Shown here: piece by piece, positions 1 through 64,000 of the stretch
Layout of the letters: each line of letters begins with the position of its first letter
Position numbering within the stretch: the stretch's first letter is position 1
Source of the DNA: a phage
Length of the DNA stretch: 64,000 nucleotides
Direction: 5' to 3' (one strand)
Sequence record: PZ452578.1
Notes under the pieces: generated by a model
The model's input: the letters and a program-made list of their open reading frames with translations, nothing else
Database searches by the model: none
What the model was told of the DNA's origin: nothing
Translations under genes and position numbers: made by a program

Positions 1-168
1 GATTGAAACCGTGATACCGTTTTCAAATCGCATATAAACGTAGTTAGGAGTCATATACTGTTCAATTTCGCATACTGATCCATTTTGATGTTTCCAAAGG
101 CAAATAGTATCAATAGAACCTGCAATACCATTAGAAACATATTTACGTTCAAAGTTGATGTAGTTCAT
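1..168 (-). CDS. hypothetical protein, partial (first 56 codons; 3' end beyond window edge)
   Basis: ATG at 168 with GGAGAA SD; reading frame open to position 1 on minus strand; early-promoter-like -35/-10 at 205-234. Confidence 0.4.
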   Translation of the reverse strand, partial: MNYINFERKYVSNGIAGSIDTICLWKHQNGSVCEIEQYMTPNYVYMRFENGITVSI

Positions 169-204
169 TTTATTCTCCAAGATGTTTAATTGCGGTACAG
201 GTAT

Positions 205-234
205 ATAATATCATATCCTGTACCAAAGTAAACA
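205..234 (-). promoter_or_regulatory. T4-type early promoter (-35 GTTTAC, -10 TATTAT) embedded in inverted repeat
   Basis: GTTTAC and TATTAT 17 nt apart; GGTACAGG...CCTGTACC flanks the -10. Confidence 0.5.
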
Positions 235-235
235 A

Positions 236-568
236 TTATTTTACTACTTTCCAATGCTGCATGTCAAGTTTACCAACTTTTTTCATCTTCTCAATTAAGC
301 GTTCTGCACGTTGACGAGCTGTAACATAATGCCATTCGCCTAATTCATTTTGTTCAATTTTTCCAACGATTACTGTATTCAATTCATAAATCCAACCAGT
401 AAAGAAATTATGAACTTGAATTGTAAAGGTGAAATCTGTTCCCATACCTTCTGTTGTTTCTACTTCAATAATATCACCTTCAACTGCCATTAAGAACCAC
501 ATAGTTTCATTATATTTACCATTGAAGCATTTAGTTTTAACTGCAGCGTTCAGATTAATCGTTTTCAT
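236..568 (-). CDS. hypothetical protein (110 aa), T4 gene-30.x-region type
   Basis: Track ORF; AAGGAG SD upstream of ATG 568; early promoter 596-625 upstream. Confidence 0.5.
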   Translation of the reverse strand: MKTINLNAAVKTKCFNGKYNETMWFLMAVEGDIIEVETTEGMGTDFTFTIQVHNFFTGWIYELNTVIVGKIEQNELGEWHYVTARQRAERLIEKMKKVGKLDMQHWKVVK

Positions 569-595
569 TTTATTCTCCTTTGTTTGTGTAAGATA

Positions 596-625
596 ATACT
601 ATCACAAAGGAACCATACTGTAAAC
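596..625 (-). promoter_or_regulatory. T4-type early promoter (-35 GTTTACA, -10 TAGTAT)
   Basis: 17-nt spacer; upstream of ORF 236-568. Confidence 0.55.
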
Positions 626-640
626 AACTTTATGCAATCT

Positions 641-673
641 TTGGAAAATAAAAAAGGACTCCCGAAGGAGTCC
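641..673 (-). terminator. rho-independent terminator (GGACUCC-UUCG-GGAGUCC plus U-run)
   Basis: Perfect 7-bp stem, UUCG loop, UUUUUUAUUUU on minus strand. Confidence 0.7.
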
Positions 674-678
674 TCAAC

Positions 679-855
679 TTATGCTTTCTGCTTACCAAAA
701 CGAGAAGCATCATCTCGAAGAACCGCACGTGCTCGACGCATGATCTTCTCAACAGTTTGATTGATACGAGAGTTCGACCCACGCTTGTAGCCAGCGCGTT
801 TAGAATCACCAACTTTCTTTTCAACTGCTTTCTTTGCTTTAACTTGTTTTGCCAT
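679..855 (-). CDS. small Lys/Arg-rich basic protein (58 aa)
   Basis: Track ORF 679..897; internal ATG at 855 chosen as start (weak GAGA SD-like upstream); followed by terminator 641-673. Confidence 0.4.
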   Translation of the reverse strand: MAKQVKAKKAVEKKVGDSKRAGYKRGSNSRINQTVEKIMRRARAVLRDDASRFGKQKA

Positions 856-1143
856 TATAAATTCTCTTTTAAATGAAAATGCAGGACTTATTGACATTGC
901 CTGCGCAAGCCCTCAAGGGGAACATAGGTTTTTGGATATTTAACGACCAGGATAACCATAAACCCGTCATCATACCACCAAGACTTACACAGATAACACT
1001 TTTCTGACGCATGATAGTAACATTCAAGAGGTACACCGTAAAACTGCCGGGGTCTTAAAACTATAATGATTCGCAAATCATTAATCAGACAGTTCGACGG
1101 CTCCTCGATTTAGCTCACACTAAGGCAGTGAATCTCCAATAAA

Positions 1144-1392
1144 TTACTTCAATGTTACCACAAAGTGACGAACTGCTTTTCGCGCAGCAGAAGCCAAAGG
1201 CTTAGCATATTTAAGTTCATCTTTTTCCTGAAGCTCAGCAGCTAGTGCAGTTTGAGCAGGATTCAGATGTTTGAAATAACGCAGGATTTCAAGAGCTTCG
1301 GCTTCAACATCAATAGATGCGCCATAGTTTTCGTGACCATTATTCCATGCGTTTCGTTGCAGTTCAAGAGCGTGTTGTAATTGTTTAATCAT
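1144..1392 (-). CDS. rIII: rIII lysis-inhibition accessory protein (82 aa)
   Basis: Length and sequence match my memory of T4 rIII; position next to gene 31. Confidence 0.8.
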   Translation of the reverse strand: MIKQLQHALELQRNAWNNGHENYGASIDVEAEALEILRYFKHLNPAQTALAAELQEKDELKYAKPLASAARKAVRHFVVTLK

Positions 1393-1531
1393 TTAAAAAT
1401 TCTCGTTAGAGATTAAAACTCGGTAGTCACGTTCTTCTGAATTTCATCTTCTTTCGACAGATCTCTCAGTTGTAGACTACCACATAGAATTGTTCGGTTA
1501 ACTTATTATTCCGACACCCAATTCATATTAT

Positions 1532-1539
1532 TATTTATA
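1532..1539 (-). promoter_or_regulatory. late promoter TATAAATA upstream of rIII
   Basis: Exact TATAAATA on minus strand. Confidence 0.45.
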
Positions 1540-1875
1540 TCACTTATAAAGACACGGAATAGCTTTATAGTGACAAGTAACGAATTTTTGTTTAATTTCT
1601 TTTGGCTGCTTAAGACCCAGAGCTACAAAAGGATGCGGAACATTTCGAATTTGACCAACTGGAAGAGAAGTCAAATCACCAACTTCGCAGAAACCTTCAG
1701 GAACATCAGGACCGACAGAGTGAACTACACACAGTTCAGGAACTTCACCTTGAACACGTTTACCGATAATAAGTCCTGATTCTGTAACTTCTTCATCACC
1801 GGCTTGTGCAGGTTCAGAAACTAAAATAACATATTCACCGACAGCACGAATTGGTAGCTGTTGTACTTCAGACAT
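1540..1875 (-). CDS. 31: gp31 co-chaperonin (GroES-like, 111 aa)
   Basis: 111 aa, same as T4 gp31; sequence recognised from memory; MotA-box middle promoter upstream. Confidence 0.85.
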
Positions 1876-1905
1876 CGTTTTTCCTTTTTGTTAACAGATG
1901 AATTA

Positions 1906-1932
1906 ATAATAACAAATAATTCTTAAAGCATT
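1906..1932 (-). promoter_or_regulatory. candidate middle promoter (MotA box AATGCTTTA, 12-nt spacer, TATTAT) for gene 31
   Basis: Match to MotA-box consensus about 12 nt upstream of a -10 element. Confidence 0.5.
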
Positions 1933-2240
1933 TATTTACCAATAAATTGGAGCAAATGCTCAACTTTCATACCATTAACGGAAATCAATTTGTCAATAGA
2001 AAAACCTCGCCATGCACCAAGCTCAACATCAAATACTGGAATCATGTCAGTAGATTCTTTCCGAGTAGATTCAGTCAATTTGCCAGTTTGCATGGTTGGC
2101 ATAAAGTCCGCGTCGCGAGTACCTTTCATAACACGAATAGTACCGTCAGACTTTTCAAAAACTACGTTTGAAACACCCATGGACAATTTAGTTTTCAAAA
2201 TTTCACGAATTGCTACTTTCTGCTCAGTTGTCAGTTTCAT
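1932..2240 (-). CDS. hypothetical protein (102 aa)
   Basis: Track ORF between gene 31 and cd, same strand, compact spacing. Confidence 0.45.
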   Translation of the reverse strand: MKLTTEQKVAIREILKTKLSMGVSNVVFEKSDGTIRVMKGTRDADFMPTMQTGKLTESTRKESTDMIPVFDVELGAWRGFSIDKLISVNGMKVEHLLQFIGK

Positions 2241-2244
2241 TTAT

Positions 2245-2484
2245 TTACCATTTACCTATTACAGTTTTAATATGAGTTGTTCCACGTTCTTTAAGGGTGG
2301 AAAGTAATTTTTGGCATTTTTCTAAATCAGATTTCCAACTATATGGTTTATCAATACAAACCCAATTTGTCTTATAATACTGTTTCCATTTAGAGAAAAA
2401 ATATTTCTTATACTCTACAGCAAACGAGATGTTCTCATTAGAATAAGAACTAATTGCTGTGAGCTTTACCAAACGAAATTTCAT
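2245..2484 (-). CDS. hypothetical protein (79 aa)
   Basis: Track ORF abutting cd start; start codon may be an alternative start. Confidence 0.4.
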   Translation of the reverse strand: MKFRLVKLTAISSYSNENISFAVEYKKYFFSKWKQYYKTNWVCIDKPYSWKSDLEKCQKLLSTLKERGTTHIKTVIGKW

Positions 2485-3065
2485 TATTCACCGCAGAATT
2501 CGTTGATATTTTCCCAGTTTAACTTATTCAAGTTTTTCTTAGGAACATTAAACACTTCAATACCTGCATTTCGCAGAATATCATCCCAGCCAGGTTTATT
2601 TTTATCATATGTTTCGCAATAAACCAGCTTTTTAATACCCGATTGAGCTATCGCTTTTGCACAATCTGGACAAGGAGAAAGTGTTACATACATAGTAGCA
2701 CCTTCAATAGAAGAACCATTTCGTGCAGCAAACAAAATTGCATTTAGCTCAGCATGAATTTCATTTTTAGACGACCATTCAGAGTGAGCGCTGCGGTGTT
2801 CTTTCGCCAAGACAAAACGATCAGTTGAACTAAATGATACACATTCGGGCTTATGACCTTGGATGATAGTATGTTTAGGTTTATTTAGCAACCAACCTTG
2901 CTCAGCAGCATAATCACAACAGTTCACACCCCCTGCGGGGGAACCATTATACCCAGTAGAAATAATACGTCCATTCTTTTCAATTACTGCTCCTACCTTC
3001 CAGGAGCAACATTTGGATTCTTGTGATACTAAATATGCAATTTGAAGTACTGTACTCGCTTTCAT
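2484..3065 (-). CDS. cd: dCMP deaminase (193 aa)
   Basis: Zinc-dependent deaminase motifs HAE and PCxxC (SPCPDCAKAI); 193 aa as T4 Cd. Confidence 0.9.
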   Translation of the reverse strand: MKASTVLQIAYLVSQESKCCSWKVGAVIEKNGRIISTGYNGSPAGGVNCCDYAAEQGWLLNKPKHTIIQGHKPECVSFSSTDRFVLAKEHRSAHSEWSSKNEIHAELNAILFAARNGSSIEGATMYVTLSPCPDCAKAIAQSGIKKLVYCETYDKNKPGWDDILRNAGIEVFNVPKKNLNKLNWENINEFCGE

Positions 3066-3400
3066 TTCATAATCACCAGATAAGCAGATTTAGCAGTTTC
3101 AACACGATAAATTTCGTGACGAAGTTTAGTTATACTTTTAATAACAGAACTAATTATATTCTGCCCATCTTTAAAGCGGTTTTTCTTATCAATAAAAACT
3201 GCGCCAACCATCTTTTTGTGAAGCTCAACTGGATACTTCGTCACAATAATAGCATCATACACAGAAGGATGAATACTATTCACCAGAGTATCATTCATTA
3301 AAGTTATTCTAATGAACTGTGCTGTTTCAGAATCAAGCGCTCTATGATCGCCAGTATCATTTTCAAGACAATTATCAATTATATCAGTTAAATTCATCAT
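3062..3400 (-). CDS. hypothetical protein (112 aa)
   Basis: Track ORF, start overlaps upstream gene stop (coupled arrangement). Confidence 0.45.
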   Translation of the reverse strand: MMNLTDIIDNCLENDTGDHRALDSETAQFIRITLMNDTLVNSIHPSVYDAIIVTKYPVELHKKMVGAVFIDKKNRFKDGQNIISSVIKSITKLRHEIYRVETAKSAYLVIMK

Positions 3401-3636
3401 AGTACGCCATACACCCTTTGTGCTTCAACTAATCCATCAAAATCCAGTTTAAGATGCGATATTTGATCGCCATCACCTGGATTTACAATTACTAATACTG
3501 AACGAGGAGTTTCGGTAATAACACGAACCGATGTTTCAGGAAATCGTTCAGAAACCTTATTTACTAATTCCTGTGCAAATAGTTTAACTTTTTCTTGGAA
3601 TTCTTTAACAGTAATTGGTTTTTCACTTAGTAGCAT
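3397..3636 (-). CDS. hypothetical protein (79 aa)
   Basis: Track ORF in overlapping gene chain. Confidence 0.45.
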   Translation of the reverse strand: MLLSEKPITVKEFQEKVKLFAQELVNKVSERFPETSVRVITETPRSVLVIVNPGDGDQISHLKLDFDGLVEAQRVYGVL

Positions 3637-4157
3637 GTTGATCCAAGCTCCTTACTTTCAACGTTTTTAACTAATTTGACAGAAACTAATTCAGCATCTT
3701 GAGTAATCATTACCGGGCCTTCTTCATACTCTTCAAGATATTCTAGAGCTTTCTTTTTAGCTTCTTCCTTCGTATCAGTTTGAGCATAGATATAGAACAT
3801 ACAACCAGTAATACCTACTACTTTCCACTTAATTTCTTTATCAGTTTTAATTTCAAATTTACTTACAGAATCATCTTTTTGAACTTCTTCGAAAAAAGAA
3901 TATTCTAACATATAAGCAATTGAAAATAGCGGGCTAACTTTATAGGATTCACCCATTACATCAACAGCTTTATACCAACAATCATCAATTTCGCGTTTAA
4001 TGCTAATAACATTTTTCGCAGGATCTATTTTTACTTTAAATGAATTTTCCCCAATAAACTGGGCAATTCGTTTATTAGCCCCGCAAGTTTCATTAAAAAT
4101 ATCTTTATATCCAGCTTTAAAGCGATAAACCTTATCTTCTTCAAACCATTCGCTCAT
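3627..4157 (-). CDS. hypothetical protein (176 aa)
   Basis: Track ORF, no recognised motif. Confidence 0.5.
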   Translation of the reverse strand: MSEWFEEDKVYRFKAGYKDIFNETCGANKRIAQFIGENSFKVKIDPAKNVISIKREIDDCWYKAVDVMGESYKVSPLFSIAYMLEYSFFEEVQKDDSVSKFEIKTDKEIKWKVVGITGCMFYIYAQTDTKEEAKKKALEYLEEYEEGPVMITQDAELVSVKLVKNVESKELGSTCY

Positions 4158-4219
4158 TTCAATTTCCTCATTTGTTTTGGTAGAGCTATAATATCATAAC
4201 TCTACCGTAAAGTAAACTA

Positions 4220-4525
4220 TTAAATCGCTTTAAATTCTGACGTCTGTGATTTAAAGCGAATGTCGCCTTTGATAACTAGCTCAGCATCAAGACCAAATAC
4301 AACAATGATATGCGCGGAACCTGGATACAGCGTAATGGCAACAGAATCCACCTGGTCTGGAAGCAAAGTGTTCAATACATGAGTCACTTGAGCATGGATT
4401 CGAAGCTCAGCTGCGTTATCAAGTTTTTCAAACATATTATTAGCGATAATTTGGCTAAACACTACTTCTACGATTTTAGAATAAGTCGGAAACATATTTA
4501 CCTCACATAATTTTCTTCGAGCCAA
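4220..4525 (-). CDS. hypothetical protein (101 aa)
   Basis: Track ORF upstream of pseT. Confidence 0.45.
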   Translation of the reverse strand: MARRKLCEVNMFPTYSKIVEVVFSQIIANNMFEKLDNAAELRIHAQVTHVLNTLLPDQVDSVAITLYPGSAHIIVVFGLDAELVIKGDIRFKSQTSEFKAI

Positions 4526-4558
4526 TTAATAATACCCAAGTTTCATGGTGCAAAGCCA

Positions 4559-5759
<1,201 letters not shown>

Positions 5760-5763
<4 letters not shown>

Positions 5764-5990
5764 TTATTTTTCTCAACCAATGATTGAATATAATCATGCA
5801 GGTCTTTAGATGCTTTACCCCACTTATTTTGATATTCATTTTTGAGATTAGCACGTGATTGAGCTAATAAAACATCATTAGTTGGAGGTAAAGATTCTAA
5901 TCGTTGAATCTGGCGACCATAAATCATCGCTGCCATCTCGGATTCATAAATCAATCCTTTGAGATGTTCAAATTGATGCCATGAAATCAT
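5760..5990 (-). CDS. hypothetical protein (76 aa)
   Basis: Track ORF in coupled chain. Confidence 0.4.
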
Positions 5991-6286
5991 TTACATTTAT
6001 CCTCTTTTAGCTCTTGACGATAATAACATATCATAGTTTTTTGGTCATGTACATATCGTTTTACATCATTAAGCCAAATACGAAATTCCTGAGAATCTTC
6101 AAATGGCATACCAACCCAAGCTTTACCATCAATAACTTTAACTTGCCAAGATAATTTAGCTTCGTCATATGACTTTATTTGTACAGGCCAATTAGGATGA
6201 ACTGTTTCTTTCTTTACTTCTAGAGGCTTTGTCGAACAACCAACTAGAAGACCAATAGATAATATTACTGCTGATAATTTAATCAT
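5987..6286 (-). CDS. putative outer-membrane lipoprotein, o-spanin (Rz1-like) candidate (99 aa)
   Basis: Signal peptide plus lipobox LLVGC-S; position corresponds to T4 pseT.2 as I recall it. Confidence 0.5.
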   Translation of the reverse strand: MIKLSAVILSIGLLVGCSTKPLEVKKETVHPNWPVQIKSYDEAKLSWQVKVIDGKAWVGMPFEDSQEFRIWLNDVKRYVHDQKTMICYYRQELKEDKCK

Positions 6287-6636
6287 TTAGAAAGGTCCTG
6301 GATGTCTTCTGCGAACTTGTTGAAGGAGTTGTTGATTTGTTTTTCAACCAATCCTGGCTTATGAGCCACCACATCCGCCTTCTTTGCATCTTTGCGCAGT
6401 TTTTCATTTTCACGCTCAATAGCAGCAATTGCCTCACGATTTTTATTATTCATCGCATCAATATAATTATACTGAATTCGCAAATTATCTAATGCTAAAG
6501 CGTTTTCATTGGCCGTTTTTGTAATTTCTACAACAGACGTTTCTAATCTTTCAATTTTATTTTTTAAAATTAAAGAAGTTCCGCCTAATGCAATTACAAT
6601 TAATAGCAAACCTGCTGTCGTATTACTTAATTGCAT
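6283..6636 (-). CDS. putative i-spanin (Rz-like) candidate: N-terminal TM segment plus coiled coil (117 aa)
   Basis: Hydrophobic N-terminus LLLIVIALGG followed by charged helical sequence; position corresponds to T4 pseT.3. Confidence 0.5.
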   Translation of the reverse strand: MQLSNTTAGLLLIVIALGGTSLILKNKIERLETSVVEITKTANENALALDNLRIQYNYIDAMNNKNREAIAAIERENEKLRKDAKKADVVAHKPGLVEKQINNSFNKFAEDIQDLSK

Positions 6637-7133
6637 AAAGTTTTAATAACCTCTATAATATCGTCTTGAGAAAGACCGTTAATTAAAATATGATGTTCAG
6701 CTGGAGATTTAGAAATTTTAAAGCATGCCTCAACATCTTCTGCCATATCCGATGCACTACGATTTGGATTACTAATACCAAGGCGGTGTTTTCCCGTCAA
6801 AGGATTAACGATGATATAGCATTTGCAGCTATTGATATGAACATTGGGTTGAGTCTGATTAATGAACACTTCACAATCATACTTAGCGAGTTGATTTTCT
6901 AAAAAGACTTTCATCTCTTCAACCGCATCAGGAAGCATATCACGGGCTTGCTCAAGACGACGATTTCGATATTCTTTAATGGTCGTTTTCCGCTTGACTT
7001 GCTTAGCTAAATCTTTCTTAAGATCGGTGATATATCCAACTCGACGATTTCCTTTGAATACAGAAATCCCATCTGTAGTATCACCGTATGCTTCAACGAC
7101 CATTTCAGTAGTAATAAGCTGCAAATCCATCAT
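6627..7133 (-). CDS. alc: Alc-like protein (168 aa), assigned by position between pseT and 63
   Basis: Length near T4 Alc (167 aa) and map position; sequence not confidently recognised; early promoter 7162-7191 upstream. Confidence 0.45.
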   Translation of the reverse strand: MMDLQLITTEMVVEAYGDTTDGISVFKGNRRVGYITDLKKDLAKQVKRKTTIKEYRNRRLEQARDMLPDAVEEMKVFLENQLAKYDCEVFINQTQPNVHINSCKCYIIVNPLTGKHRLGISNPNRSASDMAEDVEACFKISKSPAEHHILINGLSQDDIIEVIKTLCN

Positions 7134-7161
7134 AAAGTCCTCATGTTATGTCAGTAAGACT

Positions 7162-7191
7162 ACTATAACACAACACGAGGGACTTGTAAAC
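7162..7191 (-). promoter_or_regulatory. T4-type early promoter (-35 GTTTACA, -10 TATAGT)
   Basis: 17-nt spacer, upstream of alc-like ORF. Confidence 0.55.
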
Positions 7192-7194
7192 AAC

Positions 7195-8782
<1,588 letters not shown>

Positions 8783-8810
8783 AATAAAATGGGCCTTGCG
8801 GCCCACTCCT
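8783..8810 (-). promoter_or_regulatory. stem-loop (GGGCC-GCAA-GGCCC) between SD-like GGAG and denA start codon
   Basis: GGAG about 23 nt before ATG with hairpin between; U-rich tail. Confidence 0.4.
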
Positions 8811-9979
8811 TAAAAATATTTTTTAAAACTCATCATAACTTTATCATCAACATCATTATCAATCTGTGCAACAAGGTAAGATGACAGTTCTACTTCTTGC
8901 GGCGCGGATTGAACATTATCAGAATTAAGGTATTCACGAATCCAAGGATATGGATGTTTAACCGGAGCATCGGTAATTGGGCATGGAAGACCACACTGTT
9001 TCATACGAGATACAGTTAAGTAATCAATAAAGCTCCACATGCTATTTGTATTTAATCCAGGAACATCACCATCTTTAAATAAATGAACTGCCCAATCTTT
9101 TTCTTGGCGGTTAACTTCCATGAAAATATCAACTGCTTCTTGTTCACACTCTTGAGCAATTTTAACCCATTCATTGCCATCAATGCCAAGCTGAAGTTGA
9201 CGAATAATATATTGAGTGCCTTTAAGGTGAAGCTGTTCATCACGAGCAATGAACTTCATAATCTTGGCATTACCTTCCATGATTTCCATATTCTTGTGGA
9301 AGTTAAAGGTACATGCAAAAGATACATAAAAACGAATAGCTTCCAATGCGTTGATTACATGGAGGCAAAGATAAAGAGATTTCATCAGCTCTCGTTTGGC
9401 GTATTCAACGACTTTACCAAGTTCATCTTTGCGCCAACCTTCAGACAAAATTCCTTCGTATTCTTCTTTAGCGTTTTCCCATTCACGGGTTTTAACCAAG
9501 ACATCATCGTAATATCGCCCAATGGACTCAGCACGTTTCATAATAGCTTCATCTAATACAATCTCATCAAACACCTTCGATGGATCAGTATAAAGATTTC
9601 GCATGATATGAGTATATGAACGACTGTGAATAGTTTCACTAAAAGTCCATGTAGCAACCCATGTATCAAGGCTTGGGTCTGAAATTAATGACATAAGTAC
9701 AGCAGATGGTGCACGACCCTGAATGCTATCCAAAAGTGATTGATACTTCAGGTTGTTAGTAAAAATATTTTGCTGATACTGAGGAAGCTTATTAAATTGT
9801 GCAGCATCCATCATCAAGTTTACTTCTTCAGGACGCCAGAAAAATGACAATTGCTTTTCGGTTAAATCTTCAAAAACTTTATGACGTTGAATATCATAAC
9901 GTGCAATACCAAGACCTGAACCGAAGAACATAGGTTCTTTTAAAACATCAACTGGATTTGTATTAAAAACTGTGCTCAT
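8810..9979 (-). CDS. nrdB: ribonucleotide reductase small subunit (389 aa), uninterrupted
   Basis: Continuous 389-aa ORF of T4 NrdB length; position next to nrdA. Confidence 0.9.
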   Translation of the reverse strand: MSTVFNTNPVDVLKEPMFFGSGLGIARYDIQRHKVFEDLTEKQLSFFWRPEEVNLMMDAAQFNKLPQYQQNIFTNNLKYQSLLDSIQGRAPSAVLMSLISDPSLDTWVATWTFSETIHSRSYTHIMRNLYTDPSKVFDEIVLDEAIMKRAESIGRYYDDVLVKTREWENAKEEYEGILSEGWRKDELGKVVEYAKRELMKSLYLCLHVINALEAIRFYVSFACTFNFHKNMEIMEGNAKIMKFIARDEQLHLKGTQYIIRQLQLGIDGNEWVKIAQECEQEAVDIFMEVNRQEKDWAVHLFKDGDVPGLNTNSMWSFIDYLTVSRMKQCGLPCPITDAPVKHPYPWIREYLNSDNVQSAPQEVELSSYLVAQIDNDVDDKVMMSFKKYF

Positions 9980-10030
9980 AAATTTTCCACTTAGTTAATA
10001 GATAGTGACTCGTCCGTGAGTCAAATTATA

Positions 10031-12295
10031 TCATAATTTACAGGATGAACAATCTTCAGCTTTTGGAGTTTCTATTTCATAATCATCAGTACCAGAACCA
10101 TCACGGGTATTATGATAATAGAAATTTTTTCCGCCAAAATACCAAAAATACAAAAGGTCATCAATCATTATTGACATTGGAACCTTTCCTTTTGGAAAAA
10201 TCTGTGGGTCATAATATGTATTCGCTGAAGCTGATTGACATACCCATTTCAGCATAATAGCTACCTGCGTAAGATAAGGTTTATTACCTTTCTTAGCTAA
10301 TTTCCATGTATAATCATAGAGGTCTATGTTATGCTCAATATTGGGCACGACTTGATTAAAGGAGCCCTCTTTTGATTCTTTAACAGAGACTGGTCCACGT
10401 GGAGGCTCGATACCGTTTGTACTGTTAGAAACTTGGGAAGATGACTCACATGGCATAAGTGCTGATAATGTGCTATTACGGATGCCAAAGAGCTTAAGGT
10501 CTTCCCGCAGCGACGACCAGTCACAAACGTATTTTGGAGCTGCGATTTGGTCAATCTTTTTATTGTACCAGTCGATAGGTAATTCGCCTCGAGACCAACG
10601 AGTGTCTGAATAATATTCACAAGGTCCTTTTTCTTTGGCGAGCTTAATGGATGCTTTAATGAGTCCATACTGTAATCTCTCAAATAGTTCATGTGTTAAA
10701 TCGTTAGCATCTTCATAAGAAGCAAAGTTACTTGCCAGCCAAGCTGCATAGTTAGTAACACCTACACCGAGGTTACGACGCTTTTTAGCTTTTTCTGCTT
10801 CAGGAACTGGATATCCTTGGTAATCCAAAAGATTATCAAGAGCACGAACTTGGACTTCTGCCAATTCATTAATTTTATCTTGGTCTTGCCAGTCAAAATT
10901 ATCCAGTACGAATGCAGAGAGAGTACACAATCCAATTTCAGCATCAGGACTATTCACATCATTTGTTGGAATAGCAATTTCACAGCACAAGTTACTCTGA
11001 CGAATAGGTGCCTTTTCACGAATAAACGGAGTATAGTTATTCGTATTATCAATGAACTGTACATAAATCCTTGCTGTTCCTGAACGTTCAGTCATGAGCA
11101 ATTCAAATAGTTCACGGGCTTTAATACGCTTTTTACGAATATTAGGGTCTTTTTCTGCTGCTTCATATAATTCACGGAAACGGTCTTGGTCTTTAAAATA
11201 AGAATAATAAAGCTCGCCACCCATTTCATGCGGACTGAACAAAGTAATGTAATCGTTCTTTCCGAATCGTTCCATCATCAAATCATTCAGTTGAACACCA
11301 TAATCCATATGACGAATGCGGTTTTCTTCTACGCCTTTGTTATTTTTCAAAACGAGAAGATTTTCAACTTCCAAATGCCAAATAGGATAATAAGCAGTAG
11401 CAGCGCCGCCACGAATTCCACCCTGTGAGCATGATTTAACAGCAGTCTGAAAATGTTTCCAAAAAGGAATAACACCAGTATGGCGTACTTCACCCATGCC
11501 AATCTTAGAACCTTCGGCACGAATCATACCAACGTTAATACCAATTCCAGCGCGTTTAGAGATATATTCTACAATCGAAGCGGAAGCCTTATTGATAGAC
11601 TTCAATGAATCACCTGCCTCAATAACAACGCATGAACTAAACTGCCGAGTCGGAGTACGGCAACCAGCCATAATAGGAGTTGGCAATGAAATCTGTCGAG
11701 TAGATACTGCTTCATAAAAACGGATAACGTGTTTTAGTCTATCAACAGGTTCATCTTGATGCAATGCCATTCCAATAGTCATAAATGCAAACTGCGGAGT
11801 TTCATAAATTTGACCAGTGGTTTTATCTTTAACTAGATATTTTTCTTTTAATTGCATCGCTCCGGAATAAGTAAATTCCATATCCCGCTCGTGCTTAATT
11901 TTTGATTCTAAAAATGTAATTTCTTCCGCAGAATATTTTGACAATAATTCAGGGTCATATTTACCTTCATTTACACAGTAAGAAATATGGTCAATAAATG
12001 AACGTGGTTCATACTGCCCATAAACATGCTTACGAAGAGCAAACATTAAACAGCGCGCAGCTACGTATTGATAATCAGGCTCTTCAACTGAAATAGAATT
12101 CGCAGCAGCCTTAATTACAATGGTTTGAATATCATCAGTTGTCATTCCATCACGGAGATAAGATTTAATATTTTCATATAATTCATAAGGATCTACTGAT
12201 GTTCCTTCAGCTGCCCAAGACAAAACTTTAATAATTTTTTGCGGGTCAAAGCTCTGAGAAACACCACTACTTTTGATAACATTAATTAATTGCAT
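10031..12295 (-). CDS. nrdA: ribonucleotide reductase large subunit (754 aa)
   Basis: 754 aa as T4 NrdA; class I RNR large subunit. Confidence 0.9.
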   Translation of the reverse strand: MQLINVIKSSGVSQSFDPQKIIKVLSWAAEGTSVDPYELYENIKSYLRDGMTTDDIQTIVIKAAANSISVEEPDYQYVAARCLMFALRKHVYGQYEPRSFIDHISYCVNEGKYDPELLSKYSAEEITFLESKIKHERDMEFTYSGAMQLKEKYLVKDKTTGQIYETPQFAFMTIGMALHQDEPVDRLKHVIRFYEAVSTRQISLPTPIMAGCRTPTRQFSSCVVIEAGDSLKSINKASASIVEYISKRAGIGINVGMIRAEGSKIGMGEVRHTGVIPFWKHFQTAVKSCSQGGIRGGAATAYYPIWHLEVENLLVLKNNKGVEENRIRHMDYGVQLNDLMMERFGKNDYITLFSPHEMGGELYYSYFKDQDRFRELYEAAEKDPNIRKKRIKARELFELLMTERSGTARIYVQFIDNTNNYTPFIREKAPIRQSNLCCEIAIPTNDVNSPDAEIGLCTLSAFVLDNFDWQDQDKINELAEVQVRALDNLLDYQGYPVPEAEKAKKRRNLGVGVTNYAAWLASNFASYEDANDLTHELFERLQYGLIKASIKLAKEKGPCEYYSDTRWSRGELPIDWYNKKIDQIAAPKYVCDWSSLREDLKLFGIRNSTLSALMPCESSSQVSNSTNGIEPPRGPVSVKESKEGSFNQVVPNIEHNIDLYDYTWKLAKKGNKPYLTQVAIMLKWVCQSASANTYYDPQIFPKGKVPMSIMIDDLLYFWYFGGKNFYYHNTRDGSGTDDYEIETPKAEDCSSCKL

Positions 12296-12612
12296 AAGTC
12301 CTCAACTTGAAAATCGTCTTTAAACAATCGGTTAACTATATGAGCTATTATATCACCATGACACGGCTTTGGTTTACATGTGCATCCTAGCCTCATTCCA
12401 CGTAAAGGCTCTAAATGTGCTTTAGTTATTTCTCCGGATTTAATTCGACGTATAAAATCTTTTTTGAATAATTCAATGGCAGCCTCCCGGCTGCCAGCAT
12501 CTTTACCGACGTAATTTCCCCAAAATGTACCACGGTGAATATTAACATCAAAGTCGGATTTATATTTATTCACTACCTGGCATAGACGGCCCGCGCGGTG
12601 ATAATTCGTCAT
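12286..12612 (-). CDS. hypothetical protein (108 aa) with C-terminal Cys/His cluster ([13 protein letters not shown]), DUF4326-like
   Basis: Track ORF; stop overlaps nrdA start; motif resemblance only. Confidence 0.45.
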
Positions 12613-12841
12613 ATTGTTTTTCCGTTAAAACAGTAATATCATAGTAACAATCTGAAGAAGTTTTAACTGTAGAAATTTTATTATCAAAATACTCACGAGT
12701 CATTTTATGAGTATAATATTTTTTGCCATAAATGATAATAGGCTGATTTGGTCCTGGAACTTCTAACTCGCTTGGATTAGGAAGTGTAAAAAGAACGACA
12801 CCAGAAGTATCTTTAAATCGTAAAATCATATATCCTCGCAA
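12566..12841 (-). CDS. hypothetical protein (91 aa)
   Basis: Track ORF between td and nrdA; overlaps neighbour by about 45 nt; start uncertain. Confidence 0.35.
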
Positions 12842-12852
12842 TTAAATTAAAA

Positions 12853-13713
12853 TTATACCGCCATTTTTCCTTTCAAGACACCGTGGGACTGATAATCTTT
12901 GAGAACGAAATCTTTAGGCCTGAGTTTAAGAATGTATTCCAATTGTTCTTTAGTAGAAAGATAGCGGAATTTATAAGGCAATCCGCCTATTACCAGTTCA
13001 CAAAGCTCTTTAGGTTCACGACGCAAAATTTCTTTACACTGTTCTACGTGATTCATATAGATATGAGTATTACCGCCAGAAAATATCAAATCTCCAGGAA
13101 TAAGATTACACATCTTAGCTACAATATGAACTAACGCAGCATATGATGCAATATTAAATGGAAGACCGAGGAAAACATCTACCGAACGTTGATACCACTG
13201 CAAATCTAAATAGCCATTACGCACATTAAACTGATAGAACATATGACAAGGCGGTAATGCCATATATTTAAGTTCAGCTGGATTCCACGCAGAAACAATT
13301 TGACGCCTATCATTTGGCAGTTTTTTAATACGATCAACAACTTCTATAATTTGGTCTACACCGCCAAAATCACGCCACTGTTTTCCATAAATTGGACCAA
13401 GTTCACCGCTATGGTATCCTAAATCTTTTGCCTGATTTTCGTAATTTTCATCCCAGACTGTTTTGCCTTGGATTAACGAATCGTGTTGAATTAATCGTAA
13501 ATCATTAACATTTGTGCTTCCTGATAAAAACCATATTAGCTCAGCAATGCATGCATTCCAGGCGAGCTTTTTAGTTGTTACTGCAGGAAAGCCTTTAGTT
13601 AAATCCCAACGCAATTTAGTACCGAACAGAGCAATTGTTCCTGTGCCCGTTCGGTCATCGGTTTCATAGCCATTTTCAAAAATGTCTTTAATTAAATCTT
13701 GGTATTGTTTCAT
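12853..13713 (-). CDS. td: thymidylate synthase (286 aa), uninterrupted
   Basis: Continuous 286-aa ORF with T4 Td N-terminus MKQYQDLIKDIFENGYET; no intron. Confidence 0.9.
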   Translation of the reverse strand: MKQYQDLIKDIFENGYETDDRTGTGTIALFGTKLRWDLTKGFPAVTTKKLAWNACIAELIWFLSGSTNVNDLRLIQHDSLIQGKTVWDENYENQAKDLGYHSGELGPIYGKQWRDFGGVDQIIEVVDRIKKLPNDRRQIVSAWNPAELKYMALPPCHMFYQFNVRNGYLDLQWYQRSVDVFLGLPFNIASYAALVHIVAKMCNLIPGDLIFSGGNTHIYMNHVEQCKEILRREPKELCELVIGGLPYKFRYLSTKEQLEYILKLRPKDFVLKDYQSHGVLKGKMAV

Positions 13714-13758
13714 TTAGTACCTTATATAAATTATAATACATTTTATGAAGCTAAATAA

Positions 13759-14106
13759 TCAATACGGTTTAGCATCAAATTTTCTCTCAATTTCAGGTGT
13801 GAAATATAATTCTTTACCACGTTTGGAAAAGCGACCAATAATATGATAATTATTCTCATCAAACGTAATATTACCAATATCCATAGCTTTCAACCAAATA
13901 TCGATATTTCTATCCAGCTTTATGTCAAAATTCCAATACAGAGAACTATTACCGAAAATACTGCAAGCGGATTCAGTGAAACAACTGCTATAAATCTTGT
14001 CTTTAGGAACTACTAATTGATAGACACCTTTAATAAACTGAGGACCCTGCCACTTTGGCTGTTTCTCGTCTTTTTCTAATAGAATAGGGTAATAATTAAA
14101 ATTCAT
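13759..14106 (-). CDS. hypothetical protein (115 aa) lying between frd and td
   Basis: Track ORF; no recognised motif. Confidence 0.45.
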   Translation of the reverse strand: MNFNYYPILLEKDEKQPKWQGPQFIKGVYQLVVPKDKIYSSCFTESACSIFGNSSLYWNFDIKLDRNIDIWLKAMDIGNITFDENNYHIIGRFSKRGKELYFTPEIERKFDAKPY

Positions 14107-14125
14107 ATTTCCGCCACGCGTTATT

Positions 14126-14710
<585 letters not shown>

Positions 14711-14965
14711 TCAAAACCCCCTTTCAATAAACCATTCAGTGGCTTTATTAGCATCAAAGAATAATTCTTCATATGTCTTTTCTTTGTTTTCAAAAACTGT
14801 CACACAAACACGTTGACATTCTCCACAGTATTCTTCTGACATACTTAAAGCGTCAGAAAACATTTCTTTAAATTCATTTAAATCAGGATTATGCAATGCG
14901 TTAAAAATTGCATAATCGAATTCATCATTCATAAATTCAAATACAAAAATCATATTACCTCCCAC
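14711..14965 (-). CDS. hypothetical acidic protein (about 80-84 aa)
   Basis: Track ORF upstream of frd; start uncertain. Confidence 0.4.
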   Translation of the reverse strand: MGGNMIFVFEFMNDEFDYAIFNALHNPDLNEFKEMFSDALSMSEEYCGECQRVCVTVFENKEKTYEELFFDANKATEWFIERGF

Positions 14966-15309
14966 TGAAAGGGGCCAGAAGCAAATCCGCTATCTTTAAT
15001 CATTTTAACTAAAGTTACCATTCCTCTGTTAACTGCTTGTGAGATTTCATCAAAAACTTCATCACTATCACCATAAAGATCGCTAAAAAGTTCTAACACG
15101 TTCTTCTGAACTTTTAATTTACAGCCAACAAATTCGCCTACAGTAAATTCGTTTCCGCCAACTCCAGCGTAAAACGTAATTACACCAGTTAATGGTCTTT
15201 CACTAGAACATAGGTCGTGTGATAAATTAATATAAGCCGTCCCGGGTGCAGTTTTAAGTTGGCAACGAATACTTACTCGAGCAATTCCAGCTACACGAAT
15301 GTCAGACAT
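14950..15309 (-). CDS. hypothetical protein (119 aa)
   Basis: Track ORF. Confidence 0.45.
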   Translation of the reverse strand: MSDIRVAGIARVSIRCQLKTAPGTAYINLSHDLCSSERPLTGVITFYAGVGGNEFTVGEFVGCKLKVQKNVLELFSDLYGDSDEVFDEISQAVNRGMVTLVKMIKDSGFASGPFQWEVI

Positions 15310-15319
15310 ATTATTTTCC

Positions 15320-15562
15320 TCAAACAGACTTTTTCACAATTTTCCAATCAGCTTTAAACTGCTCGACGTCAGAATGGTAAATCCAAAATCCTGCGCTTTC
15401 TCCATCCTCATAAAGAGGGCATCCATCACATTCATCTTCCCACCCCATATCGCGTAAAAGGTGTTCAGCTTTTTCAACAAGTTCAGAATCTTTACCGATG
15501 ATATTATAATACCATTTACCTCTAACTTCCGAGTCTTTGATGCTCTGACGTTGTAATCTCAT
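15320..15562 (-). CDS. hypothetical protein (80 aa)
   Basis: Track ORF; early promoter 15589-15618 upstream. Confidence 0.45.
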   Translation of the reverse strand: MRLQRQSIKDSEVRGKWYYNIIGKDSELVEKAEHLLRDMGWEDECDGCPLYEDGESAGFWIYHSDVEQFKADWKIVKKSV

Positions 15563-15588
15563 TTTATTCTCCTCAAGTTGATAAGGCT

Positions 15589-15618
15589 ATAGTATCATTA
15601 CCATAGCCTGTTGTAACA
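15589..15618 (-). promoter_or_regulatory. T4-type early promoter (-35 TGTTACA, -10 TACTAT) within palindrome
   Basis: 17-nt spacer; GGCTAT...ATAGCC inverted repeat. Confidence 0.45.
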
Positions 15619-15619
15619 T

Positions 15620-15847
15620 TTATTTTTGGATTAAGCCCATATAAAATTTAGCATCTTCAGGATACATGCCATCACAATACTCATTGGTCATAAAACTAAT
15701 AAGGTCTTCAAGAGGACCTTGGACCTCAATTTGAATACTAAAGAATTGGGTATCTTTAATGTAAGCCATACTCAAAGAAGGATAACGATTGCGGATAACT
15801 TCGTAAGTGTATTCAAAATCAACAATATCAATATTAACCTTAGCCAT
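15620..15847 (-). CDS. hypothetical protein (75 aa), paralogue of 16334-16564
   Basis: Internal ATG 15847 ([13 protein letters not shown]...) preceded by GAGGAAAATAAA; own early promoter 15877-15907. Confidence 0.5.
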
Positions 15848-15876
15848 TTTATTTTCCTCATGTAGTTGATAGGGTA

Positions 15877-15907
15877 ATAGTATCACACTACTACCCTTAC
15901 TGTAAAC
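15877..15907 (-). promoter_or_regulatory. T4-type early promoter (-35 GTTTACA, -10 TACTAT)
   Basis: Upstream of 75-aa paralogue. Confidence 0.5.
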
Positions 15908-16287
15908 TACTTTTTGAAAGTTTTTCGCAAAAGTTCAATGATTTCATCTACATTGTTTTCATCTACAATGCAGTGAATTTTTGTTACGCCAGAAACCTTG
16001 TCTTTGACTTCAACTTCTTCAGAAGTCGGTTCTTTATACTCACGAAAACAATGAAATTCGTCTTCGCAAATTTCTAAAAGTCTATCTTTGAGGTAAAAAT
16101 GCTTTCCATTTGCGCATTCAATGTGTTTTACTGCTTTATATCCATTAGCGACGGAAACTTCTTTAACTTCAAACCATCCGCCATTATCTCGAATCGCTTT
16201 AACTATTGATGAATTAGAACGTGGGCTATAATTAATAAATGTATCAATAAGTCTTGGAACAAGCTCATACTTTTTACCGGTATACAT
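15907..16287 (-). CDS. hypothetical protein (126 aa)
   Basis: Track ORF; GAGGAAAACGTA SD; stem-loop 16309-16325 just upstream. Confidence 0.5.
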
Positions 16288-16333
16288 TACGTTTTCCTCA
16301 TTTTAATAGGGGCTGTAATAGCCCCCTCGATAA

Positions 16334-16564
16334 TTATTGTTCAATCAGTCCCATGTAAAATTCTGCGTCTTCAGAATCCATGCCATCACAATATTCATTA
16401 GCCATAAAGCGGGTAAGGTCTTCAAGAGGACCTTCAATGACAATAGAAAAATTGCAATAATTGGGATCATCATGAATACTTGTGATACTAAGTTCAGGAT
16501 AACGATTACGAATAATTTCTTCGATATATTCAAAATCAACGATGTCAATATCAACTTTAGCCAT
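16334..16564 (-). CDS. hypothetical protein (76 aa), paralogue of 15620-15847
   Basis: Internal ATG 16564 ([13 protein letters not shown]...) preceded by AAGAGGAAAATAAT; early promoter 16608-16637. Confidence 0.5.
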
Positions 16565-16607
16565 ATTATTTTCCTCTTTAATCATCAGCAGTATTGCCGA
16601 TAGTTGT

Positions 16608-16637
16608 ATAGTACCATGGAAGAACAGGGATGTAAAC
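16608..16637 (-). promoter_or_regulatory. T4-type early promoter (-35 GTTTACA, -10 TACTAT) with A/T-rich UP module
   Basis: 17-nt spacer; part of repeated module. Confidence 0.55.
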
Positions 16638-16654
16638 AGTTTTGTGAAAAAATT

Positions 16655-16687
16655 TTTGAAATAAAAAAGGGGACCCTAGAGGTCCCC
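16655..16687 (-). terminator. rho-independent terminator after gene 32
   Basis: GGGGACC...GGUCCCC stem followed by U-run. Confidence 0.7.
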
Positions 16688-16709
16688 AATTAATTAGTAA
16701 TATAATCTA

Positions 16710-17618
16710 TTAAAGGTCATTCAAAAGGTCATCCAGGTCCGTGTCATCAGCACTAGATGAACTGCCAGAGCTTGAGCTCATAAAATCATCTTCAGTTTTT
16801 GTATTGAAGTCATCAACATTGAATGCATCCAAATCATCAGCAACTTTATCAGCTTTCTTAGCAGCAGTTGCAGCGGCACCGCCCATCACAGCAGTTCCCA
16901 TAACTTGACCGAATTTAGTATTCAGTTCTTCAAACGATTTGAATTTATCTTTAGAAGTCATTTCAGAAAGGTCAACCATTTGTTCGAACAGTTCTTTCTG
17001 GAAAGATTCATCATCAATGTTTGGAATCGCAGATTGATTCAGGAATTTAGATTCGTCGTAGTTACTAAAACCAGAAACTTGTTTAACTTTCAGTACAAAG
17101 TTAGCACCTTCCCATGGACAAGTTACATCAACCGGAGTTTCACCCATTTCAACATCAACCGCAATCATCGCGTTGATTTTATCCCAGATTTTCTTACCGA
17201 AACGGTATTTAAATACTTTACCTTCGTTTTCTGGAGCAGCTGGGTCTTTTACTACAAGAATGTTAGCCCAGTAAGAAGTTTTACGTTTAACAAGACCGTA
17301 CTCTTTATTGTCAGTGTTGTACAAATCATTTTTACTGATGTACTGACATACTGGACAAGAATCGTAATCACCGTGGGTAGATGAACAGTTTTCAATATAC
17401 CATTTACCATTTTTCTTGAAACCGTGATTTACAAGAATTGCGAATGGTGCTTGTTCATCATTTTTAGACGGAAGAAAACGAATTACTGCTTGACCGTTAC
17501 CCGCATTATCGAGTTTCAGTTTCCACTCGCCTTTATCTTCAGAAGAAAAACCACCCTTATTTCCAGCCAGTTTAGCCATTTGTGCAGCGAGTTCAGCAGT
17601 AGATTTACGTTTAAACAT
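16710..17618 (-). CDS. 32: single-stranded DNA-binding protein gp32 (302 aa)
   Basis: N-terminus [17 protein letters not shown] as T4 gp32; known autoregulatory leader upstream. Confidence 0.9.
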
Positions 17619-17649
17619 TTTTATTTCCTTTTAATTTAATTAACAGTTG
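17619..17649 (-). promoter_or_regulatory. gene 32 translational operator (unstructured A/U-rich leader)
   Basis: UUAAUUAAAUUAAAAGGAAAUAAAA immediately 5' of the gene 32 ATG, as in T4. Confidence 0.7.
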
Positions 17650-17684
17650 GTGCTATGACGATGTATGACCTCATAGCTGGTCAG
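17650..17684 (-). ncRNA. gene 32 mRNA leader pseudoknot
   Basis: UGACCAGCUAUGAGGUCAUACAUCGUCAUAGC matches my memory of the T4 gene 32 pseudoknot. Confidence 0.65.
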
Positions 17685-17700
17685 TGAGATAATTATAATC

Positions 17701-17708
17701 TATTTATA
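17701..17708 (-). promoter_or_regulatory. late promoter TATAAATA for gene 32
   Basis: Exact TATAAATA on minus strand upstream of leader. Confidence 0.55.
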
Positions 17709-17716
17709 ATAAGCAA

Positions 17717-18370
17717 TTAATACTTACAAGATTTCACAGTTTCAATGAAAACACTTTTAGCTTTCTGTGAATCAATATTTAAAATTTTTCTATAAGCTTT
17801 TAACTTTATAGAATAATTATTCCAAACTAAATTATCAGTCTGTTCATCATGTTTATCAATTATATTTAAAAACGAATCAAGTAAGATAAATGTCTCAAAC
17901 GAAATTATATTCGATTGAAGCAGTTTAAAAATATAACTTGACTGAACCTTTGGATTATATTCAAAGATTTCTTTAAAAGCAGAAACTTCAACTTTCTTAC
18001 TAAAATAATAAATGTTGCGAATATCTTCTTCAAACTTAAATTTAATTTGCTTTAAGCGTCCGATATATTCACGATAAAACACAAGTGCATCAGCGTCAGA
18101 GATGTCACCAATCCAAGCATCTTGGTTAGCAACAAGATTGCTTATAAAGATTAAAGCAAGTTCCTTTAATTTATATTTTTCTGATAACTTCTGGAAAAAA
18201 TACTTATCCCTTCGCTTTTGATAAGCGGCATCAGACACCCGCATGCACCAATTATACTTAATTACATCATACTTTCCATTCATATGTTGTTTTATCATTA
18301 AGTATAATTTATAAACTGATTTACCATCAATGTATCTTTCACCACCAGCAGGCATGCGGAGTTTAATCAT
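17717..18370 (-). CDS. 59: helicase-loading protein gp59 (217 aa)
   Basis: 217 aa as T4 gp59; position between 32 and 33. Confidence 0.8.
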   Translation of the reverse strand: MIKLRMPAGGERYIDGKSVYKLYLMIKQHMNGKYDVIKYNWCMRVSDAAYQKRRDKYFFQKLSEKYKLKELALIFISNLVANQDAWIGDISDADALVFYREYIGRLKQIKFKFEEDIRNIYYFSKKVEVSAFKEIFEYNPKVQSSYIFKLLQSNIISFETFILLDSFLNIIDKHDEQTDNLVWNNYSIKLKAYRKILNIDSQKAKSVFIETVKSCKY

Positions 18371-18705
18371 AGCAGAAAATCTAATGTATTAGTTTTTTCA
18401 CAACGAACAACAGAAGGACGTAAAAGATTTTCGTCAATGGCTTCTGACTGAATTTTTTCAATTATACCCGAAGGAATAAATTTAGCAAATTGAGTTTCAG
18501 GAATAGAGTTTTCTTCCAAGAATGCTGTCGTAGCTTCAAGATAACTCATTCCAAACTCTTCTACCATTTTTTCAATAATAAATCCATTTTCTTGACGATC
18601 AAGAAGCTTTGCTATTTCATCCTTTTCTTTCTTAATTGAAAGTTCTTTTTCTGAAAGACCGGTCTCATCGACCGGACGAATATCATTTAGAGAAAACTGT
18701 GTCAT
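18367..18705 (-). CDS. 33: late transcription co-activator gp33 (112 aa)
   Basis: ATG 18705 (MTQFSLNDIRPVDE...) gives the T4-length 112-aa protein; the track start at 18714 is a TTG. Confidence 0.7.
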   Translation of the reverse strand: MTQFSLNDIRPVDETGLSEKELSIKKEKDEIAKLLDRQENGFIIEKMVEEFGMSYLEATTAFLEENSIPETQFAKFIPSGIIEKIQSEAIDENLLRPSVVRCEKTNTLDFLL

Positions 18706-18952
18706 AAAGTTCAACTACCTCTTCAGTTTCAGCTTCAAACACATCACGATTATCTTTATGATACAAAGCTAATAGACGATTAAACATCTTACCATCAACG
18801 CCAAGTTCATCTTTGGCACGAATTCGAATATCTTTAATCAGTTCATTATAACCGGAAATTTTCAGTTTATGATCAGATGCTTCTTTAATAAATTTAGCTA
18901 AGTCTTCGCCGTGGATAGCTTCATCAAATTCAACCATTTCTTTTTTAGCCAT
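18683..18952 (-). CDS. dsbA: dsDNA-binding protein DsbA (89 aa)
   Basis: 89 aa, position between rnh and 33 as in T4. Confidence 0.65.
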   Translation of the reverse strand: MAKKEMVEFDEAIHGEDLAKFIKEASDHKLKISGYNELIKDIRIRAKDELGVDGKMFNRLLALYHKDNRDVFEAETEEVVELYDTVFSK

Positions 18953-18960
18953 TATTCACC

Positions 18961-19878
18961 TCAAAATTCATTAATGCTATTAGTTAATTTAGAAAGACCC
19001 GCTTTTACAAAATATGAATAAATTTTGCCACGCGGTGGTAATTTATATGAATTATAGTAATTCACAATGTTTGAAGCAATATTATCAGGAATATAATCAA
19101 AATCAATTAGAACTAAATTTTCTTTATAACGATTATATTCAGATTCTGTGAGAAGCACCTTAGCTTGCTCACGGTCATTAGCAATAGCTTCAACGATTGA
19201 AGTTTTCATTGAAGGAGTTCGTTCACCTTCAACTCTGGTAAACCAAAAGTCAGATCGTACTTTAACTGAAGCAACGTTATCCTTTTTGTCGCCTTTAAGG
19301 ATTTTAGTCATACAGTCAATTTCAGCAGAACCGCTTTTAATTTTAACCCATTTCTTATGCATCGGTGACCATTGCTTAACATTTGGATATTTGTGAAGCT
19401 GTGTAAAGTCACCATCCGATGAAATGATTAAAATCTTGTGTCCTTCTAAAGAGAACTTTTTAACAAGAACAGCAATGTGGTCATCTGCTTCATACTTATC
19501 AATATCCATAACAATGTATGGCATATAAGCTTTTAATTCATCTATAACTTTGTGGCTGGATTCAAAATAACCTTCCCAGTCCCAAGTCGATTCTTCTCGT
19601 GCTTTTCCACGGTTTTTCTTGTAATAATACGCGAAATCACGACGCCAGTATCCAGATTTCGCGTTATCAATACACAGTACAATTTTAGTGTATCCAAGCG
19701 TTTTTGCTTTTTTGACATTAAACTTAATTGAGTTCAATATCAAATGACGAACCATTGATAAATTAATTTTTTCTTTATCTGGGAAGTTTACCAGAGCAGT
19801 TGAAAGCGCAATTTGACTAAAGTCAATAAAGCAAATTCCTTCTTTGTAATCTTCATCCAGCATCATTTCTAAATCCAT
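18961..19878 (-). CDS. rnh: RNase H / 5'-3' exonuclease (305 aa)
   Basis: ATG 19878 (MDLEMMLDEDYK...) gives the 305-aa T4 RNase H length; FEN-family. Confidence 0.85.
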   Translation of the reverse strand: MDLEMMLDEDYKEGICFIDFSQIALSTALVNFPDKEKINLSMVRHLILNSIKFNVKKAKTLGYTKIVLCIDNAKSGYWRRDFAYYYKKNRGKAREESTWDWEGYFESSHKVIDELKAYMPYIVMDIDKYEADDHIAVLVKKFSLEGHKILIISSDGDFTQLHKYPNVKQWSPMHKKWVKIKSGSAEIDCMTKILKGDKKDNVASVKVRSDFWFTRVEGERTPSMKTSIVEAIANDREQAKVLLTESEYNRYKENLVLIDFDYIPDNIASNIVNYYNSYKLPPRGKIYSYFVKAGLSKLTNSINEF

Positions 19879-19907
19879 ATGAACCTCGTTCAATTAGTGA
19901 GATTTCT

Positions 19908-19938
19908 ATTATATACCATCCAAATCTTAAAGTAAACA
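19908..19938 (-). promoter_or_regulatory. T4-type early promoter for rnh (-35 GTTTAC, -10 TATAAT)
   Basis: Overlaps the divergent gene 34 late promoter. Confidence 0.5.
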
Positions 19939-19940
19939 AG

Positions 19941-19948
19941 TATAAATA
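19941..19948 (+). promoter_or_regulatory. late promoter TATAAATA for genes 34-35
   Basis: Exact TATAAATA about 35 nt upstream of gene 34 ATG. Confidence 0.7.
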
Positions 19949-19982
19949 CTTATTATTGAAAACACAATAGGAGCCCGGGAGA

Positions 19983-22900
19983 ATGGCCGAGATTAAAAGA
20001 AAGTTCAGAGCAGAAGATGGTCTGGACGCAGGTGGCGATAAAATAATCAACGTAGCTTTAGCTGATCGTGCCGTAGGAACTGACGGTGTTAACGTTGATT
20101 ACTTAATTCAAGAAAACACAGTTCAACAATACGATCCAACTCGTGGATATTTAAAAGATTTTGTAATCATTTATGATAACCGCTTTTGGGCTGCTATAAA
20201 TGATATTCCAAAACCAGCAGGAGCTTTTAATAGCGTACGCTGGAGAGCGTTACGTACTGATGCAAACTGGACAACTGTTTCATCAGGACCTTATCAATTA
20301 AAATCGGGTGAATCAATTTCAGTTGATACTGCAGCTGGTAATGACATTACATTTACTTTACCATCTACCCCAATTGACGGTGATACTATCGTTCTCCAAG
20401 ATATTGGAGGAAAACCTGGAGTTAATCAAGTTTTAATTACAGCTCCGGTACAAAGCATTGTAAATTTTAGAGGTCAGCAAGTACGTTCAGTACTAATGAC
20501 TCATCCAAAATCACAGATAGTTTTAATTTTTAGTAATCGTCTGTGGCAAATGTATGTCGCTGATTATAGTAGAGAAGCTGTAGTTGTAACGCCTGCGAGT
20601 CTCTATCAGGCTCAATCAAACGATTTTATCGTACGTAGATTTACTTCTGCTTCAGCAATTAATATTAAACTTCCAAGATTTGCCAATCATGGCGATATTA
20701 TTAATTTCGTTGATTTGGATAAATTAAATCCTCTTTATCACACAATTGTTACTACATATGATGAAACAACTTCAGTACAAGAAGTTGGAACTCATTCCAT
20801 TGAAGGTCGTACATCGATTGACGGTTTCTTGATGTTTGATGATAATGAGAAATTGTGGAGATTGTTTGACGGGGATAGTAAAGCACGTTTACGCATTATA
20901 ACAACTAATTCTAATATTCGTCCAAATGAAGAAGTCATGGTATTTGGCGCGAATAATGGAACAACCCAAACAATTGAACTTCAGCTTCCGACTGATATTT
21001 CTGTTGGTGATACTGTCAAAATTTCCATGAATTACATGAGAAAAGGACAAACGGTTAAAATCAAAGCTGCAGGTGAAGATAAAATTGCTTCTTCAGTTCA
21101 ATTGCTGCAATTCCCAAAACGCTCAGAATATCCACTTGAAGCTGAGTGGGTTACAGTTCAAGAATTAGTTTTTAACGGTGAAACTAATTATGTTCCAGTT
21201 TTGGAGCTTGCTTATATTGAAGATTCTGATGGAAAATATTGGGTTGTACAGCAAAACGTTCCAACTGTAGAAAGAGTAGATTCTTTAAATGATTCTACTA
21301 GAGCAAGATTAGGGGTAATTGCTTTAGCTACACAAGCTCAAGCTAATGCTGATTTAGAAAATTCTCCACAAAAAGAATTGGCAATTACTCCAGAAACGTT
21401 AGCTAATCGTACTGCTACAGAAACTCGTAGAGGTATTGCAAGAATAGCAACTACTGCTCAAGTTAACCAGGATACTACATTCTCTTTTGCTGATGATATT
21501 ATCATCACTCCTAAAAAGCTGAATGAAAGAACAGCTACTGAAACTCGCAGAGGTGTTGCTGAAATTGCTACACAGCAAGAAACTAATACAGGAACCGATG
21601 ATACTACAATCATCACTCCTAAAAAGCTTCAAGCTCGACAAGGTTCTGAATCATTATCTGGTATTGTAACTTTTGTATCTACTGCAGGTGCTACTCCAGC
21701 TTCTAGCCGTGAATTAAATGGTACGAATGTTTATAATAAAAACACTAATAATTTAGTTGTTTCACCTAAAGCTTTGGATCAGTATAAAGCTACTCCAACA
21801 CAGCAAGGTGCAGTAATTTTAGCAGTTGAAAGTGAAGTAATTGCTGGACAAAGTCAGGAAGGATGGGCAAATGCGGTTGTAACGCCAGAAACGTTACATA
21901 AAAAGACATCAACTGATGGAAGAATTGGTTTAATTGAAATTGCTACGCAAAGTGAAGTTAATACAGGAACTGATTATACTCGTGCAGTCACTCCTAAAAC
22001 TTTAAATGACCGTAGAGCAACTGAAAGTTTAAGTGGTATAGCTGAAATTGCTACGCAAGTTGAATTCGACGCAGGCGTCGACGATACTCGTATCTCTACA
22101 CCATTAAAAATTAAAACCAGATTTAATAGTACTGATCGTACTTCTGTTGTTGCTCTATCTGGATTAGTTGAATCAGGAACTCTCTGGGACCATTATACCC
22201 TTAATATTCTTGAAGCAAACGAGACACAACGTGGTACACTTCGTGTAGCTACACAGGTCGAAGCTGCTGCAGGAACATTAGATAATGTTTTAATAACTCC
22301 TAAAAAGCTTTTAGGTACTAAATCTACTGAAGCGCAAGAAGGTGTTATTAAAGTTGCAACTCAGTCTGAAACTGTGACTGGAACGTCAACAAATACTGCT
22401 GTATCTCCAAAAAATTTAAAATGGATTGTGCAGAGTGAACCTACTTGGGCAGCAACTACTCTGATAAGAGGTTTTGTTAAAACTTCATCTGGTTCAATTA
22501 CATTCGTTGGTAATGATACGGTAGGTTCAACACAGCCATTAGAATCATATGAGAAAAATAGCTATGCAGTATCACCATATGAATTAAACCGTGTATTAGC
22601 AAATTATCTGCCGTTAAAAGCAAAAGCTGTAGATAGTAATTTATTGGATGGTCTAGATTCATCTCAGTTCATTCGTAGGGATATTGCACAGACGGTTAAT
22701 GGTTCACTAACCTTAACCCAACAAACGAATCTGAGTGCCCCTCTTGTATCATCTAGTACTGCTACGTTTGGTGGTTCAGTTACGGCAAATAGTGTACTAA
22801 CTATTTCTAATACTGGAACAGAAACTCATCTGATTTTTGAGAAAGGACCTCAAACTGGAACTAACCAAGCACAGACGGTGACTATTAGAGTGTGGGGTAA

Positions 22901-23852
22901 TCAATTTAGTGGGGAATCAGATACAACACGTTCTACTGTATTTGAAGTTGGTGATGAAACGTCTAATCACTTTTATTCTCAGCGCAATAAAGCTGGAAAT
23001 ATAACATTTAATATCAATGGTACAGTAACACCTATAAATGTTAATGCTTCAGGAACATTGAATGCAAATGGTGTAGCAACATTTGGTAATTCAGTCACTG
23101 CAACTGGTGAAATTATTTCTCGAAGCGCAAATGCTTTCCGTGCTATTAACGGAAATTATGGTTTCATTGTTCGCAATGATGGATCAGTAACGAATTTTAT
23201 GCTTACTGCATCGGGTGATCAGACTGGTGGATTTAATGGATTACGTCCTTTAGCTATTAATAATGCATCTGGCCAAGTAACGATTGGCGAAAGCTTAATT
23301 ATTGCCAAAGGTGCTACTATAAATTCAGGCGGTTTAACTGTTAACTCGAGAATTCGTTCTCATGGTACTAAAACATCTGATTTATACACCCGCGCGCCAA
23401 CATCTGATACTGTAGGATTCTGGTCAATCGATATTAATGATTCAGCTACTTATAACCAGTTCCCAGGTTATTTTAAGATGGTTGAAAAAACTAATGAAGT
23501 GACTGGACTTCCATACTTAGAACGTGGCGAAGAGGTTAAATCTCCTGGTACATTGACTCAGTTTGGTAACACACTTGATTCGCTTTACCAAGATTGGATT
23601 ACTTATCCAACTACCCCAGAAGCACGCACCACTCGCTGGACACGTACATGGCAGAAAACCAAAAATTCTTGGTCAAGTTTTGTTCAGGTATTTGATGGGG
23701 GTAACCCTCCTCAGCCATCTGATATTGGTGCTTTACCATCTGATAATGCTATAATGGGGAATCTTACTATTCGTGATTTCTTACGAATTGGTAATGTTCG
23801 CATTATTCCTGACCCAGTGAATAAAACGGTTAAATTTGAATGGGTTGAATAA
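19983..23852 (+). CDS. 34: long tail fibre proximal subunit gp34 (1289 aa)
   Basis: 1289 aa as T4 gp34; late promoter TATAAATA 19941-19948; internal approx 40-aa repeats. Confidence 0.9.
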   Translation: MAEIKRKFRAEDGLDAGGDKIINVALADRAVGTDGVNVDYLIQENTVQQYDPTRGYLKDFVIIYDNRFWAAINDIPKPAGAFNSVRWRALRTDANWTTVSSGPYQLKSGESISVDTAAGNDITFTLPSTPIDGDTIVLQDIGGKPGVNQVLITAPVQSIVNFRGQQVRSVLMTHPKSQIVLIFSNRLWQMYVADYSREAVVVTPASLYQAQSNDFIVRRFTSASAINIKLPRFANHGDIINFVDLDKLNPLYHTIVTTYDETTSVQEVGTHSIEGRTSIDGFLMFDDNEKLWRLFDGDSKARLRIITTNSNIRPNEEVMVFGANNGTTQTIELQLPTDISVGDTVKISMNYMRKGQTVKIKAAGEDKIASSVQLLQFPKRSEYPLEAEWVTVQELVFNGETNYVPVLELAYIEDSDGKYWVVQQNVPTVERVDSLNDSTRARLGVIALATQAQANADLENSPQKELAITPETLANRTATETRRGIARIATTAQVNQDTTFSFADDIIITPKKLNERTATETRRGVAEIATQQETNTGTDDTTIITPKKLQARQGSESLSGIVTFVSTAGATPASSRELNGTNVYNKNTNNLVVSPKALDQYKATPTQQGAVILAVESEVIAGQSQEGWANAVVTPETLHKKTSTDGRIGLIEIATQSEVNTGTDYTRAVTPKTLNDRRATESLSGIAEIATQVEFDAGVDDTRISTPLKIKTRFNSTDRTSVVALSGLVESGTLWDHYTLNILEANETQRGTLRVATQVEAAAGTLDNVLITPKKLLGTKSTEAQEGVIKVATQSETVTGTSTNTAVSPKNLKWIVQSEPTWAATTLIRGFVKTSSGSITFVGNDTVGSTQPLESYEKNSYAVSPYELNRVLANYLPLKAKAVDSNLLDGLDSSQFIRRDIAQTVNGSLTLTQQTNLSAPLVSSSTATFGGSVTANSVLTISNTGTETHLIFEKGPQTGTNQAQTVTIRVWGNQFSGESDTTRSTVFEVGDETSNHFYSQRNKAGNITFNINGTVTPINVNASGTLNANGVATFGNSVTATGEIISRSANAFRAINGNYGFIVRNDGSVTNFMLTASGDQTGGFNGLRPLAINNASGQVTIGESLIIAKGATINSGGLTVNSRIRSHGTKTSDLYTRAPTSDTVGFWSIDINDSATYNQFPGYFKMVEKTNEVTGLPYLERGEEVKSPGTLTQFGNTLDSLYQDWITYPTTPEARTTRWTRTWQKTKNSWSSFVQVFDGGNPPQPSDIGALPSDNAIMGNLTIRDFLRIGNVRIIPDPVNKTVKFEWVE
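21291..22430 (+). repeat. tandem approx 40-codon repeats within gene 34
   Basis: About nine copies of TxxRRG(I/V)AxIATQxExNTGTDDTxxITPKKL-like units. Confidence 0.6.
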
Positions 23853-23860
23853 GAGGTATT

Positions 23861-24976
23861 ATGGAAAAATTTATGGCAAAGTTTGGACAAGGATATGTCC
23901 AAACGCCATTTTTATCGGAAAGTAATTCAGTAAGATATAAAATAAGCATAGCGGGTTCTTGCCCGCTTTCTACAGCAGGACCATATGTCAAATTTCAGGA
24001 TAATCCTATTGGAAGTCAAACATTTAGCACAGGACTTCATTTAAGAGTTTTTGACCCTTCTACAGGAGCATTAGTTGATAGTAAGTCATATGCTTTTTCG
24101 ACTTCAAATGATACTACATCAGCTGCTTTTGTTAGTTTCATGAATTCTTTTTCAAACAACAGACTTGTTGCTATATTAACAAGTGGAAAGGTTAATTTTC
24201 CTCCTGAGGTAGTATCTTGGCTAAGATCCGCGGGAACGTCTGCTTTTCCATCTGATTCTATATTGTCAAGATTTGACGTATCATATGCTGCCTTTTATAC
24301 TTCTTCTAAAAGAGCTATTGCATTAGAACATGTTAAACTAAGTAATAGAAAAAGCACAGATGATTATCAAACTATTTTAGATGTTGTATTTGATAGTTTA
24401 GAAGACGTTGGAGCTACCGGGTTTCCAAGAAGAACGTATGAAAGCGTTGAGCAATTTATGTCAGCGGTTGGTGGAACTAATAACGAAATTGCACGTTTAC
24501 CAACTTCATCCGCGATAAGTAAATTATCTGATTATAATTTAATTCCTGGCGATGTTCTTTATCTTAAAGCGCAGCTATATGCTGATGCCGATTTACTTGC
24601 GCTTGGAACTACAAATATATCTATCCGTTTTTATGATGAATCGAATGGATATATTTCTTCAACACATGCTGAGTTTACTGGACAAGCTGAGTCATGGGAA
24701 TTAAAGGAAGACTATGTAGTTGTTCCTGAAAATGCAGTAGGATTTACGATATATGCACAAAGAACTGCACAAGCAGGTCAAGGTGGCATGAGGAATTTAA
24801 GTTTTTCTGAAGTATCAAGAAATGGCGGAATTTCAAAACCTGCAGAATTTGGCGTCAATGGTATTCGAGTTAATTATGTCTGTGAATCTGCTTCACCTCC
24901 AGATATAATGGTACTTCCTACACAAGCATCGTCTAAAACTGGTAAAGTGTTTGGACAAGAATTTAGAGAAGTTTAA
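23861..24976 (+). CDS. 35: long tail fibre hinge protein gp35 (371 aa)
   Basis: Length and position after gene 34; terminator 24981-25007 follows. Confidence 0.85.
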   Translation: MEKFMAKFGQGYVQTPFLSESNSVRYKISIAGSCPLSTAGPYVKFQDNPIGSQTFSTGLHLRVFDPSTGALVDSKSYAFSTSNDTTSAAFVSFMNSFSNNRLVAILTSGKVNFPPEVVSWLRSAGTSAFPSDSILSRFDVSYAAFYTSSKRAIALEHVKLSNRKSTDDYQTILDVVFDSLEDVGATGFPRRTYESVEQFMSAVGGTNNEIARLPTSSAISKLSDYNLIPGDVLYLKAQLYADADLLALGTTNISIRFYDESNGYISSTHAEFTGQAESWELKEDYVVVPENAVGFTIYAQRTAQAGQGGMRNLSFSEVSRNGGISKPAEFGVNGIRVNYVCESASPPDIMVLPTQASSKTGKVFGQEFREV

Positions 24977-24980
24977 ATTG

Positions 24981-25007
24981 AGGGAGCCTTCGGGTTCCCT
25001 TTTTCTT
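24981..25007 (+). terminator. rho-independent terminator after gene 35
   Basis: GGGAGCC-UUCG-GGUUCCC then UUUUUCUUU. Confidence 0.65.
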
Positions 25008-25015
25008 TATAAATA
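25008..25015 (+). promoter_or_regulatory. late promoter TATAAATA for genes 36-37-38-t
   Basis: Exact TATAAATA about 24 nt upstream of gene 36 ATG. Confidence 0.7.
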
Positions 25016-25038
25016 CTATTAAAATAAAGGGGCATACA

Positions 25039-25695
25039 ATGGCTGATTTAAAAGTAGGTTCAACAACCGGAGGCTCTGTCATTTGGCATCAAGGAAATTT
25101 TCCATTGAATCCAGCCGGTGACGATGTACTCTATAAATCATTTAAAATATATTCAGAATATAACAAACCGCAGGCTGCTGATAACGATTTTGTTTCTAAA
25201 GCTAATGGTGGTACTTATTTAAATAAAGTAATTTTTAATAAAGGAATGACTGTTCCTGGCGCAGGGTCAGGCGATAATGGTATTTTTGCTGGTCCTGGTG
25301 ATAGTGCCACGTATGATACTACAAATATGGATATTGTTTCGTGGTATGGTATTGGTTTTAAATCATCACAAGGAACAGCAGGTAGAACTGTAGTAATTAA
25401 CACACGAAATGGAGATATTAGCTCAAAGGGCGTAATTGAAGCATCACAAATCCGTGTAACTTCGTTATCACCAGTAAATAATTATGACCTTACGCGGAAA
25501 GATTATGTTGATGGAGCAATAAATATTGTTACAGCAAACGCAAACTCTAGGGTATTACGCTCTGGAGACACTATGACAGGAAATTTAACTGCGCCAAACC
25601 TTTTTTCACAGAATCCTGCATCTCAACCCTCACATGTTCCACGATTTGATCAAATTGTTATTAAGGATTCTGTTCAAGATTTCGGCTATTATTAA
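25039..25695 (+). CDS. 36: long tail fibre distal connector gp36 (218 aa)
   Basis: N-terminus MADLKVGSTTGGSVIWHQGNF as T4 gp36; late promoter 25008-25015. Confidence 0.85.
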   Translation: MADLKVGSTTGGSVIWHQGNFPLNPAGDDVLYKSFKIYSEYNKPQAADNDFVSKANGGTYLNKVIFNKGMTVPGAGSGDNGIFAGPGDSATYDTTNMDIVSWYGIGFKSSQGTAGRTVVINTRNGDISSKGVIEASQIRVTSLSPVNNYDLTRKDYVDGAINIVTANANSRVLRSGDTMTGNLTAPNLFSQNPASQPSHVPRFDQIVIKDSVQDFGYY

Positions 25696-25703
25696 GAGGA
25701 CTT

Positions 25704-28700
25704 ATGGCTACTTTAAAACAAATACAATTTAAAAGAAGCAAAACTGCAGGAGCACGTCCTGCCGCTTCAGTATTAGCCGAAGGTGAATTGGCTATAAACT
25801 TAAAAGACCGTGTACTTTTTACTAAAGATGACCAAGGAAATATTATTGATTTAGGTTTTGCTAAAGGCGGTAGCATTGACGGGAATGTTATTCATAAAGG
25901 CAATTATAACCAAACTGGTGATTATACTTTAAATGGCACATTCACTCAGACAGGTAATTTTAATTTAACTGGTATTGCTCGAGTAACTCGTGATATTATT
26001 GCCGCCGGGCAGATTATGACTGAAGGCGGAGAACTTATTACAAAAAGTTCAGGTACAGCGCATGTTCGTTTTTTCGATGGCAATAGTCGCGAACGTGGAA
26101 TCATTTATGCCCCGGCTAATGACGGTTTAACTACACAAGTACTTAATATCAGGGTTCAAGACTATGCCGCTGGTAGCGAAAGCACTTATGCATTTTCAGG
26201 CAGTGGCCTATTTACTTCACCTGAAGTATCAGCATGGAAATCTATTTCGTCTCCACAAATTCTGACCGACAAAGTCATTACAGACGGGAAGAAGGCAGGC
26301 GATTATGACATCTATTCATTAGCAAATAACACCCCATTATCTGAAAGCACTACTGCTATTAATCATCTTCGTGTCATGCGTAATGCAGTCGGTTCTGGTA
26401 TTTTCCATGAAGTTAAAGATAATGATGGGATAACCTGGTATGCCGGTGACGGGTTGGAGGCTTATCTTTGGTCGTTTACGTGGTCCGGTGGGTTGAAAGC
26501 GGGTCATTCTATTTCTATAGGTACCCCAGGCGGTCCAAAAGGATATTCTGAATTAGGAACGGCCTCAATTGTTCTTGGGGATAATGATACCGGATTTAAA
26601 TGGCATCAGGACGGATATTATTTCAGCGTTAATAATGGAACAAAAACGTTTTTATTTAGTCCCAGCGAAACAACTAGCCTAAGAAAATTTGTAGCTGGAT
26701 ATTCTACTAATGGAACCGATTTAACTACTCCTCCAACTGAAAATTATGCTCTTGCTACTGTCGTGACATATCACGATAATAACGCGTTTGGAGATGGCCA
26801 GACTCTTTTAGGATATTATCAAGGCGGTAATTATCATCATTATTTCCGCGGTAAGGGTACCACAAACATTAATACTCATGGCGGTTTGTTAGTTACTCCA
26901 GGTAATATTGATGTTATTGGCGGTTCTGTTAATATTGATGGTATAAATAATGCTTCTACCCTGCTATTTAGAGGCAACACAACTGGTAGTAGTTCAGTTG
27001 ATAATATGACAATTTCCGTTTGGGGCAATACGTTTACTAATCCTAGTGTAGGTAATCGTAAAAACGTCATGGAAATTTCTGATGCAACTAGTTGGATGAG
27101 CTATATTCAAAGACTTACAACAGGTGAAGTAGAAATGAACGTTAATGGTTCATTTGAATCATCTGGTGTTACTGCTGGAAATAGAGGAGTTCACACAACA
27201 GGCGAAATTTCATCTGGTGCAGTGAATGCGCTTCGCATTTGGAATGCAGATTATGGAGCCATTTTTAGACGTTCAGAAGGTAGTCTTCATATTATTCCAA
27301 CTGCTTACGGTGAAGGTAAACACGGCGATATCGGTCCACTTCGCCCATTTAGTATGGCTTTAGATACTGGTAAAGTTACTATTCCAGATTTACAATCAAG
27401 TTACAATACGTTCGCTGCTAACGGTTATATTAAATTTGTTGGTCATGGAGCGGGTGCCGGCGGTTATGACATTCAATATGTTCAAGCGGCTCCTATTTTC
27501 CAGGAAATCGATGATGATGCTGTAAGCAAATATTATCCTATTGTTAAACAGAAGTTTCTAAACGGTAAATCCGTTTGGTCTTTAGGTACTGAAATTAATT
27601 CAGGTACATTCGTTATTCATCATCTGAAAGAAGATGGTTCACAAGGCCATACGTCTCGTTTTAATCAAGACGGTACTGTTAACTTCCCAGATAACGTTCA
27701 GGTCGGCGGCGGTGAAGCTACTATTGCTCGTAATGGTAATATTTTCTCAGATATTTGGAAACCGTTTACTTCTGCCGGTGATACTACAAATATTCGCGAT
27801 GCTATTGCGACTCGTGTTTCGAAAGAAGGCGACACGATGACCGGTAAGTTGATTATTAGAAGAGATTCTGACGCTATTAACTTAGCTGCGCCTTCGACAA
27901 CTGATGCAAGTTACCTTCTTTCTACAGGAGCTGGTGAAAATCTATGGTATATTGGTAAAGGCGGCGCTGATAATACTGTATCATTCTACAACTATAAAAC
28001 CAGTGGGGCTGTGCAAATTAACTCTATTGGTGAAATCGCGCTGATTCCACAAGGTGCTGCAACATTTAACTTCAACCGCGATCGTCTCTATATAAATGGG
28101 TCTCAATGGACTGCACATCAAGCTGGTGACTGGGTTAACCAATGGCGTCAAGAAGCTCCTATATTTGTGGATTTTGGTAGTGTCGGCAATGACTGCTATT
28201 ATCCTATTATTAAAGGAAAATCTGTTATTACGAATGAAGGATACGTATCTGGTGTTGATTTCGGTATGCGCCGTATCACTAACCAATGGGCTCAGGCTAT
28301 TATTCGTGTTGGTAACCAGGAAAATGCTAGCGATCCGCAAGCTATCTTCGAATTCCACCATAATGGAAACATGTACGTTCCTGACATGGTTAAAGCTGGA
28401 GTAAGATTATCAGCTGGTGGAGGTGACCCTGCATGGACAGGCGCATGTGTTGTTATTGGTGATAATGACACTGGGTTAGTTCATGGCGGTGACGGTCGTA
28501 TTAACATGGTTGCAAATGGAGTGCATATTGCTTCATGGTCGGCCGCTTACCATCTCCATGAAGGTCTTTGGGATACCACTGGTGCTTTGTGGACTGAACA
28601 AGGAAGAGCTATTATTTCTTTTGGTCATTTAGTCCAACAAAGCGATGCCTATTCCACATTTGTCCGCGATGTTTATGTCCGTTCTGATATTCGTGTTAAA

Positions 28701-29018
28701 AAAGACCTTGTTAAATTTGAAAATGCTTCTGAGAAGCTTTCTAAAATTAACGGTTACACTTATATGCAGAAGCGAGGCCTAGATGAAGAAGGCAATCAGA
28801 AATGGGAACCTAACGCCGGTTTGATAGCTCAAGAAGTTCAAGCTATTTTGCCTGAATTAGTTGAAGGTGACCCTGATGGCGAAGCTTTACTTCGTTTGAA
28901 CTATAACGGTGTAATTGGTTTAAATACAGCTGCAATCAATGAGCATACTGCAGAAATTGCGGAACTTAAATCAGAAATTGAAGAACTTAAAGCATTAGTT
29001 AAATCATTGTTAAAATAA
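25704..29018 (+). CDS. 37: long tail fibre distal subunit gp37 (1104 aa) with C-terminal intramolecular-chaperone-like domain
   Basis: N-terminus [13 protein letters not shown] as T4 gp37; C-terminal SDIRVKK...coiled-coil segment. Confidence 0.9.
28644..29018 (+). other. C-terminal intramolecular-chaperone-like (autoproteolytic) domain of gp37
   Basis: SDIRVKKDL motif around 28683 followed by conserved region and terminal coiled coil. Confidence 0.5.
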
Positions 29019-29023
29019 TAAGA

Positions 29024-29037
29024 GGGGCTTCGGCCCC
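29024..29037 (+). other. stable stem-loop (GGGGC-UUCG-GCCCC) between genes 37 and 38
   Basis: Perfect 5-bp GC stem with UUCG loop, no U-run, just 5' of gene 38 SD. Confidence 0.5.
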
Positions 29038-29049
29038 TTGGAGGTTTAT

Positions 29050-29826
29050 ATGGCAGTAACAGGACCGTGGGTAGGATCGTCTGCAGTAGTTAATACAGGA
29101 CAAAATTGGATGGGTGGCGCGGCCCAACGATTAAGAATGGGTGCTCCATTTTGGATGAGTAATATGATAGGTCGATCTGTTGAAATAATTCACACGCTTG
29201 GAGCAGACCATAACTTCAATGGTCAATGGTTCCGAGATAGATGTTTTGAGGCAGGTAGTGCACCTATAGTGTTTAATATCACTGGAGATTTAGTATCATA
29301 TTCTAAAGATGTTCCTTTATTCTTCATGTATGGAGATACACCGAATGAATATGTTCAGTTGAATATACACGGCGTAACGATGTATGGACGTGGCGGTAAT
29401 GGCGGTAGCAATAGTCCTGGTTCAGCTGGGGGTCATTGTATTCAAAATGATATTGGTGGGAGACTAAGAATTAATAATGGCGGAGCTATTGCTGGAGGTG
29501 GCGGTGGCGGCGGCGGCGGATATTATTCTCCTTTTTCACGAATGAGATTGACTTTTGGCGGGGGCGGCGGGCGTCCGTTTGGCGCACCGGGCGGATCTAT
29601 TGATATGCAATCAGGAGCAACTGCTGGTACTATTTCTGCGCCTGGCGCAGGGTCTGTGAACGGTATCTATAGCGGCGGTGGCGGTGGCGAAGTTGGCTCC
29701 GCAGGAGGTAGATGTAATATTCGTGGTCAAGGATCTGAATACGACGGCGGAGCTGCTGGTTATGCCGTCATAGGGTCTACACCGACATGGCAAAACGTTG
29801 GAGCAATATATGGTCCAAGAGTATAA
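29050..29826 (+). CDS. 38: gp38 receptor-binding adhesin, T2/T6 type with glycine-rich motifs (258 aa)
   Basis: ATG 29050 with GGAGG SD (track start 29038 is TTG); poly-Gly blocks separating variable segments. Confidence 0.8.
29390..29790 (+). repeat. glycine-rich motifs of gp38 separated by short variable segments
   Basis: Runs [34 protein letters not shown]. Confidence 0.6.
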
Positions 29827-29856
29827 TTTGAATAAATATCCTTAAAAGGAGGGTCT

Positions 29857-30513
29857 ATGGCAGCACCTAGAATATCATTTTCGCCCTCTGATATTCTGTT
29901 GGGTGTTCTAGATCGCTTGTTCAAAGATAACGCTACCGGGAAGGTTCTTGCTTCCCGAGTAGCTGTCGTAATTCTTTTATTTATGATGGCGATTGTTTGG
30001 TATAGGGGAGATAGTTTCTTTGAGTACTATAAGCAATCAAAGTATGAAACATACAGTGAAATTATTGAAAAGGAAAGAAATGCACGCTTTGAATCTGTCG
30101 CCCTGGAACAACTCCAGATAGTTCATATATCATCTGAGGCAGACTTTAGTGCGGTGTATTCTTTCCGCCCTAAAAACTTAAACTATTTTGTTGATATTAT
30201 AGCATACGAAGGAAAATTACCTTCAACAATAAGTGAAAAATCACTTGGAGGATATCCTGTTGATAAAACTATGGATGAATATACAGTTCATTTAAATGGA
30301 CGTCATTATTATTCCAACTCAAAATTTGCTTTTTTACCAACTAAAAAGCCTACTCCCGAAATAAACTACATGTACAGTTGTCCATATTTTAATTTGGATA
30401 ATATCTATGCTGGAACGATAACCATGTACTGGTATAGAAATGATCATATAAGTAATGACCGCCTTGAATCAATATGTGCTCAGGCGGCCAGAATATTAGG
30501 AAGGGCTAAATAA
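29857..30513 (+). CDS. t: holin T (218 aa)
   Basis: N-terminus MAAPRISFSPSDILLGVLDRLF and single TM segment as T4 holin; AAGGAGGG SD. Confidence 0.9.
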   Translation: MAAPRISFSPSDILLGVLDRLFKDNATGKVLASRVAVVILLFMMAIVWYRGDSFFEYYKQSKYETYSEIIEKERNARFESVALEQLQIVHISSEADFSAVYSFRPKNLNYFVDIIAYEGKLPSTISEKSLGGYPVDKTMDEYTVHLNGRHYYSNSKFAFLPTKKPTPEINYMYSCPYFNLDNIYAGTITMYWYRNDHISNDRLESICAQAARILGRAK

Positions 30514-30786
30514 TTATTTGTTCGTATACATCTCTAGATATCGATATACACCCTCAAAACCCTCGTTGAATTCGTCGATGAGGGTTTTCTTATCTTCTTG
30601 GGTTAATTCAGAAACAATTTTACGGAATGAATTCTGATTTAACTTTCTACCTTCATGCATTACTCCAATCTCATTCAGAAATGCAATAAAATTAGCACGA
30701 TTCTCAACAATATCTTCTCTGGAAAATTTAATCAAAATAGACGCAATAGTAATAATTTCACGAACTGTATCAATGTTTTTATTCAT
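30514..30786 (-). CDS. asiA: anti-sigma70 factor AsiA (90 aa)
   Basis: Full-length sequence recognised as T4 AsiA; early promoter 30818-30847. Confidence 0.9.
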   Translation of the reverse strand: MNKNIDTVREIITIASILIKFSREDIVENRANFIAFLNEIGVMHEGRKLNQNSFRKIVSELTQEDKKTLIDEFNEGFEGVYRYLEMYTNK

Positions 30787-30798
30787 TAACTATACCAC

Positions 30799-30951
30799 TC
30801 AATTAGTTGACTTTATTATAATATCATCAGACACTTGATTTGTAAACTGGTCTGTGTTATTTTCTTCAAAAATTTTTTCTACGAATTCCTTGAACGACTC
30901 GCGTTCCTGAGCTGCATTATGCTCGATTACCATTTCAAGATTATGACTCAT
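30799..30951 (-). CDS. possible small acidic ORF (50 aa), coupled to arn by ATGA overlap
   Basis: ATG 30951 overlaps arn stop; below track size cutoff; runs through the asiA promoter; no SD checked. Confidence 0.25.
   Translation of the reverse strand: MSHNLEMVIEHNAAQERESFKEFVEKIFEENNTDQFTNQVSDDIIIKSTN
30818..30847 (-). promoter_or_regulatory. T4-type early promoter for asiA
   Basis: GTTTACA, 17-nt spacer, TATTAT. Confidence 0.5.
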
Positions 30952-31226
30952 TCGAAATAATCTTCAATTTCGTAATCATTGACATAAAACATTATAGTTT
31001 TTAATACATCATCAATACTTTTTCCTGGAGCTGGAATTACGTAAAAATATCCTGCTTTTGAGAGGTCTTTATAAGTTCCAATCAAGAAATCATTATTCTC
31101 AAGATGTAGTTCTTCAACTAATTCATTGACAATTGAATGGTATAAATTTGGTAGAAACTTATATAGCTTTTCTAAAATATCAATTTTGATTGTGTATTGA
31201 ACCACGGACTGAGAATCAATAATCAT
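30948..31226 (-). CDS. arn: Arn-like anti-restriction protein (92 aa)
   Basis: 92 aa and position between asiA and motA as T4 Arn; acidic composition. Confidence 0.55.
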   Translation of the reverse strand: MIIDSQSVVQYTIKIDILEKLYKFLPNLYHSIVNELVEELHLENNDFLIGTYKDLSKAGYFYVIPAPGKSIDDVLKTIMFYVNDYEIEDYFE

Positions 31227-31309
31227 AGACCTTCCCCTTATGTTTCTGTTTGCGATTAGATTCTTTAAACGCTTTCTTCTTATCTTTATGGACAGAAGCT
31301 TTATTAAAA

Positions 31310-31528
31310 TTATGCTTTGCGACTAAATTGTTCATAGTGCTGAATTACCTCTCTTAAACATTTGCATGTGAATGAAAACTTTTTAGCTACACCACATTCA
31401 AATATATGTTCTCTTAAATCGCATGTATCGGTATATCCCATCTCAACAATAAAATGCCGTATTAGATTTTTATCTTTATCATTGAGAGAATTAAAATAAT
31501 CAGATTTTGAATTAATTTCCCTGGCCAA
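31310..31528 (-). CDS. hypothetical Cys-containing protein (72 aa)
   Basis: Track ORF. Confidence 0.4.
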   Translation of the reverse strand: MAREINSKSDYFNSLNDKDKNLIRHFIVEMGYTDTCDLREHIFECGVAKKFSFTCKCLREVIQHYEQFSRKA

Positions 31529-31808
31529 ATTGAATCACCTTCAGTTGACGTTTTAATTCTTTTATCATTTCTTCGTTCATCGCAATATAAAGATCGCGTA
31601 AAGCAGGTTTTAACATTCCATTTACTGGAGAACTAAATGGACATACATAATCTTTTCCTACGAGCTTTTTGGTGAATTCCATATCACAGAACTTAAATCC
31701 CGGCTCATTGGTATAAATTCCCCAATTAGTTGACATCATTTTATTAGCATATTCCAGTGCCTGGATTTGATTCATAATTCCATCAATTTGAAACTTTTTA
31801 ATATTCAT
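31512..31808 (-). CDS. hypothetical protein (98 aa)
   Basis: Track ORF. Confidence 0.4.
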   Translation of the reverse strand: MNIKKFQIDGIMNQIQALEYANKMMSTNWGIYTNEPGFKFCDMEFTKKLVGKDYVCPFSSPVNGMLKPALRDLYIAMNEEMIKELKRQLKVIQFGQGN

Positions 31809-32269
31809 TAGTAAAGGTCCTCAGAGTAAAGTTCTTTTTCACTACCACCACGTTCAATACGTACTTGTCCAGCGTAAGTTGCAATAATCATTGCTTCTTC
31901 ACGTGTCCAATAATTACTATATTGGTCAATAAACCCTTGGTCATCATCACAAACTTGTTGAGTAACTAATTGAGGTTTAACTACATCTAAAACTTCTGCC
32001 ATATCTTTAGAATAATGACGAGCACCTGGAATAATAAGAGTTCGTCCATCTTTTAATTTAAAACGGTTGGCTGCACAAACAATTCGTCGTTGATACTTTT
32101 GGTTTTCATCCCAATACGCAGTCTGCCAACAGATTTCAGGAACTTCTTTCAGAATATCTTCTTCTGTGCATTTATAACCATGCGCTTTAAATTTTTCAAC
32201 AAGACTTTCTGGAGTTTCACGAGATAAAGGAACATTCAGCATTTTTAAACGATTGATAAATGGGTTCAT
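31808..32269 (-). CDS. hypothetical protein (153 aa)
   Basis: Track ORF, overlapping-stop chain. Confidence 0.45.
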
Positions 32270-32595
32270 TTAAACCATCCTTTAATACGCTGCCACAAAG
32301 TTTTCTGCTGAGCTTTGTTAACACCAATTGAACGAATAACTGGTTGAGATTCCTGGAATTCTTTATAATCAGCAAGGTAAATTTCGTAAGCTGCATCTGT
32401 AAATGAACTTATCGCTGCCATAAAATTATTGCGAATACCTACTGGAGCATCTTTACTTTCACGAATAATCATGTATTTACCAGTCTTAATCTTTACAATA
32501 GTTCCAAGATAAGCTCCATGATACCAGATGTCCCAACCCTCTTGAGTAGGTTCTGCACAACGACGAAGTTCATTGATAATTTCTAACTTGTTCAT
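32266..32595 (-). CDS. hypothetical protein (109 aa)
   Basis: Track ORF immediately downstream of motA. Confidence 0.45.
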
Positions 32596-32605
32596 TATTT
32601 ATTCC

Positions 32606-33241
32606 TCACAGTTCAGATGCTACAGTGATTACTGCTTCAATGTTTTCTGCCGAGCGTTTAATGTCAAGATACACATTACCGTTTTTAGCGATTTTACATG
32701 ACATTCCGATGTCAGTAAATTTCTGAATATGATGTTCCATCATTTTGTATCCAAAAATTCGCATATTTCCATTGTTGTTAATTTCAAAATTACGAATTCC
32801 GTGAGTACGTTTTTCTAAAATAGCGAGATAGTTACTACGATAAGTTTCAACCTTTTTAAGAACAAATCCATTTTCATCTAAAAGTTTTAACATGAAGTCT
32901 TTATCTTCTTCCATATCAGAAGTAATCTCACGAGCTTTACGAGTTGCTCGTTTTTTCAGTAGTTCCGGAGCATTTTCCTGTGCGTATAAAGTTGCTGCGT
33001 TTGAAATAATATCCTGAGCTTCACCAGTAATGATTAATCCATCACCAGATTTCTCCACCAGGCCTTTTTTAATCAATACCCCAATATTACTATTAACTAC
33101 TGCGTTACCTAAATCTGGATGCACCTCACGAACTTCTGCAGCTGTAATGAAATCTTTCTTAGCAATGGTAATTAAAATCGCAGCAGTTTTTTCATTCAGA
33201 ACATCGTTAGAAGCTTTGATGATGTAAGTTACTTTAGACAT
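32606..33241 (-). CDS. motA: middle-transcription activator MotA (211 aa)
   Basis: Sequence recognised as T4 MotA; early promoter 33283-33312. Confidence 0.9.
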   Translation of the reverse strand: MSKVTYIIKASNDVLNEKTAAILITIAKKDFITAAEVREVHPDLGNAVVNSNIGVLIKKGLVEKSGDGLIITGEAQDIISNAATLYAQENAPELLKKRATRKAREITSDMEEDKDFMLKLLDENGFVLKKVETYRSNYLAILEKRTHGIRNFEINNNGNMRIFGYKMMEHHIQKFTDIGMSCKIAKNGNVYLDIKRSAENIEAVITVASEL

Positions 33242-33282
33242 TTTCTAATCTCCGTAATTCTGTATCAGCAGTTGATAGTTGT

Positions 33283-33312
33283 ATAGTACCACAGTATGCT
33301 TTGGTTGTAAAC
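33283..33312 (-). promoter_or_regulatory. T4-type early promoter for motA
   Basis: GTTTACA, spacer, TACTAT; same module as 16608-16637. Confidence 0.55.
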
Positions 33313-33336
33313 CGTTTTGTGAAAAAAAATTTTTGA

Positions 33337-33365
33337 AATAAAAAAGGGAGAGCCTCGGCTCTCCC
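33337..33365 (-). terminator. rho-independent terminator upstream of motA promoter
   Basis: GGGAGAGC-CGAG-GCUCUCCC plus long U-run. Confidence 0.65.
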
Positions 33366-33370
33366 TAAAA

Positions 33371-33520
33371 TTACTGCATGACTGTGATAACTGTCATGAT
33401 AACACGTTGAATTCCGAACGCAAGAAGACCTCCTGCTACGGCTGGAACAACGCCTAAACCCGCTAGTAAAATGCTACCAGATACTAATGCAGCGCTTGTA
33501 ATACCTATGAATGGACTCAT
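33371..33520 (-). CDS. small hydrophobic membrane protein (49 aa)
   Basis: ATG 33520 overlaps gene 52 stop (ATGA); below track cutoff; terminator follows. Confidence 0.4.
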   Translation of the reverse strand: MSPFIGITSAALVSGSILLAGLGVVPAVAGGLLAFGIQRVIMTVITVMQ

Positions 33521-34845
33521 TTGATTTCCTCTAAATCTTTGGTGTATTCTGTAACTACATCAGTAGTTTTCCAATATTCGTTTTCTTCTTTTTTGGCTTT
33601 AGCTTCTTCAGCAAGTTTCTTCGCTTCATCGGAAGTCATATGAAAAATATTCATTCCAACTAGTTTATCAACATAAGAAGAATACATATCGATTTTCGAA
33701 AGTTCTTCGGTCAGTTCTTTACGAGTTTTACCCTGTACAACGATTTCACCTGAAATTACTTTCTTAATGAAATGTGCCTTGGCAAAGGCTAAACGAAAAG
33801 CTGATTCAGTTTCTTTAATTTTGTTATCAATTCGTTTTTGGACATAAGTTTTACGAACTTCAACAAAGTCTTTAATTAAATCAACTACGTTATCGTAAAC
33901 TTGTAGTTTTCCTTTCTCATTAATAACCGTAATATTCTGAGAACGACGTTCAATCAATCCGAAGTCTTTCATAATTTTTGCATGGCGTTCTTCTTCGTTA
34001 TCGCTCAAAGAGTATTCTTTGCGGAATTTAACTTTGAAGCCAAAACCATGCTCACCACAAGCATCATCCCATGTAATGAAGCCTTTATCTTCAAGCGGGT
34101 CTAAGATTTTACTCACATAAGTTTCACGATCATACTTATACGGAATCTCAGTGATATGCATTTGAGTTCGTGAAGTAAACTTATATGTTCCACGAATTTC
34201 ATATTGACCGTCAATCTCAACGACTTCACCACGAAATTCTGGGAATTCTACCTTTGGTTTAGTTACTTTCTTTCCTTGAAGAGCTTGTAATACAGCTTTC
34301 TTGACAGAAGAAACACTATGAGGAAGAATGTAAGTTGCATAACCAGTTGCAATACCGGAAACGCCATTAAGAAGAACAGTAGGAATAATAGGCAAATAGA
34401 AAGCAGGCGGAATATGTTCTTTATCTTGATGTACCGGAGCATATTCAGTATCTTTATATACGTTATAGAAATTTTTACTTACACGAGCAAAAATATAACG
34501 ACTTGCCGCTGCCTTTTGGACAGTACGAGAACCAAAGTTTCCTTGACCGTCTAACAAAGGAAAGTTATTATTCCAAGTATTAGCCATCAAAGCCCCCGCA
34601 TCTTGTGCAGAGTTTTCACCATGATGATATCCAAGGTCCGCTACACCGCCTGCGATAGAAGCGAGTTTGTGAAACTTATCTTTATTTCCTCGTGCCAAAT
34701 CAAGAGCTCGAGCAATAACAAATCGTTGAACTGGCTTAAATCCGTCAATCATATTTGGGATAGCACGATTTTCAACCGTGTACATAGCATAAGCCAGTGC
34801 TTCATTATCAATGATACTTTTTAAATCGCGATTATTCAGTTGCAT
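33517..34845 (-). CDS. 52: DNA topoisomerase II medium subunit gp52 (442 aa)
   Basis: 442 aa as T4 gp52; GyrA-like. Confidence 0.9.
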   Translation of the reverse strand: MQLNNRDLKSIIDNEALAYAMYTVENRAIPNMIDGFKPVQRFVIARALDLARGNKDKFHKLASIAGGVADLGYHHGENSAQDAGALMANTWNNNFPLLDGQGNFGSRTVQKAAASRYIFARVSKNFYNVYKDTEYAPVHQDKEHIPPAFYLPIIPTVLLNGVSGIATGYATYILPHSVSSVKKAVLQALQGKKVTKPKVEFPEFRGEVVEIDGQYEIRGTYKFTSRTQMHITEIPYKYDRETYVSKILDPLEDKGFITWDDACGEHGFGFKVKFRKEYSLSDNEEERHAKIMKDFGLIERRSQNITVINEKGKLQVYDNVVDLIKDFVEVRKTYVQKRIDNKIKETESAFRLAFAKAHFIKKVISGEIVVQGKTRKELTEELSKIDMYSSYVDKLVGMNIFHMTSDEAKKLAEEAKAKKEENEYWKTTDVVTEYTKDLEEIK

Positions 34846-34982
34846 AAATTTACCATACTAGTGAATGTAGTGCCATAATAACATCAGAAATGAAAAGCAC
34901 GACTTGAATTAATCCGAACATTACTCCATAATATAGTGCTACCAATAAAGTAGCAAGGGCTAATGAATAGCCCAAGATTTTC

Positions 34983-35141
34983 TTAATCATTAGTAGATAA
35001 CAACACAAATGTTAAATATGCACACATACCCTGGGCTAAAGCTTGTGAAAACACACTGCTAGCATCGATACAGATAGTTAAAACACATGCTACTATCCAA
35101 CAAATAAATGAAATAACTCCTAATAATTTTGCGATATTCAT
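34983..35141 (-). CDS. small membrane protein (52 aa), paralogue of the ac-like ORF
   Basis: Internal ATG 35141 with GAGGAG SD (track ORF 34983..35171 starts at TTG); shares SVF-QA-AQG core with the 35152-35307 ORF. Confidence 0.45.
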   Translation of the reverse strand: MNIAKLLGVISFICWIVACVLTICIDASSVFSQALAQGMCAYLTFVLLSTND

Positions 35142-35151
35142 AATATTCTCC

Positions 35152-35307
35152 TCAACTATTTTTAGAACCAATGTACGCGAATAATGATAAAATCGCTAAT
35201 ACGCCCTGAGCTGATGCTTGCAAAAATACTGAAGTTTCTCCAGTTATTACTGTTCCGATGCATAAAAAGAACCAACAGAAAAAGGCTATACCGTGAACAA
35301 ATTTCAT
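35152..35307 (-). CDS. ac: small membrane protein (51 aa), candidate ac
   Basis: 51 aa (length I recall for T4 ac), position next to stp; GAGGAAAAT SD; below track cutoff. Confidence 0.4.
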   Translation of the reverse strand: MKFVHGIAFFCWFFLCIGTVITGETSVFLQASAQGVLAILSLFAYIGSKNS

Positions 35308-35314
35308 ATTTTCC

Positions 35315-35395
35315 TCACTGGCGTCCGAAGACGCCTTTGGTTTTAAGATTGTTACGATAGAACTGCATCACATGTTCGTTATGGAAATTACTCAT
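35315..35395 (-). CDS. stp: Stp peptide (26 aa)
   Basis: Hand translation gives [26 protein letters not shown], matching my memory of T4 Stp; ATG overlaps ndd stop. Confidence 0.7.
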
Positions 35396-35853
35396 TAATA
35401 TGCCTGCAAAACAAATTTAAAGTTATCAGCCAACATACGGTTCATTTCTTCAAGTGTTTGATACTCAGAATGATGATTACGAGTAAACGCCAAAGCTAAC
35501 TGACCTTTTCCAAATCCCGTCGTCAGAGGTTTCATCTTAGAAGCAGGCAGATAAAATACTGTGTATGGAACATTGTTATTTGCAATAGTACGTGCAAGCT
35601 GAGACCGACGTTGACGAATATGACTTAGAACTGCACTGAATCCTTGCTTAGAACGCTGATTACCTACATAAAATCGTGCTGACACACATGGATTACTAAA
35701 TGGACGACCATCTAATTTACTTACTAAAAAGTAAAATCCAGGTTTAGATAAAATATCTTTATGCGGAGTTCCCAAAAACCACTCACCACCCTTGATTGTA
35801 CCAATAACAGTAGCGCCTGCGTTGTTCAGATCAGTAACAGTCATGTATTTCAT
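35395..35853 (-). CDS. ndd: nucleoid disruption protein Ndd (152 aa)
   Basis: From internal ATG 35853 ([15 protein letters not shown]...) with GAGGAAATTAAT SD; track ORF extends to 35907. Confidence 0.75.
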
Positions 35854-35911
35854 ATTAATTTCCTCTAAATTATTTTCTACTCCATGGCCGCATGAATACG
35901 CGGCCATTAAA

Positions 35912-36127
35912 TTAATCGTCGCAGTCGACGCTCAATTCCCAAAACTCTTCTACAGTATAAGTTTCAGTATCATTTTCAATACAGAAACGTTCATTACTGT
36001 TATTTGCTAAAGTAGCATTAACTGTCGGTTTCTCGCTAGTGCTCTTAAGAGGTGAAATACGAATTAACTGATCACCGTTATCTAAACAGAAAATTTCACC
36101 AACTTTTACATCTTTAAAACTTTTCAT
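35912..36127 (-). CDS. hypothetical protein (71 aa)
   Basis: Track ORF with GAGGTGA SD. Confidence 0.45.
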
Positions 36128-36242
36128 AATTCACCTCAAGGAGTATAAAATCCGAATGCAGTTGTTGACCATCCCATCCAATATGGAAAATTTGCACCAA
36201 TGTAAAACATAAGAATATAAAACCAACCGCTCAGCAAATTCA

Positions 36243-36440
36243 TCATTTTACACCGTTCCAAATTGTTTCAACCACAGATTTTAAACCATTTTGATGAATA
36301 TCCATTCCGACTACCGCCATCAAATAAATTCCAACTACAACTGAACCTAAGGCAAAAATCAGCATGAAAATGAATAAAGCCGGAAAAATATTATCGAAAA
36401 ACCATTCAATAAATGTAAAAGCACTGCGTTTACGCTTCAT
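36243..36440 (-). CDS. small membrane protein (65 aa)
   Basis: Internal ATG 36440 with GAGGAAA SD; hydrophobic core. Confidence 0.4.
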   Translation of the reverse strand: MKRKRSAFTFIEWFFDNIFPALFIFMLIFALGSVVVGIYLMAVVGMDIHQNGLKSVVETIWNGVK

Positions 36441-36447
36441 ATTTTCC

Positions 36448-36561
36448 TCACATAAATCCAAAGTAAACGTTTAATACATCAATCATTAAAACGATTGGGA
36501 ATATACTCAAAACTACTAGTATTATAACTACATTCCATATAGCTTTAACAATCTTTTTCAT
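36448..36561 (-). CDS. small membrane peptide (37 aa)
   Basis: Internal ATG 36561 with GGAGGA SD; upstream part of track ORF contains the promoter 36589-36619. Confidence 0.35.
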   Translation of the reverse strand: MKKIVKAIWNVVIILVVLSIFPIVLMIDVLNVYFGFM

Positions 36562-36588
36562 TTTCTGTTCCTCCGTAGTTGATAGTTG

Positions 36589-36619
36589 TATAGTACCACA
36601 GAGGAACAGTCTTGTAAAC
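36589..36619 (-). promoter_or_regulatory. T4-type early promoter in ndd-denB region
   Basis: GTTTACA and TACTAT. Confidence 0.45.
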
Positions 36620-36835
36620 AACTTTTTAAAAATATTCGTAATAAATGTGAATACCAACTACTACCGCTGAAACCTGTGCAACCCACCACGCACAAGCAAT
36701 AAGTACAGAATTCAAAATTTTCATAATAACCTCATCACAAAAGTAAATGTTAAACAAATTAATGGAATACTAATTAACCAAACAAAACACCACCATAATG
36801 AACTCATAGTTCAATCTCAACGATTTTCATTTTAC

Positions 36836-37042
36836 TCAATAATCCGCTAAAAGATCGACGATTGTATCACGAAGACACTTATTCGCAATACGTTTAAGAG
36901 CAATTTCAGTTTCTGGAGCATTTTGAATAATCATTGAATTCAATTCAGCCTCAGCAAACTGAAGTTCTTTAACTAATTCAGCTTTATATTTTCCTTGCCC
37001 TTTCTTAGCTTTTGCTCGTTTTAATTCAGCTGTAGTAAACAT
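36836..37042 (-). CDS. hypothetical protein (68 aa)
   Basis: Internal ATG 37042 with GGAGAA SD; track ORF N-terminus overlaps promoter module. Confidence 0.4.
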   Translation of the reverse strand: MFTTAELKRAKAKKGQGKYKAELVKELQFAEAELNSMIIQNAPETEIALKRIANKCLRDTIVDLLADY

Positions 37043-37074
37043 TTTATTCTCCAAATCCGTATCAGTTGATAATT

Positions 37075-37104
37075 GTATATTACCACAGTCCTTGTGGTAT
37101 GTAA
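37075..37104 (-). promoter_or_regulatory. T4-type early promoter in ndd-denB region
   Basis: GTTTACA and TAATAT plus UP-like module. Confidence 0.45.
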
Positions 37105-37125
37105 ACCGTTTTGTGAAAAAATTTT

Positions 37126-37683
37126 TTAAATGGAAAGATACCATCCATTGTAGTTGCTTTTTCTTACAACCTTACGAAGGTCTTCTCTATCACCGATGAA
37201 TTTCGGAGTGTACTGGATGACACCTGGATGAATTTCTTTAGTGTTGAATATAATTATACAGTCAGCGACTTGATGATTTAGAATGGGCCCTAGATTTATT
37301 CCAGAACCATATGGATATTCTCCGCTGCATCCGGTTGTTACCGAAATCCATCGTGAGTCAGTTTGATGTGTTTTGACTTCTACACGAAGCCCACAGTATT
37401 TTGGATGCGCCAATACATCCCATGCATATGTGTACGGATCATCGACATCTTCTTGACCTTTATTAACATACCCGCTTAACCAATCTGCTACAAAAAACTC
37501 TGCGTACACAGCGATACGACATCTTTCGATAACTTCTGCCTTATCCTGGTTCGGGTTTTGTTTTAAAGAGTATCTTGCTGTATCAGCAATTTTGACTTTC
37601 ATTTCACTAGTCAAGTCACTGTTCGATAGGGTAAATGTCGGAATCTGAAATAGTCTCTGTAGCCCCGGATTCGTTTTCTGCAT
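37126..37683 (-). CDS. denB: endonuclease IV (185 aa)
   Basis: 185 aa as T4 DenB, position adjacent to rIIB. Confidence 0.7.
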   Translation of the reverse strand: MQKTNPGLQRLFQIPTFTLSNSDLTSEMKVKIADTARYSLKQNPNQDKAEVIERCRIAVYAEFFVADWLSGYVNKGQEDVDDPYTYAWDVLAHPKYCGLRVEVKTHQTDSRWISVTTGCSGEYPYGSGINLGPILNHQVADCIIIFNTKEIHPGVIQYTPKFIGDREDLRKVVRKSNYNGWYLSI

Positions 37684-37740
37684 TTAAACTTTCCTTTATG
37701 TCGGAATCACTGATATTCATATAAATCATAATTTCTCTTA

Positions 37741-37759
37741 AAACAAAAGGGCCGAAGCC
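37741..37759 (-). terminator. stem-loop / terminator GGGCUUCGGCCC plus UUUUGUU
   Basis: Identical hairpin also at 37967-37978. Confidence 0.55.
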
Positions 37760-37765
37760 CTTATT

Positions 37766-37960
37766 TTATTTGAATTGCGCAATTCTTTTCTCTAGACATT
37801 CAGCATAAGATTTCATTGAGATGAACTGTGAAAGCAGCAGTTCTTGCTCAACTGCACTAACTGTTAGAAACTTTGCGCTTTCTAAAAATTTACTCAGTGC
37901 ATTAATTTTGAGCATTAATTGATCGTATTCTTCTTTTACTCGTGCTTGATAACCTAACAT
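37766..37960 (-). CDS. hypothetical protein (64 aa) flanked by identical stem-loops
   Basis: Track ORF; AAGGAAAATT SD; hairpins at 37748-37759 and 37967-37978. Confidence 0.45.
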   Translation of the reverse strand: MLGYQARVKEEYDQLMLKINALSKFLESAKFLTVSAVEQELLLSQFISMKSYAECLEKRIAQFK

Positions 37961-37966
37961 AATTTT

Positions 37967-37978
37967 CCTTAGTTAAGG
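37967..37978 (-). other. stem-loop GGGCUUCGGCCC, second copy, after rIIB
   Basis: Same 20-nt sequence as at 37744-37763; no U-run. Confidence 0.5.
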
Positions 37979-37988
37979 GCCGAAGCCC

Positions 37989-38927
37989 TTATTTAAATTG
38001 TTCAGTAACGTCTTCAACTACTTCGTATTGGCAGGTACGCATTTTAGCATCGTTGTAATCAATCGGAATTGATACTACATCACGCGGATGTACTTTAACT
38101 TTTACAACTCGGCTAGTTGAACTGCCAAAGTGACGAATATAAGATTTAGAACACACGTGCAGACCACGAGAACAAGTTTGTGTATCATCGTCATTCACAC
38201 GAGTACGTGGCATTTTAACTACTTTACCAGGACTGTTATCAAAGGTATTTGAGTGGCAGTCAAAGTAATTGCTGCGAACTACTTTCCAAGCATAGAAGTA
38301 ACCATCTTCTGTAATTTCAATATCATTTGCTACCAAGAAATCAAAGAGTCGAGATACCGCTTTTTGGCTTGGGTTTTCCAACAGATTTTCCAAGAACGGA
38401 AAATAAAATTCAAAGTTTTCACCTTTTTCCATCGAGTCAAGAATACGATCAACCAAACCAGACCGCAATTCAATATTTTGATAGAACAAGCTTCCACCTT
38501 CAATTCGAACATCGCCGGAAATATATTTTTCAACAGCGCGACGAACATTAATTTTTTGTGCCGCTTCTTCCAACTTATCTGCTACGAGCAGATTAAGAAT
38601 TTCCTGGAAGTTTGAATGAGTATTAGGAGTTGCGTTATAAGTTACGCCATCAACAGTAATTGAAATGAATTTTTTAGATGCATTCCAAATAATGTCAGAT
38701 TTAGCAACTGGAGCAATAACTGCATCGCTATTAACTTTAACTGTAATATCACCGCTAATAGTAACTTTAGGGTGTTTAGCTTCTTCAGCATTTTTCAAAA
38801 CACGACGGATTGTGTCAACCGATACACCTTGCCAATCAGCCAATTCCTGTTGGGTGTAATTACCACTTGAATACAGTTTAACAATTTCAGCTTGTTCGTT
38901 TTTGGTCAGGCATTTAATATTGTACAT
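37989..38927 (-). CDS. rIIB: rIIB protein (312 aa)
   Basis: 312 aa, N-terminus MYNIKCLTKNEQAEIVKLY as T4 rIIB. Confidence 0.9.
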   Translation of the reverse strand: MYNIKCLTKNEQAEIVKLYSSGNYTQQELADWQGVSVDTIRRVLKNAEEAKHPKVTISGDITVKVNSDAVIAPVAKSDIIWNASKKFISITVDGVTYNATPNTHSNFQEILNLLVADKLEEAAQKINVRRAVEKYISGDVRIEGGSLFYQNIELRSGLVDRILDSMEKGENFEFYFPFLENLLENPSQKAVSRLFDFLVANDIEITEDGYFYAWKVVRSNYFDCHSNTFDNSPGKVVKMPRTRVNDDDTQTCSRGLHVCSKSYIRHFGSSTSRVVKVKVHPRDVVSIPIDYNDAKMRTCQYEVVEDVTEQFK

Positions 38928-38938
38928 AATTTTCCTTA

Positions 38939-41116
38939 TTAGGCCGCAAGGGCCTTCATAGTTTTAGCGATTTGGGAAACTTCATCATCACTTAAAGAGT
39001 TGCGATAACTGATGAAGTCGGAAACAATACGGAATTTCTTGGTAAACTCAGCAACCATTTTATCACTGTTTTTTGAAGCATTATTTGATAATACATCAAA
39101 AAGATTAGTTACTGTCCAGATGTCATGACCGATGGTATCTTTTCCACCATTAAAATATACACCCTGTAATGAACTAACCATATTAGCGAGTCGTGTATAT
39201 TCTTCAGAAACTTCATCTACACTGAAGTACTTCATCATAAAATCTAACTCAGGATACTTGATAATTTTATCAATATATCGTTTAGCTGAACTTGAATAAC
39301 CTACATACTTATCATAATCTACATCATCAAAAGCATCTACATATAAATCACGCAGAGTTTCAAAAATACATTGGCACTGACCAAGTTCTTTTACCTTTTT
39401 CTGTAAAAGCGGACGAATAACATAAAATTCATTAATGCCAATAAGATTAGCCATACGAATCAAAATATTCATAGATGGATGACAAAGAGATGTAGTACCA
39501 TCCATAGAGAAAATATCAGAACGATGCATATACGCTACATAACCAGTAATTTCATCTGCTTCTGATGTGAGCGTAAATAATTCCTCTTTTTCCCAGCGCC
39601 CGTCTTTAATTTCAAACTTAAATGCTGTAGCAGCTTTAGGACGAGGAGCTTTACTTTTAACTACCTTTGGAATATAGCTTTTAACTAAAGCTTCGATTTC
39701 TGACAAATAATGAATGTTAACTTCATCACTTTCAAACATTGCCATAATATCAGGAAGCAAATCAATCTGCGATTCTACTTCCGGATTAATAAACAGAAGA
39801 CGCTCATTGTGATGAATATTCAAAGTGTTATTAAATTCACTATCATCTAACGCGTGTGCTAATCCACGGACAATATTAACACGATTTTTAATATTATCAA
39901 TAACGATATTAATTTTTGTTGTATTAATACCAAACAGACGATAACTTGATGCAACGGCTGAAGTTTCATGACTTTGCTTAATGCGTTTCAGTCGAGGGTC
40001 AAGATTTACTTCATACACCACGCCTGCATTACATAACTTACTGTCAGGTTCAAACATGCTCTGCATCTTTTTATATGACAGATTTTTAGTCGTGAATTTG
40101 ACTGAATTACTAATCATATAATCTCGAGCAGAATACCCCATCTTCATCAATTCACGATATGTGTGACGGGGAGATGTAGATTCTTTAAATCGTTTTACAT
40201 CTTCATTAAATGCTTTCTCACTAAGCTCTTTAACTCGTTCAATAATATTTTTACGAGTACGATCATCCAATGAAAGAGCTTCACGTGATGGAGCAATATC
40301 AAGTGAACCCATTGGAAACTTAATGTAATTCACTTCATTGCGAATGCTTAGCCAGTTACGGTCTCTAATAACACCATCGATAGGATAAACAATACCGCCA
40401 TAGATAGCATATAATCCACCACGATCAGGCCAGTATCTTTCTGGATTTACACCATAATAATCATCAAAATCAGGAAAATAATCAATTTCGCGGTCAAGAC
40501 CATTAATGATAGCCAAATCTTTGAACGGTCGCATGATATAAGAAACTTCATAAGCAAAGTTTCTAAAGTCTTTTTCTTCAACTGGAACTACGATTTCAAT
40601 ACCAGTTTTATCATCTGGACCCATTTCTTTTACGAATGTAGGTTTAATCTGTGGACCATCACCATCCATATAAGCTACATAACCACGAATTTCACCTTTA
40701 TGATACGAAGTAATACTAAACGTATCAGTATAACTAAACGGAGATTTAGAACCTAAACCAAATCCGCCAATGAAATCGTTAGATTCAGCCTTAGATGAAC
40801 TGAAGTATGAATTATACAAACCAGGAGAATTATCATCACCCTGAATATCAAAATCACTCATACCCGGACCAAAATCTCGGCAAACAAATCGTGGATCTAA
40901 ACGTCCAGGAACTTGAATGATAAATTTTTCAGGATTTCCATTGAGAGCATGGGCATCAATCATGTTGGTAATCAATTCACGGACTACTGCGCGAATTTTG
41001 TTTGTATACAAATCAGATGACAGAATTTTAAATACTTTAGGAGATGCTGTGATGCTAAATGCTTTTGATTTAGAACCATTACCAAGAATTGTTTCTTTTT
41101 CAGTGGTGATAATCAT
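38939..41116 (-). CDS. rIIA: rIIA protein (725 aa)
   Basis: 725 aa as T4 rIIA; position. Confidence 0.9.
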
Positions 41117-41126
41117 AATTTCCTCA

Positions 41127-41330
41127 TTAATTCATATTACGCTTAATAACTTCAGCAACTTCTAGTAGTTCATCTTTAGTTGCGGTGTCGGATTGAATTT
41201 TATCTCTAATATCTTTAAAGCGGTTTTTAAATTCTTCGGCTTCTCCCATATCGAAAAAGCGTTGAATGATTCTATATTCTCGATAAACTGCTTTATCAAA
41301 AAGTTCTAAATTTACTCTATATGATTTCAT
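41127..41330 (-). CDS. hypothetical protein (67 aa), rIIA.1 position
   Basis: Track ORF; early promoter 41356-41385. Confidence 0.5.
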
Positions 41331-41355
41331 TTCAATATCCTCATTTGCCCAATTA

Positions 41356-41385
41356 ATTATACCACATCCTTGTGGTAAAGTAAAC
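41356..41385 (-). promoter_or_regulatory. T4-type early promoter upstream of rIIA.1
   Basis: GTTTAC and TATAAT. Confidence 0.45.
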
Positions 41386-43205
41386 TACTGGCTCATCCAT
41401 TCTTTACGAAGGTCAGCATTATCTCCCATGAGCATTTCAAAAAGCTCTTTCCAGTTCTCAGGAAGTTTAACAACATCATATACTGGATTTTGAATCATCT
41501 CACGATATTCAGATTTTTCCAAAGAGCCAAGTCCCTTAATATAACGGATACTATGTTTAGGTAGAGCATCTTTAGCACTCTCATATTCAGCGACTGTATA
41601 AAACCATTCTTGTTTTTTACCGACCTGAGCGATGATTACAGGAGTTTTGACAAAGCGAATTCGTCCTTGCTCAAACAATTCTGGCCAATTACTAAAAAAT
41701 CCGAGCAGAGAAGGATAAATGCTTCCTAAACCATCATGGTCAGCATCAGTCATAATAGCAATATTATGATAATTCAAGTTTTCAGCTTTTTCACCTAGAA
41801 CTAAACCCGTGATTGCGCAAATATCAAACAGTTCTTTGTTTTTAAGCATATCAGCATATGACATACCCCAACTGTTGAGAACTTTACCACGCAATGGATA
41901 ACCACCATGAAGTTCTTTATCACGAACATCAATAAGATATCCGATAGCAGAATCACCCTCAGTCAAGAAAAGAGTAGTGTCAGCATCTTTACCACAAAGA
42001 TTCGCTTTAATATGTTTATGAACCTTAGCTTTAGAAGCCTTTTTAGCTGCTTTAGTTTCTGCTGCTTTTTCTGCTGCCAATTTACGAGCTAATGCTGCTT
42101 CAATAATTGGCATCAAAATTGCTTCATTATTTAGAATAGCGCGTGAAATCTTTTTAGCATCAAGTTGAATATGACTACGGATTTCACCAAATGGAGAAGT
42201 CAAACGCTCTTTAGTTTGAGAATCAAATCGCATGTTTTTCATATCACGAACAAACATAACGATAGTCAAACATTCTTTGACACGTGCTTTAGTTACATCA
42301 ATTTTGAACTTACGTTTGATTTGTGGAATAAGGTCTTCACAAATATCATCCATAACACAGTCAATGTGATGGCCACCATTCTTAGTGTGAATGTTATTCA
42401 CATAAGTTAATTGACGAAATCCATCCGGTGAACGACCAACCGCAATAGAACAATTTTCTTGTTCTTGAACAATAGCATGTTCATCATACTGTCGTGCATA
42501 TTTCTTAAAATTGCCCTGAACCTTTTTACCATTAAAGGTAAATTGAATATCAGGATAAACAACAGCAAGTGTCTGGAGACGATCCAGTGTAATGTCAAGA
42601 TAAACTTGGGACAGCTCATTAGTTTCAAATGACATAAAATCAGGAATGAAAGTAACACGAGTTCCTTTCCATTTTCCAGGAATATCTTCCCATGATTTAT
42701 TTTCCATGCCATTTGAACAACGAACTACAATATTATTTTGACCATCACCAGTTTCACCGACAAACATCACAGAAAAAATGTTTGTCAAACTAGAACCAAC
42801 ACCATTCATACCACCGGTGACGCGTTCTTTATCATCACCGAAGTTACCACCTGCTTTTGGAATAGTCCACGCAGCAACAGGACCAGGAATTTCTTCACCT
42901 GTAGGTGTTTTAACCATCGCCTGTGGAATACCGCGACCGTTATCTTCAACTGTTACCTGATTATTTTTAATAGTAACATTAATTTTATTTGCGAATTTAA
43001 ACTTAGTACGAATACCTTCATCTACTGAGTTATCAATAATTTCATCAATAAGCTTAACAAGACCAGGTACATACTGAACACTTTCCCATTTACCAAACAG
43101 AAAGCGCTCATGCATTTCATTAGCAGAAGAGCCAATATACATGCCGCTACGCTTTTTGATATGTTCAATATCGCTCAGAATTTTAATTTCATTCTTAATC
43201 ATCAC
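41385..43205 (-). CDS. 39: DNA topoisomerase II large subunit, unsplit gp39 (606 aa)
   Basis: Continuous 606-aa GyrB-like ORF covering what T4 encodes as genes 39 plus 60. Confidence 0.9.
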   Translation of the reverse strand: MMIKNEIKILSDIEHIKKRSGMYIGSSANEMHERFLFGKWESVQYVPGLVKLIDEIIDNSVDEGIRTKFKFANKINVTIKNNQVTVEDNGRGIPQAMVKTPTGEEIPGPVAAWTIPKAGGNFGDDKERVTGGMNGVGSSLTNIFSVMFVGETGDGQNNIVVRCSNGMENKSWEDIPGKWKGTRVTFIPDFMSFETNELSQVYLDITLDRLQTLAVVYPDIQFTFNGKKVQGNFKKYARQYDEHAIVQEQENCSIAVGRSPDGFRQLTYVNNIHTKNGGHHIDCVMDDICEDLIPQIKRKFKIDVTKARVKECLTIVMFVRDMKNMRFDSQTKERLTSPFGEIRSHIQLDAKKISRAILNNEAILMPIIEAALARKLAAEKAAETKAAKKASKAKVHKHIKANLCGKDADTTLFLTEGDSAIGYLIDVRDKELHGGYPLRGKVLNSWGMSYADMLKNKELFDICAITGLVLGEKAENLNYHNIAIMTDADHDGLGSIYPSLLGFFSNWPELFEQGRIRFVKTPVIIAQVGKKQEWFYTVAEYESAKDALPKHSIRYIKGLGSLEKSEYREMIQNPVYDVVKLPENWKELFEMLMGDNADLRKEWMSQ

Positions 43206-43255
43206 TTATCCTCGTTTGGTTTCGGGAATATTATACTCCGGTAATCATAAAGCTA

Positions 43256-43271
43256 AAGGCCCGAAGGCCTT
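43256..43271 (-). other. stem-loop AAGGCC-UUCG-GGCCUU between lipoprotein ORF and gene 39
   Basis: Perfect palindrome; T-run lies on the plus-strand side. Confidence 0.45.
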
Positions 43272-43541
43272 TTATTTAAAACGAATAGTTGAATCCTTAA
43301 AGAACAGCCCAGAACATACTGTTCCTTCTACTTTCTGCCCGGTAGGTCCAATAGCACGAAATCCAGTATGCTGGAAATCATTTTCAGAGCAACCGAACCA
43401 ATTATATCCAGTGATTTCAATATTAGTAAAACCACTTGAAGACAAAACTTTAGTTGCATTATCAGCATCAGTACATCCTACTAAAGACACTGCTAATACT
43501 AATGCTGCGATAGAACGATTAATATATTTCATAATTTTCAC
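43272..43541 (-). CDS. putative lipoprotein (89 aa)
   Basis: Signal peptide and lipobox SLVGC; hairpin immediately downstream. Confidence 0.5.
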   Translation of the reverse strand: MKIMKYINRSIAALVLAVSLVGCTDADNATKVLSSSGFTNIEITGYNWFGCSENDFQHTGFRAIGPTGQKVEGTVCSGLFFKDSTIRFK

Positions 43542-43909
43542 TTAAATTTAATGGCTTGAAGAAGACTAATAACTCTCAAGCGACTTCTTTCATCTTTAAC
43601 TGTAAAGGAAAGAGGGTCACCAGATTTCATAGTGATAGTACATGCAAAATCAAAATCTTCTGTGACTTCTTCGAAGAAGTCAAATTCTTCATCATAAATT
43701 AGAACACTACTTTGCAGACTGTGAAGAGTTTTTCCAGCATTTCCAGATGCTGTACCAATCATTGTAACATTATGACCTTTCATATCTTCAACGATAAATT
43801 CACTAGTCAATATTACAGCATTAATAGAACTATTCCTATTACTAGCAGAAAGTAGAAATTTCTGTTCTTCACCTTCGCGAATACGATATTTCTTACCCAT
43901 TTTAAACAT
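43538..43909 (-). CDS. hypothetical protein (123 aa)
   Basis: Track ORF. Confidence 0.45.
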   Translation of the reverse strand: MFKMGKKYRIREGEEQKFLLSASNRNSSINAVILTSEFIVEDMKGHNVTMIGTASGNAGKTLHSLQSSVLIYDEEFDFFEEVTEDFDFACTITMKSGDPLSFTVKDERSRLRVISLLQAIKFK

Positions 43910-43911
43910 AA

Positions 43912-44088
43912 TTATCCCTTAAGTAAGTCGTAAAATCCGCCATTCACATGCTTAGGAGCAGAAGCCCGACGAGTAGACAAACGATGACATTTAGGGCAAA
44001 CATCATTTTCTCGTTCAGAAATCTTTTTAATTTTTTCATATTCATGCCCGCAATCTTCAGATTGGCATTTATAATCATACATTGGCAT
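43912..44088 (-). CDS. small zinc-ribbon protein (58 aa)
   Basis: Hand translation MPMYDYKCQSEDCGHEYEKIKKISERENDVCPKCHRL...; CxxxxC...CxxC; AAGGAA SD; below track cutoff. Confidence 0.45.
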   Translation of the reverse strand: MPMYDYKCQSEDCGHEYEKIKKISERENDVCPKCHRLSTRRASAPKHVNGGFYDLLKG

Positions 44089-44090
44089 AA

Positions 44091-44510
44091 TTATTCCTTA
44101 AAATGTGCTTTCAACATCTGATACAAGGACCATGCCTGTTCATTATTTTCAATAGTAACTTTCATTACCGGGAATTCTGTGAAATCTTCTATTTGTTCTT
44201 GCTCTTCCTGCTCTTGTTCTTTAGCATCCTGATATGGATTTTCAACTTCATCAAAGAACCCAGCTTCGTTAGTAGAAAGCCAGATAAAGTTTTCGTCAAG
44301 GATATCACCATGTGTTGCATATCCAACTGTGCCAGTAGATGTCACAATTTTAGTAGGACGACCAAGATAGTCAACATCTAAAATTTTAAAAGGATGCATA
44401 CCTAAACGGCGTGCATAGATTCCGTTATCAGTATGGTCTTTAATAAAATTTTCTTGAGCCTGTTTATTTTTAAATTGATACCATTTATTAACTTCAAATT
44501 TAATAGCCAT
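44091..44510 (-). CDS. hypothetical protein with acidic EQEQEEQEQ tract (139 aa); goF position
   Basis: Track ORF; naming by position only. Confidence 0.4.
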
Positions 44511-44725
44511 TAATAAATTTCCTTCCAGTAAGTTGTGCCATCTTCAGTAATTTCACGAAATACACCGTAAATTGGTTGTTTATCACCAACCTTTTCATAC
44601 ACATAAACCGAAGTCAAGTGAGTAAACTTGATGGTGTGTTCCTTTTGAACTACTACCAAATCTGGATCGAATAATACATCTTCAAATTCGTCATTAGTGC
44701 AGTTCTGAACAATTTTACGTTTCAT
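44510..44725 (-). CDS. hypothetical protein (71 aa); cef position
   Basis: Track ORF; length equals what I recall for T4 Cef. Confidence 0.4.
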
Positions 44726-44738
44726 TACAATTTCCTCA

Positions 44739-45020
44739 TTAATTGAACAGTGGAGCGATACGTTTCAGAAGAGTAGCAGCACCTTTAGCGAATTTTACAT
44801 CATGAAAAACAGTTTCTTCTTCTGTAACAACTCGAACTTTAATATTTTCGCAATCCCAATTTTTGCGAACAATCTTCAAAAGCTGCAGTAAATCTTTACA
44901 TTCAGCAATATCGATAACACATCCACGAGAATCTTCCATTATCGCACGATAACCGTAAGCTATACCATAATCGTTGAAAGATTGCTCGATGATGATTAAG
45001 TTTTCCATTTTATTCTCCAA
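44739..45020 (-). CDS. hypothetical protein (93 aa)
   Basis: Track ORF with GGAGAATAAA SD. Confidence 0.45.
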   Translation of the reverse strand: MENKMENLIIIEQSFNDYGIAYGYRAIMEDSRGCVIDIAECKDLLQLLKIVRKNWDCENIKVRVVTEEETVFHDVKFAKGAATLLKRIAPLFN

Positions 45021-45105
45021 GTTGTTTTCTATATCAGTAGTTGATATTGATATAGTACCATAATCAACTACTGATGTATATAGTTTTATGAAAAAATTTT
45101 AAACT

Positions 45106-45594
45106 TTATGCATAGAGAGCATTGCTATAGTGTTTAATCCAACTTTCAGGAATGACTTTGTATGTTCCTAAAAATACCACGTTGTACAACTTAACGCCAT
45201 CTTCTACCCATTGATCGGTAATGTATCCACACATAGCGCGAGTATAAACAGCCTTTCCATCATCTTTGATAAATTTAAATTCACAAGGAGCAATGAACTT
45301 AATAGCTTGACCGAGTTTCCACTTAAAGTCTACACCTACATGCGAAGTATCAATCGTTTCAATTCCTTTAGCGGGAACAGCTTTCAAAAACGCAGATTCA
45401 AGAAATTTCGCACGAACATAGCCAAACTGAGGTTTAGACTTTCCATCTTTAGGAATGATACGCACTTTTACTTCAGAATCTTCATCTTTAACACCATGTT
45501 TAAGCTGAATGCTTACAATTTCGACCAATTTTCCTGCTGCTTTAGAACGGGATTTATCAGATACACGAGCAATTTCACCAATATTAATAATCAT
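45106..45594 (-). CDS. motB: MotB-like protein (162 aa)
   Basis: 162 aa and position as T4 MotB; early promoter 45639-45668. Confidence 0.5.
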   Translation of the reverse strand: MIINIGEIARVSDKSRSKAAGKLVEIVSIQLKHGVKDEDSEVKVRIIPKDGKSKPQFGYVRAKFLESAFLKAVPAKGIETIDTSHVGVDFKWKLGQAIKFIAPCEFKFIKDDGKAVYTRAMCGYITDQWVEDGVKLYNVVFLGTYKVIPESWIKHYSNALYA

Positions 45595-45638
45595 AGTTAT
45601 CTCTCACTTGTTAAAAAGATTTTATACTCCACAGGACC

Positions 45639-45668
45639 ATTATACTCTGGCCCCAAGAGTTTGTAAAC
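45639..45668 (-). promoter_or_regulatory. T4-type early promoter for motB
   Basis: GTTTACA, 17-nt spacer, TATAAT. Confidence 0.55.
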
Positions 45669-45670
45669 TA

Positions 45671-46210
45671 TTAATTCAAAATAGCTACCACTGCACTACG
45701 AGGTACTACACTAAAATCGCCTGCATGAACAACATTCAGAAGTTCAACGCCATCTTCAATCCATTGGTCTGTTACCCAACCACAGACCGAAATAAATGGA
45801 GTCTTGATAGCTACCGCATGAGTTAGAAGGTCAGTAGGATCAACTTCTTTGAAGAGGATAAGCTCTGCTTCAAAAACTATAGTTTTAATTACTTCATCAT
45901 TATCTAAACGTTGTACTCGAATCACGTAAGCTTTATTCTTATCATACCAGTTACTTTTTGAAAAGCTTTTAACCACAAACTCGCCTTCACCAAAAGCATT
46001 AGTCAATGCTTTATAACCCAAATTTAGTTCAGTAGTTTTAATTTCAGTTTCAACCAGTTTGTAGGTTTTGCCGATTTCAATAGCGGTAGTCATAGTAGGT
46101 TCCTTAATTTCCAGTGGTTTAACAGGGCATACATAAGTGCTTACAACATCAAAATCAATCAGTTTAGCTACCGGATTTGGTATGTATTCAGGATTATAAT
46201 TAAATTTCAT
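45671..46210 (-). CDS. hypothetical protein (179 aa) sharing C-terminal domain with MotB-like ORF
   Basis: C-terminal CGWVTDQWIEDGVELLNVV aligns with CGYITDQWVEDGVKLYNVV of 45106-45594. Confidence 0.5.
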   Translation of the reverse strand: MKFNYNPEYIPNPVAKLIDFDVVSTYVCPVKPLEIKEPTMTTAIEIGKTYKLVETEIKTTELNLGYKALTNAFGEGEFVVKSFSKSNWYDKNKAYVIRVQRLDNDEVIKTIVFEAELILFKEVDPTDLLTHAVAIKTPFISVCGWVTDQWIEDGVELLNVVHAGDFSVVPRSAVVAILN

Positions 46211-46212
46211 AA

Positions 46213-46713
46213 TTATCTCATTTCAATAAAATCTACGAGTTCAGCATGCGATTTGCGGAACATTACTTGATGCCCACCAATGATAACTTCATCTTCAGGA
46301 ACTTCGTATACAGCGAGATAAAATCCTTTAGAAGATAATTCTTCCCGCTCTTCTCGTGTGAACCATCTCATCATATCATATTCGCTAGCGAAACCAAAAT
46401 GATAAAGAGCTATAAACCATCCTGGAATATGATATTCTACTCCAACATAATCTTTCTTGAACTTAGTATTAATTACTATATTAGCGTTTTTAACTAATAG
46501 TTTATCTTCGTGTGGTAAAGGAATTCTTTTATTATTATCGCTATGATGCATAAAATTAGGTCTGTCATAACCTACGTGTAATAGCCACTCTTCGCTCCAT
46601 GAATCTATTATACTTCTATACGGCGTTATTTGAACACAAAGATTTCGACGTATTGTTATAGCATCTTCATAATTAAGAATACTAAACGATGATTCAACAC
46701 GATAAATTTTCAT
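46213..46713 (-). CDS. hypothetical protein (166 aa)
   Basis: Track ORF; early promoter 46742-46771. Confidence 0.45.
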   Translation of the reverse strand: MKIYRVESSFSILNYEDAITIRRNLCVQITPYRSIIDSWSEEWLLHVGYDRPNFMHHSDNNKRIPLPHEDKLLVKNANIVINTKFKKDYVGVEYHIPGWFIALYHFGFASEYDMMRWFTREEREELSSKGFYLAVYEVPEDEVIIGGHQVMFRKSHAELVDFIEMR

Positions 46714-46741
46714 TTTTATTATCCTCAGTAGCTATGGTGTT

Positions 46742-46771
46742 ATAATACCATAACTAACCGAGGAAGTAAAC
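46742..46771 (-). promoter_or_regulatory. T4-type early promoter upstream of 166-aa ORF
   Basis: GTTTAC and TATTAT. Confidence 0.45.
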
Positions 46772-46777
46772 AACTTT

Positions 46778-47461
46778 TTATCGTTTTGTTGGAAGAGATA
46801 GAGGATCGCATTCTTCCTCTGATGGAGCGTCTTCTAGACCCATAGCATAGCGCAAAGCATACTTCATCATCAGGATGTCTTTTGCACAGTCATGAATGGA
46901 ATCATGCGCAACAAATCCATCTAAAGTTCCCTTTGGAAGTGGGCAAGTGGTCATATCACGAACAAGGAGAAGTGCTTCAATTCTAGTACGAATATCACGC
47001 TGATTCCAGAATTTACATGGTTCTAACTTAAACGTATCAAGCTCATTCTCAGAAACACCATTAAGGCGTTGAATATCACGAATGAGATCGACTAAAATTG
47101 GAAAATCAAACGACATTCCACGGCACCAGCCTTGAGATTTCCAAGGATCGATATTATGTGCATTGATGTAATCATTAAATTTTGCAATACCGTCAATAGT
47201 GCTTACATCTTCATCTGATGGTGCAATATTTTTTCTAGCTTCAGGTGATTGATTTTTCCACCATTCAATAGTGCTTTTAGTAAAAAGACGATGTCCTTTT
47301 TGGCTTTTTAAATCAAATTTGATTTTAATGCCACGTGAAACTAATTCATCAAATGTTTCAACAACTTCTGGGTTAGGGTCAAAGGCAATAACAGCCAAAT
47401 CAATAACCGCTGCTTTTTCACCGCTTCCCATTGTTTCAAAATCTATAATAAAATCAAACAT
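46778..47461 (-). CDS. dexA: exonuclease A (227 aa)
   Basis: 227 aa; DEDD-like N-terminus FDFIIDFETMG; position. Confidence 0.8.
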   Translation of the reverse strand: MFDFIIDFETMGSGEKAAVIDLAVIAFDPNPEVVETFDELVSRGIKIKFDLKSQKGHRLFTKSTIEWWKNQSPEARKNIAPSDEDVSTIDGIAKFNDYINAHNIDPWKSQGWCRGMSFDFPILVDLIRDIQRLNGVSENELDTFKLEPCKFWNQRDIRTRIEALLLVRDMTTCPLPKGTLDGFVAHDSIHDCAKDILMMKYALRYAMGLEDAPSEEECDPLSLPTKR

Positions 47462-47718
47462 TAAATTTTCCTTGCTAAATCGCGAATTTGACCTACAGTA
47501 TAGTCTTGAATATAAACTTTATTAATAGGTTCATCAATAAATTTTGCCATAGATTCAATATCTTTTTGCATCTCTTCAAGACTGTATACTATCTTTAAAG
47601 CTTTTTCGCGAATAGTAATATTTTCAGGACCCTGATTTTCTTCAATGACAGCTTTAACATTTGTCATAAGAGATTTAAATTGGTACCAACTTAATTCAAT
47701 CATTAATAATCGCCTCAT
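47461..47718 (-). CDS. hypothetical protein (85 aa)
   Basis: Track ORF, first of three tandem approx 85-aa ORFs. Confidence 0.45.
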   Translation of the reverse strand: MRRLLMIELSWYQFKSLMTNVKAVIEENQGPENITIREKALKIVYSLEEMQKDIESMAKFIDEPINKVYIQDYTVGQIRDLARKI

Positions 47719-47956
47719 AAAGATAGCTAATTTCGCCTAAAACATAATCATTAATTGTAACAGTTTTCACTTCACCGCAAAAGAATTCTAACGCAATTAA
47801 ATCTCGTTCAATTTCTTCTAATTGAAGCATCAACTTACTAGATTCAATTTTTACAGTTTCACGATTTTTACCATGAGCAATTTCATAAATTTCGCTAACT
47901 TTATCCTGAAGAAGATAAAACTGATCTTTAGTTATTTCCACGAATAGCTTCCTCAA
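47696..47956 (-). CDS. hypothetical protein (86 aa)
   Basis: Track ORF, similar pattern to 47461-47718. Confidence 0.45.
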   Translation of the reverse strand: MRKLFVEITKDQFYLLQDKVSEIYEIAHGKNRETVKIESSKLMLQLEEIERDLIALEFFCGEVKTVTINDYVLGEISYLYEAIIND

Positions 47957-48188
47957 ATTTAATTAGTAATTTACAGACACTTTCATCTAGTGTAATTACC
48001 GTATCTGTATTACTGTGATATGATTGTTTTTCAATTCGTTTAATTGCTAATATAGTATCACTTATAAGATAAAGCTTATGAAGGAGCTCAGCTCCTGTTA
48101 CCATAACATTAAGATTATCTTGCTTATTAGTATGCTTCCTTATACCATCTATTAGACGATTTAAATATTTTGAATTGATGTTAATCAT
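47928..48188 (-). CDS. hypothetical protein (86 aa)
   Basis: Track ORF. Confidence 0.4.
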   Translation of the reverse strand: MININSKYLNRLIDGIRKHTNKQDNLNVMVTGAELLHKLYLISDTILAIKRIEKQSYHSNTDTVITLDESVCKLLIKFEEAIRGNN

Positions 48189-48194
48189 ATAGCC

Positions 48195-49514
48195 TCACAC
48201 ATAAAACACATCATAACGACCACGGGTAACACCAACATAAAGAAGTTGTTGGGCCAATTCAGCATCTGCATAATGAATACAAGGCGTATAAATGAAAGCA
48301 CGGTCTACAGACATACCCTGAGCTTTATGGAATGTTGATGCAGGAAGTGCTTTCACTTTACTAAACTGTGATTTAGCATCCCAAAAATCACTCCATGGAG
48401 CTTTTCCGCCTTTGTTCCAATTTTTATAAGTTTCTGCCGTTTTACCTAAAAATAGGTTAAACTTATATAGCTCTTCATCAGATGAAATTATTTTAATCTT
48501 TTCACGATAATATTCATCATCGCCATAAGTTTCTACTGTTAAATCCCAATGACGAATTAGATATTCTCCAGGAACACCACGAGCTTTAACAAACGTTGAT
48601 GTATACTCTGCTTCTATAATACGAACTAATTGTCCGTTATTAAAAATAATTTCTGACACAGGCTTTCCATCAATTTTATATGTTTTAATTAATGGTTCCT
48701 GCATTACAATAATTTCACCGACAATAAAATCTTTATCAGTTTCAAAAATCTTTTTACGAATAATGCTATTTAACTTGTCAACAGATTTATTCGTAAATGC
48801 CATTACGCGATTTTCAAACAAATCATCTAGAGATTTGACGATTGAAAAATAATTTACCATAAAATCGCGTAAAGCGGTATCACCAGTAAATCCACGTACT
48901 CCATGCCCGTCAACAACTTTATCATAAATCCACTTACCGTTACGAACGTCAGTAGCTACATCAATAATAGGAGCATTACTACGTTTAACTTCAGTGAGTT
49001 CACACTGATAAAAATCTTTATGTGTAAAGAATGGACTGATATAAGCAGTGTTTTCTCCTGGGTCAACAGGTCTAATTTGCTTATTATCACCTATTCCAAT
49101 TATAGTACACCACGGCGGGATAGTTGAAAGCAGAATTTTAAATAGCTTTCTATCATACATTGACACTTCGTCGCAGATTAATACCCTACATTTAGCTAAA
49201 TCTGGTACTTCCTTCTGCTCAAAGAGGACATTTTCTTCATATGTTACTGGGTTAATTTTAAGAATACTATGAATAGTACTCGCTTCTTTCCCCGACAGTT
49301 TTGAAAGAATCTTTTTAGCTGCATGTGTAGGAGCTGCTAAAATAATACCAGTTTCACCCGTAGATATTAAAGCTTCAATGATGAATTTAGTAAGAGTAGT
49401 CTTACCGGTACCAGCAGGTCCATTAATAGTTACATGATGTTTCTTTTCTTTAATAGCCTTCATAACAATGTTAAAGGCATTTTTCTGGCCTTCGGTCAAA
49501 TCATCAAATGTCAT
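48195..49514 (-). CDS. dda: DNA helicase Dda (439 aa)
   Basis: 439 aa; Walker A GPAGTGKT; SF1B helicase. Confidence 0.9.
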   Translation of the reverse strand: MTFDDLTEGQKNAFNIVMKAIKEKKHHVTINGPAGTGKTTLTKFIIEALISTGETGIILAAPTHAAKKILSKLSGKEASTIHSILKINPVTYEENVLFEQKEVPDLAKCRVLICDEVSMYDRKLFKILLSTIPPWCTIIGIGDNKQIRPVDPGENTAYISPFFTHKDFYQCELTEVKRSNAPIIDVATDVRNGKWIYDKVVDGHGVRGFTGDTALRDFMVNYFSIVKSLDDLFENRVMAFTNKSVDKLNSIIRKKIFETDKDFIVGEIIVMQEPLIKTYKIDGKPVSEIIFNNGQLVRIIEAEYTSTFVKARGVPGEYLIRHWDLTVETYGDDEYYREKIKIISSDEELYKFNLFLGKTAETYKNWNKGGKAPWSDFWDAKSQFSKVKALPASTFHKAQGMSVDRAFIYTPCIHYADAELAQQLLYVGVTRGRYDVFYV

Positions 49515-49822
49515 CGTAAATTCCCTGCAATTGGTATACTAACAATACGCCCAGTATCTAAAATTCGCTGATATAATCTTTGTGTGTCTACGTCAGGCTT
49601 AACATGTTTAACTTCTATTTTATTAAACCAAAATTTACGTGGAGTCTCAACTAATCTTGGAATTCCCTTACCTAAAGCTAGTCGATACTGCTCTTTAAGA
49701 GTAGTAAATACTTTATCAGCAATATTCCATTCAAAAAATACAGCAGGACGATGTTCATCAAGTGGAACTGGCGCTGTAAATCCGTCTTTGTCTCGGTAAA
49801 CTATCGCATATACATAAACCAT
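49511..49822 (-). CDS. hypothetical protein (103 aa)
   Basis: Track ORF. Confidence 0.45.
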   Translation of the reverse strand: MVYVYAIVYRDKDGFTAPVPLDEHRPAVFFEWNIADKVFTTLKEQYRLALGKGIPRLVETPRKFWFNKIEVKHVKPDVDTQRLYQRILDTGRIVSIPIAGNLR

Positions 49823-49823
49823 A

Positions 49824-50570
49824 TTATCCTCGGATAAGTTTAAAAATTGAACAATTCAGCGGATATCCTCTTTTCAGTTTAAGTTTATCAATAAAAGACA
49901 AGTTTTGATACCGCTCTACACCTTGAATAATTTTATCACACATATCATATTGCATTTCTGCTTCTGACAACTTTTTCACAGTTTTCCAATCCGAGCCTTT
50001 AAGAAGAACGTTCAATTTAACAACTTCAGCGCCTTCTGCTATACGAGAACCATCAATACGAGCTTTAAGTGCTATAATTCTTAGCTTAATGTCAGAGGTC
50101 TGTTTTGATTTAGAAAGCTGAGAAATGTGTTCAATTCGGTTTTCACGTTTTTTCTGTATAGCTTTAATTTGATTATAAGTCTTTTTGATTTTAGCCCATT
50201 TCTTTTCATCTAAATTTAGTTTATGAACTTTTTTCGCAGATGAACGACCAATTCGCAAAGCAAACAAATCACGTTTTTCAATTAACTCCTCTAAAGTATA
50301 ATCAGAACGAAATGTATTATACTTTTTCTTTACTGCAATAACATTCCCTTTAATGTATCCAACGTTATTATCAAAACGTTCTAATGATAATTTCTCTCCT
50401 TCAATACGATTATCAAAAGGTTCTCCCGAGTAAGCACAAACTTTCTGATCTAAAATGTTCTTAATGTAATTGAAGTCTAAGTTAAAATCTTTAGAACGTC
50501 TTTTTGCAGATGCCTGAGTATGCTCTAAACGACGTTTAATTTTACGAATTTGGTTATTAGACAGCTTCAT
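49824..50570 (-). CDS. srd: Srd-like protein (248 aa), assigned by position
   Basis: Size and location between dda and modA; contains CAYSG...LERFDNNVGYIKGN motif; early promoter 50607-50636. Confidence 0.45.
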   Translation of the reverse strand: MKLSNNQIRKIKRRLEHTQASAKRRSKDFNLDFNYIKNILDQKVCAYSGEPFDNRIEGEKLSLERFDNNVGYIKGNVIAVKKKYNTFRSDYTLEELIEKRDLFALRIGRSSAKKVHKLNLDEKKWAKIKKTYNQIKAIQKKRENRIEHISQLSKSKQTSDIKLRIIALKARIDGSRIAEGAEVVKLNVLLKGSDWKTVKKLSEAEMQYDMCDKIIQGVERYQNLSFIDKLKLKRGYPLNCSIFKLIRG

Positions 50571-50606
50571 ATTTTTCTCACATCTTACGGACGGTTAACT
50601 ACTTAT

Positions 50607-50636
50607 ACTATAACATTTTTACTTTAACTTGTAAAC
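50607..50636 (-). promoter_or_regulatory. T4-type early promoter upstream of srd-like ORF
   Basis: GTTTACA, 17-nt spacer, TATAGT. Confidence 0.5.
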
Positions 50637-50693
50637 AACTTTATGTAAAAATGCTTTAAAAATTTCATGGTATAATGAATCTAAGTCCTTCCA

Positions 50694-51296
50694 TTATAGA
50701 TTAAATCCTTCAAAATCAAGAGTATAGATAGTGTATGTTGAATACTTTTTGTACTCATATCTATCTGCAATTCTAAATACACTTCCAGCTGGTATCATTA
50801 CTTCTTGTTCATCTGAAACTAATTCCATATTACGATAACGATGGCTATCCGGAAACTTAAAGTTTGGATTGTATTCTTTACAGCGTAGAGCTTTTATAGC
50901 ATACTCCTGGAAATTGAATACCATAGGAGCTTTGAATTCAAAAATAACTTGTGTGTTATACTCTAAACCGGAAGCAAAATGTAGAGCTATATTTTTATCA
51001 TATGAAGCTGATACTACTTTATCAAATGTAATAATATCAATTCCTTGATTTAATATTTGTTTAGTCTCAACTGGAACACCTCTCCAAAGAGGTTTATCGT
51101 TTGGAACCAAACGAGATTTGATTATTTCATTTAACCAAGTATGGTCATCTGGTTTGTTGGTAATACAATGAATTAAAAGTTCAATTTCAGATAAATTAAA
51201 CCCTTCAGAAAGTAATTCTTCACGAATAGAAGCACGCACCGATGCATCCATTGATTTTATTTTAAAATCTTTTAGTTGCATTACTGAGTATTTCAT
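50694..51296 (-). CDS. modA: ADP-ribosyltransferase ModA (200 aa)
   Basis: 200 aa; R / S-x-S / E-x-E triad (WRG, SAS, EQEVMIP). Confidence 0.75.
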   Translation of the reverse strand: MKYSVMQLKDFKIKSMDASVRASIREELLSEGFNLSEIELLIHCITNKPDDHTWLNEIIKSRLVPNDKPLWRGVPVETKQILNQGIDIITFDKVVSASYDKNIALHFASGLEYNTQVIFEFKAPMVFNFQEYAIKALRCKEYNPNFKFPDSHRYRNMELVSDEQEVMIPAGSVFRIADRYEYKKYSTYTIYTLDFEGFNL

Positions 51297-51916
51297 TCAA
51301 CTACCTCAATATCATAAACTTTAAATGTTCCAAATGAATCGTGTAATTTTTCTTTTGAAATAGAAGTTATTTTATACTTTCCAATTGGAATCATCCATTC
51401 TTGTTCATGCACAATCATCATTAAGTTATCAGTACGCTCTGAATCTAATCCATCAGTATCTTCATACGTGTACTTAAACTCAGTATTAGGAGAAGAAAGT
51501 ATAATATCGCTGATATGGTCAGAGTAATTAAAAGCTTTATCAGTTTTTAAACGAAATATTGTTTCAGTGAAATATTCAGCATAAGAAAAAGAACACGCTG
51601 TATGCAAACTAGTAGTAAATGAATCTACCCTGTTCGTTGAAAACACTTCTCCAACCTGTAAATCTTTAATAAGTTCTTTTGTCGATTTTGATATACCACG
51701 ATATAACTGATATGGCGATTTAGTTAAATGCTTTTTAATGATTTCATTTAAATGCTTATGAAGAGCTTCATTCTTTTTAGCTTCCATACATTGCCAAAGA
51801 ACAGACTGTTCAAAGTCAGTAAATTTTTCACAGACCTTTTTATACATATCATATTGAAAATCAACGCTTTCAGCTTTTATAGATAACTGTTCAACATCTG
51901 CAGGATTAATAATCAT
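51293..51916 (-). CDS. modB: ADP-ribosyltransferase ModB (207 aa)
   Basis: 207 aa; YRG, STN, EQEWMIP motifs; tandem with modA. Confidence 0.75.
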   Translation of the reverse strand: MIINPADVEQLSIKAESVDFQYDMYKKVCEKFTDFEQSVLWQCMEAKKNEALHKHLNEIIKKHLTKSPYQLYRGISKSTKELIKDLQVGEVFSTNRVDSFTTSLHTACSFSYAEYFTETIFRLKTDKAFNYSDHISDIILSSPNTEFKYTYEDTDGLDSERTDNLMMIVHEQEWMIPIGKYKITSISKEKLHDSFGTFKVYDIEVVE

Positions 51917-51942
51917 GATAGCCTCCGTATACTTCAGAAGCT

Positions 51943-51972
51943 ATCATATCATCGTTAGAAAGGAAAGTAAAC
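51943..51972 (-). promoter_or_regulatory. T4-type early promoter for modB-modA
   Basis: GTTTAC and TATGAT. Confidence 0.45.
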
Positions 51973-51983
51973 AACTTTTTGAA

Positions 51984-52166
51984 TTATTTTGCCCAGGGAG
52001 CCCAAGGCGGAGGGTCAAGATGGTATGAAGCTAGTTCTTCTAGAAGAGCATCTGGGGCTTCAATTCCATAATTCTGTAATACTATACGGTACTCTTTCTT
52101 ATAATCACTAGAATCATTCTGGATATTCGTAGAATGATTATCTTCTAACATCTCAAATAAATCCAT
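51984..52166 (-). CDS. hypothetical protein (60 aa)
   Basis: Track ORF. Confidence 0.4.
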   Translation of the reverse strand: MDLFEMLEDNHSTNIQNDSSDYKKEYRIVLQNYGIEAPDALLEELASYHLDPPPWAPWAK

Positions 52167-52174
52167 ATTAATTC

Positions 52175-52645
52175 CTAGCGATAAAAACCAAAGTGACGAT
52201 TAGCTTCAACAATCTTTCTTTCTTCTTCAGACATTCTCCAGCGTAGTCCAACATCAAAATGAGCCCAGACCATCCTAACAAATGCATTTATATCTTTAAT
52301 ATCTTCAATAATGAATGTTTTACTTTTAGAAGGTTGACTCGCTAATTTAACTTTATCGTCTTCAAATAGGTCAAAAAGACCATATTCATGAGCTCTTTTA
52401 TAGCCTTTAATAGTTAAAGCTTCAGAAGAAGAAAATGGTGAATCTGTATTCTGCAAAATATCTTCAGTATGCTTTATAATTAGAATAATATTTTCTGGAT
52501 ATTTTCTTTCTTTTATATCTTTAATTAAAATATCAGGATTTTCTGCTAAAGGAATAATTAACGAGCAATTTTTATCAAGTGTATTTACTGATTTACCTTC
52601 TTTAGACATAAATCCTATTGAATACAGTTTTGCTACTTCAATCAT
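52175..52645 (-). CDS. hypothetical protein (156 aa)
   Basis: Track ORF. Confidence 0.45.
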
Positions 52646-52798
52646 GTGATTTCCTCTTGCCTACTAATGGACCATCAGGAATTTTGTTTTCCTGAATGTA
52701 TTTCTCATTTTCTTCCATCATTTTACTACCGATTTTAAGAAGCAAATCTAAGGCTTCATTTGCTTTAGCTTTAGCCTCTTCTAACGTCATGTTCTTGT

Positions 52799-53002
52799 TC
52801 ATGATTTATCCCCATAGATGTCTCTCATCAATTTGAGCGCTGAGCGTTCTAATTTCTTTTCTTTCTCAGCACTAATCATTGATTTCATCCATTCTTCCGA
52901 TTCGTTCTGCATTTCTTTATTTGCTTGTTCAACCCAACCATCATCAATGTACATTGAGTTTGGTCTATTGAACCATTCAAGAATCTTCTTGAGAGCTTTC
53001 AT
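52799..53002 (-). CDS. hypothetical protein (67 aa)
   Basis: Track ORF. Confidence 0.4.
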
Positions 53003-53474
53003 TTATTTTACCTAAAACAATAGTAGGAGCATCGTCAAATTCATGAATTTTTAGCAATTTTGGATTTAAATTATTCCATACATAATAAATAAAGTATGAT
53101 AAAGCATCTTCACTCGCAATTATAAATTTATTTCCTTCATTTATTTTCCAATCATATACTGAATCATACGAATAAAAAGATAAAGGATTACCATTATATT
53201 GTTCTGCGCTAACATTAATGTATTCGGATTTAGTAAATGCTTCAATTGCTCTAAACGGACTATTTGGCACAGTTTCAATAATTCCGATCTTTTTAAGTTT
53301 TATTTTAACATCTTCTGGAACTGGCATTGAAACGAAATTTTCTACGAGATACATAGGGTTACAATAACCCTTATCAATCACTACGGCTACAGTAATTGGA
53401 ACATCTTTAGCAAACGACATGCTATTACTGCTAATATACATTTCAAACAAAATTGCTTCCATAATTTTCCTCAA
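52977..53474 (-). CDS. hypothetical protein (165 aa)
   Basis: Track ORF. Confidence 0.45.
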
Positions 53475-53803
53475 TCACAAGATGTAGATGAACAGCTAGA
53501 ATCACAAGAACTTCCGCATGAATCACCTGCCCATACATGAACAGGGACATTTGTATCATATGAAGAATTAGAACTTTTAACTTCGTTAGAAGATGTAGGT
53601 GTTGACCAGCGCCAGGGATTTTTATAATATTCCTGGGCTTCTTCATAAGTCATAGTAACTGCTTCTACTGTTCCATCTCCCATATAAACATACTCAACTA
53701 CAGTTAAAGGAAGGTAGTCATTTGAAATAGGAACTACACCTTCTCCAGGAGTCGTAGAGAAAAAATCTGTAAAGAAACTTTTAAACCAATTAAAGATAAA
53801 CAT
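53471..53803 (-). CDS. hypothetical protein (110 aa) with Cys/Ser-rich C-terminal tail
   Basis: Track ORF; C-terminus [18 protein letters not shown]. Confidence 0.45.
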
Positions 53804-54009
53804 TACAAAAAGCCTCTCTTAAATTCGACTTGCTTCTCGCCATAATCATATCGAATCTCTGCATTAAATTCGACAGAACCATCTGCGTACATCATAAATG
53901 AATGCACAACAACTTCTGTAGACCATGGCTGTAGTTCATATTTCTTCATTACATGTCGTGAAATGATAATATCTAAATCTTCATTTGGTTTAATCCAGCG
54001 ATTTAACAT
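53803..54009 (-). CDS. hypothetical protein (68 aa)
   Basis: Track ORF; early promoter 54036-54065. Confidence 0.45.
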   Translation of the reverse strand: MLNRWIKPNEDLDIIISRHVMKKYELQPWSTEVVVHSFMMYADGSVEFNAEIRYDYGEKQVEFKRGFL

Positions 54010-54035
54010 AGTGCTCTCCTCTATAAGATAATTCT

Positions 54036-54065
54036 ATTATACCATACTCATTTTGGAAAGTAAAC
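54036..54065 (-). promoter_or_regulatory. T4-type early promoter downstream of soc terminator
   Basis: GTTTAC and TATAAT. Confidence 0.45.
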
Positions 54066-54070
54066 CATTT

Positions 54071-54099
54071 AAATGAAAAAAGGACTCCCGAAGGAGTCC
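54071..54099 (-). terminator. rho-independent terminator after soc (same sequence as 641-673)
   Basis: GGACUCC-UUCG-GGAGUCC plus UUUUUUCAUUU. Confidence 0.7.
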
Positions 54100-54105
54100 T
54101 TGAAT

Positions 54106-54351
54106 TTATTCACCAGTTACTTTCCACAAATCTTCATTTGCAGCAATCCATTCAGTACGTTGATTTTCTTCATATACTGTAGAATATGCTGCTTTTTCTG
54201 AAGGGAATGTCTGATAATGAGCACCAGAAATTTTGTGAACGTCAGAATAAAGAGGGAAAGCTACAGAAATTTCCTTTCCTTCAATTTTCTTATTTCCATC
54301 TAATTTCTGCTCAAATGTTTTGATATTAACATAACCGCGAGTACTAGCCAT
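54106..54351 (-). CDS. soc: small outer capsid protein Soc (81 aa)
   Basis: Sequence MASTRGYVNIKTFEQKLDGNKKIEG recognised as T4 Soc; late promoter and terminator flank it. Confidence 0.9.
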   Translation of the reverse strand: MASTRGYVNIKTFEQKLDGNKKIEGKEISVAFPLYSDVHKISGAHYQTFPSEKAAYSTVYEENQRTEWIAANEDLWKVTGE

Positions 54352-54367
54352 GTAATTCTCCTTTTAT

Positions 54368-54577
54368 TTAAATTACATGATTATTTATAATAAATTCTCG
54401 CGGAACGTTAAAATACCCAATTTTAGTTAATATAACAATATCGCCGTTAATAATTACCGGAGAATAATCGGCTGGAGCATTAAATTTCCAATGGGCTCTA
54501 ATATTATATCCATCAGAACCAAATGCTCGACTAGCCGGTCTCCCGGCTTTTTGCCATGCATAAAAATCAAATTTCAT
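54368..54577 (-). CDS. hypothetical protein (69 aa)
   Basis: Track ORF. Confidence 0.4.
   Translation of the reverse strand: MKFDFYAWQKAGRPASRAFGSDGYNIRAHWKFNAPADYSPVIINGDIVILTKIGYFNVPREFIINNHVI
54382..54389 (-). promoter_or_regulatory. late promoter TATAAATA for soc
   Basis: Exact TATAAATA about 30 nt upstream of soc ATG. Confidence 0.65.
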
Positions 54578-54777
54578 TTTGAATGCTCTATAATTAATTT
54601 TAAGGCTTCTTCACGCACCAACTTGTCTAATGGTATATGCCCAGTTTTAATTGTGTAAGCTTTGTGGAGCTGATTAGATAAGAGCTCGTATGTGAGCTCT
54701 TTGTCATAATCTTTAAATAGCTGGTCAATACGTTTCTTGCGGGCTTTCTTAAGCTGGCGTTTATTTAAACGAGCCAT
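54574..54777 (-). CDS. hypothetical basic protein (67 aa)
   Basis: Track ORF. Confidence 0.4.
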   Translation of the reverse strand: MARLNKRQLKKARKKRIDQLFKDYDKELTYELLSNQLHKAYTIKTGHIPLDKLVREEALKLIIEHSK

Positions 54778-55295
54778 TAATATCCTCTGTCTTGACGAGC
54801 GAAGTTTTCAGCATTTTTCAGATAATAAAGTTTAAATATTTCTTCAGCTGACATTCCAAGAGCAATGAATTTATTCATGAAAAAGTGAAATTGATCAATC
54901 AGTTCAAATTTAATTTCAAGTTGATCTTCAGGAGATAAATCTTGAATTTTCTTGGATTGCATTTCAGAATAACGTTTCTTCCAAGGTTTCCATACAGCAG
55001 AAGCTTCTTTTTCACCATTACTCATACCACCAAGAGAAGTATATAGCTCGCGAGTTTCGTCTGCGATATAATCGTCTTGGTTTCGCAACCAAGCAAGAAC
55101 TTCTCCTGCAGTTTCAAGTGAATCGGGATGACGATTTGTTTCTGGTTTATCATTAGCCAAACGAATCTGTAAATGCCGCTGCATGTCAAGCATAACCTGC
55201 AGTGGGTCAATATTGTGCATAATATTCTCAGCATATGCACGATTTGCTTTATCAACACCTTCGATCAAATGAGCGCATTCATTAAAGTAAGCCAT
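54777..55295 (-). CDS. 56: dCTPase-dUTPase gp56 (172 aa, MazG-like)
   Basis: ATG 55295 (MAYFNECAHLIEG...) with AAGGAAAAATA SD; track ORF extends to 55388. Confidence 0.75.
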   Translation of the reverse strand: MAYFNECAHLIEGVDKANRAYAENIMHNIDPLQVMLDMQRHLQIRLANDKPETNRHPDSLETAGEVLAWLRNQDDYIADETRELYTSLGGMSNGEKEASAVWKPWKKRYSEMQSKKIQDLSPEDQLEIKFELIDQFHFFMNKFIALGMSAEEIFKLYYLKNAENFARQDRGY

Positions 55296-55329
55296 TATTT
55301 TTCCTTTCAATTCGTGGGTTAGTAGATTA

Positions 55330-55355
55330 ATTATACAATAAATATATAAAGCAAT
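55330..55355 (-). promoter_or_regulatory. candidate middle promoter for gene 56 (MotA box ATTGCTTTA, 11-nt spacer, TATAAT)
   Basis: Consensus-like MotA box and -10; overlaps the SD of the plus-strand ORF. Confidence 0.45.
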
Positions 55356-55366
55356 AAGGAGGACAT

Positions 55367-55567
55367 ATGGTACAAAAATTAATGGCACTTGTTAATGCCA
55401 TCAAAGGTAATAAAAAACGTATAGCTTTTACTATTTCTGCTATGGTAGGAATTTTACTCTGGAACTTTATTTTATCACCTGTTGCAATTGCACATGGTAT
55501 TAATATTCCAGTAGTTACTCTTGATACATTTGTAGATTTAGCATTTGCTTTAGTTGGGTTAATTTAA
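55367..55567 (+). CDS. candidate small membrane protein (66 aa) on the opposite strand
   Basis: AAGGAGG 4 nt before ATG 55367; hydrophobic; stop overlaps gene 61 stop convergently. Confidence 0.35.
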   Translation: MVQKLMALVNAIKGNKKRIAFTISAMVGILLWNFILSPVAIAHGINIPVVTLDTFVDLAFALVGLI

Positions 55568-56592
55568 ATCTTAGCATATTTAGATAGCCGCATTTTAGCC
55601 ATCAACCCCTGTGCAATATTATTTTTCATATATTCCATAATTTGTTCAGGGGTTGCACCTTCCTTTCTAATCATATCATTAACATCTTTTGATTTCCAGG
55701 GAGATTTATCCCAAAACATAACCCTTTCTCCTGCATCAACTAATTTAGTCATTCGTTTGATAGTGTCAGGGTGACGAGGTTCATTATCTAAAACCCACAC
55801 TCGTCTATCTTTAAATGGAACAACTTCTAAGTCTAATTGACCACCCGTAATAGCTATACCATTTTCAATAAAAAGTGAATCTATAGGTCCTTCTAGAACA
55901 TATACATCACCATCTTTAACCCGTTCGACACCATAGATTTTTGTTGCTTCAGGATAAGCTTTGATAGTGATATATTTTTGGGGAGCATCTTTCTTTAATG
56001 CACGTCCTTGAAAAGACTCGGCTTTTCCATTAGCATTATAAATTGGAATAACAAGACGAGGCTCAGGTATTTCCTTTTTATATGTTCCCGGTGCTATGCT
56101 ATTAACCAATTTAGGCCATTCGGTTGTAAACCAAAGATATTTCCATTTATCCTTTGGAATACAACGAGCTTTTACATATTTTATAATTGGATGGTCTTCC
56201 GCCAGTTTATCTAATCGAACACATGACGGAAGAGATTTAATTATTTTCTTCTCAGGTTGTTTAGGAAGTTCTTTAGGTTTTTCTACTGGACGACTTTTAC
56301 CTTTTTCTTTTCTTATTTCAAAGATATACTCACGATATAAATCAGGTTCAAACTCCTTTAAATATATTCCGATTGGTGCATGATAGTTACAGTTATAACA
56401 ATGAATATTTCCTTCATTATTATCACCATAATACCATCCACGAGCTTTATTCTGGTCGGTTTTTGAATCTCCACAAACAGGGCATCTAAACCGCAATTTA
56501 AAAGTTGAACTATTATTTACTTGTGTGAATTTAGGTAAATGAGCTAATGCACGATACGCAAACTCATTATCAATCCAAGGTATTGATGACAT
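55564..56592 (-). CDS. 61: DNA primase gp61 (342 aa)
   Basis: 342 aa; zinc finger CPVCGDS...CYNC and TOPRIM region. Confidence 0.9.
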   Translation of the reverse strand: MSSIPWIDNEFAYRALAHLPKFTQVNNSSTFKLRFRCPVCGDSKTDQNKARGWYYGDNNEGNIHCYNCNYHAPIGIYLKEFEPDLYREYIFEIRKEKGKSRPVEKPKELPKQPEKKIIKSLPSCVRLDKLAEDHPIIKYVKARCIPKDKWKYLWFTTEWPKLVNSIAPGTYKKEIPEPRLVIPIYNANGKAESFQGRALKKDAPQKYITIKAYPEATKIYGVERVKDGDVYVLEGPIDSLFIENGIAITGGQLDLEVVPFKDRRVWVLDNEPRHPDTIKRMTKLVDAGERVMFWDKSPWKSKDVNDMIRKEGATPEQIMEYMKNNIAQGLMAKMRLSKYAKI

Positions 56593-56594
56593 TT

Positions 56595-56759
56595 TTAATC
56601 TTCTTTTTCTTTAGATTCCTCTTTTTTCTTTTTAGGAATCTGTTCAGGACCTTTATTTACTACAGCGCCTGACGTTGTTCCAGTAGAGATATTTTCAGGA
56701 TTACCACCTGAATCTCCAGCGACCATATCTTCTTTAATAAATTCTTTATATGTTTTCAT
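56595..56759 (-). CDS. possible small hydrophilic protein (54 aa)
   Basis: ATG 56759 preceded by the same upstream sequence as the 118-aa ORF; below track cutoff. Confidence 0.35.
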   Translation of the reverse strand: MKTYKEFIKEDMVAGDSGGNPENISTGTTSGAVVNKGPEQIPKKKKEESKEKED

Positions 56760-56804
56760 ATTAACCTCTATTCATAAAAGCATTAAAAATTTGGTCATCA
56801 ATAG
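56757..56804 (-). repeat. 48-bp direct repeat, copy 1
   Basis: 47 of 48 nt shared with 57115-57161; one mismatch and one 1-nt indel. Confidence 0.75.
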
Positions 56805-57117
56805 ATGGAATAGCAACCTTTTCGGCATCATTTAGCAAATCATTAATTTCATCGGATAGCATAACACATGTACCTTTATTTCCTGTAATTGTTACTGCGC
56901 AATTACGAACGTTTTCTTTATTAAATTTTAGGTTAATATTTTCGTAATGAAAATCCTTTAATGCTGAATATATTTTTAAAATAAAATTGTCTTTTACTAC
57001 AATAAACCCAACCTCACTATTAAAACGCGGTTCATGGAAACTGTAATAAACCTTTTCATCTATAAAATCGTATGAAATTTTTTCCATTTTTAAATATGAA
57101 AATTCAGAACTATACAT
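56761..57117 (-). CDS. hypothetical protein (118 aa) flanked by 48-bp direct repeats
   Basis: Track ORF; C-terminus shares SIDDQI with the 204-aa ORF. Confidence 0.5.
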   Translation of the reverse strand: MYSSEFSYLKMEKISYDFIDEKVYYSFHEPRFNSEVGFIVVKDNFILKIYSALKDFHYENINLKFNKENVRNCAVTITGNKGTCVMLSDEINDLLNDAEKVAIPSIDDQIFNAFMNRG

Positions 57118-57161
57118 ATTAACCTTTATTCATAAAAGCATTAAAATTTGGTCATCAATAG
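57115..57161 (-). repeat. 47-bp direct repeat, copy 2
   Basis: Pairs with 56757-56804. Confidence 0.75.
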
Positions 57162-57744
57162 AAACATTTACTTTAGACTGTTTTTCTGATGGTAATTCAT
57201 ATCCACATATTACAATTTTGTGATCAATATCAAAATACACAGAAGCAATATGATTAATGATATTTTCAGTGAAGTCTAAATCAACATCAATATCTTTTTG
57301 ACCAAAGCCCAAAGGATAAATAATGCGAGTAATTCGATTATCTTTAACAAAGATTCCACCGACATACTCTGTACTGCGTTTAAAGTCTACACGCCGACGA
57401 AATGAAAAATATTCAGGCTCTTTATGAGCTCGGCTCATAGGACACAACGAGTAACTAGAATAAGAGATGTCAAATCCTACGCCTTCGATATGAGCCAAAG
57501 TGTCATGATTAAACCAATTATAATCGTACGCCAAATCCATTAGATTATAATATGTAAAAGGCACCGGATTAACATCATTAGTCACAAGCATGTAATTAGC
57601 AACTGCTATAATTTCATTGTTTTTAACGAATACAAACCGTGATTGATGCGAATGACCTGGACCCGCGTTTTCACGATTAATGATATAACACTGGGCACCT
57701 TTATATTTGTATGTATCTTTGCACTTGTGCATTTGATAGAGCAT
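57130..57744 (-). CDS. hypothetical protein (204 aa), 61.2 position
   Basis: Track ORF; any equivalence to T4 61.2 is positional only. Confidence 0.45.
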   Translation of the reverse strand: MLYQMHKCKDTYKYKGAQCYIINRENAGPGHSHQSRFVFVKNNEIIAVANYMLVTNDVNPVPFTYYNLMDLAYDYNWFNHDTLAHIEGVGFDISYSSYSLCPMSRAHKEPEYFSFRRRVDFKRSTEYVGGIFVKDNRITRIIYPLGFGQKDIDVDLDFTENIINHIASVYFDIDHKIVICGYELPSEKQSKVNVSIDDQILMLL

Positions 57745-58037
57745 TATTCACCTACCACTTCAGCGATGATATTTTTGTTATTAAAGTTTTTATCGCAATA
57801 CAGAACATAATTATACTGCATTACACCACCAGACTTAAGCTGTTTTTGCACTTCAGCTTTCATTTCAGGACGATCGCGCTCAACGATATTCATAATATCT
57901 GCTTCAATTTGAGTTTCAACCTCAGTCTGATCCGCAGTCATAGACCATTCGCACAAATCTTTATCATAACCTGCCACAGCAGGCTGAGCAGCACAAGAAG
58001 CTAAAGCAAAAATTGTGGCAAAGATAAATTTTTTCAT
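57744..58037 (-). CDS. sp: Spackle periplasmic superinfection-exclusion protein (97 aa)
   Basis: Signal peptide MKKFIFATIFALASCAAQPAVAG; 97 aa; early promoter 58066-58095. Confidence 0.65.
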   Translation of the reverse strand: MKKFIFATIFALASCAAQPAVAGYDKDLCEWSMTADQTEVETQIEADIMNIVERDRPEMKAEVQKQLKSGGVMQYNYVLYCDKNFNNKNIIAEVVGE

Positions 58038-58065
58038 GATAATCTCCTCAGTAGTTTATGTTTAT

Positions 58066-58095
58066 ATAGTATCTCAATTTCCAACAAAAGTAAAC
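58066..58095 (-). promoter_or_regulatory. T4-type early promoter for sp
   Basis: GTTTAC and TACTAT. Confidence 0.45.
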
Positions 58096-58097
58096 AG

Positions 58098-58355
58098 TTA
58101 TTTTAAAACTTCTGCGTAATCACATGTTACAAACTGTTTCTCTAGCTTGACGATTTTACGAAAGTATCTTTTGCATTGGCGAATCTGCCGCTTCGTAGGG
58201 CGAACAGCAAACTTAATAAATTCCACTCGACCAAATGGAGGGCTTTCTTCTGCTGGAATATCTAACACCAATTCCCACGTATCTGCAATAAGTGCTTTGA
58301 ATTGCGTATTTTTCCTGACGTTATACGGAGTAGGTTTAAATAAAACAATATGCAT
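58098..58355 (-). CDS. hypothetical protein (85 aa), 61.4 / tifA position
   Basis: Internal ATG 58355 lies 1 nt after the dmd stop; track ORF from 58397 would overlap dmd. Confidence 0.4.
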   Translation of the reverse strand: MHIVLFKPTPYNVRKNTQFKALIADTWELVLDIPAEESPPFGRVEFIKFAVRPTKRQIRQCKRYFRKIVKLEKQFVTCDYAEVLK

Positions 58356-58356
58356 A

Positions 58357-58539
58357 TTATCCTCGGCAATCCACTTCACATACTTTCTTGTCATCAATGA
58401 AAGCTTTAACTAATGCTTTATTAACTTCAGCATACTGAGTAGTAGCCCATTGAACGTCATCTTTCATCATTGTGGTTTCTTTAGTAAACATGCTTTCATT
58501 CTTAAACCACCCCATAAAAACTACCTTTACCAATTCCAT
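58357..58539 (-). CDS. dmd: Dmd-like antitoxin (60 aa)
   Basis: 60 aa and position upstream of the 61.x cluster; GAGGAG SD; early promoter 58579-58608. Confidence 0.55.
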   Translation of the reverse strand: MELVKVVFMGWFKNESMFTKETTMMKDDVQWATTQYAEVNKALVKAFIDDKKVCEVDCRG

Positions 58540-58578
58540 AACAATCTCCTCATTTAACCAACAAGACTACTATACCAT

Positions 58579-58608
58579 AGTCTCGTCAGCTTGTAAACTA
58601 AAATTTTA
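58579..58608 (-). promoter_or_regulatory. T4-type early promoter for dmd cluster
   Basis: GTTTACA, 17-nt spacer, TATAGT; overlaps 3' end of gene 41. Confidence 0.5.
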
Positions 58609-60025
58609 ATTCATTCGCCAAAGCATCTAACTGAGCTCGAGTGGATTCATTTCTTTGATAGCGATTCTGTTCAGCCTGAATCTGCTGTGAACCTGCTACT
58701 TCACTCACTTCAGTTGGAGTAGAATCTTGTTCAATTTCTACCCATTTCTGATTTCCCTTTTGAACACCCATCAAAAACTTATTCCATTTGTTCTTATCGC
58801 CATATCGTGATTTGATTTGCTTAATGAGTTGTTGTTCAGCAGCTGCTAGCTCCTCGGTTTCAATGACCGCAAGCATAAAATCAGCTGTTGCTGGAAGACC
58901 GGCAGATTCTGCGATATCACTCATGTTAACATCAGAAGAATCCCAAGCTTGTTTACCAACCTGTGCTGCAGTCCAAAGAACAGTTTCGGTTTCAACAGCC
59001 AGAGCACGCAATTCCTCTGCAATAGCTTTAACAGTTGTGTAACTATTTTCTGAATAAACTCTAATGCGGCAAGATTTACAAATACCTAGATAATCGACAA
59101 TAATGATTGTTGGAACAAAATTCTTCTTGAGCTTCAATTCGTTTAAAAGTGATCGAAATGTATTAGCATCTGCTCCACCAGTAGGATACTGTTTAACGAT
59201 TAAACGACCAAGAGTAGATTTCTCACGCCATTTTTCCATTTTTCCTTTATACTCAGCGTAAGAAATATGCCCATCATCAATGTCATCAAGAGAAACATCG
59301 AGCATATTAGCGTCAATACGTTTAGCACAGACTTCTTCTGCCATTTCCATGGAGATATAAAGAACGTTATGTCCGAGCTGTAAATAATCTGCTGCTAATG
59401 AACAAAGTCCTAATGATTTACCAACGTTAACGCCAGCCATTAAAACGTTCAGTGTTCCAGTCTCAGCTCCGCCTTTAGTAATTTTGTTTAGAATTCTGAG
59501 TTTAAATGGAACCTTACGAGCTTTATTCATATAAGATAGCCAACGTGCTTCATAGTCATCCATCCAATCATGGCCAACGTAGCTATCAAATGAAATTGAT
59601 AATGCTTGGCGCATGATGTCAGGAATAGCACCTACATCTGGCATTTTCTTATTTCGTTTTTCTGGAGGAAGCTCAGCATTAGTTTGAATTTCGATTATTT
59701 TAGACGTAGCATTAAACATCGCCCTTTGCTGAACATATTTTTCTGTTTCTTTTACTAACCAGCTGTGGTCTTCTGGAGAATCAGCCAGTTTTGAAATAAG
59801 TGTTTTTACACCAGAATATTCTGTTTCAGTAAATGAACTATTTTCTAATGCAACATTTAACGCATTAATAGATGGAACGCTATGATACTCATTGACATGA
59901 GATTTAATTAATTTGAATGTATTTTTAGCTGGACCACTTTCAAAATATTCTGAATCCATATATGGCCAAACTTTTGAAAAATAAGCTTGATCAAATATGA
60001 GATGAGAAAGAATAATTTCTACCAC
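58598..60025 (-). CDS. 41: replicative helicase gp41 (475 aa)
   Basis: 475 aa; DnaB-family Walker A GVNVGKS. Confidence 0.9.
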   Translation of the reverse strand: MVEIILSHLIFDQAYFSKVWPYMDSEYFESGPAKNTFKLIKSHVNEYHSVPSINALNVALENSSFTETEYSGVKTLISKLADSPEDHSWLVKETEKYVQQRAMFNATSKIIEIQTNAELPPEKRNKKMPDVGAIPDIMRQALSISFDSYVGHDWMDDYEARWLSYMNKARKVPFKLRILNKITKGGAETGTLNVLMAGVNVGKSLGLCSLAADYLQLGHNVLYISMEMAEEVCAKRIDANMLDVSLDDIDDGHISYAEYKGKMEKWREKSTLGRLIVKQYPTGGADANTFRSLLNELKLKKNFVPTIIIVDYLGICKSCRIRVYSENSYTTVKAIAEELRALAVETETVLWTAAQVGKQAWDSSDVNMSDIAESAGLPATADFMLAVIETEELAAAEQQLIKQIKSRYGDKNKWNKFLMGVQKGNQKWVEIEQDSTPTEVSEVAGSQQIQAEQNRYQRNESTRAQLDALANELKF

Positions 60026-60034
60026 ACTTACTCC

Positions 60035-60397
60035 TTAAAAGAATTTAAATTTTTTCTTTGACCTTTTATTAAATGCATCTTGTAGTTGCATTGTAATACA
60101 TTTTTCTACATGAGGAGCTAACTCAGCTTTTCTTTCTTGGTCAAGAACAGCAAAGTCCATTACAACCTTTCCATCAACCCAATCTAATTTTGTCACATAC
60201 ACTATATGTGTAGAACCATCTTCTAGTTTAATGATAATCTCCTGGATAACATTTTCCATAGCGGATTTAATTATCTTAAGAGATTCATTAAAAAGACGTT
60301 CTTTTCTTTCTTCTTCCCCCTCCGAAGAGGGGGATTCATCGATAATTTCTAGGTCTAAATCTAAATCATCTTTATTCATTAAATTCTTCCATATCAC
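60035..60397 (-). CDS. 40: gp40 head-assembly protein (120 aa)
   Basis: Size and position between uvsX and 41. Confidence 0.65.
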   Translation of the reverse strand: MIWKNLMNKDDLDLDLEIIDESPSSEGEEERKERLFNESLKIIKSAMENVIQEIIIKLEDGSTHIVYVTKLDWVDGKVVMDFAVLDQERKAELAPHVEKCITMQLQDAFNKRSKKKFKFF

Positions 60398-61553
60398 TTA
60401 ACTGTTCTAGGTCAGTTTCTAAATCAGCAGCTGATTTACTTTTACTTTCTGGAGATTTAAATTTTTCAACCTTTGAGTTAATTAATTCATCGACTTCAGC
60501 TTCAACAATTTCATTACTATCAATAGCACCTAACTGATAAGCACGTTTAATAGCATCTCGGAATGGTTGATGCTTAAATAAAGGACCCCAGAATGTAGTG
60601 CAGTTGGTATCTTTTGCACGCCAAGATTTTTCTTCGCGAATCATCTCGCCGGTTTCTTCATCAAGAAATTCACGAGCATACCAGCCATTTTTAGGTTTTA
60701 CAACAAATCCTAATTCTAGAGCCATATCTAACAATCCAGAATAAGGATCGATACCACCGTCAAATTTAACATCAATAAAGAATTTACTTTTTTCTTTAAC
60801 GGTACGAGATTTTTCTACATTTAGAACAAATTGATACCCCTGAAGATCAGAACCATCTTTAATCTGGCGTTTACCGATAATGAATACAGTATCAGCCGAA
60901 TACATTACGCCTGTACCACCTGTCATCACGGTTTTACTAAACATTTCAATTGTTTCAATTGTATGGTTAACCGCAACACATGGAATATTTTTAATGCTAA
61001 AATAAGGAGTAACAATACGGAATAATGACTTCAGTGATTTAGCACGAGTCATATCTGCCACAGATTTTTCATTCAAGGCATCTTCCGTTTCTTTCTTAGA
61101 AGCCATATTACCGATTGAGTCGATGAATACAATAACCTTTTCACCACGCTCAATAGCTTCAAGCTGGTTCACCATATCAATTTTCAGCTGTTCAACTGAC
61201 TGGATTGGCGTATGAATTACACGTTCCGGGTCAACTCCCATGGATCGCAAATAAGCTGGAGTAATACCAAATTCGCTATCATAGAATAGACAAACCGCGT
61301 CAGGATATTTGTTTAAATATGCCGCAACCATAGTCAAAGACATATTTGATTTAAAGTGTTTAGAAGGCCCTGCGAAAATAGTTAAACCAGACTGCATGCC
61401 GCCATCAATCGCACCAGAAATAGCAATATTAAGCATTGGGATTTTTGTACGGATTACATCCTTTTCATTAAAGAATTTAGATGTAGTCAGTTCAGCAGTC
61501 ATTTTAGAAGTGGAAGCTTTAATCAAACGGGATTTTAAATCTGCAATAGACAT
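60372..61553 (-). CDS. uvsX: recombinase UvsX (393 aa, RecA-like)
   Basis: Sequence recognised as T4 UvsX; Walker A GPSKHFKS. Confidence 0.9.
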   Translation of the reverse strand: MSIADLKSRLIKASTSKMTAELTTSKFFNEKDVIRTKIPMLNIAISGAIDGGMQSGLTIFAGPSKHFKSNMSLTMVAAYLNKYPDAVCLFYDSEFGITPAYLRSMGVDPERVIHTPIQSVEQLKIDMVNQLEAIERGEKVIVFIDSIGNMASKKETEDALNEKSVADMTRAKSLKSLFRIVTPYFSIKNIPCVAVNHTIETIEMFSKTVMTGGTGVMYSADTVFIIGKRQIKDGSDLQGYQFVLNVEKSRTVKEKSKFFIDVKFDGGIDPYSGLLDMALELGFVVKPKNGWYAREFLDEETGEMIREEKSWRAKDTNCTTFWGPLFKHQPFRDAIKRAYQLGAIDSNEIVEAEVDELINSKVEKFKSPESKSKSAADLETDLEQLSDMEEFNE

Positions 61554-61630
61554 TCATTTTTTCCATAGGCATCATTATATTTTCCTCACTGGTTAAAGAT
61601 AGAGTAATTATAACACAATAAATTTAGGCA

Positions 61631-62383
61631 TTAATCAACTGCTATCGGATGAATAGCATTAAACTTATGAAATGCTTCTGATTTTTCTTTGCGCGAAACA
61701 CACATGCGAAGAACCTTTAATGGCTCGTCTTCTTCACCCAACGATTTTCGTTTTTCAATATTAGAAGTTTTCCAACGAGCTTGCTCTGGAAACTCTCTAT
61801 TGATTTGCTCAAGCGCTCTATTATGTTTAGAATTACTACGAATTGAACTGCACCCGCCAGGAGCTTGTGCTTTTCCAGATACAACCAGATATTTGAACAA
61901 GGCCAAATGCGGATAACCTTGATTAATTAAATTGAGAAATGCATACATATCTTCGCACAAATCAATTTTTCCATACCCAATTTGTTCTGTCGTAAGTTTT
62001 CCAAGGTCATACCATGTATTCGTGAATCCATATGAATTTTCACGATAATTACCCCAAGATGAAGTAATTTTAAAAATTGGTAGACGAGCATGACCGTGAT
62101 AATACCCACAATCCATGGCATCCTCAACATATTGAATCAATTCATAGAACTGTTCACGAGTCAATTGATTGACTTTATCTACGCAACGACGATCATCTCT
62201 TTTTCGCATTGAACTCATACGAATAGTAGTATCATCGTCAATCATCCAGATTCGTTGACCTGCATACATATCAGTAATTGCTTTACGAGTACCGGCAATT
62301 CCGTTTACATCATCAGGAATAGTTACAATTTTAGCTCTAGACCCATAGGCATCATAATAAGCTTTTTCTTCGTGTTCACGCAC
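61631..62383 (-). CDS. putative DNA glycosyltransferase, GT-A fold with DDD motif (250 aa as annotated; GTG start)
   Basis: Occupies the T4 beta-gt locus between uvsX and 42 but is not T4 beta-gt by sequence; IWMIDDDTT DxD-like motif; starts at GTG with no SD. Confidence 0.55.
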   Translation of the reverse strand: MREHEEKAYYDAYGSRAKIVTIPDDVNGIAGTRKAITDMYAGQRIWMIDDDTTIRMSSMRKRDDRRCVDKVNQLTREQFYELIQYVEDAMDCGYYHGHARLPIFKITSSWGNYRENSYGFTNTWYDLGKLTTEQIGYGKIDLCEDMYAFLNLINQGYPHLALFKYLVVSGKAQAPGGCSSIRSNSKHNRALEQINREFPEQARWKTSNIEKRKSLGEEDEPLKVLRMCVSRKEKSEAFHKFNAIHPIAVD

Positions 62384-62472
62384 TACAATATGGGTTCATA
62401 ATCAGTCGGAAACATATCAAGGGCAGAAACTGCCCCAACACGCTGATAACTTGGAATTACGAATTGAATCAT
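62383..62472 (-). pseudogene. 28-codon ORF encoding a GT-A N-terminal motif (MIQFVIPSYQR...), likely frameshifted 5' end of the glycosyltransferase
   Basis: ATG 62472 overlaps gene 42 stop; TAG at 62383-62385 overlaps the GTG of the 250-aa ORF by 1 nt. Confidence 0.45.
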
Positions 62473-63209
62473 TTCCACTCACCTTTATAGTCTTTTTTCA
62501 CAATATGAGTTTCGCCCGTATTCCACCAATGATCAACCAAGTAAAAATGACGAGAATATACATGAAGACTTCCAACATTCCATATAATAGAACCTGCTTT
62601 ATACTGACGAGTTGAATCGCCTGCATTCAAATCAGATACTAATTTATCTAATACGTATTTTTGCCATGCATAATCATTACGGAATCCGAAGACCACGTCA
62701 TTTGAGCGCATGCTTACTACTGCATTGACTTTCTTGTCACGAATCAGATACTGTACGGTATTCGTACACATGAAATCTGACATACCGTCTTTATTATAGT
62801 CAAACTGCATAGATGGACGAGTATAAATCATGATACCACGTCGAGAATCAGGATTTTGACCAAGTTCAGCTAAACACATATCATACTGGGCATAGTTATC
62901 TTCTGACCAGATAGCCCAACCATAATTCGAGTTAATTTCACCTTTAGAAGATGCTACTTGTTGCCAAATCTTCGGTGTTTCACCCGGAATATCTTTAACG
63001 AACAAGCTCTTAGATTTATACCATTCAAGTTCACGCTGAATGTATTCATCATTAAGAGCGCCAAAAATAAACGGTTCATCTGCTACAAATGATGCGCCAA
63101 TAATTTCAATAGTTTTAACACCAGTTTTATCAACTACGAAATCTTTTTCCTTTAATGCAGTTCCCAAATAAAAACGGATTTCTTCAACTGTCATAGAGTC
63201 ATTAATCAT
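62469..63209 (-). CDS. 42: dCMP hydroxymethylase gp42 (246 aa)
   Basis: Sequence recognised as T4 gp42. Confidence 0.9.
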   Translation of the reverse strand: MINDSMTVEEIRFYLGTALKEKDFVVDKTGVKTIEIIGASFVADEPFIFGALNDEYIQRELEWYKSKSLFVKDIPGETPKIWQQVASSKGEINSNYGWAIWSEDNYAQYDMCLAELGQNPDSRRGIMIYTRPSMQFDYNKDGMSDFMCTNTVQYLIRDKKVNAVVSMRSNDVVFGFRNDYAWQKYVLDKLVSDLNAGDSTRQYKAGSIIWNVGSLHVYSRHFYLVDHWWNTGETHIVKKDYKGEWK

Positions 63210-63216
63210 TTAAACC

Positions 63217-63366
63217 TCAATTGATGCATTCATATTTAAATTGTAACAGTAATAAACCCCACCCTATGATAAGAGTTGGAATCATAGCAGGAACTGTTAC
63301 GCTATAGTATATACTTATTATAACCATCAAGATTAAAAGCAACACTGCTATAATTTTGCTTTTCAT
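63217..63366 (-). CDS. small hydrophobic membrane protein (49 aa)
   Basis: ATG 63366 overlaps imm stop (ATGA); stop 7 nt before gene 42 ATG; below track cutoff. Confidence 0.4.
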   Translation of the reverse strand: MKSKIIAVLLLILMVIISIYYSVTVPAMIPTLIIGWGLLLLQFKYECIN

Positions 63367-63614
63367 TCTTTCTCTCTGATGATAATTACCTGATTTGGCT
63401 GTACAGACTTTTTAGTTTCACCTGCAATTGACCAAATAAATGTAATAAACCAACCAATAATTGACCAGTTAAACAGTAAAGACGTGAAAAAGATTCCTAC
63501 TGTCGATTTTGACCCACGCATCAAGGCGATAAACCATGGAAGCATGTATATAATAATAGCCAACACGCCTGAAACTAAAACCATAAAAATTGAACCTGCT
63601 ACTAAAGTTTCCAT
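63363..63614 (-). CDS. imm: immunity (superinfection exclusion) membrane protein Imm (83 aa)
   Basis: 83 aa, two hydrophobic segments, position upstream of 42 as in T4. Confidence 0.75.
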   Translation of the reverse strand: METLVAGSIFMVLVSGVLAIIIYMLPWFIALMRGSKSTVGIFFTSLLFNWSIIGWFITFIWSIAGETKKSVQPNQVIIIREKE

Positions 63615-63621
63615 GTTTTCC

Positions 63622-64000
63622 TCACTTAGTCAAATTTTTTACACATGAATTATAAGAATTCACTACATACTCCATCGGAGCATTTTTACCAGTACGCCAT
63701 TGGTAATTATTAGCCCAATTAGCCCAAATTTCGGCGCAGTAGTTTTCAATTTTTTCTTCGCGTGTAATTACATCAGAATTACGATATGCTTGAGCAGATT
63801 CATCTGGACGAATAGCCTCGTCAAAATTCGCCTGCATTTGTTCTACTGTCTGTTTTGGAGCTTCTTTATAACACTTGACATTAGGATTATAAAACTTGCT
63901 TGAACAGTTTACAATTTTTCCTACATCAGACTGATTTACTACCGGTCCTTGAGCTACACAACCAGTAAGACCTAATGCAATAACTAAAATAGCGATTTTC
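63622..64000 (-). CDS. putative lipoprotein, partial (5' end beyond window)
   Basis: Frame of track ORF 63622..63837 stays open to the window edge and encodes ...KIAILVIALGLTGC lipobox. Confidence 0.45.
   Translation of the reverse strand, partial: KIAILVIALGLTGCVAQGPVVNQSDVGKIVNCSSKFYNPNVKCYKEAPKQTVEQMQANFDEAIRPDESAQAYRNSDVITREEKIENYCAEIWANWANNYQWRTGKNAPMEYVVNSYNSCVKNLTK

Follow-up and report, generated by a model that had tools for sequence, protein, structure and literature searches.

A gene 38 product of the glycine-rich tail-fibre adhesin family, with one substitution in a specificity loop, in a T6-like Tequatrovirus

Two unrelated proteins go by the name gp38 in T-even phages, and the gene that follows gene 37 in the window (the whole stretch of phage DNA analysed here, 64,000 nucleotides; PZ452578.1) raises the question of which one it encodes. 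T4 gp38 is an assembly chaperone for gp37 that, as its RefSeq note and the literature have it, does not form part of the virion, whereas most T-even phages carry an adhesin-type gp38. The initial annotation had proposed an adhesin of the T2/T6 type and had given the length of T4 gp38 correctly (183 residues; NC_000866). Our analysis indicates that the product is very probably a receptor-binding adhesin capping the long tail fibre of a T6-like Tequatrovirus. Since gp38 determines which bacteria a T-even phage attaches to, its assignment as an adhesin rather than a chaperone, T6-like and with Tsx as its predicted receptor, has value for annotation, for predicting routes to resistance (loss of tsx) and for choosing or engineering therapeutic phages.

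The locus is made up of the following features.

25704..29018, + strand: gene 37, distal long-tail-fibre subunit of 1104 residues, the predicted seat of gp38 (Pfam; alignment to 6F45_A)
29040..29044, + strand: Shine-Dalgarno sequence GGAGG, 5 nt ahead of ATG 29050 (read from the sequence)
29050..29826, + strand: gene 38, probable receptor-recognizing adhesin of 258 residues (ORF, Pfam, identity to homologues)
29857..30513, + strand: holin gene t, which fixes synteny on the downstream side (Pfam Phage_holin_T, 2.6e-117)

The reading frame of gene 38 runs on the + strand from the ATG at 29050 to a TAA stop at 29824-29826, bearing out the 258-residue product that had been claimed for the gene after 37. 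A program-made ORF list opens the frame at TTG 29038 instead. We rejected this start because the TTG is part of an intergenic hairpin and precedes the Shine-Dalgarno sequence, and because the homologues all begin with MAV, at ATG 29050. Two antisense ORFs (29611-29793 and 29760-29924) are without support and are taken as by-products of GGN-rich coding. Gene 38 immediately follows gene 37 and is itself followed by holin gene t, an order (37-38-t) common to T4, T2, PP01, FL23, NiC89, PST and the window. With genes 35 and 36 upstream and 37 and t on either side, the arrangement is that of the standard long-tail-fibre cluster of T-even phages.

The T4 late-promoter consensus TATAAATA occurs at 25008-25015, 24 nt ahead of the gene 36 ATG (25039), and is absent between genes 37 and 38, so gene 38 is probably co-transcribed with genes 36 and 37; the count of this motif in the window, 7 observed versus 9.7 expected, is not above chance. 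Positions 29022-29039, located after the stop of gene 37 and before the Shine-Dalgarno sequence of gene 38, form a hairpin with a UUCG tetraloop (GAGGGGC-UUCG-GCCCCUU). Its minimum free energy is -14.1 kcal/mol in a 51-nt context, with a z of only -1.6 against shuffles. The hairpin has no T run on its 3' side and may be an RNA-stability or translational-coupling element. Elsewhere in the cluster, the hinge protein gp35 (23861-24976) matches the Pfam family ILEI (interleukin-like EMT inducer) over residues 58-127 (E = 5.5e-8; 33.6 bits, above the 27-bit cut-off). Over the 24 kb from 17000 to 41000 of the window, the best phage-genome matches (Shigella phages ESh32 and ESh34, and NiC89) are only ~96% identical, so this Tequatrovirus is absent as such from the August 2025 INPHARED set.

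Both Pfam adhesin profiles match gp38 over their full length and beyond their curated cut-offs. Gp38_N (PF21721) covers residues 1-40 (2e-21; 76.2 bits, cut-off 25; profile positions 1-40 of 40) and GP38 (PF05268) covers residues 45-258 (9.6e-71; 238.5 bits, cut-off 25; profile positions 1-218 of 218), the latter E-value putting the observation far beyond chance. Sequence matches in the PDB are to the receptor-binding domain of PP01 gp38 (9V85, 1.6e-80; PMC12892980) and to S16 gp38 in the gp37-gp38 tip complex (6F45_D, 3.3e-52, residues 1-255). By sequence and predicted fold the protein is a member of the adhesin family, and we found nothing against this assignment; its location at the fibre tip of the virion and its binding of a receptor are predicted by analogy.

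The alternative is a T4-type non-structural chaperone for gp37 trimerisation, absent from the virion, in which the glycine runs are low-complexity linkers. What the gene shares with T4 gene 38 is its name and its map position between 37 and t. The sequences are unrelated (BLASTP of T4 gp38 against gp38 of the window gives E = 1.9 with a best match of 12 residues), T4 gp38 is without the glycine motifs, and it matches no Pfam family, whereas the protein of the window matches both adhesin families. In addition, gp37 in the window has its own Peptidase_S74 chaperone domain, as does T2 gp37, whereas T4 gp37 lacks it. The direct BLASTP and Pfam comparisons exclude the T4 type at the sequence level, and we hold this reading to be vanishingly improbable. 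Strong similarity to T4-type gp38, which the initial annotation had named as evidence against itself, thus did not appear, and the adhesin-type architecture that it proposed agrees with the two Pfam models, with 6F45_D and 9V85, and with the predicted fold.

The adhesin can be divided into four parts.

29050..29169, + strand: N-terminal attachment domain, residues 1-40, three short predicted helices with W7, W20 and W35 (Pfam Gp38_N; alignment to S16)
29170..29385, + strand: linker and N-terminal part of the predicted beta-helix, residues 41-112 (AlphaFold2 strands; aligned to the beta-helix of 9V85 and 6F45_D)
29386..29769, + strand: glycine-rich region, residues 113-240, with putative polyglycine-II sandwich motifs, interleaved beta-helix strands and hypervariable loops (composition; invariant G, R and P columns; fold match)
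29770..29823, + strand: conserved C-terminal strands returning to the predicted beta-helix, residues 241-258 (AlphaFold2 strands)

Structure modelling, which had been proposed as a check, gave an AlphaFold2 model, built on 117 sequences, that is confident (mean pLDDT 91.9, pTM 0.83) and superposes on S16 and PP01 gp38. When the model was searched against the PDB with Foldseek, these two gp38 structures were the only ones returned, 9V85 with E = 5e-27 and TM 0.87 on the target and 6F45_D with E = 2e-23 and TM 0.81/0.85; the next match has E > 2. The modelled protein has the beta-helix and polyglycine-II sandwich fold, the polyglycine-II geometry itself being predicted from that in S16 and PP01. 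Compared with the S16 gp37-gp38 complex (6F45), the three-domain architecture of three-tryptophan attachment domain, beta-helix and polyglycine-II sandwich is the same, here on the basis of the model, and gp37 has the same type of C-terminal chaperone and tip. The two gp38 proteins differ in that they are ~45% identical and have other variable loops, S16 binding Salmonella OmpC.

The attachment domain aligns to residues 1-41 of S16 gp38, with W7, W20 and W35 corresponding to S16 W7, W20 and W36. In the model its helices span residues 8-16, 21-27 and 36-39, and each tryptophan lies just ahead of one helix. The three tryptophans are present in 115, 114 and 103, respectively, of 120 aligned sequences. 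[quoted passage not shown] The part that follows (residues 41-112) has modelled strands with pLDDT 87-97 and the lowest mean entropy in gp38, 0.74 bits. At the C-terminal end, residues 241-258 contain modelled strands at 240-242, 246-249 and 252-254 and are 94% identical to T6 and M1.

The partner of this attachment domain, gp37, matches Pfam Gp34_trimer and Peptidase_S74 and, weakly, gp37_trimer (16.5 bits, below the 21.7-bit cut-off). The crystallized construct of S16 gp37 (6F45_A) aligns with the C-terminal 193 residues of gp37 (1.5e-43), and these contain one further feature.

28683..29015, + strand: predicted C-terminal intramolecular chaperone of gp37, residues 994-1104 (Peptidase_S74 at residues 994-1053, E = 1.1e-12; position of the motif)

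The conserved serine of the cleavage motif is Ser994 (VR|SDIRVKKD, window 28683). Gp37 ends in a self-cleaving type of chaperone domain, which is observed, and, as in T2, T6 and S16, it is predicted to be auto-cleaved before Ser994, which would expose the tip for gp38 to cap; mature gp37 probably ends at Arg993.

Sequence relationships differ between the attachment domain and the rest of gp38. The attachment domain (MAVTGPWVG...) belongs to the S16/PP01/SH7 type. It matches, at 100% identity, the one in adhesins with a receptor domain only 51% identical; conversely, it is only 57.5% identical to that of T6 and RB5 despite a near-identical receptor domain. RB5 has the MAVVGVPGWIG type, and the T6 N-terminus carries a two-residue VP insertion that gp38 of the window is without. 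Across T2, PST, PP01, FL23, NiC89, S16 and the window, the type of the gp37 tip co-varies with that of the gp38 N-domain, which fits an attachment role for the latter; one gp37 C-terminal type is common to the window, NiC89, FL23, PP01 and S16, and T2 and PST have others. Module swapping is published behaviour of gene 38, and the combination of an S16/PP01-type attachment domain with a matching self-chaperoned gp37 tip is a known modular mosaic.

Glycine accounts for 63 of the 258 residues (24%), including runs of nine (149-157), five (170-174) and five (209-213) and nine GG pairs. The protein had been described as dominated by poly-glycine blocks; this holds for the C-terminal half, with 35% glycine in residues 117-240, and fails for residues 1-116, an ordinary helical and beta-helix region with 14%. 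The DNA for the glycine-rich region has a GC content of 54%, compared with 35% for the whole window.

To the question of whether the glycine runs are linkers or structure, an alignment of 120 sequences (gp38 of the window, 116 database homologues, and T2, PP01 and S16) gives an answer. Glycine motifs at G113-G118, G127-G128, G136-G145, the poly-G run, G170-G178, G181 and G199 are invariant or nearly so, the invariant columns including G113-G118, G127-G128, G171-G174, P176, G178, G181 and G199. They alternate through the C-terminal half with five hypervariable segments.

29404..29427, + strand: variable segment 1 (loop A), residues 119-126, GSNSPGSA (1.68 bits; aligns with PP01 loop A, W119-I124)
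29521..29556, + strand: variable segment 2 (loop B), residues 158-169, containing R164 (2.22 bits; aligns with PP01 loop B, Q161-V170)
29593..29643, + strand: variable segment 3 (loop C region), residues 182-198 (1.53 bits; PP01 loop C, N184-W189, corresponds to residues 182-188)
29653..29676, + strand: variable segment 4 (loop D), residues 202-209, SVNGIYSG (1.99 bits; aligns with PP01 loop D)
29707..29745, + strand: variable segment 5 (loop E), residues 220-232 (2.02 bits; aligns with PP01 loop E)

Mean column entropy is 1.86 bits in these segments and 0.57 bits in the rest of residues 113-240, a contrast that is partly circular because the segment borders were drawn from the same entropy profile. 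When the comparison was repeated with the crystallographic loops A-E of PP01, transferred by alignment, entropy was 2.09 bits in the loops and 0.80 bits outside them (p = 3e-12). Loop B combines the highest entropy with the lowest model confidence (pLDDT 79 for the block 161-170). With low entropy in the glycine motifs and high entropy in the intervening segments, the runs of glycine make up the conserved structural core, and the variable segments are distal loops. In S16 and PP01, the glycine runs form polyglycine-II helices packed as a three-layer sandwich. That the glycine motifs are the most conserved columns also counts against linkers of the kind that a T4-type chaperone reading would entail.

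Loops D and E of PP01 have been cross-linked to OmpC loops 5 and 7, loop D to OmpC loop 5, and loop E is the main specificity loop of PP01. The variable segments between the glycine motifs, which the initial annotation had singled out as likely determinants of receptor specificity, coincide with these receptor-recognition loops A-E of PP01, in support of that proposal.

Which receptor the adhesin would recognize was approached through its relatives. Over all 258 residues the closest phage proteins are those of NiC89, 4E10 and G10400 (98.8% amino acid identity) and RB27 (98.1%). Across residues 48-258, Q164R alone separates the protein from gp38 of RB5 and NiC89. Gene order is shared with RB5/RB3, RB27 and NiC89, and NiC89 has a gp37 of the same length, 1104 residues. 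Identities by region to four reference adhesins are listed below.

T6 (Tsx), 85% overall: residues 1-40, 57.5%; residues 41-116, 86.8%; residues 117-240, 93.5%
M1: residues 1-40, 57.5%; residues 41-116, 98.7%; residues 117-240, 68.5%
PP01 (OmpC): residues 1-40, 77.5%; residues 41-116, 97.4%; residues 117-240, 50.0%
T2 (FadL/OmpF): residues 1-40, 47.5%; residues 41-116, 46.1%; residues 117-240, 43.5%

An alignment with T2 and T6 gp38, likewise proposed beforehand, gave a T6-like result. The label 'T2/T6 type' is correct as the name of a class, and its T6 part stands; the protein is not T2-like, and this assignment was rejected on an identity of ~45% and a BLASTP alignment limited to residues 1-143. 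T2 gp38 (262 residues) has the same Pfam architecture, glycine motifs and gene context with a self-chaperoned gp37, but is 43-47% identical in every domain. T6 gp38 (261 residues), the prototype Tsx-binding adhesin, has the same set of variable segments and differs by eight substitutions in residues 117-240, including P163S and Q164R in loop B.

In the same region, identity reaches 99.2% with NiC89 and RB5 and 95.2% with FL23; over the whole protein FL23 and FL44 gp38 are 93.8% identical. When RB3, RB5, RB6, RB7, RB14 and RB27 were tested on Keio deletion strains, the T6-like adhesins all required Tsx, and the variable segments of Tsx users amount to essentially a single set (Trojet et al. 2011, PMC3157838). 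FL23 and FL44 are also Tsx-dependent and fail on a tsx deletion strain, and gp38 phylogeny predicts the receptor (Lutz et al. 2025, PMC12032242). Near-identity to adhesins with tested receptors (RB5, T6 and FL23) leads us to predict from sequence that the receptor is the nucleoside channel Tsx of E. coli.

The gp38 family collectively also uses OmpA, OmpC, OmpF and FadL, and the adhesin could in principle serve one of these, as in K3, Ox2 and M1, in PP01 and S16, or in T2. Residues 1-116 do resemble those of PP01, which binds OmpC of E. coli O157 (77-97% identity), and PP01 gp38 is the best structural match, with loops A-E that map onto the variable segments. However, specificity maps to the variable segments (PMC12032242, PMC3157838), and in residues 117-240 identity is only 50% to PP01, 68.5% to M1 and 43.5% to T2, compared with 93.5-99% to Tsx users. 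All five loops differ from those of PP01, so a different receptor is expected, and we regard a different porin as very improbable.

With Tsx as the predicted receptor, a mechanism can be proposed from the S16 and PP01 structures and T-even genetics, from which the stoichiometry, the cleavage of gp37 and the polyglycine-II geometry are carried over. Gp37 would trimerise with the help of its own C-terminal chaperone, which would then cleave itself off before Ser994. The three-helix N-terminal domain of a single gp38 would dock on the tip of the trimer, its tryptophans W7, W20 and W35 inserted into three equivalent hydrophobic pockets. Packed as polyglycine-II helices, the glycine motifs would build a rigid sandwich of three layers on the small beta-helix, and this would present five distal loops (residues 119-126, 158-169, 182-188, 202-209 and 220-232) that would bind extracellular loops of the outer-membrane protein, predicted to be Tsx.

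The family, its structure, the modular shuffling and the rule that the receptor follows the variable segments have all been published, so the feature as such is already known. The only new element is a previously unrecorded gp38 allele with one substitution in a specificity loop. The codon is CGA at 29539-29541, encoding R164 at the centre of variable loop B, in place of CAA in NiC89; RB5/RB3, RB27 and NiC89 all have Q. The exact gp38 sequence is absent from a collection of 15 billion proteins, and its C-terminal 103 residues have no 100% match in any INPHARED phage record. Scans of IMG/VR with exact 20-mers matched neither the R nor the Q allele and are uninformative on frequency.

R164 corresponds to Q167 of T6, and the change is the same as Q167R in PST, a phage that infects Yersinia pseudotuberculosis and also uses OmpA. 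Q167R, M168I and G208I are the only differences of PST from T6 within the specificity domain; the PST HVS2 pair alone (Q167R and M168I) markedly improves the plating of T6 recombinants on Y. pseudotuberculosis, and specificity is known to be altered or widened by one to three changes in gp38 loops, as in PST versus T6 and SV76 versus T2 (PMC3157838). It is therefore conceivable that R164 shifts or widens specificity relative to T6 and RB5, towards OmpA, a surface protein of Yersinia or variants of Tsx not recognized by Q164 adhesins. It is, after all, the sole difference from RB5 and NiC89 in residues 48-258, it lies in the middle of loop B, and the same Q-to-R change is among the three T6/PST substitutions, in the pair that improves plating on Yersinia. 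We nevertheless think such a shift unlikely. Of the PST changes the window has Q-to-R only, that is, just one of the two in HVS2, with M165 and G205 (the position of PST G208I) unchanged; when T6 was given all three PST changes, the chimera continued to rely mainly on Tsx with E. coli as host (PMC3157838); and neutral drift, or selection on a particular Tsx allele, could account for the substitution. That Q164R is an adaptive host-range mutation, retuning or widening recognition to divergent Tsx alleles, OmpA or a Yersinia outer-membrane protein, is accordingly doubtful. If it were, the allele would be a natural intermediate, one step along the path from T6 to PST.

Three gp38 genes of other phages showed features of their own. 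Yersinia phage ZN18 gp38 (L006, 79-912) has a 17-residue tandem duplication spanning the poly-G motif and variable loop B, and PYps32T gp38 (L007, 118-909) has a GGV insertion within the poly-G run. Yersinia was the isolation host of both phages, and each of the two changes affects the loop that contains R164. In the RefSeq record of PST gp38 (L009, 7639-8442), the start is annotated seven codons (MPPLEKI) upstream of the conserved MAV and is probably mis-called.

Follow-up and report, generated by a model that had tools for sequence, protein, structure and literature searches.

In the T4 reference annotation, the interval between ndd and gene 52 reads ndd-stp-ac-52.1-52, with a single ac gene. 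Stp inhibits type Ic restriction enzymes (EcoprrI, EcoR124I) and, in prr+ cells, unmasks PrrC, which cuts tRNA-Lys; the phage enzymes Pnk and Rnl1 repair the cut tRNA, and Stp activity resides in residues 1-18, truncation by the final 8 codons affecting it only moderately (PMC3014915). Loss of T4 ac gives acriflavine resistance, as does the substitution G38R in its product, and expression of ac sensitises E. coli to acriflavine (bioRxiv 10.1101/2025.06.30.662393). Acriflavine-resistant T4 plaques appear at roughly 2e-4, or 2.39e6 in about 1e10 (bioRxiv 10.1101/2025.06.30.662393), a frequency attributable to the fact that any knockout of one 51-codon gene is enough. The same study obtained a two-helix architecture for T4 Ac with ESMFold and proposed, from over-expression phenotypes and the predicted structure, that Ac blocks AcrAB-TolC efflux (bioRxiv 10.1101/2025.06.30.662393), a view repeated in PMC13250531. 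In the literature searched, we found neither a published second ac gene nor an acriflavine phenotype of a phage that carries two in tandem, such as Bas41.

The sequence analysed here, which we call the window, is a 64,000-nucleotide stretch of phage DNA (PZ452578.1). It is a Tequatrovirus genome whose best match in the region of interest is Escherichia phage FriedrichZschokke (BASEL Bas41), at 99.1% identity; a 1251-bp query over this region matched 580 GenBank phage records, nearly all of them from enterobacterial T4-like phages. Six genes occupy positions 33517-35850 on the minus strand in the order ndd, stp, acA, acB, 52.1 and gene 52, where acA and acB are labels coined in this analysis for two Ac-family genes. 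The upstream border is ndd (35395-35850), which encodes the nucleoid disruption protein of 151 residues (Pfam PF06591, E = 1.4e-95) and aligns to T4 ndd. The downstream border is gene 52 (33517-34845), an open reading frame (ORF) for the 442-residue medium subunit of topoisomerase II, for which tblastn gives 100% identity to T4 gp52 over residues 1-150. We consider it highly probable that the locus is a common natural variant of the ndd-to-52 interval of T4-type phages, in which a pair of ac genes came together via recombination and the two Ac proteins likely act alike.

All three small ORFs described in the initial annotation are present on the minus strand, and their coordinates and sequences are correct. 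Its account of the interval was right about stp and the ac pair and left out a third gene for a small membrane protein, 52.1 (34850-34990, minus strand). The 46-residue hydrophobic product of this gene is a predicted membrane protein that matches PF24129 (DUF7396) over residues 1-46 of 46 (E = 3.5e-23) and differs from T4 gp52.1 by one substitution. The gene lies directly upstream of gene 52 and its start falls within the acB stop region (AATGATTAA), overlapping the acB stop by 8 nt. A hairpin, GGGCTA-TTCAT-TAGCCC, lies in the first 52.1 codons (34957-34973), where the ac slot has its conserved downstream border, and is terminator-like on the plus strand. The statement that the two ac genes had been missed by the automated ORF list needs amendment for acB, which is in that list as a 62-residue ORF with a TTG start (34983-35171); the start codon that homologues conserve is an ATG, at 35141. 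We regard these ORFs as real genes and not chance readings because they match Pfam and PHROG families, because the two ac products align with each other, and because dN/dS from pairwise comparison with homologues stays below 1 in every case that allowed an estimate, although with about 50 codons per gene the ratios are noisy.

The stp gene (35315-35395, minus strand) follows ndd directly and precedes ac, as expected of a T4-type genome, and its ATG has one base in common with the ndd stop (TAATG). The peptide had been recognised as T4 Stp, and this identification is borne out: all 26 residues are identical to annotated T4 Stp (NP_049878), with 75.3 bits against PF08133 (cut-off 25) and E = 4e-21 against PHROG 6763. 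By analogy with the identical T4 peptide, Stp would here block type Ic restriction and unmask the PrrC anticodon nuclease for tRNA-Lys in prr+ hosts, and the products of pseT and rnlA would then repair the damage. Both members of this tRNA repair pair are encoded in the window, on the minus strand: tblastn with T4 Pnk located pseT (polynucleotide kinase/phosphatase) at 4562-5461, and tblastn with T4 Rnl1 located rnlA (RNA ligase 1) at 7198-8319. The pseT product is only 91% identical to its T4 counterpart (over 301 residues), compared with 98.7% (over 374 residues) for that of rnlA. ORFs of 176 residues (3627-4157, minus strand) and 100 residues (5461-5763, minus strand) sit at breaks in the alignment with T4, the former between cd.3 and pseT, the latter between pseT and pseT.1. 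Also missing from the window, relative to T4, are the nrdB group I intron with I-TevIII, of roughly 600 bp (at 9312-9315), and a roughly 700-bp nrdB.1-mobE segment, in place of which about 55 bp are present (at 9979-10035).

Codons 21-25 of stp (G-V-F-G-R) encode a perfect hairpin of the C(UUCG)G type, GGCGUC-UUCG-GACGCC (35320-35335, minus strand), which is found in both the minimum free energy and centroid folds and immediately precedes the acA Shine-Dalgarno sequence. Several genera retain it, the changes in it being limited to synonymous ones compatible with G.U pairing. Since the hairpin is kept though the last 8 Stp residues are reported to be largely dispensable, the constraint at the stp 3' end may fall on the RNA. 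On the plus strand, the hairpin followed by TTTGGTTTTA scores as terminator-like. A second Stp allele, found in T2 (locus L052, 632-715), T6, vB_EcoM_F1 (locus L053, 632-718) and about 30 further records, is identical to that of T4 up to residue 18, then diverges (…NNLKNFGILGSKNS) and has no hairpin.

Downstream of stp, acA (35152-35307, minus strand) and acB (34983-35141, minus strand) encode proteins of 51 and 52 residues that begin MKFVHGIAFFCW… and MNIAKLLGVISFICW…, respectively. A strong Shine-Dalgarno sequence had been ascribed to each and is present: GAGGA stands 4 nt upstream of the acA ATG and overlaps the stp TGA, and GAGGAG stands 6 nt upstream of the acB ATG and overlaps the acA TGA. 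The proposal that these are paralogous hydrophobic proteins sharing a CW...SVF.QA.AQG core is upheld, and they are true paralogues of T4 Ac, itself of 51 residues (NP_049877) as had been stated. Both are full-length matches to PHROG 2501 (E = 4.9e-26 for acA and 3.7e-25 for acB), and aligning the two proteins gives 43% identity over 40 residues (E = 6e-10). The core W…SVFxQxxAQG comprises W12, S26-V27-F28, Q30 and A33-Q34-G35 in acA, and W15, S29-V30-F31, Q33 and A36-Q37-G38 in acB. Positions conserved among 18 distinct members of the family are the Trp of helix 1, the Thr that precedes the turn, and the stretch (S/T)V-x-(S/L)Q-x-x-(A/P)Q(G) that opens helix 2. The Gly of AQG, equivalent to G38 of T4 Ac, is G35 in acA and G38 in acB. 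A family HMM found no further Ac-family copies in the 64-kb window beyond these two. NCBIfam gave nothing meaningful and the Pfam release used has no model of the Ac family; two homologues carry the precomputed tag PF26944.1.

Comparison with the T4 ndd-52 interval identifies acB as the orthologue of T4 ac and acA as the extra gene. In a three-way DNA alignment, T4 shows a clean gap of 166 bp that corresponds exactly to acA and a 10-bp linker. The acB allele of the window has one extra Thr near the C-terminus relative to T4 Ac and is the commonest in the genus, with 330 phage records at 99% identity or more by tblastn, while the T4-type lineage as a whole is found in 463 records. PP01, which carries this allele, is reported to be still acriflavine-sensitive (bioRxiv 10.1101/2025.06.30.662393). 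In T2 (LC348380, the L052 record), codon 11 of ac has a TCA-to-TAA nonsense change and the gene is annotated as a 13-codon remnant; this strain should be acridine-resistant.

Prediction of membrane segments, suggested in the initial annotation, gave by hydropathy two hydrophobic stretches in each Ac protein with a short polar segment between them. An AlphaFold2 model of acA, built from a nine-sequence alignment, has a helix at residues 2-22, a turn at 23-26 and a second helix at 27-50 (mean pLDDT 75.8). Each Ac protein is thus predicted to be a hairpin of two helices and ~50 residues that sits in the inner membrane. By extension from T4 Ac, the probable effect of either protein is a higher acridine concentration in infected cells, most likely, if the published proposal is right, through interference with AcrAB-TolC efflux; we regard the efflux mechanism itself as an even call. 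For acA, it is membership in the family that suggests an effect on acridine sensitivity. Because the fold and every conserved residue are common to both, acA and acB are best read as working alike.

The tandem pair is a minority state of the genus that is already in the databases. Of the 448 GenBank phage records that match a 131-bp probe for the acA-acB junction, 51 cover at least 80% of it; acA itself occurs at full length and 95% identity or more in 48 phage records, all of these close carriers having it intact. Duplicate RefSeq and GenBank entries are counted in both figures. The pair is present in about a tenth of the sequenced relatives, and many of their records already name both genes "acridine resistance". 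These frequencies are taken from GenBank phages because a survey of IMG/VR with an Ndd query gave only five Tequatrovirus loci, all with a single ac. Among 37 IMG/VR loci and the GenBank loci compared with them, two Ac copies were seen only among those of Tequatrovirus. It had been argued that the arrangement would be ordinary, and no duplication, if T4 already had the same two ORFs annotated. T4 has a single ac, yet an arrangement present in 51 of 448 records and often annotated is ordinary for the genus all the same.

The same set of loci shows what else can occupy this slot. Throughout it, ndd and gene 52 stay neighbours while the 250-860 bp between them vary and encode, in various combinations, Stp, Ac, 52.1 and members of three further families of hydrophobic proteins of 43-61 residues. 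In the Tevenvirinae, the interval is a site of shuffling for at least five unrelated families of this size and character (loci L006, L011-L043, L046 and L049-L051): Ac; one with the motif G(A/V)W(V/T)P(S/G); one with ER(L/I)xxxCGV, directly after ndd; a 43-residue family with LPAT(A/G)(I/V)SS; and 52.1. We considered whether these five belong to one superfamily and rejected it, as all pairwise hhalign probabilities were below 2%. All first genes after stp have CAGTGAGGAAAATATG in common, and the cassette borders are reused. Genes directly before 52.1 tend to end …ND*, because the sequence at that junction, given above for acB, contains the 52.1 start. Truncated copies of the 52.1 5' end lie between cassettes (L013, 2289-2363; L014, 2457-2531; L006, about 1160-1185), REP4 being among the phages that have them; they look like recombination footprints at the 52.1 border.

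How the two ac genes came to stand side by side can be read at the acA 3' end. Comparison with the RB51-type ac and the T2/T6/F1-type stp tail delimits a putative crossover microhomology of 12 nt, GGTTCTAAAAAT, at 35158-35169 (minus strand). The window follows the RB51-type ac up to GGTTC; from GGTTCTAAAAATAGTTGAGGAGAATATTATG on, it is identical to the T2/T6/F1-type succession of stp tail, linker and acB, and the counterpart in RB51 at this junction is GGTTCAAAAAAT. The megablast hits of the junction probe that start at query base 47 mark the same crossover point. This pattern points to recombination through the 12-nt microhomology as the source of a chimeric acA 3' end: the 3' end of an RB51-like ac would have crossed with the 3' end of a T2/T6-like stp within the 12-nt match to give the tandem. 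Here acA represents a second and more variable Ac lineage, one that stands alone in the slot in RB51 and RB33 and, on this account, was brought beside acB by recombination between phages. For the order of events, we infer either that the tandem arose from two single-ac parents or that the single forms arose from a tandem by deletion. The T2/T6-type stp tail was also considered as a simple deletion product of the tandem, but acA has no match to the 15 nt that separate stp codon 18 from GGTTCT, and a single deletion is therefore no explanation for it.

The initial annotation had offered "duplication or module exchange" for the pair. Module exchange fits the chimeric junction and the occurrence of acA-type genes on their own in other phages, and a recent duplication does not fit the divergence of the copies, which are 54% identical in DNA, with a saturated dS of 1.66 and a dN of 0.57. 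That ac was duplicated in tandem within the phage lineage, with the copies diverging later, is a reading that draws on their adjacency, shared orientation, similar length and membership in one family, and on the similar TGA-GGA(G/A)AAT...ATG junction before each gene. Against it, the synonymous sites of the pair are saturated while the flanks, as measured for ndd, stp, 52.1 and the first part of gene 52, show 94-100% identity between the window and twelve other Tequatrovirus phages and T4. An acA-type gene is also found alone in the slot in RB51, RB33, RPN226, UFV-AREG1, ECML-363 and wV7, although the exact acA allele present in the window was not found in any single-ac phage, the closest relative of the single type being 82% identical. 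Duplication from within does not predict that the acA 3' end and linker should be identical to the tail and linker of the T2/T6-type stp, and the distant loci L013, L026 and L034 carry Ac-family genes with a (T/S)V.SQ core, which leans towards a split of the lineages before Tequatrovirus radiated. Taken together, we find tandem duplication highly improbable. Alleles also look mosaic: the acA of T4_ev151 resembles wV7 in its first half and the window in its second.

The two Ac lineages evolve differently: acA-type alleles are variable (dN 0.06-0.25, dN/dS 0.2-0.67), far more so than the almost invariant acB type (dN at most 0.017). This variability, and the fact that T4, T2 and T6 live without acA, would suit a decaying or non-functional passenger beside an acB that alone acts as Ac. 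We think that improbable, as acA is full-length in 48 of 48 close carriers, retains its strong Shine-Dalgarno sequence and all residues that are invariant in the family, the Gly counterpart of T4 G38 among them, and has dN/dS of 0.28-0.67 and not about 1; moreover, in RB51- and RB33-like phages a gene of this type is the only ac. It is possible, though we lean against it, that the two proteins are non-redundant, acting on different membrane targets or host variants or jointly as a hetero-oligomer. The lineages have long diverged and are both maintained, acA is unusually diverse compared with the flanks, as expected of a locus that interacts with the host, and the ndd-52 slot swaps several unrelated small membrane proteins across the subfamily; yet the conserved core common to both favours one target, and most relatives get by with one copy. 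A more speculative extension, to which we give little credence, is that the ac slot is a host-interaction locus under diversifying pressure, in which the invariant and the variable Ac lineages would hit different envelope targets or pump variants. Were this so, phages with two Ac proteins would gain breadth, and would be without the escape by single-mutation loss of function from acridine-like natural intercalators. Our preferred reading remains that of two recombined lineages whose products likely work alike.

The discovery value of the locus is small, in that its gene families, its gene order and the tandem itself have all been deposited already, and often annotated. Its interest lies in what it says about the family: the "ac" genes of T4-like phages are of two lineages that are only about 43% identical, and in many records just one of the pair is named, or stp and 52.1 are absent from the annotation. 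A phage with both copies is a natural experiment on whether the second lineage does the same job, and so bears on what Ac is for.

Set beside the described systems, each part of the locus has a close counterpart. T4 Stp has the same sequence, and its gene likewise overlaps the ndd stop and carries the UUCG hairpin at its 3' end, with no difference from the window; Stp of Bas41 differs by H5Y and R25S. T4 Ac matches acB at every aligned residue and its gene has the same position and the same overlap with 52.1, the one difference being the extra Thr (…LLSTND in acB, …LLSND in T4). The model of acA agrees with the published two-helix picture of T4 Ac. The Ac proteins of RB51 (YP_002854217) and RB33 (AIT74898) are 76% and 71% identical to acA, respectively, and have the MKFV…FFCW…TGETSVFLQ…AQG layout and the stp junction in common with it. 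RB51 and RB33 have no other ac gene, and theirs ends …KND*, as single acA-type genes do because their stop overlaps the 52.1 start, whereas acA in the window ends …KNS* and is followed by the linker and acB. The closest counterparts of the whole are the tandem-ac Tequatroviruses in GenBank (FriedrichZschokke/Bas41, ECML-134, Aplg8, pSs-1, Sf22, Yersinia phage PST and others), which have the same ndd-stp-acA-acB-52.1-52 order and are 96-99% identical to the window at the nucleotide level, with point differences only.

Follow-up and report, generated by a model that had tools for sequence, protein, structure and literature searches.

A dense set of small, probable immediate-early genes between ndd and denB in a Tequatrovirus genome

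The window, the whole 64,000-nucleotide stretch that was analysed, is from a Tequatrovirus genome with ∼97% identity to RB3, RB32, and ESh33. Its minus strand at 35912–37042 is the counterpart of the T4 ndd–denB interval, is collinear with T4, RB3, RB32, and PP01, and is matched by 573 phage records. A sequence-only reading had placed at least five short open reading frames (ORFs) between ndd and denB, which is borne out by our count of seven ATG-initiated ORFs and one 8-codon ORF, an apparent gene remnant. From the denB side the order is ORF-A, ndd.6, ndd.5, ndd.4, a 65-aa gene, ndd.2, and ndd.1; the same reading had suspected two further ORFs missing from the list, of 31 and 28 codons, and these correspond to ndd.5 (32 codons) and ndd.6 (28 codons). 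The genes and signals are given below, starting from the denB side (SD, Shine-Dalgarno sequence).

37077..37131, minus strand: predicted early promoter Pe-1, with an A/T-rich upstream region, −35 GTTTAC (37106..37101), TGg, and −10 TAATAT ending at 37077
37042..36836, minus strand: ORF-A, 68 aa; SD GGAG; phrog_4535, E = 5e-24
36804..36830, minus strand: 8-codon mini-ORF (MKIVEIEL-stop), 5 nt past the ORF-A stop; its TGA overlaps the ndd.6 ATG (ATGA)
36807..36721, minus strand: ndd.6, 28 aa; no SD of its own; phrog_8851, E = 3e-17
36724..36626, minus strand: ndd.5, 32 aa; SD GAGG; start codon overlapping the ndd.6 stop codon (ATGA); phrog_5011, E = 4e-26
36590..36640, minus strand: predicted early promoter Pe-2, likewise with an A/T-rich upstream region, −35 GTTTAC (36619..36614), TGg, and −10 TACTAT ending at 36590
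36561..36448, minus strand: ndd.4, 37 aa; SD GGAGGA; N-terminal MKKIVK; phrog_3098, E = 2e-21
36440..36243, minus strand: 65-aa gene; SD GAGGA; phrog_2401; Pfam DUF7248 (PF23906)
36246..36136, minus strand: ndd.2, 36 aa; start codon overlapping the stop codon of the preceding 65-aa gene; lacks its own SD; phrog_4135, E = 2e-24
36127..35912, minus strand: ndd.1, 71 aa; SD GAGGTG; phrog_2183, E = 3e-38
35884..35907, minus strand: GC-rich 10-bp hairpin, AUGGCCGCGU-AUUC-AUGCGGCCAU, separating ndd.1 from ndd and not followed by a U-run

The comparison with T4 ndd.1–ndd.6 that had been proposed from the letters alone reveals a collinear array. T4 ndd.1, ndd.2, ndd.2a/ndd.3, ndd.4, ndd.5, and ndd.6 (T4p269–T4p275, NC_000866) share position, order, and strand with the window genes, and all six products are 95–100% identical to the window peptides (tblastn); on these grounds we judge the array to be the T4 ndd.1–ndd.6 set. 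The region consists of genes already named and annotated, under names that date from the T4 genome project. T4 and the window also have the two early promoters and the PHROG families in common. They differ in three respects: the window carries the 68-aa ORF-A, which T4 lacks, in the space from ndd.6 to denB, ndd.4 is 37 aa in the window and 42 aa in the T4 annotation, and the T4 reference has ndd.3 (26 aa) and ndd.2a (40 aa) where the window has the single 65-aa gene. The last difference comes down to one base missing from the T4 reference, with the 65-aa gene intact in re-sequenced T4 genomes. Because those genomes do not show the one-base gap, the split is evidently a one-base artefact.

The ORF adjoining denB is an accessory gene missing from T4. 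It is 96–99% identical to the accessory gene annotated as RB32ORF266c, RB3_270, or PP01_277 (phrog_4535) and differs from it in nothing material; that gene also occupies the slot beside denB, with the same early promoter ahead of it. ORF-A is found in only 129 phage records, along with versions at ∼63% identity from phages of Salmonella and Proteus, and has a pN/pS of 0.07. Its product is predicted to be soluble and hydrophilic, with three helices in an AlphaFold model (pLDDT 78.6, shallow alignment). Many database entries instead list a 101-aa product, whose start lies within denB and whose frame crosses the promoter. We favor the 68-aa form because it has an SD, because homologs are 68–69 aa long, and because alignments start at residue 1 or 2. 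The mini-ORF that follows corresponds to the last 8 codons of an 87-aa ORF, intact in SA20RB, G9062, WFbE185, and dhabil, and by this match is evidently a remnant of that 87-aa gene.

The remaining genes are widely distributed. ndd.6 is present in 494 records at at least 90% identity and has a syntenic Mosigvirus homolog at 54% identity (pN/pS 0.14), while ndd.5 is present in 491 records, every one at least 90% identical, with variable sites distributed 2/1/11 over the codon positions (pN/pS 0.09). For ndd.4 there are 597 records and same-position homologs in Dhakavirus (61–64%) and Kanagawavirus (58%). Its cross-genus pN/pS is 0.28–0.32 over three genera, with synonymous sites near saturation, and its value inside Tequatrovirus, 0.69, comes from 7 variable sites only. 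The 65-aa protein comprises the N-terminal residues MKRKRS, ∼27 hydrophobic residues, and a conserved C-terminal GLKSVxxTIWNG. It matches DUF7248 at 71.9 bits (cut-off 27) over profile positions 4–57 of 58, found no match in a sequence search against the PDB, and has a pN/pS of 0.08. The ndd.2 peptide is hydrophobic, carries no charge, and abounds in Gly and aromatic residues; its 519 records include Klebsiella-phage copies at 44% identity, its motif NxPYW(M/L)G recurs in a PEi20 ORF, and its pN/pS is 0.14. The acidic, soluble ndd.1 product has 854 records spanning several genera, with variable sites distributed 3/5/23 over the codon positions (pN/pS 0.08); its AlphaFold model is all-β but of low confidence (pLDDT 59.7, shallow alignment).

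The sequence-only reading had also described two interleaved early promoters. Pe-1 and Pe-2 do fit the T4 early type, a class described previously (PMC2988021), and the orthologous sites in SA20RB are both annotated as T4 early promoters. They are two of 13 GTTTAC-N-TGnTAnnnT sites in the window, all on the minus strand, and the copies at 37106, 36619, 33312, and 16637 have ∼60 nt of flanking sequence in common. The Pe-1 and Pe-2 sequences are present and conserved in this phage; the measurement of early RNA is from T4 (PMC9697503 supplement).

In our model, host σ70 RNA polymerase would start transcription at these two very strong T4-type early promoters. Pe-1 would drive unit 1, a chain in which ORF-A is followed after 5 nt by the 8-codon remnant, which leads through an ATGA into ndd.6 and through another ATGA into ndd.5. 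Pe-2 would drive unit 2, in which ndd.4 and the 65-aa gene lead through an ATGA into ndd.2 and then ndd.1, the hairpin, and ndd, the last being reached by read-through. Translation of ndd.6 and ndd.2, the two ORFs without an SD of their own, would probably proceed by termination-reinitiation coupling. The hairpin between ndd.1 and ndd carries a terminator annotation in SA20RB. It lies, with a second stem-loop at the 3′ end of ndd.1, in an 86-nt minus-strand stretch (35850–35935) with a folding energy of −25.3 kcal/mol (z = −3.47, 0/200 shuffles as stable), figures that describe the whole stretch and not the hairpin alone. No RNA family was matched in 35300–37800 (Rfam). RNA structure as the cause of a low-diversity stretch at 36351–36530 was considered separately and is unsupported (z = −1.66).

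Several of these genes are over-extended in the ORF track, as had been suspected from the letters. The ORFs at 36448..36657, 36836..37144, 36243..36461, 36136..36261, and 36626..36757, as well as ndd from 35907, run through promoter or leader sequence, and the same over-extension is found in public annotation, in the 101-aa versions of ORF-A and in a 513-nt ndd.

Gene content in the interval varies among related phages. ORF-A may be there or missing, the 87-aa gene may be whole or reduced to its remnant, and each of the four pairings occurs; the T4/PST exchange of ndd.4/.5 in this interval is one of the published PeSL examples (PMC4122927). The interval resembles the PeSL (promoter-early stem-loop) cassettes (Arbiol 2010, PMC2839356; Comeau 2014, PMC4122927) in its repeated, similar early-promoter/leader units and in its small flanking ORFs that vary between close relatives. 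In contrast to PeSL cassettes, a stem-loop directly upstream of the promoter is lacking at Pe-1 and Pe-2: no terminator-like hairpin was found from the denB stop to Pe-1 or from the ndd.5 stop to Pe-2, and the sole strong hairpin is that at 35884–35907. The visible junctions also lie at leader-SD-ATG sequence and at ATGAAA microhomology, and not at a hairpin. Recombination at repeated promoter-leader-SD-ATG cassettes may reshuffle the gene content of the array between related phages.

The products had been described as mostly single-TM peptides, which agrees with Kyte-Doolittle hydropathy: five of the seven are hydrophobic, four of them clearly transmembrane, and two are soluble. The best 19-residue windows score 2.31 for ndd.6, 2.17 for ndd.5, 3.05 for ndd.4, and 2.71 for the 65-aa protein, against a transmembrane criterion of 1.6 over 19 residues; ndd.2, at 1.17, falls below it, and the ORF-A and ndd.1 products are hydrophilic. 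The first four are thus clear single-pass peptides as predicted from hydropathy. The hydrophobic peptides would enter the host inner membrane in the first minutes of infection, with the basic N termini of ndd.4 and the 65-aa protein in the cytoplasm, an insertion and topology derived solely from hydropathy and charge. Existing annotations as “outer membrane” or “periplasm” conflict with this inner-membrane reading and are unsupported by any homology, Pfam, or fold match tested.

Small hydrophobic peptides are poorly detectable by tryptic mass spectrometry. In T4, every ndd.x transcript is early, and proteomics detected the Ndd.1 protein early and scored the five hydrophobic peptides “NA” (PMC9697503 supplement). 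CRISPRi-ART knock-down in T4 classed all ndd.x genes as “Not Fit”, with no fitness cost (PMC11879866 supplement 15), and the sa-delta-9 deletion, which spans 52.1 through denB, is viable at ∼50% of the wild-type phage production rate (PMC6071114). Searches of the literature turned up neither ribosome profiling of T4 nor work on the function of an ndd.x gene. The T4 neighbors Ac, gp52.1, and Stp offer a parallel, being 26–52 aa, early, non-essential, and lost together in sa-delta-9. Ac and gp52.1 are likewise small and hydrophobic, whereas Stp is a 26-aa non-membrane peptide, and the initiation region of ac and 52.1, GTGAGGAAAATATGAA, is also used by the 65-aa gene. Sequence similarity between these three proteins and the ndd.x peptides is not detectable, and phenotypes have been assigned to Ac (acridine sensitivity) and Stp (PrrC activation) but to none of the ndd.x peptides.

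The sequence-only reading had pointed out strong SDs (GGAGGA, GAGGAAA), and ORFs with an SD exceed expectation. A 4-mer SD precedes five ATG ORFs that are 25 codons or longer, whereas 1000 dinucleotide-preserving shuffles averaged 0.24 such ORFs and never gave more than 3, an excess that marks the ORFs as more than chance. Each of the seven has a full-length match to a PHROG family (E = 3e-17 to 3e-38 for the ndd set). Pooled pN/pS is 0.10 in frame versus 2.18 and 1.40 in the two alternative frames (about 25 loci read, out of roughly 600 Tequatrovirus genomes), comparable with ndd (0.10) and denB (0.04). Syntenic homologs of ndd.6, ndd.4, ndd.2, ndd.1, and the 65-aa gene are found in Mosigvirus, Dhakavirus, and Kanagawavirus, and peptide motifs are kept across genera though synonymous sites are saturated. 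Purifying selection, as read from these alignments, evidently acts on the proposed frames. By the selection, cross-genus, and shuffle results, the view of the interval as a long untranslated, promoter-bearing spacer between denB and ndd, AT-rich intergenic or leader DNA whose frames are open by chance, appears effectively refuted. We give it almost no credence, despite the very small size of the ORFs, the absence of an SD from two of them, and inconsistent gene calling, which leaves ndd.4 or ndd.6 unannotated in RB3, RB32, G9062, and SHFML-11.

Wider searches gave few matches. Pfam and NCBIfam scans of the seven proteins matched only DUF7248, on the 65-aa protein, the rest being far below threshold. 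A phmmer search of 1.84 billion representative proteins yielded 8 matches, three of them short phage-like relatives and the others hydrophobic stretches in giant proteins, and Foldseek with the Ndd.1 and ORF-A models against the PDB and BFVD assigned no fold (best E = 0.78). IMG/VR and metagenome scans added 5 and 6 further loci, close relatives throughout. As a whole, the locus is best explained, with good probability, as the Tequatrovirus ndd–denB “hyperplastic” interval, in which seven genuine immediate-early genes are densely packed.

Genuine translation could still leave the peptides functionless if the ORFs were merely coupling devices that keep ribosomes on the early transcript, avoid Rho-dependent polarity, and ensure delivery to ndd. 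The packed or overlapping ORFs (ATGA, ATGATG), some of them SD-less, would suit such a role, as would the retention of the 8-codon remnant exactly where the ndd.6 overlap is preserved and the knock-down without fitness effect. However, amino-acid purifying selection is as strong as in ndd, and motifs persist across genera in ndd.4 (KAIWN...IFPIV...ID), the 65-aa protein (GLKSVxxTIWNG), and ndd.2 (NxPYWxG). Given Pe-2, moreover, ndd expression needs no unit 1, and we regard a pure coupling role as very unlikely. We also consider it unlikely that the hydrophobic peptides are toxin-like membrane damagers, akin to holins or to type I toxins such as Hok, that depolarize or permeabilize the host during shut-off. 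They do resemble type I toxins in size and hydrophobicity, and cloned T4 immediate-early small genes are often host-lethal (PMC6071114), but early depolarization would harm a phage that depends on an energized host for ∼25 minutes. ndd.6 can be aligned to the Hok transmembrane segment at 39% identity (E = 0.003 for the single pair), but this alignment has 32% gaps and is insignificant at database scale. With this gapped, TM-only alignment, no match to Pfam Hok/Gef even at E ≤ 1, and, at 28 aa, no counterpart of the periplasmic C-terminal domain of Hok, ndd.6 was rejected as a Hok/Gef family member.

The hydrophobic products would most likely be accessory inner-membrane effectors. Their action on host envelope proteins or lipids would be non-essential and condition-dependent and could serve, for instance, host take-over, exclusion, or counter-defence. 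An early T4 factor that maps between genes 52 and rIIB sustains host phospholipid synthesis and stimulates phosphatidylglycerol synthesis, an effect gone in sa-delta-9 (PMC6071114). That at least one hydrophobic peptide is this factor, or else neutralizes a membrane-acting host defence missing from laboratory strains, is a speculative and rather improbable extension. The most plausible candidates for the phospholipid factor would be ndd.4 or the 65-aa DUF7248 protein, the hydrophobic products with the broadest conservation. The sa-delta-9 phosphatidylglycerol effect cannot be assigned to ndd.x, as a dCTPase/EndoIV/Alc mutant also loses it (PMC6071114).

As a discovery the array carries little weight, its genes having long been named and the interval being a published example of modular shuffling. 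Its value is as a clean test case, in which peptide genes of 28–37 codons are validated by comparative data alone while their public annotation is inconsistent, with genes missing, over-extended, or split. The ndd.x peptides are dispensable in laboratory hosts, yet purifying selection has kept them in hundreds of phages, and in this they bear the signature of condition-specific host-interaction factors.

The top matches to a 2.4-kb query centred on the feature, among them Shigella phage ESh33, RB3, RB5-RB10, RB14 and RB32, are ~97% identical, which places the window by nucleotide identity within Tequatrovirus, as a close relative of T4 and not T4 itself. The query matches 573 phage records, 460 of which cover at least 80% of it at one place. 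In T4, the ndd-denB interval contains ndd.1, ndd.2, ndd.2a, ndd.3, ndd.4, ndd.5 and ndd.6, and the annotations of RB32, RB3 and PP01 have these genes plus one extra adjoining denB, corresponding to the 68-aa ORF-A. The sequence-only reading of the region as a run of small, mostly single-TM peptide genes between ndd and denB, to be compared with T4 ndd.1-ndd.6, is supported, and the feature is one already known and already annotated. Coding density across the interval is ~90%.

Features of the ndd-denB interval
37683..37126, minus strand: denB
37106 (GTTTAC) to 37077 (end of TAATAT), minus strand: early promoter Pe-1, with TGg
37042..36836, minus strand: ORF-A, 68 aa, SD GGAG
36830..36804, minus strand: 8-codon ORF MKIVEIEL*, 5 nt past ORF-A; its TGA overlaps the ndd.6 start codon
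36807..36721, minus strand: ndd.6, 28 aa
36724..36626, minus strand: ndd.5, 32 aa, ATGA overlap, SD GAGG
36619 (GTTTAC) to 36590 (end of TACTAT), minus strand: early promoter Pe-2, with TGg
36561..36448, minus strand: ndd.4, 37 aa, SD GGAGGA
36440..36243, minus strand: 65-aa gene, SD GAGGA
36246..36136, minus strand: ndd.2, 36 aa; its ATG overlaps the TGA of the 65-aa gene
36127..35912, minus strand: ndd.1, 71 aa, SD GAGGTG
35907..35884: 10-bp GC hairpin between ndd.1 and ndd
35853..35395, minus strand: ndd

The seven ORFs are real genes. The interval contains five ATG ORFs that reach 25 codons or more and carry a 4-mer SD, whereas 1000 dinucleotide-preserving shuffles gave a mean of 0.24 and a maximum of 3. 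All seven products have full-length PHROG family matches (E 3e-17 to 3e-38), and the 65-aa protein scores 71.9 bits against Pfam DUF7248 (cut-off 27). Among ~21 Tequatrovirus loci, variable sites fall mostly at the third codon position (positions 1/2/3: ndd.1, 3/5/23; ndd.2, 5/3/15; 65-aa gene, 8/2/19; ndd.5, 2/1/11). The corresponding pN/pS ratios are 0.07 for ORF-A, 0.14 for ndd.6, 0.09 for ndd.5, 0.08 for the 65-aa gene, 0.14 for ndd.2 and 0.08 for ndd.1, compared with 0.10 for ndd and 0.04 for denB; the other two frames at the same sites give 2.18 and 1.40. The ndd.4 ratio within the genus, 0.69, comes from only 7 variable sites, too few substitutions. Its same-position homologues, 64% identical in Dhakavirus and 58% in Kanagawavirus PEi20, give pS of 0.75-0.81 and pN of 0.22-0.26. 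Mosigvirus WFbE185 has a syntenic, unannotated ndd.6 homologue, 54% identical with start and stop conserved, and PEi20 homologues are recognisable for ndd.2 (motif NxPYWxG) and the 65-aa protein (C-terminal GLKSVxxTIWNG). Purifying selection on the ndd.x and ORF-A peptide sequences is thus strongly supported, and the run of small SD-preceded ORFs proposed from sequence inspection is confirmed by the PHROG matches, the excess over shuffles and the in-frame selection. In a collection of 50,697 phage records, ndd.1 occurs in 854, ndd.4 in 597, ndd.6 in 594, ndd.2 in 519, the 65-aa gene in 500, ndd.5 in 491 and ORF-A in 129.

Nucleotide diversity among 20 unique sequences (window and 20 relatives) dips to 0.010-0.020 at 36351-36530, with flanks at 0.03-0.07. 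The dip includes a synonymous deficit in ndd.4 (3/37 third positions vary) and the best generic sigma-70-like site of the region, TTTACA-18-GATAAT (36419..36390); an RNA fold as its source was not significant (z = -1.66). Similar short motifs at the ndd.4 N terminus (KAIWN) and the 65-aa protein C terminus (LKSVxxTIWNG) are both kept as far as Edwardsiella phage PEi20 (locus L015, 2501-2617 and 2887-3081).

The 65-aa gene corresponds to two T4 annotations. The T4 reference NC_000866 (locus L004, 2933-3129) reads ATGAA-CGT, with one base absent in codon 2. Among 24 loci compared, the window and the others containing the gene read ATGAAGCGT or the synonymous ATGAAACGT, except T2 PV648363, which has ATGAAGAGT (no indel, but K-R becomes K-S at codon 3). 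The re-sequenced T4 genomes KJ477684 and OZ209057 also have ATGAAGCGT and an open 65-aa frame, and apart from this T2 record the frame is open in the other relatives compared as well. The presence of the base in re-sequenced T4 and in relatives indicates that "ndd.3" and the short "ndd.2a" are one-missing-base artefacts of a real 65-aa gene. The "ndd.3" artefact is still spreading, for example into CRISPRi guide design. In T2 PV648363 (locus L016, 1501-1635), GGA to TGA at codon 45 cuts off the conserved C-terminal motif.

Start assignments also differ between records. The 42-aa T4 ndd.4 starts at an ATG within the GGAGGA SD (L004, 3250-3265); the window has ACG there (36561-36576), which supports the 37-aa form as the conserved product. 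Database 101-aa versions of ORF-A start within denB and extend across Pe-1. The 86-nt stretch containing the GC hairpin (35850-35935) folds better than 200/200 shuffles (z = -3.47). In 35854-35907, the mechanical ORF list and the RB32 and RB3 annotations (loci L001 and L002; 513 nt) start ndd at an ATG within this hairpin; the SD-preceded start at 35853 gives a 152-aa Ndd. Three further small hydrophobic ORFs (34850-35307) follow directly after ndd and stp. Two of these, 52.1 and ac, look mutually paralogous, and the initiation region GTGAGGAAAATATGAA is common to ac and the 65-aa gene in the window and is carried by 52.1 in most relatives. The label "naphthalene 1,2-dioxygenase" on Ndd, Ndd.1 and nearby small ORFs, found in many phage records and extending to "Escherichia coli" and "Shigella sonnei" ones, is evidently a propagated mis-annotation.

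A generic promoter scan recovers both Pe-1 and Pe-2, with no overall enrichment (12 sites, 10.8 expected). Searching the 64-kb window with the T4-specific pattern GTTTAC-N14-16-TGnTAnnnT gives 13 sites, 13/13 on the minus strand, including these two, and the SA20RB annotation marks their orthologues as T4 early promoters, bearing out the two promoters noted earlier. Both agree with the UP/-35/TGn/-10 architecture of T4 early promoters (PMC2988021), and their A/T-rich upstream regions and ~20-nt leader are common to copies at 33312 and 16637. At the ndd.4 promoter of the window, the -10 and leader, TGGTACTATACAACTATCAACT (36590-36619), match same-genome promoters at 33283-33312 and 16608-16637 and differ from the orthologous T4/RB32 promoter, TGGTACTATTACCCTATCAACT, suggesting that promoter cassettes have undergone gene conversion.

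The ndd.5-denB slot is variable among relatives. In T4 it holds an 8-codon remnant and ndd.6, to which the window, RB3 and PP01 add ORF-A; SA20RB has ORF-A and an intact 87-aa gene, and in G9062 and UPWr_E2 the 87-aa gene is present but ORF-A is not. The 87-aa gene is also intact in Mosigvirus WFbE185 and Dhakavirus dhabil, as well as in G9062, and its last eight codons (...NSNEMKIAEIEL) are exactly MKIVEIEL. The deletion leaving this remnant runs from one ATGAAA repeat to another, and the ATGA stop/start overlap with ndd.6 survives it. ORF-A is inserted exactly 3' of the shared leader ...GGAGAATAAAATG, so the junctions fall within a repeated promoter-leader-initiation cassette, as expected under the PeSL modular-shuffling model, of which ndd.4/.5 in T4 versus PST is a published example (PMC4122927), although, unlike PeSL, neither Pe-1 nor Pe-2 is accompanied by a stem-loop. 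In Shigella phage ESH35 (locus L017, 1347-1626; record marked UNVERIFIED), ac is fused directly to ndd.4 by a natural deletion in which stp, ndd, ndd.1, ndd.2 and the 65-aa gene have been lost, so that this field isolate can dispense with half of the array and with ndd itself.

In T4, time-resolved transcriptomics and proteomics class ndd.1-ndd.6 all as early RNAs; at the protein level a profile, also early, is given for Ndd.1 alone among the ndd.x products, and the hydrophobic peptides are scored "NA" (PMC9697503 supplementary tables). A literature search found no T4 ribosome-profiling study. By CRISPRi-ART, ndd.1, ndd.2, ndd.2a, ndd.3, ndd.4, ndd.5 and ndd.6 are all "Not Fit" (PMC11879866 supplementary file 15). 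The sa-delta-9 deletion of 52.1, ac, stp, ndd, ndd.1-ndd.6 and denB still allows phage production at ~50% of the wild-type rate but abolishes the stimulation of phospholipid and phosphatidylglycerol synthesis after infection; a dCTPase/EndoIV/Alc mutant likewise lacks this stimulation (PMC6071114).

Ndd.6, Ndd.5, Ndd.4 and the 65-aa protein each have one hydrophobic segment (19-residue Kyte-Doolittle maxima 2.31, 2.17, 3.05 and 2.71). Under the positive-inside rule, the basic N termini of Ndd.4 (MKKIVK) and the 65-aa protein (MKRKRS) predict an N-in orientation. Ndd.2 has zero charged residues and abundant W, Y, F and G; with a maximum of only 1.17 it is hydrophobic, yet has no confidently predicted transmembrane helix. 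Ndd.1 is acidic (15 D/E versus 7 K/R) and modelled poorly (pLDDT 59.7), and ORF-A is predicted to form three helices (pLDDT 78.6); fold searches with these two models gave nothing usable. The database names "outer membrane protein" and "periplasmic protein" reflect inherited predictions, and none of the homology, Pfam or fold matches tested backs them. Reading the hydrophobic peptides as Hok-like toxins is not supported.

A purely coupling role for the small ORFs is unlikely, given the conservation of their residues and motifs. Considered together, the data strongly support the seven ORFs as immediate-early genes, with expression predicted from two strong sigma-70 promoters in two translationally coupled chains. 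We propose that the hydrophobic products would enter the host inner membrane during the first minutes of infection, where, in an accessory and condition-dependent role, they may act on envelope proteins or lipids as effectors.

What the first reader, a model, noticed from the sequence alone, without database searches (positions are those of the whole stretch)
45106..46210. MotB-like gene followed by a paralogue sharing its C-terminal domain
The 162-aa MotB-like protein and the adjacent 179-aa protein share a C-terminal block (CGYITDQWVEDGVKLYNVVFLGTYKVIPESWI versus CGWVTDQWIEDGVELLNVVHAGDFSVVPRSAV) with unrelated N-terminal halves. This points to domain shuffling or duplication in an early accessory locus.
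Basis: seen in the sequence. Interest (0 to 1): 0.45.

Follow-up and report, generated by a model that had tools for sequence, protein, structure and literature searches.

The report
T4 motB and its paralogue motB.1

Summary
The window is a Tequatrovirus. 45106-45594(-) is motB (97% identical to T4 MotB). 45671-46210(-) is the gene in the T4 motB.1 position. The two proteins share a C-terminal block: 18/32 identical, BLASTP E 2e-12, shuffle z 17.7, profile-profile E 7e-14. PHROG profiles and intermediate sequences extend the homology to the whole C-terminal domain (MotB 79-152; 179-aa protein 116-177). MotB has an extra lysine-rich hairpin that the paralogue lacks.

The interpretation (duplication plus domain shuffling) is supported, but already published: Viruses 2021, PMC7827196, whose Table S4 lists this protein type. 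Pfam PF17613 also covers both proteins.

Details added here:
- The window and T4 are at least 93% identical on both sides, but a ~450-bp N-terminal cassette of motB.1 is unrelated. Its breakpoint lies at the start of the shared block.
- The family is small (36 clusters with E<=1e-3, about 27 of them real, among 1.84 billion representatives; all named members come from T4-like phages) and combines KOW-like or LSm-like barrels with this domain.
- A short DxDVxS[MT]Y motif also moves around within the family.
- MotB is basic (pI 9.3); the paralogue is acidic (pI 4.9).
- The T4 reference motB.1 (119 aa) is truncated by one extra G. Other T4 records encode 143 aa.

The parts
45106..45594 (-). motB, 162 aa, basic (pI 9.3). 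Made of an N-terminal KOW/SH3-like barrel (aa 1-68), a disordered linker (aa 69-89) and a C-terminal five-strand domain (aa 90-162).
   Evidence: 97% identical to T4 MotB. Pfam PF17613 full length, E 5.8e-111. phrog_1671 E 7.7e-78. AF2 model pLDDT 81, with strands 8-67 and 97-156 and residues 70-83 below 50. pI.
45130..45237 (-). The shared block in MotB (aa 120-155, AMCGYITDQWVEDGVKLYNVVFLGTYKVIPESWIKH). It covers the end of strand 2 through strand 5 of the C-terminal domain.
   Evidence: hhalign of A2 against A3; BLASTP; strand positions.
45238..45327 (-). MotB-specific long beta1-beta2 hairpin (aa 90-119) carrying 7 Lys/Arg. It is shortened to a few residues in the paralogue.
   Evidence: Alignment A4. 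Intermediates with a long hairpin plus DPTDLL/VELLNVV: P0232, P0236, P0237. Lys/Arg counted directly from the translated sequence; domain charge totals.
45639..45667 (-). Early-type sigma-70 promoter TTTACA-17-TATAAT directly upstream of motB, just after the stop codon of the paralogue.
   Evidence: 11/12 consensus match, the best in the region. Identical in T4. Function as an early promoter is inferred from the consensus match.
45671..46210 (-). motB.1-type paralogue, 179 aa, acidic (pI 4.9). It lies between motB.2 and motB, as T4 motB.1 does.
   Evidence: phrog_2333 E 1.3e-80. Synteny with the T4 order motB, motB.1, motB.2, dexA. 197 homologues, 176-183 aa in nearly all of the 120 listed. 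Annotated 'motB-like protein' in phage CM8.
45683..45790 (-). The shared block in the paralogue (aa 141-176, SVCGWVTDQWIEDGVELLNVVHAGDFSVVPRSAVVA), acidic (pI 4.1).
45674..45841 (-). C-terminal domain of the paralogue (aa 124-179, starting DPTDLL): five predicted strands with a short beta1-beta2 hairpin.
   Evidence: AF2 strands 132-136, 141-152, 155-162, 165-170 and 174-178, at low confidence. The phrog_1671 cross-hit covers aa 116-177. 66% identical to the C-terminal domain of 143-aa T4 MotB.1.
45842..46093 (-). N-terminal domain of the paralogue (aa 40-123): strand-helix-four strands. Probably a divergent member of the GoF/MotB.1/Frd.2 'LSm-like' barrels.
   Evidence: AF2 secondary structure at pLDDT about 65. 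The profile alignment with T4-type MotB.1 extends to aa 73-123 against 36-86. Related to the N-terminal domains of P0240, P0233 and P0229. Weak full-length match to window ORF 43538-43909 (E 1.3e-3), which itself hits the goF phrog.
46094..46210 (-). 39-aa N-terminal extension that T4 MotB.1 lacks. It carries the motif LIDFDVVSTYVCPVKPLEI (aa 17-35, nt 46106-46162).
   Evidence: The ORF and its sequence are conserved in the 31 homologues aligned in A3, down to 72% identity; the near-constant 176-183 aa length of the 120 listed homologues is consistent with the extension being present throughout. The motif D.D[VILT].[SAHC][MTAL][YF] is present in 122 of 246 family proteins, against 0.3 expected by chance, and at different positions relative to the barrels. 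AF2 predicts disorder (pLDDT 28). The alternative start at M40 has an AAGGA Shine-Dalgarno sequence 7 nt upstream.
45790..46240 (-). Cassette that differs completely from T4 at the DNA level, while both flanks are at least 93% identical. One breakpoint is at the motB.2/motB.1 junction; the other is at the start of the shared block.
   Evidence: Sliding identity on a MAFFT alignment of the window against NC_000866; alignment A1.

Best explanation
This is the known motB / motB.1 gene pair of T4-like phages. Both are early, dispensable genes.

How the pair arose. An old tandem duplication produced two genes that keep one small C-terminal beta-strand domain of about 55-75 aa. Their N-terminal modules were later exchanged by recombination, and the conserved coding sequence of the C-terminal domain serves as one crossover site. 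MotB carries a basic KOW/SH3-like barrel and a lysine-rich hairpin inserted in the C-terminal domain. The paralogue carries a short acidic extension with a DxDVxS[MT]Y motif, a barrel that is probably of the GoF/LSm-like kind, and the hairpin-less acidic version of the C-terminal domain.

What was shown by others (T4). MotB binds DNA tightly and non-specifically, co-purifies with H-NS and StpA, changes the H-NS footprint, is toxic when overproduced, and doubles burst size. Loss of motB.1 has no laboratory phenotype.

What is inferred here. DNA binding by MotB rests on its basic N-terminal barrel and hairpin. The shared acidic core is a structural or protein-contact module common to both proteins, not the DNA-binding surface. 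The paralogue is therefore not simply a second DNA binder. It more likely brings a different ligand-binding barrel (RNA or protein) to the same partner or complex.
For: Identity of the genes.
Homology of the C-terminal domain: and the bridging sequences P0232, P0236 and P0237.
Old duplication: 53% nucleotide identity, 33% at third positions, and only 9 of 18 identical residues use the same codon.
Module exchange: the cassette boundary against T4; KOW-like barrels joined to the MotB.1-type C-terminal domain in P0230, P0231, P0241, P0245 and P0246; tandem barrels in P0229 and P0233; three tandem copies in RB51; a MotB.1-type gene only in Marfa and Kanagawavirus Q7622.
Charge: MotB pI 9.3, N-terminal domain 9.75; paralogue 4.9, its C-terminal domain 4.3; the shared block is 5.5 in MotB and 4.1 in the paralogue.
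Published biology: PMC6070864, PMC7827196, PMC12152347.
Confidence: 0.85

Rival explanations
1. The shared C-terminal domain is itself the DNA-binding OB-fold, as proposed for MotB in 2021. Both proteins would then be nucleoid or DNA-binding proteins that differ only in an accessory N-terminal domain.
For: HHpred-based assignment of MotB aa 69-149 to the cold-shock/eIF5A OB-fold family in PMC7827196. The MotB C-terminal domain as a whole is basic, pI 8.9.
Confidence: 0.2
2. The block is shared because of recent gene conversion or recombination between the two adjacent genes, not because of an old duplication kept by selection.
For: The genes are adjacent and in the same orientation. They share a 12-nt exact match, GAAGATGGCGTT. 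T-even genomes recombine readily (general knowledge).
Against: Nucleotide identity over the block is 53%, and 33% at third positions. Half of the identical residues use different codons. The two C-terminal subtypes (KLYN.VF against ELLNVVH) are each conserved across many phages.
Confidence: 0.03
3. The 179-aa ORF is over-called. Translation starts at Met40, giving a 140-aa protein collinear with T4 MotB.1, and the first 117 nt are untranslated leader.
For: AAGGA lies 7 nt upstream of the Met40 ATG. AF2 gives pLDDT 28 for aa 1-41. One database entry (P0108) is annotated at 140 aa. T4 MotB.1 aligns from about Met40 onwards.
Against: The first ATG lies 2 nt after the motB.2 stop, an arrangement that fits translational coupling. 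The extension stays open and conserved as protein in the 31 homologues aligned down to 72% identity, and the 176-183 aa lengths of the 120 listed homologues fit the same ORF. Its DxDVxS[MT]Y motif recurs inside other family members, where it must be translated: in the linker of P0231, P0237, P0239 and P0241, and between two barrels in P0229.
Confidence: 0.15
4. The similarity is a chance or low-complexity match.
For: The block is short (32-36 aa).
Against: E 2e-12; z 17.7 against shuffles; hhalign E 7e-14; cross-hits of curated Pfam and PHROG models; no other ORF in the window matches.
Confidence: 0.01

Closest known systems
T4 MotB (Pfam PF17613, phrog_1671)
   Same: The 162-aa protein is 97% identical to T4 MotB, in the same position and with the same early promoter.
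   Different: Nothing of note: five substitutions.
[quoted passage not shown]
   Same: Same position between motB.2 and motB. Its C-terminal domain is 66% identical to that of 143-aa T4 MotB.1 over 74 aa. Proteins of this exact type (ECML134_009, UFV13 g011, RB14 RB32ORF010c) are in the paper's Table S4.
   Different: The N-terminal domain is not BLAST-similar to that of T4 MotB.1. There is a 39-aa N-terminal extension with the DxDVxS[MT]Y motif that T4 lacks. The window type is the commoner one in the database: 197 proteins matched it, against 24 for the T4-type N-terminal domain.
GoF / MotB.1 / Frd.2 'LSm-like fold' family (PMC12152347)
   Same: The pattern strand-helix-four strands ending in ..LF.EV matches the described N-terminal domains. 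Profile links are weak.
   Different: Membership of the window's N-terminal domain is not established by sequence statistics here, and the model is of low confidence.
Tandem KOW / Tudor / PWWP small beta-barrels (SPT5 KOW6-7 5ohq, 53BP1 tandem Tudor 3lgf, NusG KOW 2xhc)
   Different: Sequence identity is 11-23%. The Pfam KOW model is not matched. The resemblance is at fold level only and does not make MotB a family member.

Membership tests
MotB (Pfam PF17613) | Full-length match to the motB profile above the gathering score (25 bits). | tested here: met
   The 162-aa protein scores 368 bits, aa 1-162 against profile 1-162.
MotB (Pfam PF17613) | The same, for the 179-aa paralogue. | tested here: inconclusive
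   34 bits is above the cut-off, but only profile positions 120-153 match (aa 141-174). It shares the domain but is not a MotB orthologue.
MotB.1 group (PMC7827196; phrog_2333) | MotB-like C-terminal domain of the DPTDLL...GWVTDQWIEDGVELLNVVH subtype, with a non-MotB N-terminal domain. | tested here: met
   phrog_2333 E 1.3e-80. The C-terminal domain aligns with 143-aa T4 MotB.1 at 66% identity, E 7e-31.
MotB.1 group (PMC7827196; phrog_2333) | Position immediately upstream of motB and downstream of motB.2. | tested here: met
   Window ORF order compared with the T4 annotation.
LSm-like fold proteins GoF/MotB.1/Frd.2 (PMC12152347) | N-terminal bent five-stranded antiparallel beta-sheet. | tested here: inconclusive
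   AF2 gives strands 49-52, 77-85, 94-101, 107-113 and 120-122 plus helix 60-73, but at pLDDT about 65.
LSm-like fold proteins GoF/MotB.1/Frd.2 (PMC12152347) | Detectable sequence-profile relation to the N-terminal domain of GoF, T4 MotB.1 or Frd.2. | tested here: inconclusive
   An N-terminal-domain-only profile against single sequences of T4 MotB.1 or GoF is not significant. The full-length profile alignment with T4-type MotB.1 does extend into aa 73-123. There is an indirect link through ORF 43538-43909 (E 1.3e-3), which hits the goF phrog at 6.9e-9.
KOW domain (MotB N-terminal domain) | KOW sequence motif or profile match. | tested here: not met
OB-fold, cold-shock/eIF5A type (MotB C-terminal domain, as proposed in PMC7827196) | Structural match to OB-fold proteins. 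| tested here: inconclusive
Functional MotB (DNA binder acting with H-NS) | Tight non-specific DNA binding, co-purification with H-NS and StpA, toxicity. | not testable with these tools
   Experimental properties from PMC6070864 and PMC7827196. Assumed for the 97%-identical orthologue; unknown for the paralogue.

The most novel reading that the evidence does not exclude
The MotB/MotB.1 family may be a kit of three mobile parts: a KOW-like or LSm-like barrel, a DxDVxS[MT]Y peptide, and an acidic C-terminal barrel. On this reading the conserved C-terminal barrel and the peptide dock on one common partner. That partner could be each other (MotB-MotB.1 heteromers) or a host nucleoid protein such as H-NS or StpA. 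The exchangeable barrel then decides what is brought there: DNA for MotB, RNA or protein for MotB.1. If so, published tests of T4 MotB.1 would have missed its activity, because they apparently used the 119-aa form of the reference sequence, which lacks most of the shared domain.
Probability: 0.15. Interest if true: 0.5.

Novelty: already known. Interest (0 to 1): 0.15.

Why it matters
The finding itself repeats a published result, so it matters little.

Two by-products could be useful to people who work on T4 early genes.
1. The reference T4 motB.1 (119 aa, '13.8 kDa') is cut short by a single extra G. That G is absent from the other 13 T4, T4T, RB55 and RB59 records. The intact 143-aa protein is seen on 256 contigs, the truncated one on 2. 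Constructs synthesised from NC_000866 therefore lack most of the domain shared with MotB.
2. The shared core is acidic, and the basic residues of MotB lie outside it. This gives a simple domain-dissection experiment to find where MotB binds DNA and what the shared domain does.

Tried and rejected
- Search for a third copy of the block, or of either N-terminal domain, among all 544 ORFs of the window: none found.
- Sequence search of MotB against the PDB: nothing (best E 0.65). The same search for MotB.2 also found nothing.
- Recent gene conversion as the source of the block: rejected on codon evidence.
- N-terminal-domain-only profile of the 179-aa family against single sequences of the T4 MotB.1 N-terminal domain, GoF, the MotB N-terminal domain, MotB.2 and the 93-aa ORF: no significant match.
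- The exhaustive profile search also returned long repeat proteins (P0244, P0247, P0250-P0253, P0255-P0258; 466-4374 aa, 2-12 matched stretches each). I treat them as spurious matches to 'GY.T.QWV.D' repeats.
- The AF2 model of the 179-aa protein was too poor (pLDDT 55) to use for a fold search, so none was run on it.
- The weak Pfam SRA hit of MotB.2 (E 0.098) was not supported by anything else.

Full report
**What the window is.** A 2.1-kb query around the finding matches 566 phage records. The best match is Escherichia phage ECO4 at 97.6%, and all matches are T4-like (Tequatrovirus and relatives). The gene order on the minus strand is dexA (46778-47461), a 166-aa ORF (46213-46713), the 179-aa ORF (45671-46210), the 162-aa ORF (45106-45594), a 93-aa ORF, cef and goF. 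In the T4 reference the corresponding order is dexA, motB.2, motB.1, motB, cef, goF. So the 162-aa protein is MotB: 97% identical to T4 MotB, and it matches Pfam PF17613 over its full length at E 5.8e-111. The 179-aa protein sits where T4 has motB.1.

**Check of the observation.** The two quoted peptides are present.
- BLASTP aligns MotB 120-151 with 141-172 of the paralogue: 18/32 identical, 26/32 similar, no gaps, E 2e-12.
- The local alignment score is 115, against 30.0 +/- 4.8 for 2000 shuffles (z 17.7).
- I built family alignments of 44 MotB sequences and 31 paralogue sequences. Profile-profile comparison of the two aligns 36 columns at 98% probability, E 6.9e-14.
- The Pfam motB model hits aa 141-174 of the paralogue above its gathering score.
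- Nothing else among the 544 ORFs of the window matches either half of either protein.

**How far the homology extends.** Pairwise methods see only the last 32-36 residues. Three lines of evidence show that the whole C-terminal domain is homologous.
- PHROG profiles cross-match over MotB 79-152 (phrog_2333, E 4.1e-12) and over 116-177 of the paralogue (phrog_1671, E 8.1e-17).
- I searched the C-terminal domain profile exhaustively against 1.84 billion representative proteins. It found only 36 clusters with E<=1e-3. Among them, P0232, P0236 and P0237 combine the paralogue-type start (DPTDLL) and end (VELLNVV) with a long MotB-like hairpin. These sequences bridge the two subtypes.
- The AF2 models give five strands in both domains: MotB 97-109, 115-131, 134-141, 144-149, 153-156 (pLDDT about 90), and the paralogue 132-136, 141-152, 155-162, 165-170, 174-178 (low confidence).

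The difference between the two domains is a long lysine-rich beta1-beta2 hairpin in MotB. In the paralogue it is reduced to a few residues.

**Age and mode of origin.** Over the shared block the two genes are 53% identical in nucleotides and 33% at third codon positions. Only 9 of the 18 identical residues use the same codon. This indicates an old duplication maintained by selection on the protein, not recent gene conversion.

Shuffling can be seen directly. The window and T4 are at least 93% identical through motB.2, and again from about 45780 to the end of motB. The ~450 bp between 46240 and 45790 are unrelated. That segment encodes the N-terminal extension, the N-terminal domain and the first part of the C-terminal domain of motB.1. 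One breakpoint lies exactly where the shared block begins, so the conserved block probably acts as a recombination site for exchanging N-terminal cassettes (inference).

Across the family the same C-terminal domain is joined to several N-terminal arrangements:
- KOW-like barrels in P0230, P0231, P0241, P0245 and P0246.
- Several subtypes of the other barrel in P0235, P0039, P0239 and P0240.
- Two barrels in tandem in P0229 and P0233.

RB51 has three copies in a row. Klebsiella phage Marfa and Kanagawavirus Q7622 have only a MotB.1-type gene and no motB. In the phage collection the domain occurs at 1742 places in 836 records, all of them T4-like phages (Straboviridae and close relatives such as Marfavirus).

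**The N-terminal halves.** They show no sequence similarity to each other.
- The paralogue's aa 40-123 is predicted as strand-helix-four strands.
- Aligned as a profile against the T4-type MotB.1 family, the match runs on from the C-terminal domain into aa 73-123 against T4 36-86.
- An N-terminal-domain-only profile relates it clearly to the barrels of P0240, P0233 and P0229. It relates only weakly to window ORF 43538-43909 (E 1.3e-3), which in turn hits the goF PHROG (E 6.9e-9).

**The 39-aa extension.** The ORF starts 2 nt after the motB.2 stop and has 39 residues before the Met that is collinear with the T4 start. A good Shine-Dalgarno sequence precedes Met40, and AF2 sees disorder in the extension. 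A shorter product is therefore possible.

However, the extension is conserved as protein in the 31 homologues aligned, down to 72% identity, and the near-constant length of the 120 listed homologues fits the same ORF. It also contains a motif, LIDFDVVSTYVCPVKPLEI. The core of this motif, D.D[VILT].[SAHC][MTAL][YF], is found in 122 of 246 family proteins, against 0.3 expected by chance. The pattern was chosen after I had seen the sequences, so this expectation is generous. In other members the motif sits at other places: in the linker just before the C-terminal domain, between two barrels, or at the N-terminus. Long MotB variants carry a related SHDGYVCESNDIRGVVAQ at the same linker position. 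I read it as a third conserved element of the family.

**Function.** Three results come from published work on T4.
- MotB binds DNA tightly and non-specifically, co-purifies with H-NS and StpA, is toxic when overproduced, and doubles burst size (PMC6070864).
- MotB alters the H-NS footprint and de-represses H-NS targets (PMC7827196).
- Deletion of motB.1 changes neither burst size nor latent period (PMC12152347).

New here is the charge contrast. MotB has pI 9.3 (N-terminal domain 9.75). The paralogue has pI 4.9 and its C-terminal domain 4.3. The shared block is acidic in both (5.5 and 4.1), and seven Lys/Arg of the MotB C-terminal domain lie in the hairpin that the paralogue lacks.

**Comparison with what is known.** PMC7827196, section 3.2, states that T4 MotB and MotB.1 share a conserved C-terminal domain with different N-terminal domains, and that one may have arisen by duplication of the other. 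It sorts 102 homologues into four categories. Its Table S4 lists proteins of exactly the window's type: ECML134_009, UFV13 g011 and RB14 RB32ORF010c (compare P0072 and P0048). Phage CM8 annotates the gene as 'motB-like protein'.

**By-product: the T4 reference.** NC_000866/AF158101 has one extra G after nucleotide 345 of motB.1 (TGGATTGGAAGATGG). This ends the ORF at 119 aa (...WIGRWR*). The downstream DNA still encodes EDGVELLNVVHAGEYSVVPRSAVVAILN in another frame. The other 13 T4, T4T, RB55 and RB59 records match the same query one base shorter. I checked two of them, MT984581 and OZ209023, directly: both lack the G and annotate a 143-aa protein. In the large protein collection the 143-aa form is on 256 contigs and the 119-aa form on 2. 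PMC12152347 reports MotB.1 as 13.8 kDa and used gene synthesis, citing NC_000866.4 coordinates for its T4 fragments. Its MotB.1 therefore probably lacked most of the shared domain (inference). Neither of the two papers in the library that mention motB.1 mentions a frameshift.

**Verdict.** Interest is low.

Noticed in passing
L002 (NC_000866.4) 2792-3151 minus strand, which is T4 7291-7650; the equivalent site in the window is about 45762-45775: The T4 reference motB.1 has one extra G (TGGATTGGAAGATGG) that truncates the protein to 119 aa. The other 13 T4, T4T, RB55 and RB59 records are one base shorter here, and the two checked directly (MT984581, OZ209023) lack the G and encode 143 aa with the full MotB-like C-terminal domain. 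The 143-aa form is on 256 contigs, the 119-aa form on 2. Published MotB.1 constructs, apparently synthesised from the reference sequence, were probably truncated.
   Followed up: yes
window 46106-46162 (-), aa 17-35 of the 179-aa protein: A short motif, D.D[VIL].S[MT]Y..[TP]..P[LI], recurs in about half of the MotB/MotB.1 family at varying positions (N-terminus, linker, or between two barrels). Long MotB variants have a related SHDGYVCESNDIRGVVAQ insert. Its function is unknown.
   Followed up: partly
window 43538-43909 (-): This 123-aa ORF is absent from the T4 annotation and is called RB32ORF005c in RB51. It hits the goF PHROG (phrog_13003, E 6.9e-9, aa 1-88) and lies two genes downstream of goF (44091-44510). 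It is a second pair of neighbouring paralogues that share a barrel domain.
   Followed up: partly
window 44739-45020 (-): A 93-aa ORF (phrog_3720, unknown function) lies between cef and motB. The T4 reference has only a 170-nt gap there. RB51 and CM8 annotate a 270-nt gene at this position.
   Followed up: partly
window 45030-45078: An intergenic inverted repeat lies between motB and the 93-aa ORF. As minus-strand RNA it folds into a 13-bp perfect stem with an inner 5-bp stem (-21.6 kcal/mol, z -4.7 against shuffles). No T-run follows it, so it does not look like a classical terminator.
   Followed up: partly
P0248 (43 aa, from the representative library): A chimeric remnant: the first 17 residues of MotB.2 (MKIYRVESSFSILDYED) are joined directly to GVELLNVVHAGDFSVVPRSAVVAILN. 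This looks like a deletion of most of motB.2 and motB.1 between two short 'ED' micro-homologies. It recalls the 29-aa RB69 peptide (Category 3) of PMC7827196.
   Followed up: no
L005 (RB51) 3665-5149; L006 (Q7622) 2731-3225; L007 (Marfa) 2773-3150: Copy number varies. RB51 has three tandem family members (169, 157 and 139 aa). Kanagawavirus Q7622 and Klebsiella phage Marfa have a single MotB.1-type gene and no motB, which suggests that the MotB.1 type is the older form.
   Followed up: partly
window 46213-46713 (-), motB.2: MotB.2 gives a weak Pfam hit to the SRA (SET and RING associated) domain: E 0.098, 13 bits, well below the cut-off. A sequence search of the PDB gave nothing. It is probably noise, but a base-flipping reader domain in a phage with modified cytosine would be interesting.
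   Followed up: partly

Follow-up and report, generated by a model that had tools for sequence, protein, structure and literature searches.

T4-type Srd carries a predicted zinc-less HNH fold of the PacI kind, with a tyrosine and no catalytic histidine

The early host-takeover protein Srd of T4-type phages appears to carry, in its first 100 residues, an HNH-type nuclease fold of the unusual PacI kind, with an arginine in place of the catalytic histidine and with the zinc sites of PacI lost. The protein is encoded on the minus strand at 49824..50570 of a 64,000-nucleotide stretch of phage DNA (record PZ452578.1, hereafter the window), where an open reading frame of 248 amino acids plus a stop codon is present. 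Taking the evidence together, we assign a probability of roughly 80% to the reading that this is a T4-type Srd with a PacI-type N-terminal domain that engages nucleic acid; the identity of the protein, its fold and its homology come directly from the comparisons described below, while the mechanism is what we infer from them. The srd gene and its link to RNase E were already known, and some automated annotations name homologues ‘HNH endonuclease’, yet in the literature searched we found no paper tying Srd to an HNH or His-Me finger domain. What appears to be new is the PacI-type Arg/Tyr site, the zinc-less fold and a very large phage family without Pfam domains, together with the point that ‘no His’ does not equate to ‘dead’ for the Srd domain.

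The original prediction assigned the frame to srd by its size and position, and the sequence confirms the assignment. The product shares 247 of 248 residues (99.6%) with T4 Srd (NP_049634), the single difference being T197 here versus I197 in T4, and the phrog_1400 ‘Srd anti-sigma factor’ profile covers aa 4-248 with an E-value of 2.9e-108. At the DNA level, srd is 95-100% identical across about 500 Tequatrovirus records, and in most of the complete Tequatrovirus genomes among those listed it lies at about 10-12 kb. The T4 gene order (dda, dda.1, srd, modA, modB) is kept in the window, with dda/dda.1 (48195-49822) flanking srd on one side and modA/modB (50694-51916) on the other. Names given to Srd homologues in GenBank vary, and include anti-sigma factor, anti-termination protein, HNH endonuclease, endonuclease, decoy of host sigma70 and hypothetical protein.

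Genes around srd are tightly packed. A single base lies between the srd stop and the dda.1 ATG (TAAnATG; 49820-49826, minus strand), and 4-base overlaps (ATGA) are found between dda.1 and dda (49511-49514, minus strand) and between modB and modA (51293-51296, minus strand), a packing that suggests translational coupling along an early transcription unit. Upstream of srd, a consensus scan identified a promoter-like site at 50607..50635 (minus strand; TTTACA-17 nt-TATAGT, 10/12 matches) with a TG before the second hexamer, as in an extended -10 element. As a candidate srd promoter this site is only suggestive, because shuffled sequence is expected to yield at least as many such sites as the region contains. 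An antisense promoter-like site within srd (50275-50302, plus strand; TTTTCA-16 nt-TATAAT, 10/12 matches) is probably due to chance, since sites of this kind are no commoner in the region than in shuffles. Between dexA and dda (47461-48188, minus strand) there are three tandem open reading frames of about 85 aa each, the first two being paralogues (30% identity, E 6e-10), where the T4 annotation has two only, dexA.1 and dexA.2.

The HNH-like motif that had been noticed in Srd lies in the peptide VCAYSGEPFDNRIEGEKLSLERFDNNVGYIKGNVIAV, which a translation check places at aa 44-80 (50331..50441, minus strand). A Pfam scan of Srd with E-values up to 10 returned neither HNH nor HNH_3, an NCBIfam scan gave nothing relevant, and a phmmer search of Srd against PDB sequences gave no matches. 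HNH matches were found in the PHROG profiles instead, with phrog_3322 ‘endonuclease’ at E 1.1e-18, phrog_3118 ‘HNH endonuclease’ at E 1.4e-16 and phrog_1035 ‘endonuclease VII’ at E 9.3e-8, the three together covering aa 4-158. Profile-profile comparison agrees, as hhalign matched a family alignment (A4) to the Gme-type HNH family with a probability of 61% (E 7.9e-5). Searches of PDB sequences with HMMER were less telling: a family profile (A3) found 4h9d as its sole match, weakly (E 0.49) and in the same register as the other alignments, and a PDB-wide hmmsearch with a tool-built family profile placed PacI at E 0.28 beside chance lipocalin matches. This last result is marginal, and HMMER alone would be insufficient to make the case for PacI or HNH.

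Structure prediction gives a compatible picture. In a full-length AF2 model of Srd built on 17 orthologues, the pLDDT is 88.9 over the full length and about 90 over the N-domain region (83.1 for the N-domain modelled alone). The N-terminal domain (aa 1-100; 50271..50570, minus strand) is predicted to consist of helices at residues 5-24 and 33-40, a strand at 61-65, an omega-loop, a second strand at 77-81 and a helix at 82-88, and the beta-hairpin followed by a helix that forms the beta-beta-alpha-metal (His-Me finger/HNH) core is thus present in the model. When the full-length model was compared with the PDB by Foldseek, coiled-coil matches to the C-terminal helices dominated and PacI was the sole standout; because the search was swamped in this way, the N-domain was also modelled alone (aa 1-105). 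The best PDB match of this shorter model is Gme HNH (4h9d, E 1.2e-3, probability 1.0), followed by PacI (3ldy, probability 1.0, TMq 0.63), with McrA (6ghc) and the Cas9 HNH domain (9j1z) further down, at E-values that are modest throughout (1e-3 to 3e-2).

Comparison with PacI, for which we used a sequence verified against the PDB copy at 142/142 residues, allowed the resemblance to be weighed against chance. A family alignment of 55 diverse domains (A6) matched PacI in hhalign with a probability of 74% (E 2.8e-5, 80 columns), and an HMM of 183 family sequences scored PacI at 20.8 bits (E 0.0023 at PDB-size search space), against a maximum of 7.3 bits for the same HMM on 2000 shuffles of PacI. 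Three PHROG families, phrog_1035, phrog_3322 and phrog_3118, are common to PacI and Srd; for PacI the best match is phrog_1035 (2.5e-11), then phrog_3322 (1.5e-4), with phrog_3118 in fourth place (1.7e-3). Against Pfam HNH, even PacI gets no better than E 0.027, and this accounts for the failure of Pfam to see Srd. The motif [DE]R.D...GY...N.{8}N..[KR], with exact spacing, occurs once in the six-frame open reading frames of the window (in Srd) and once in PacI, and with the same spacing in 248 of the 291 family proteins fetched; a search of the window for a second copy of the Srd N-domain found none.

Since PHROG profiles, predicted fold and profile comparisons agree on one register, we take the HNH resemblance of Srd to be true homology, far beyond chance, as judged from alignments and models. 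That searches of Pfam, NCBIfam and PDB sequences came out negative or marginal is what one would cite for regarding the motif as an accident of composition in a phage protein rich in lysine, but the sequence, profile and fold evidence is independent and shares a register, and shuffled PacI sequences stay far below PacI itself; we regard this reading as already refuted, with a vanishing probability. The original prediction had proposed that high identity to T4 Srd over the whole length, with no HNH profile hit, would tell against the motif. What we find is the near-identity and no Pfam HNH domain on the one hand, and clear PHROG HNH, fold and hhalign matches on the other, a divided outcome for this check.

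The placement of the motif among HNH proteins has to be revised, as the original prediction had likened it to the HNH_3-type domains of phage Mob-family proteins. Neither HNH_3 nor HNH was found by Pfam in Srd or in 109 family members (scanned at E up to 0.01, coiled-coil noise only), and T4 MobE compared with the family profile by hhalign has a probability of 0.09%, that is, no similarity, MobE being the one Mob protein compared. The PHROG families matched by MobE and by Srd are disjoint sets. The pattern to which the motif had been likened, CxYCG...DRxD...GY...N, is the signature of PacI. A degenerate remnant of a Mob/HNH_3-type homing endonuclease would fit the superficial likeness of the motif and the presence of several Mob HNH genes in T4, yet besides these search results srd keeps the T4 gene order and its 10-12 kb position in most of the listed complete Tequatrovirus genomes, unlike sporadic homing genes, and we give such an origin scarcely any credence. 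Kinship between Srd and the T4 Mob/HNH_3 homing endonucleases would exist only at the broadest superfamily level (HNH), and Srd, unlike them, is syntenic and vertically conserved.

PacI (R.PacI, PDB 3ldy/3m7k; His-Me finger group 20 of Jablonska et al. 2017) has the same predicted fold as Srd, preceding helices included, and the two can be aligned residue by residue. In Srd, C45-A-Y47-S48-G49 (50424..50438, minus strand) corresponds to PacI C63-G-Y65-C66-G67, the counterpart of the canonical CxxCG, and the equivalent of the catalytic core, ERFDNNVGYIKGNVIAVKKKYNTFR (aa 64-88; 50307..50381, minus strand), is an ungapped match to PacI D92-K116. The PacI core reads C63-G-Y-C66-G ... D92-R93-S-D95-S-F-E-G99-Y100-S-P-Q-N104-A-R-L-A-C109-F-I-C112-N113-R-I-K116, and that of Srd C45-A-Y-S48-G ... 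E64-R65-F-D67-N-N-V-G71-Y72-I-K-G-N76-V-I-A-V-K81-K-K-Y84-N85-T-F-R88, with all motif residues coinciding between E64-R88 and D92-K116. Common to both are C-x-Y-x-G upstream, an Arg at the canonical His position, an omega-loop Tyr and the identical spacing [DE]-R-x-D-x3-G-Y-x3-N-x8-N-x2-[KR]. By alignment, E64 occupies the position of the metal-ligand Asp, R65 that of the canonical His, Y72 that of the omega-loop Tyr, N76 that of the structural Asn of H-N-H and N85 that of the helix metal-ligand Asn, while R88 is basic.

The observation that the motif is without a catalytic His proved correct. At the end of the first strand, where the canonical His would stand, R65 is found in every alignment and Arg in 299 of 301 family domains, and there is no His within the Srd motif, H17, H116 and H148 being the only His residues of the protein. 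This is not to be read as degeneration, however, as PacI also lacks the catalytic His and a Tyr takes its place (PMC4081073, PMC5714182), and Srd keeps Y72; because PacI, without the His, is proposed to use a Tyr, a missing His does not imply a dead domain. In PacI, a single metal is bound by one Asp and one Asn and the Tyr is placed as a general base (PMC4081073), the omega-loop Tyr having been proposed as base or nucleophile (PMC4081073; PMC5714182). We take Y100 to be this catalytic Tyr, as the omega-loop of PacI has no other, and Y72 aligns to it without a gap from E64/D92 onward. Judging from alignment and model, Y72, E64 and N85 may form a PacI-like site in Srd.

Srd and PacI also differ in several respects. 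The zinc ligands of PacI, C63/C66/C109/C112, correspond to C45/S48/K81/Y84, so that both Cys4 zinc sites are lost in Srd, and the N-terminal CxxC...CxxC zinc ribbon of PacI is absent from Srd. The first metal-ligand position is E in Srd and D in PacI, and the Srd N-domain, unlike PacI, is fused to a 135-aa helical region. The srd gene is conserved, early and linked in its role to RNase E, whereas PacI is a restriction enzyme, and while PacI cuts DNA as a metal-dependent homodimer, cutting by Srd would be an extrapolation from the alignment. Because the zinc sites and the N-terminal ribbon are missing, we treat the Srd domain as a putative zinc-less sister of the PacI group and not as a member. 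A tblastn search of PacI against phage genomes gave two weak matches only. A 199-aa protein of Vibrio phage 249E41-1 (P0080; L006:1492-2091), annotated ‘NUMOD1 domain-containing DNA-binding protein’, has a PacI-like N-terminal CxxC...CxxC ribbon and a core of SVDRLDDFKGY...N........N without the second zinc site, and may be an intermediate linking PacI to the zinc-less domain of the Srd type.

The Gme HNH nicking endonuclease (4h9d; Pfam HNH PF01844/HNH_5 PF14279), the best fold match of the Srd N-domain, belongs to a family whose members are also picked up by the Srd family HMM. Canonical domains of the Gme type have D-H-[S/T]-N-N, with Ser or Thr at the position of Y72, and four zinc Cys (at positions 48, 81 and 84 among others), whereas Srd has E-R, Tyr and one Cys.

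The domain is widespread in phages and its core is strongly conserved. An exhaustive profile search gave 7,093 cluster representatives (E <= 0.001), a relevant Pfam domain was found in 0 of the 109 family members scanned, and the 120 matches listed by a second family search all have ‘hypothetical protein’ as their source name. The mean column identity of family domains is roughly 30%, and the pentad [DE]64-R65-Y72-N76-N85 is intact in 298 of 301 non-canonical domains. Y72 is present in all 301 of these. Over the aligned domains, N76 is found in 307/307 and N85 in 306/307, in line with N68 and N77/78 of Gme and N104 and N113 of PacI; position 64 is D in 164/307 and E in 142/307, and C45 is present in 306/307. 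At the former zinc positions, every one of the 300 non-canonical domains with a residue at 48 has S or T there, position 81 is mostly T or K and position 84 mostly hydrophobic. The alignment of Srd orthologues has 32 invariant columns, of which 29 lie within aa 1-96 and 3 in the C-terminal region.

Family architectures include Srd-like proteins, stand-alone domains of about 120 aa, N-terminally extended forms and tandem repeats, and one stand-alone member was found in a 197-kb phage-like contig. An 852-aa metagenomic protein (P0079) contains four tandem copies of the Srd-N/PacI-type domain with E-R-Y-N-N intact in each, and also matches PHROG Lar-like zinc-ribbon and restriction-endonuclease families. 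A fold search of viral models gave 100 matches at E <= 0.001, and of the 50 listed, those with a name come for the most part from phages, together with one giant-virus ‘Zn-finger protein’. Srd is the only family member for which we found experimental data.

The C-terminal region of Srd (aa 113-248; 49827..50234, minus strand) is less conserved than the N-domain and is predicted by AF2 to form long basic helices at 122-153, 159-191 and 193-222, followed by a conserved tail; in the full-length model, long helices run from residue 93 to 233. Its pI is 10.0, that of the N-domain 9.8. For this part of the protein, the full-length fold search returned coiled-coil proteins only, and the modelled helices may mediate oligomerisation or partner binding.

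Just after the core, a 30-aa segment (aa 89-118; 50217-50306, minus strand) matches residues 569-598 of sigma70 (region 4.2) in BLASTP with 43% identity and a pairwise E of 0.008. No other similarity to E. coli sigma-70 is detectable, and this segment presumably gave rise to the name ‘similarity with rpoD’. This historical name and the short match are what speak for Srd as a sigma-70 decoy or anti-sigma factor, as the databases have it. At the profile level the candidate was rejected: no Pfam sigma-70 domain was found in Srd at E up to 10, the Srd family compared with RpoD by hhalign has a probability of 0.3%, and neither PDB search has a sigma or anti-sigma protein among its top 50 fold matches listed. 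As later experimental work points to RNase E, a sigma-directed role seems very unlikely.

T4 Srd binds the N-terminal catalytic half of RNase E and speeds host mRNA decay (Qi et al. 2015, as cited in PMC4980113, PMC7430671 and PMC13232886), and srd expressed alone impairs the growth of E. coli (PMC6070864). Because the two proteins are 99.6% identical, we assume by analogy that the RNase E role carries over to the Srd studied here. The abstract of Qi et al. is said to report that the effect of Srd on the tested RNAs is gone without RNase E, with RppH needed in one case, a dependence from which it can be argued that Srd by itself would not be the mRNA-cutting enzyme. A functional analogue is RapZ of E. 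coli, an adaptor that docks on the N-terminal catalytic half of RNase E and promotes cleavage, a comparison drawn in PMC7430671; the RapZ fold is unrelated to that of Srd, and RapZ has one sRNA as its target whereas Srd acts broadly on host mRNAs.

By alignment and model, Srd is a protein of two parts, a compact basic PacI-type domain (aa 1-100) and a set of long basic helices (aa 113-248). Within the first, Arg65 takes the place of the catalytic His and the invariant Tyr72 lies in line with the tyrosine proposed to replace the His in PacI, with E64 and N85 at the metal-ligand positions and with Ser, Lys and Tyr replacing the Cys4 zinc braces. In the mechanism that we propose, contact with nucleic acid would be made by this domain, the likeliest partner being RNA on or close to RNase E, and the helical C-terminal part may serve in oligomerisation and/or contact with RNase E.

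Whether the N-domain would also cut is a matter of balance. We put retained cleavage of phosphodiester bonds, as opposed to binding only, somewhat short of an even chance, because the whole PacI catalytic set is kept under strong constraint; the loss of both zinc sites and the reported dependence on RNase E and RppH weigh against catalysis, and a binding-only role seems slightly more likely than retained cutting. More tentatively still, and with more doubt than belief, Srd could be a metal-dependent, tyrosine-assisted nuclease that nicks or cleaves host nucleic acid, adding to host shut-off and toxicity, in which case active phage nucleases would form a very large clade marked by the [DE]-R-Y-N-N domain. 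Close to an even bet, in our judgement, is a descendant of a PacI-type HNH nuclease that no longer cuts and serves as a scaffold binding RNase E or nucleic acid, in the manner of the Smad MH1 and ENPP nuclease-like domains, which like Srd are His-Me fingers without the catalytic His and were recruited for binding. Stimulation of RNase E is the only published activity of Srd, its structural zinc sites are lost, and there are documented cases of His-Me fingers that are inactive yet still bind (PMC5714182), all of which would be expected of a non-cutting scaffold. The documented inactive groups, however, are without both the His and the substituting Tyr (PMC5714182), Smad MH1 and ENPP domains included, whereas Srd keeps the Tyr; in Srd and 298 of 301 relatives the Tyr, the Arg and the two metal-ligand positions are all retained, which is unexpected if catalysis had been abandoned, and in many relatives the domain makes up the entire protein of about 120 aa.

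The preferred reading, a T4-type Srd with a PacI-type N-domain that engages nucleic acid, concerns a protein belonging to the small number from phages that are known to reprogram RNase E, and one that databases still list as an anti-sigma factor because of a likeness over 30 residues. Having the full Arg/Tyr/Asp/Asn set in the best-conserved half of Srd makes the question of binder or cutter a concrete one, and the finding argues for re-annotating more than a thousand phage genes. It would tie a phage family without Pfam domains to a rare HNH variant with His-free chemistry, represented so far mainly by PacI and giant-virus proteins. Should the domains prove to be active nucleases, they would make up a clade of 7,093 cluster representatives whose members are now mostly labelled ‘hypothetical’ or ‘anti-sigma factor’.
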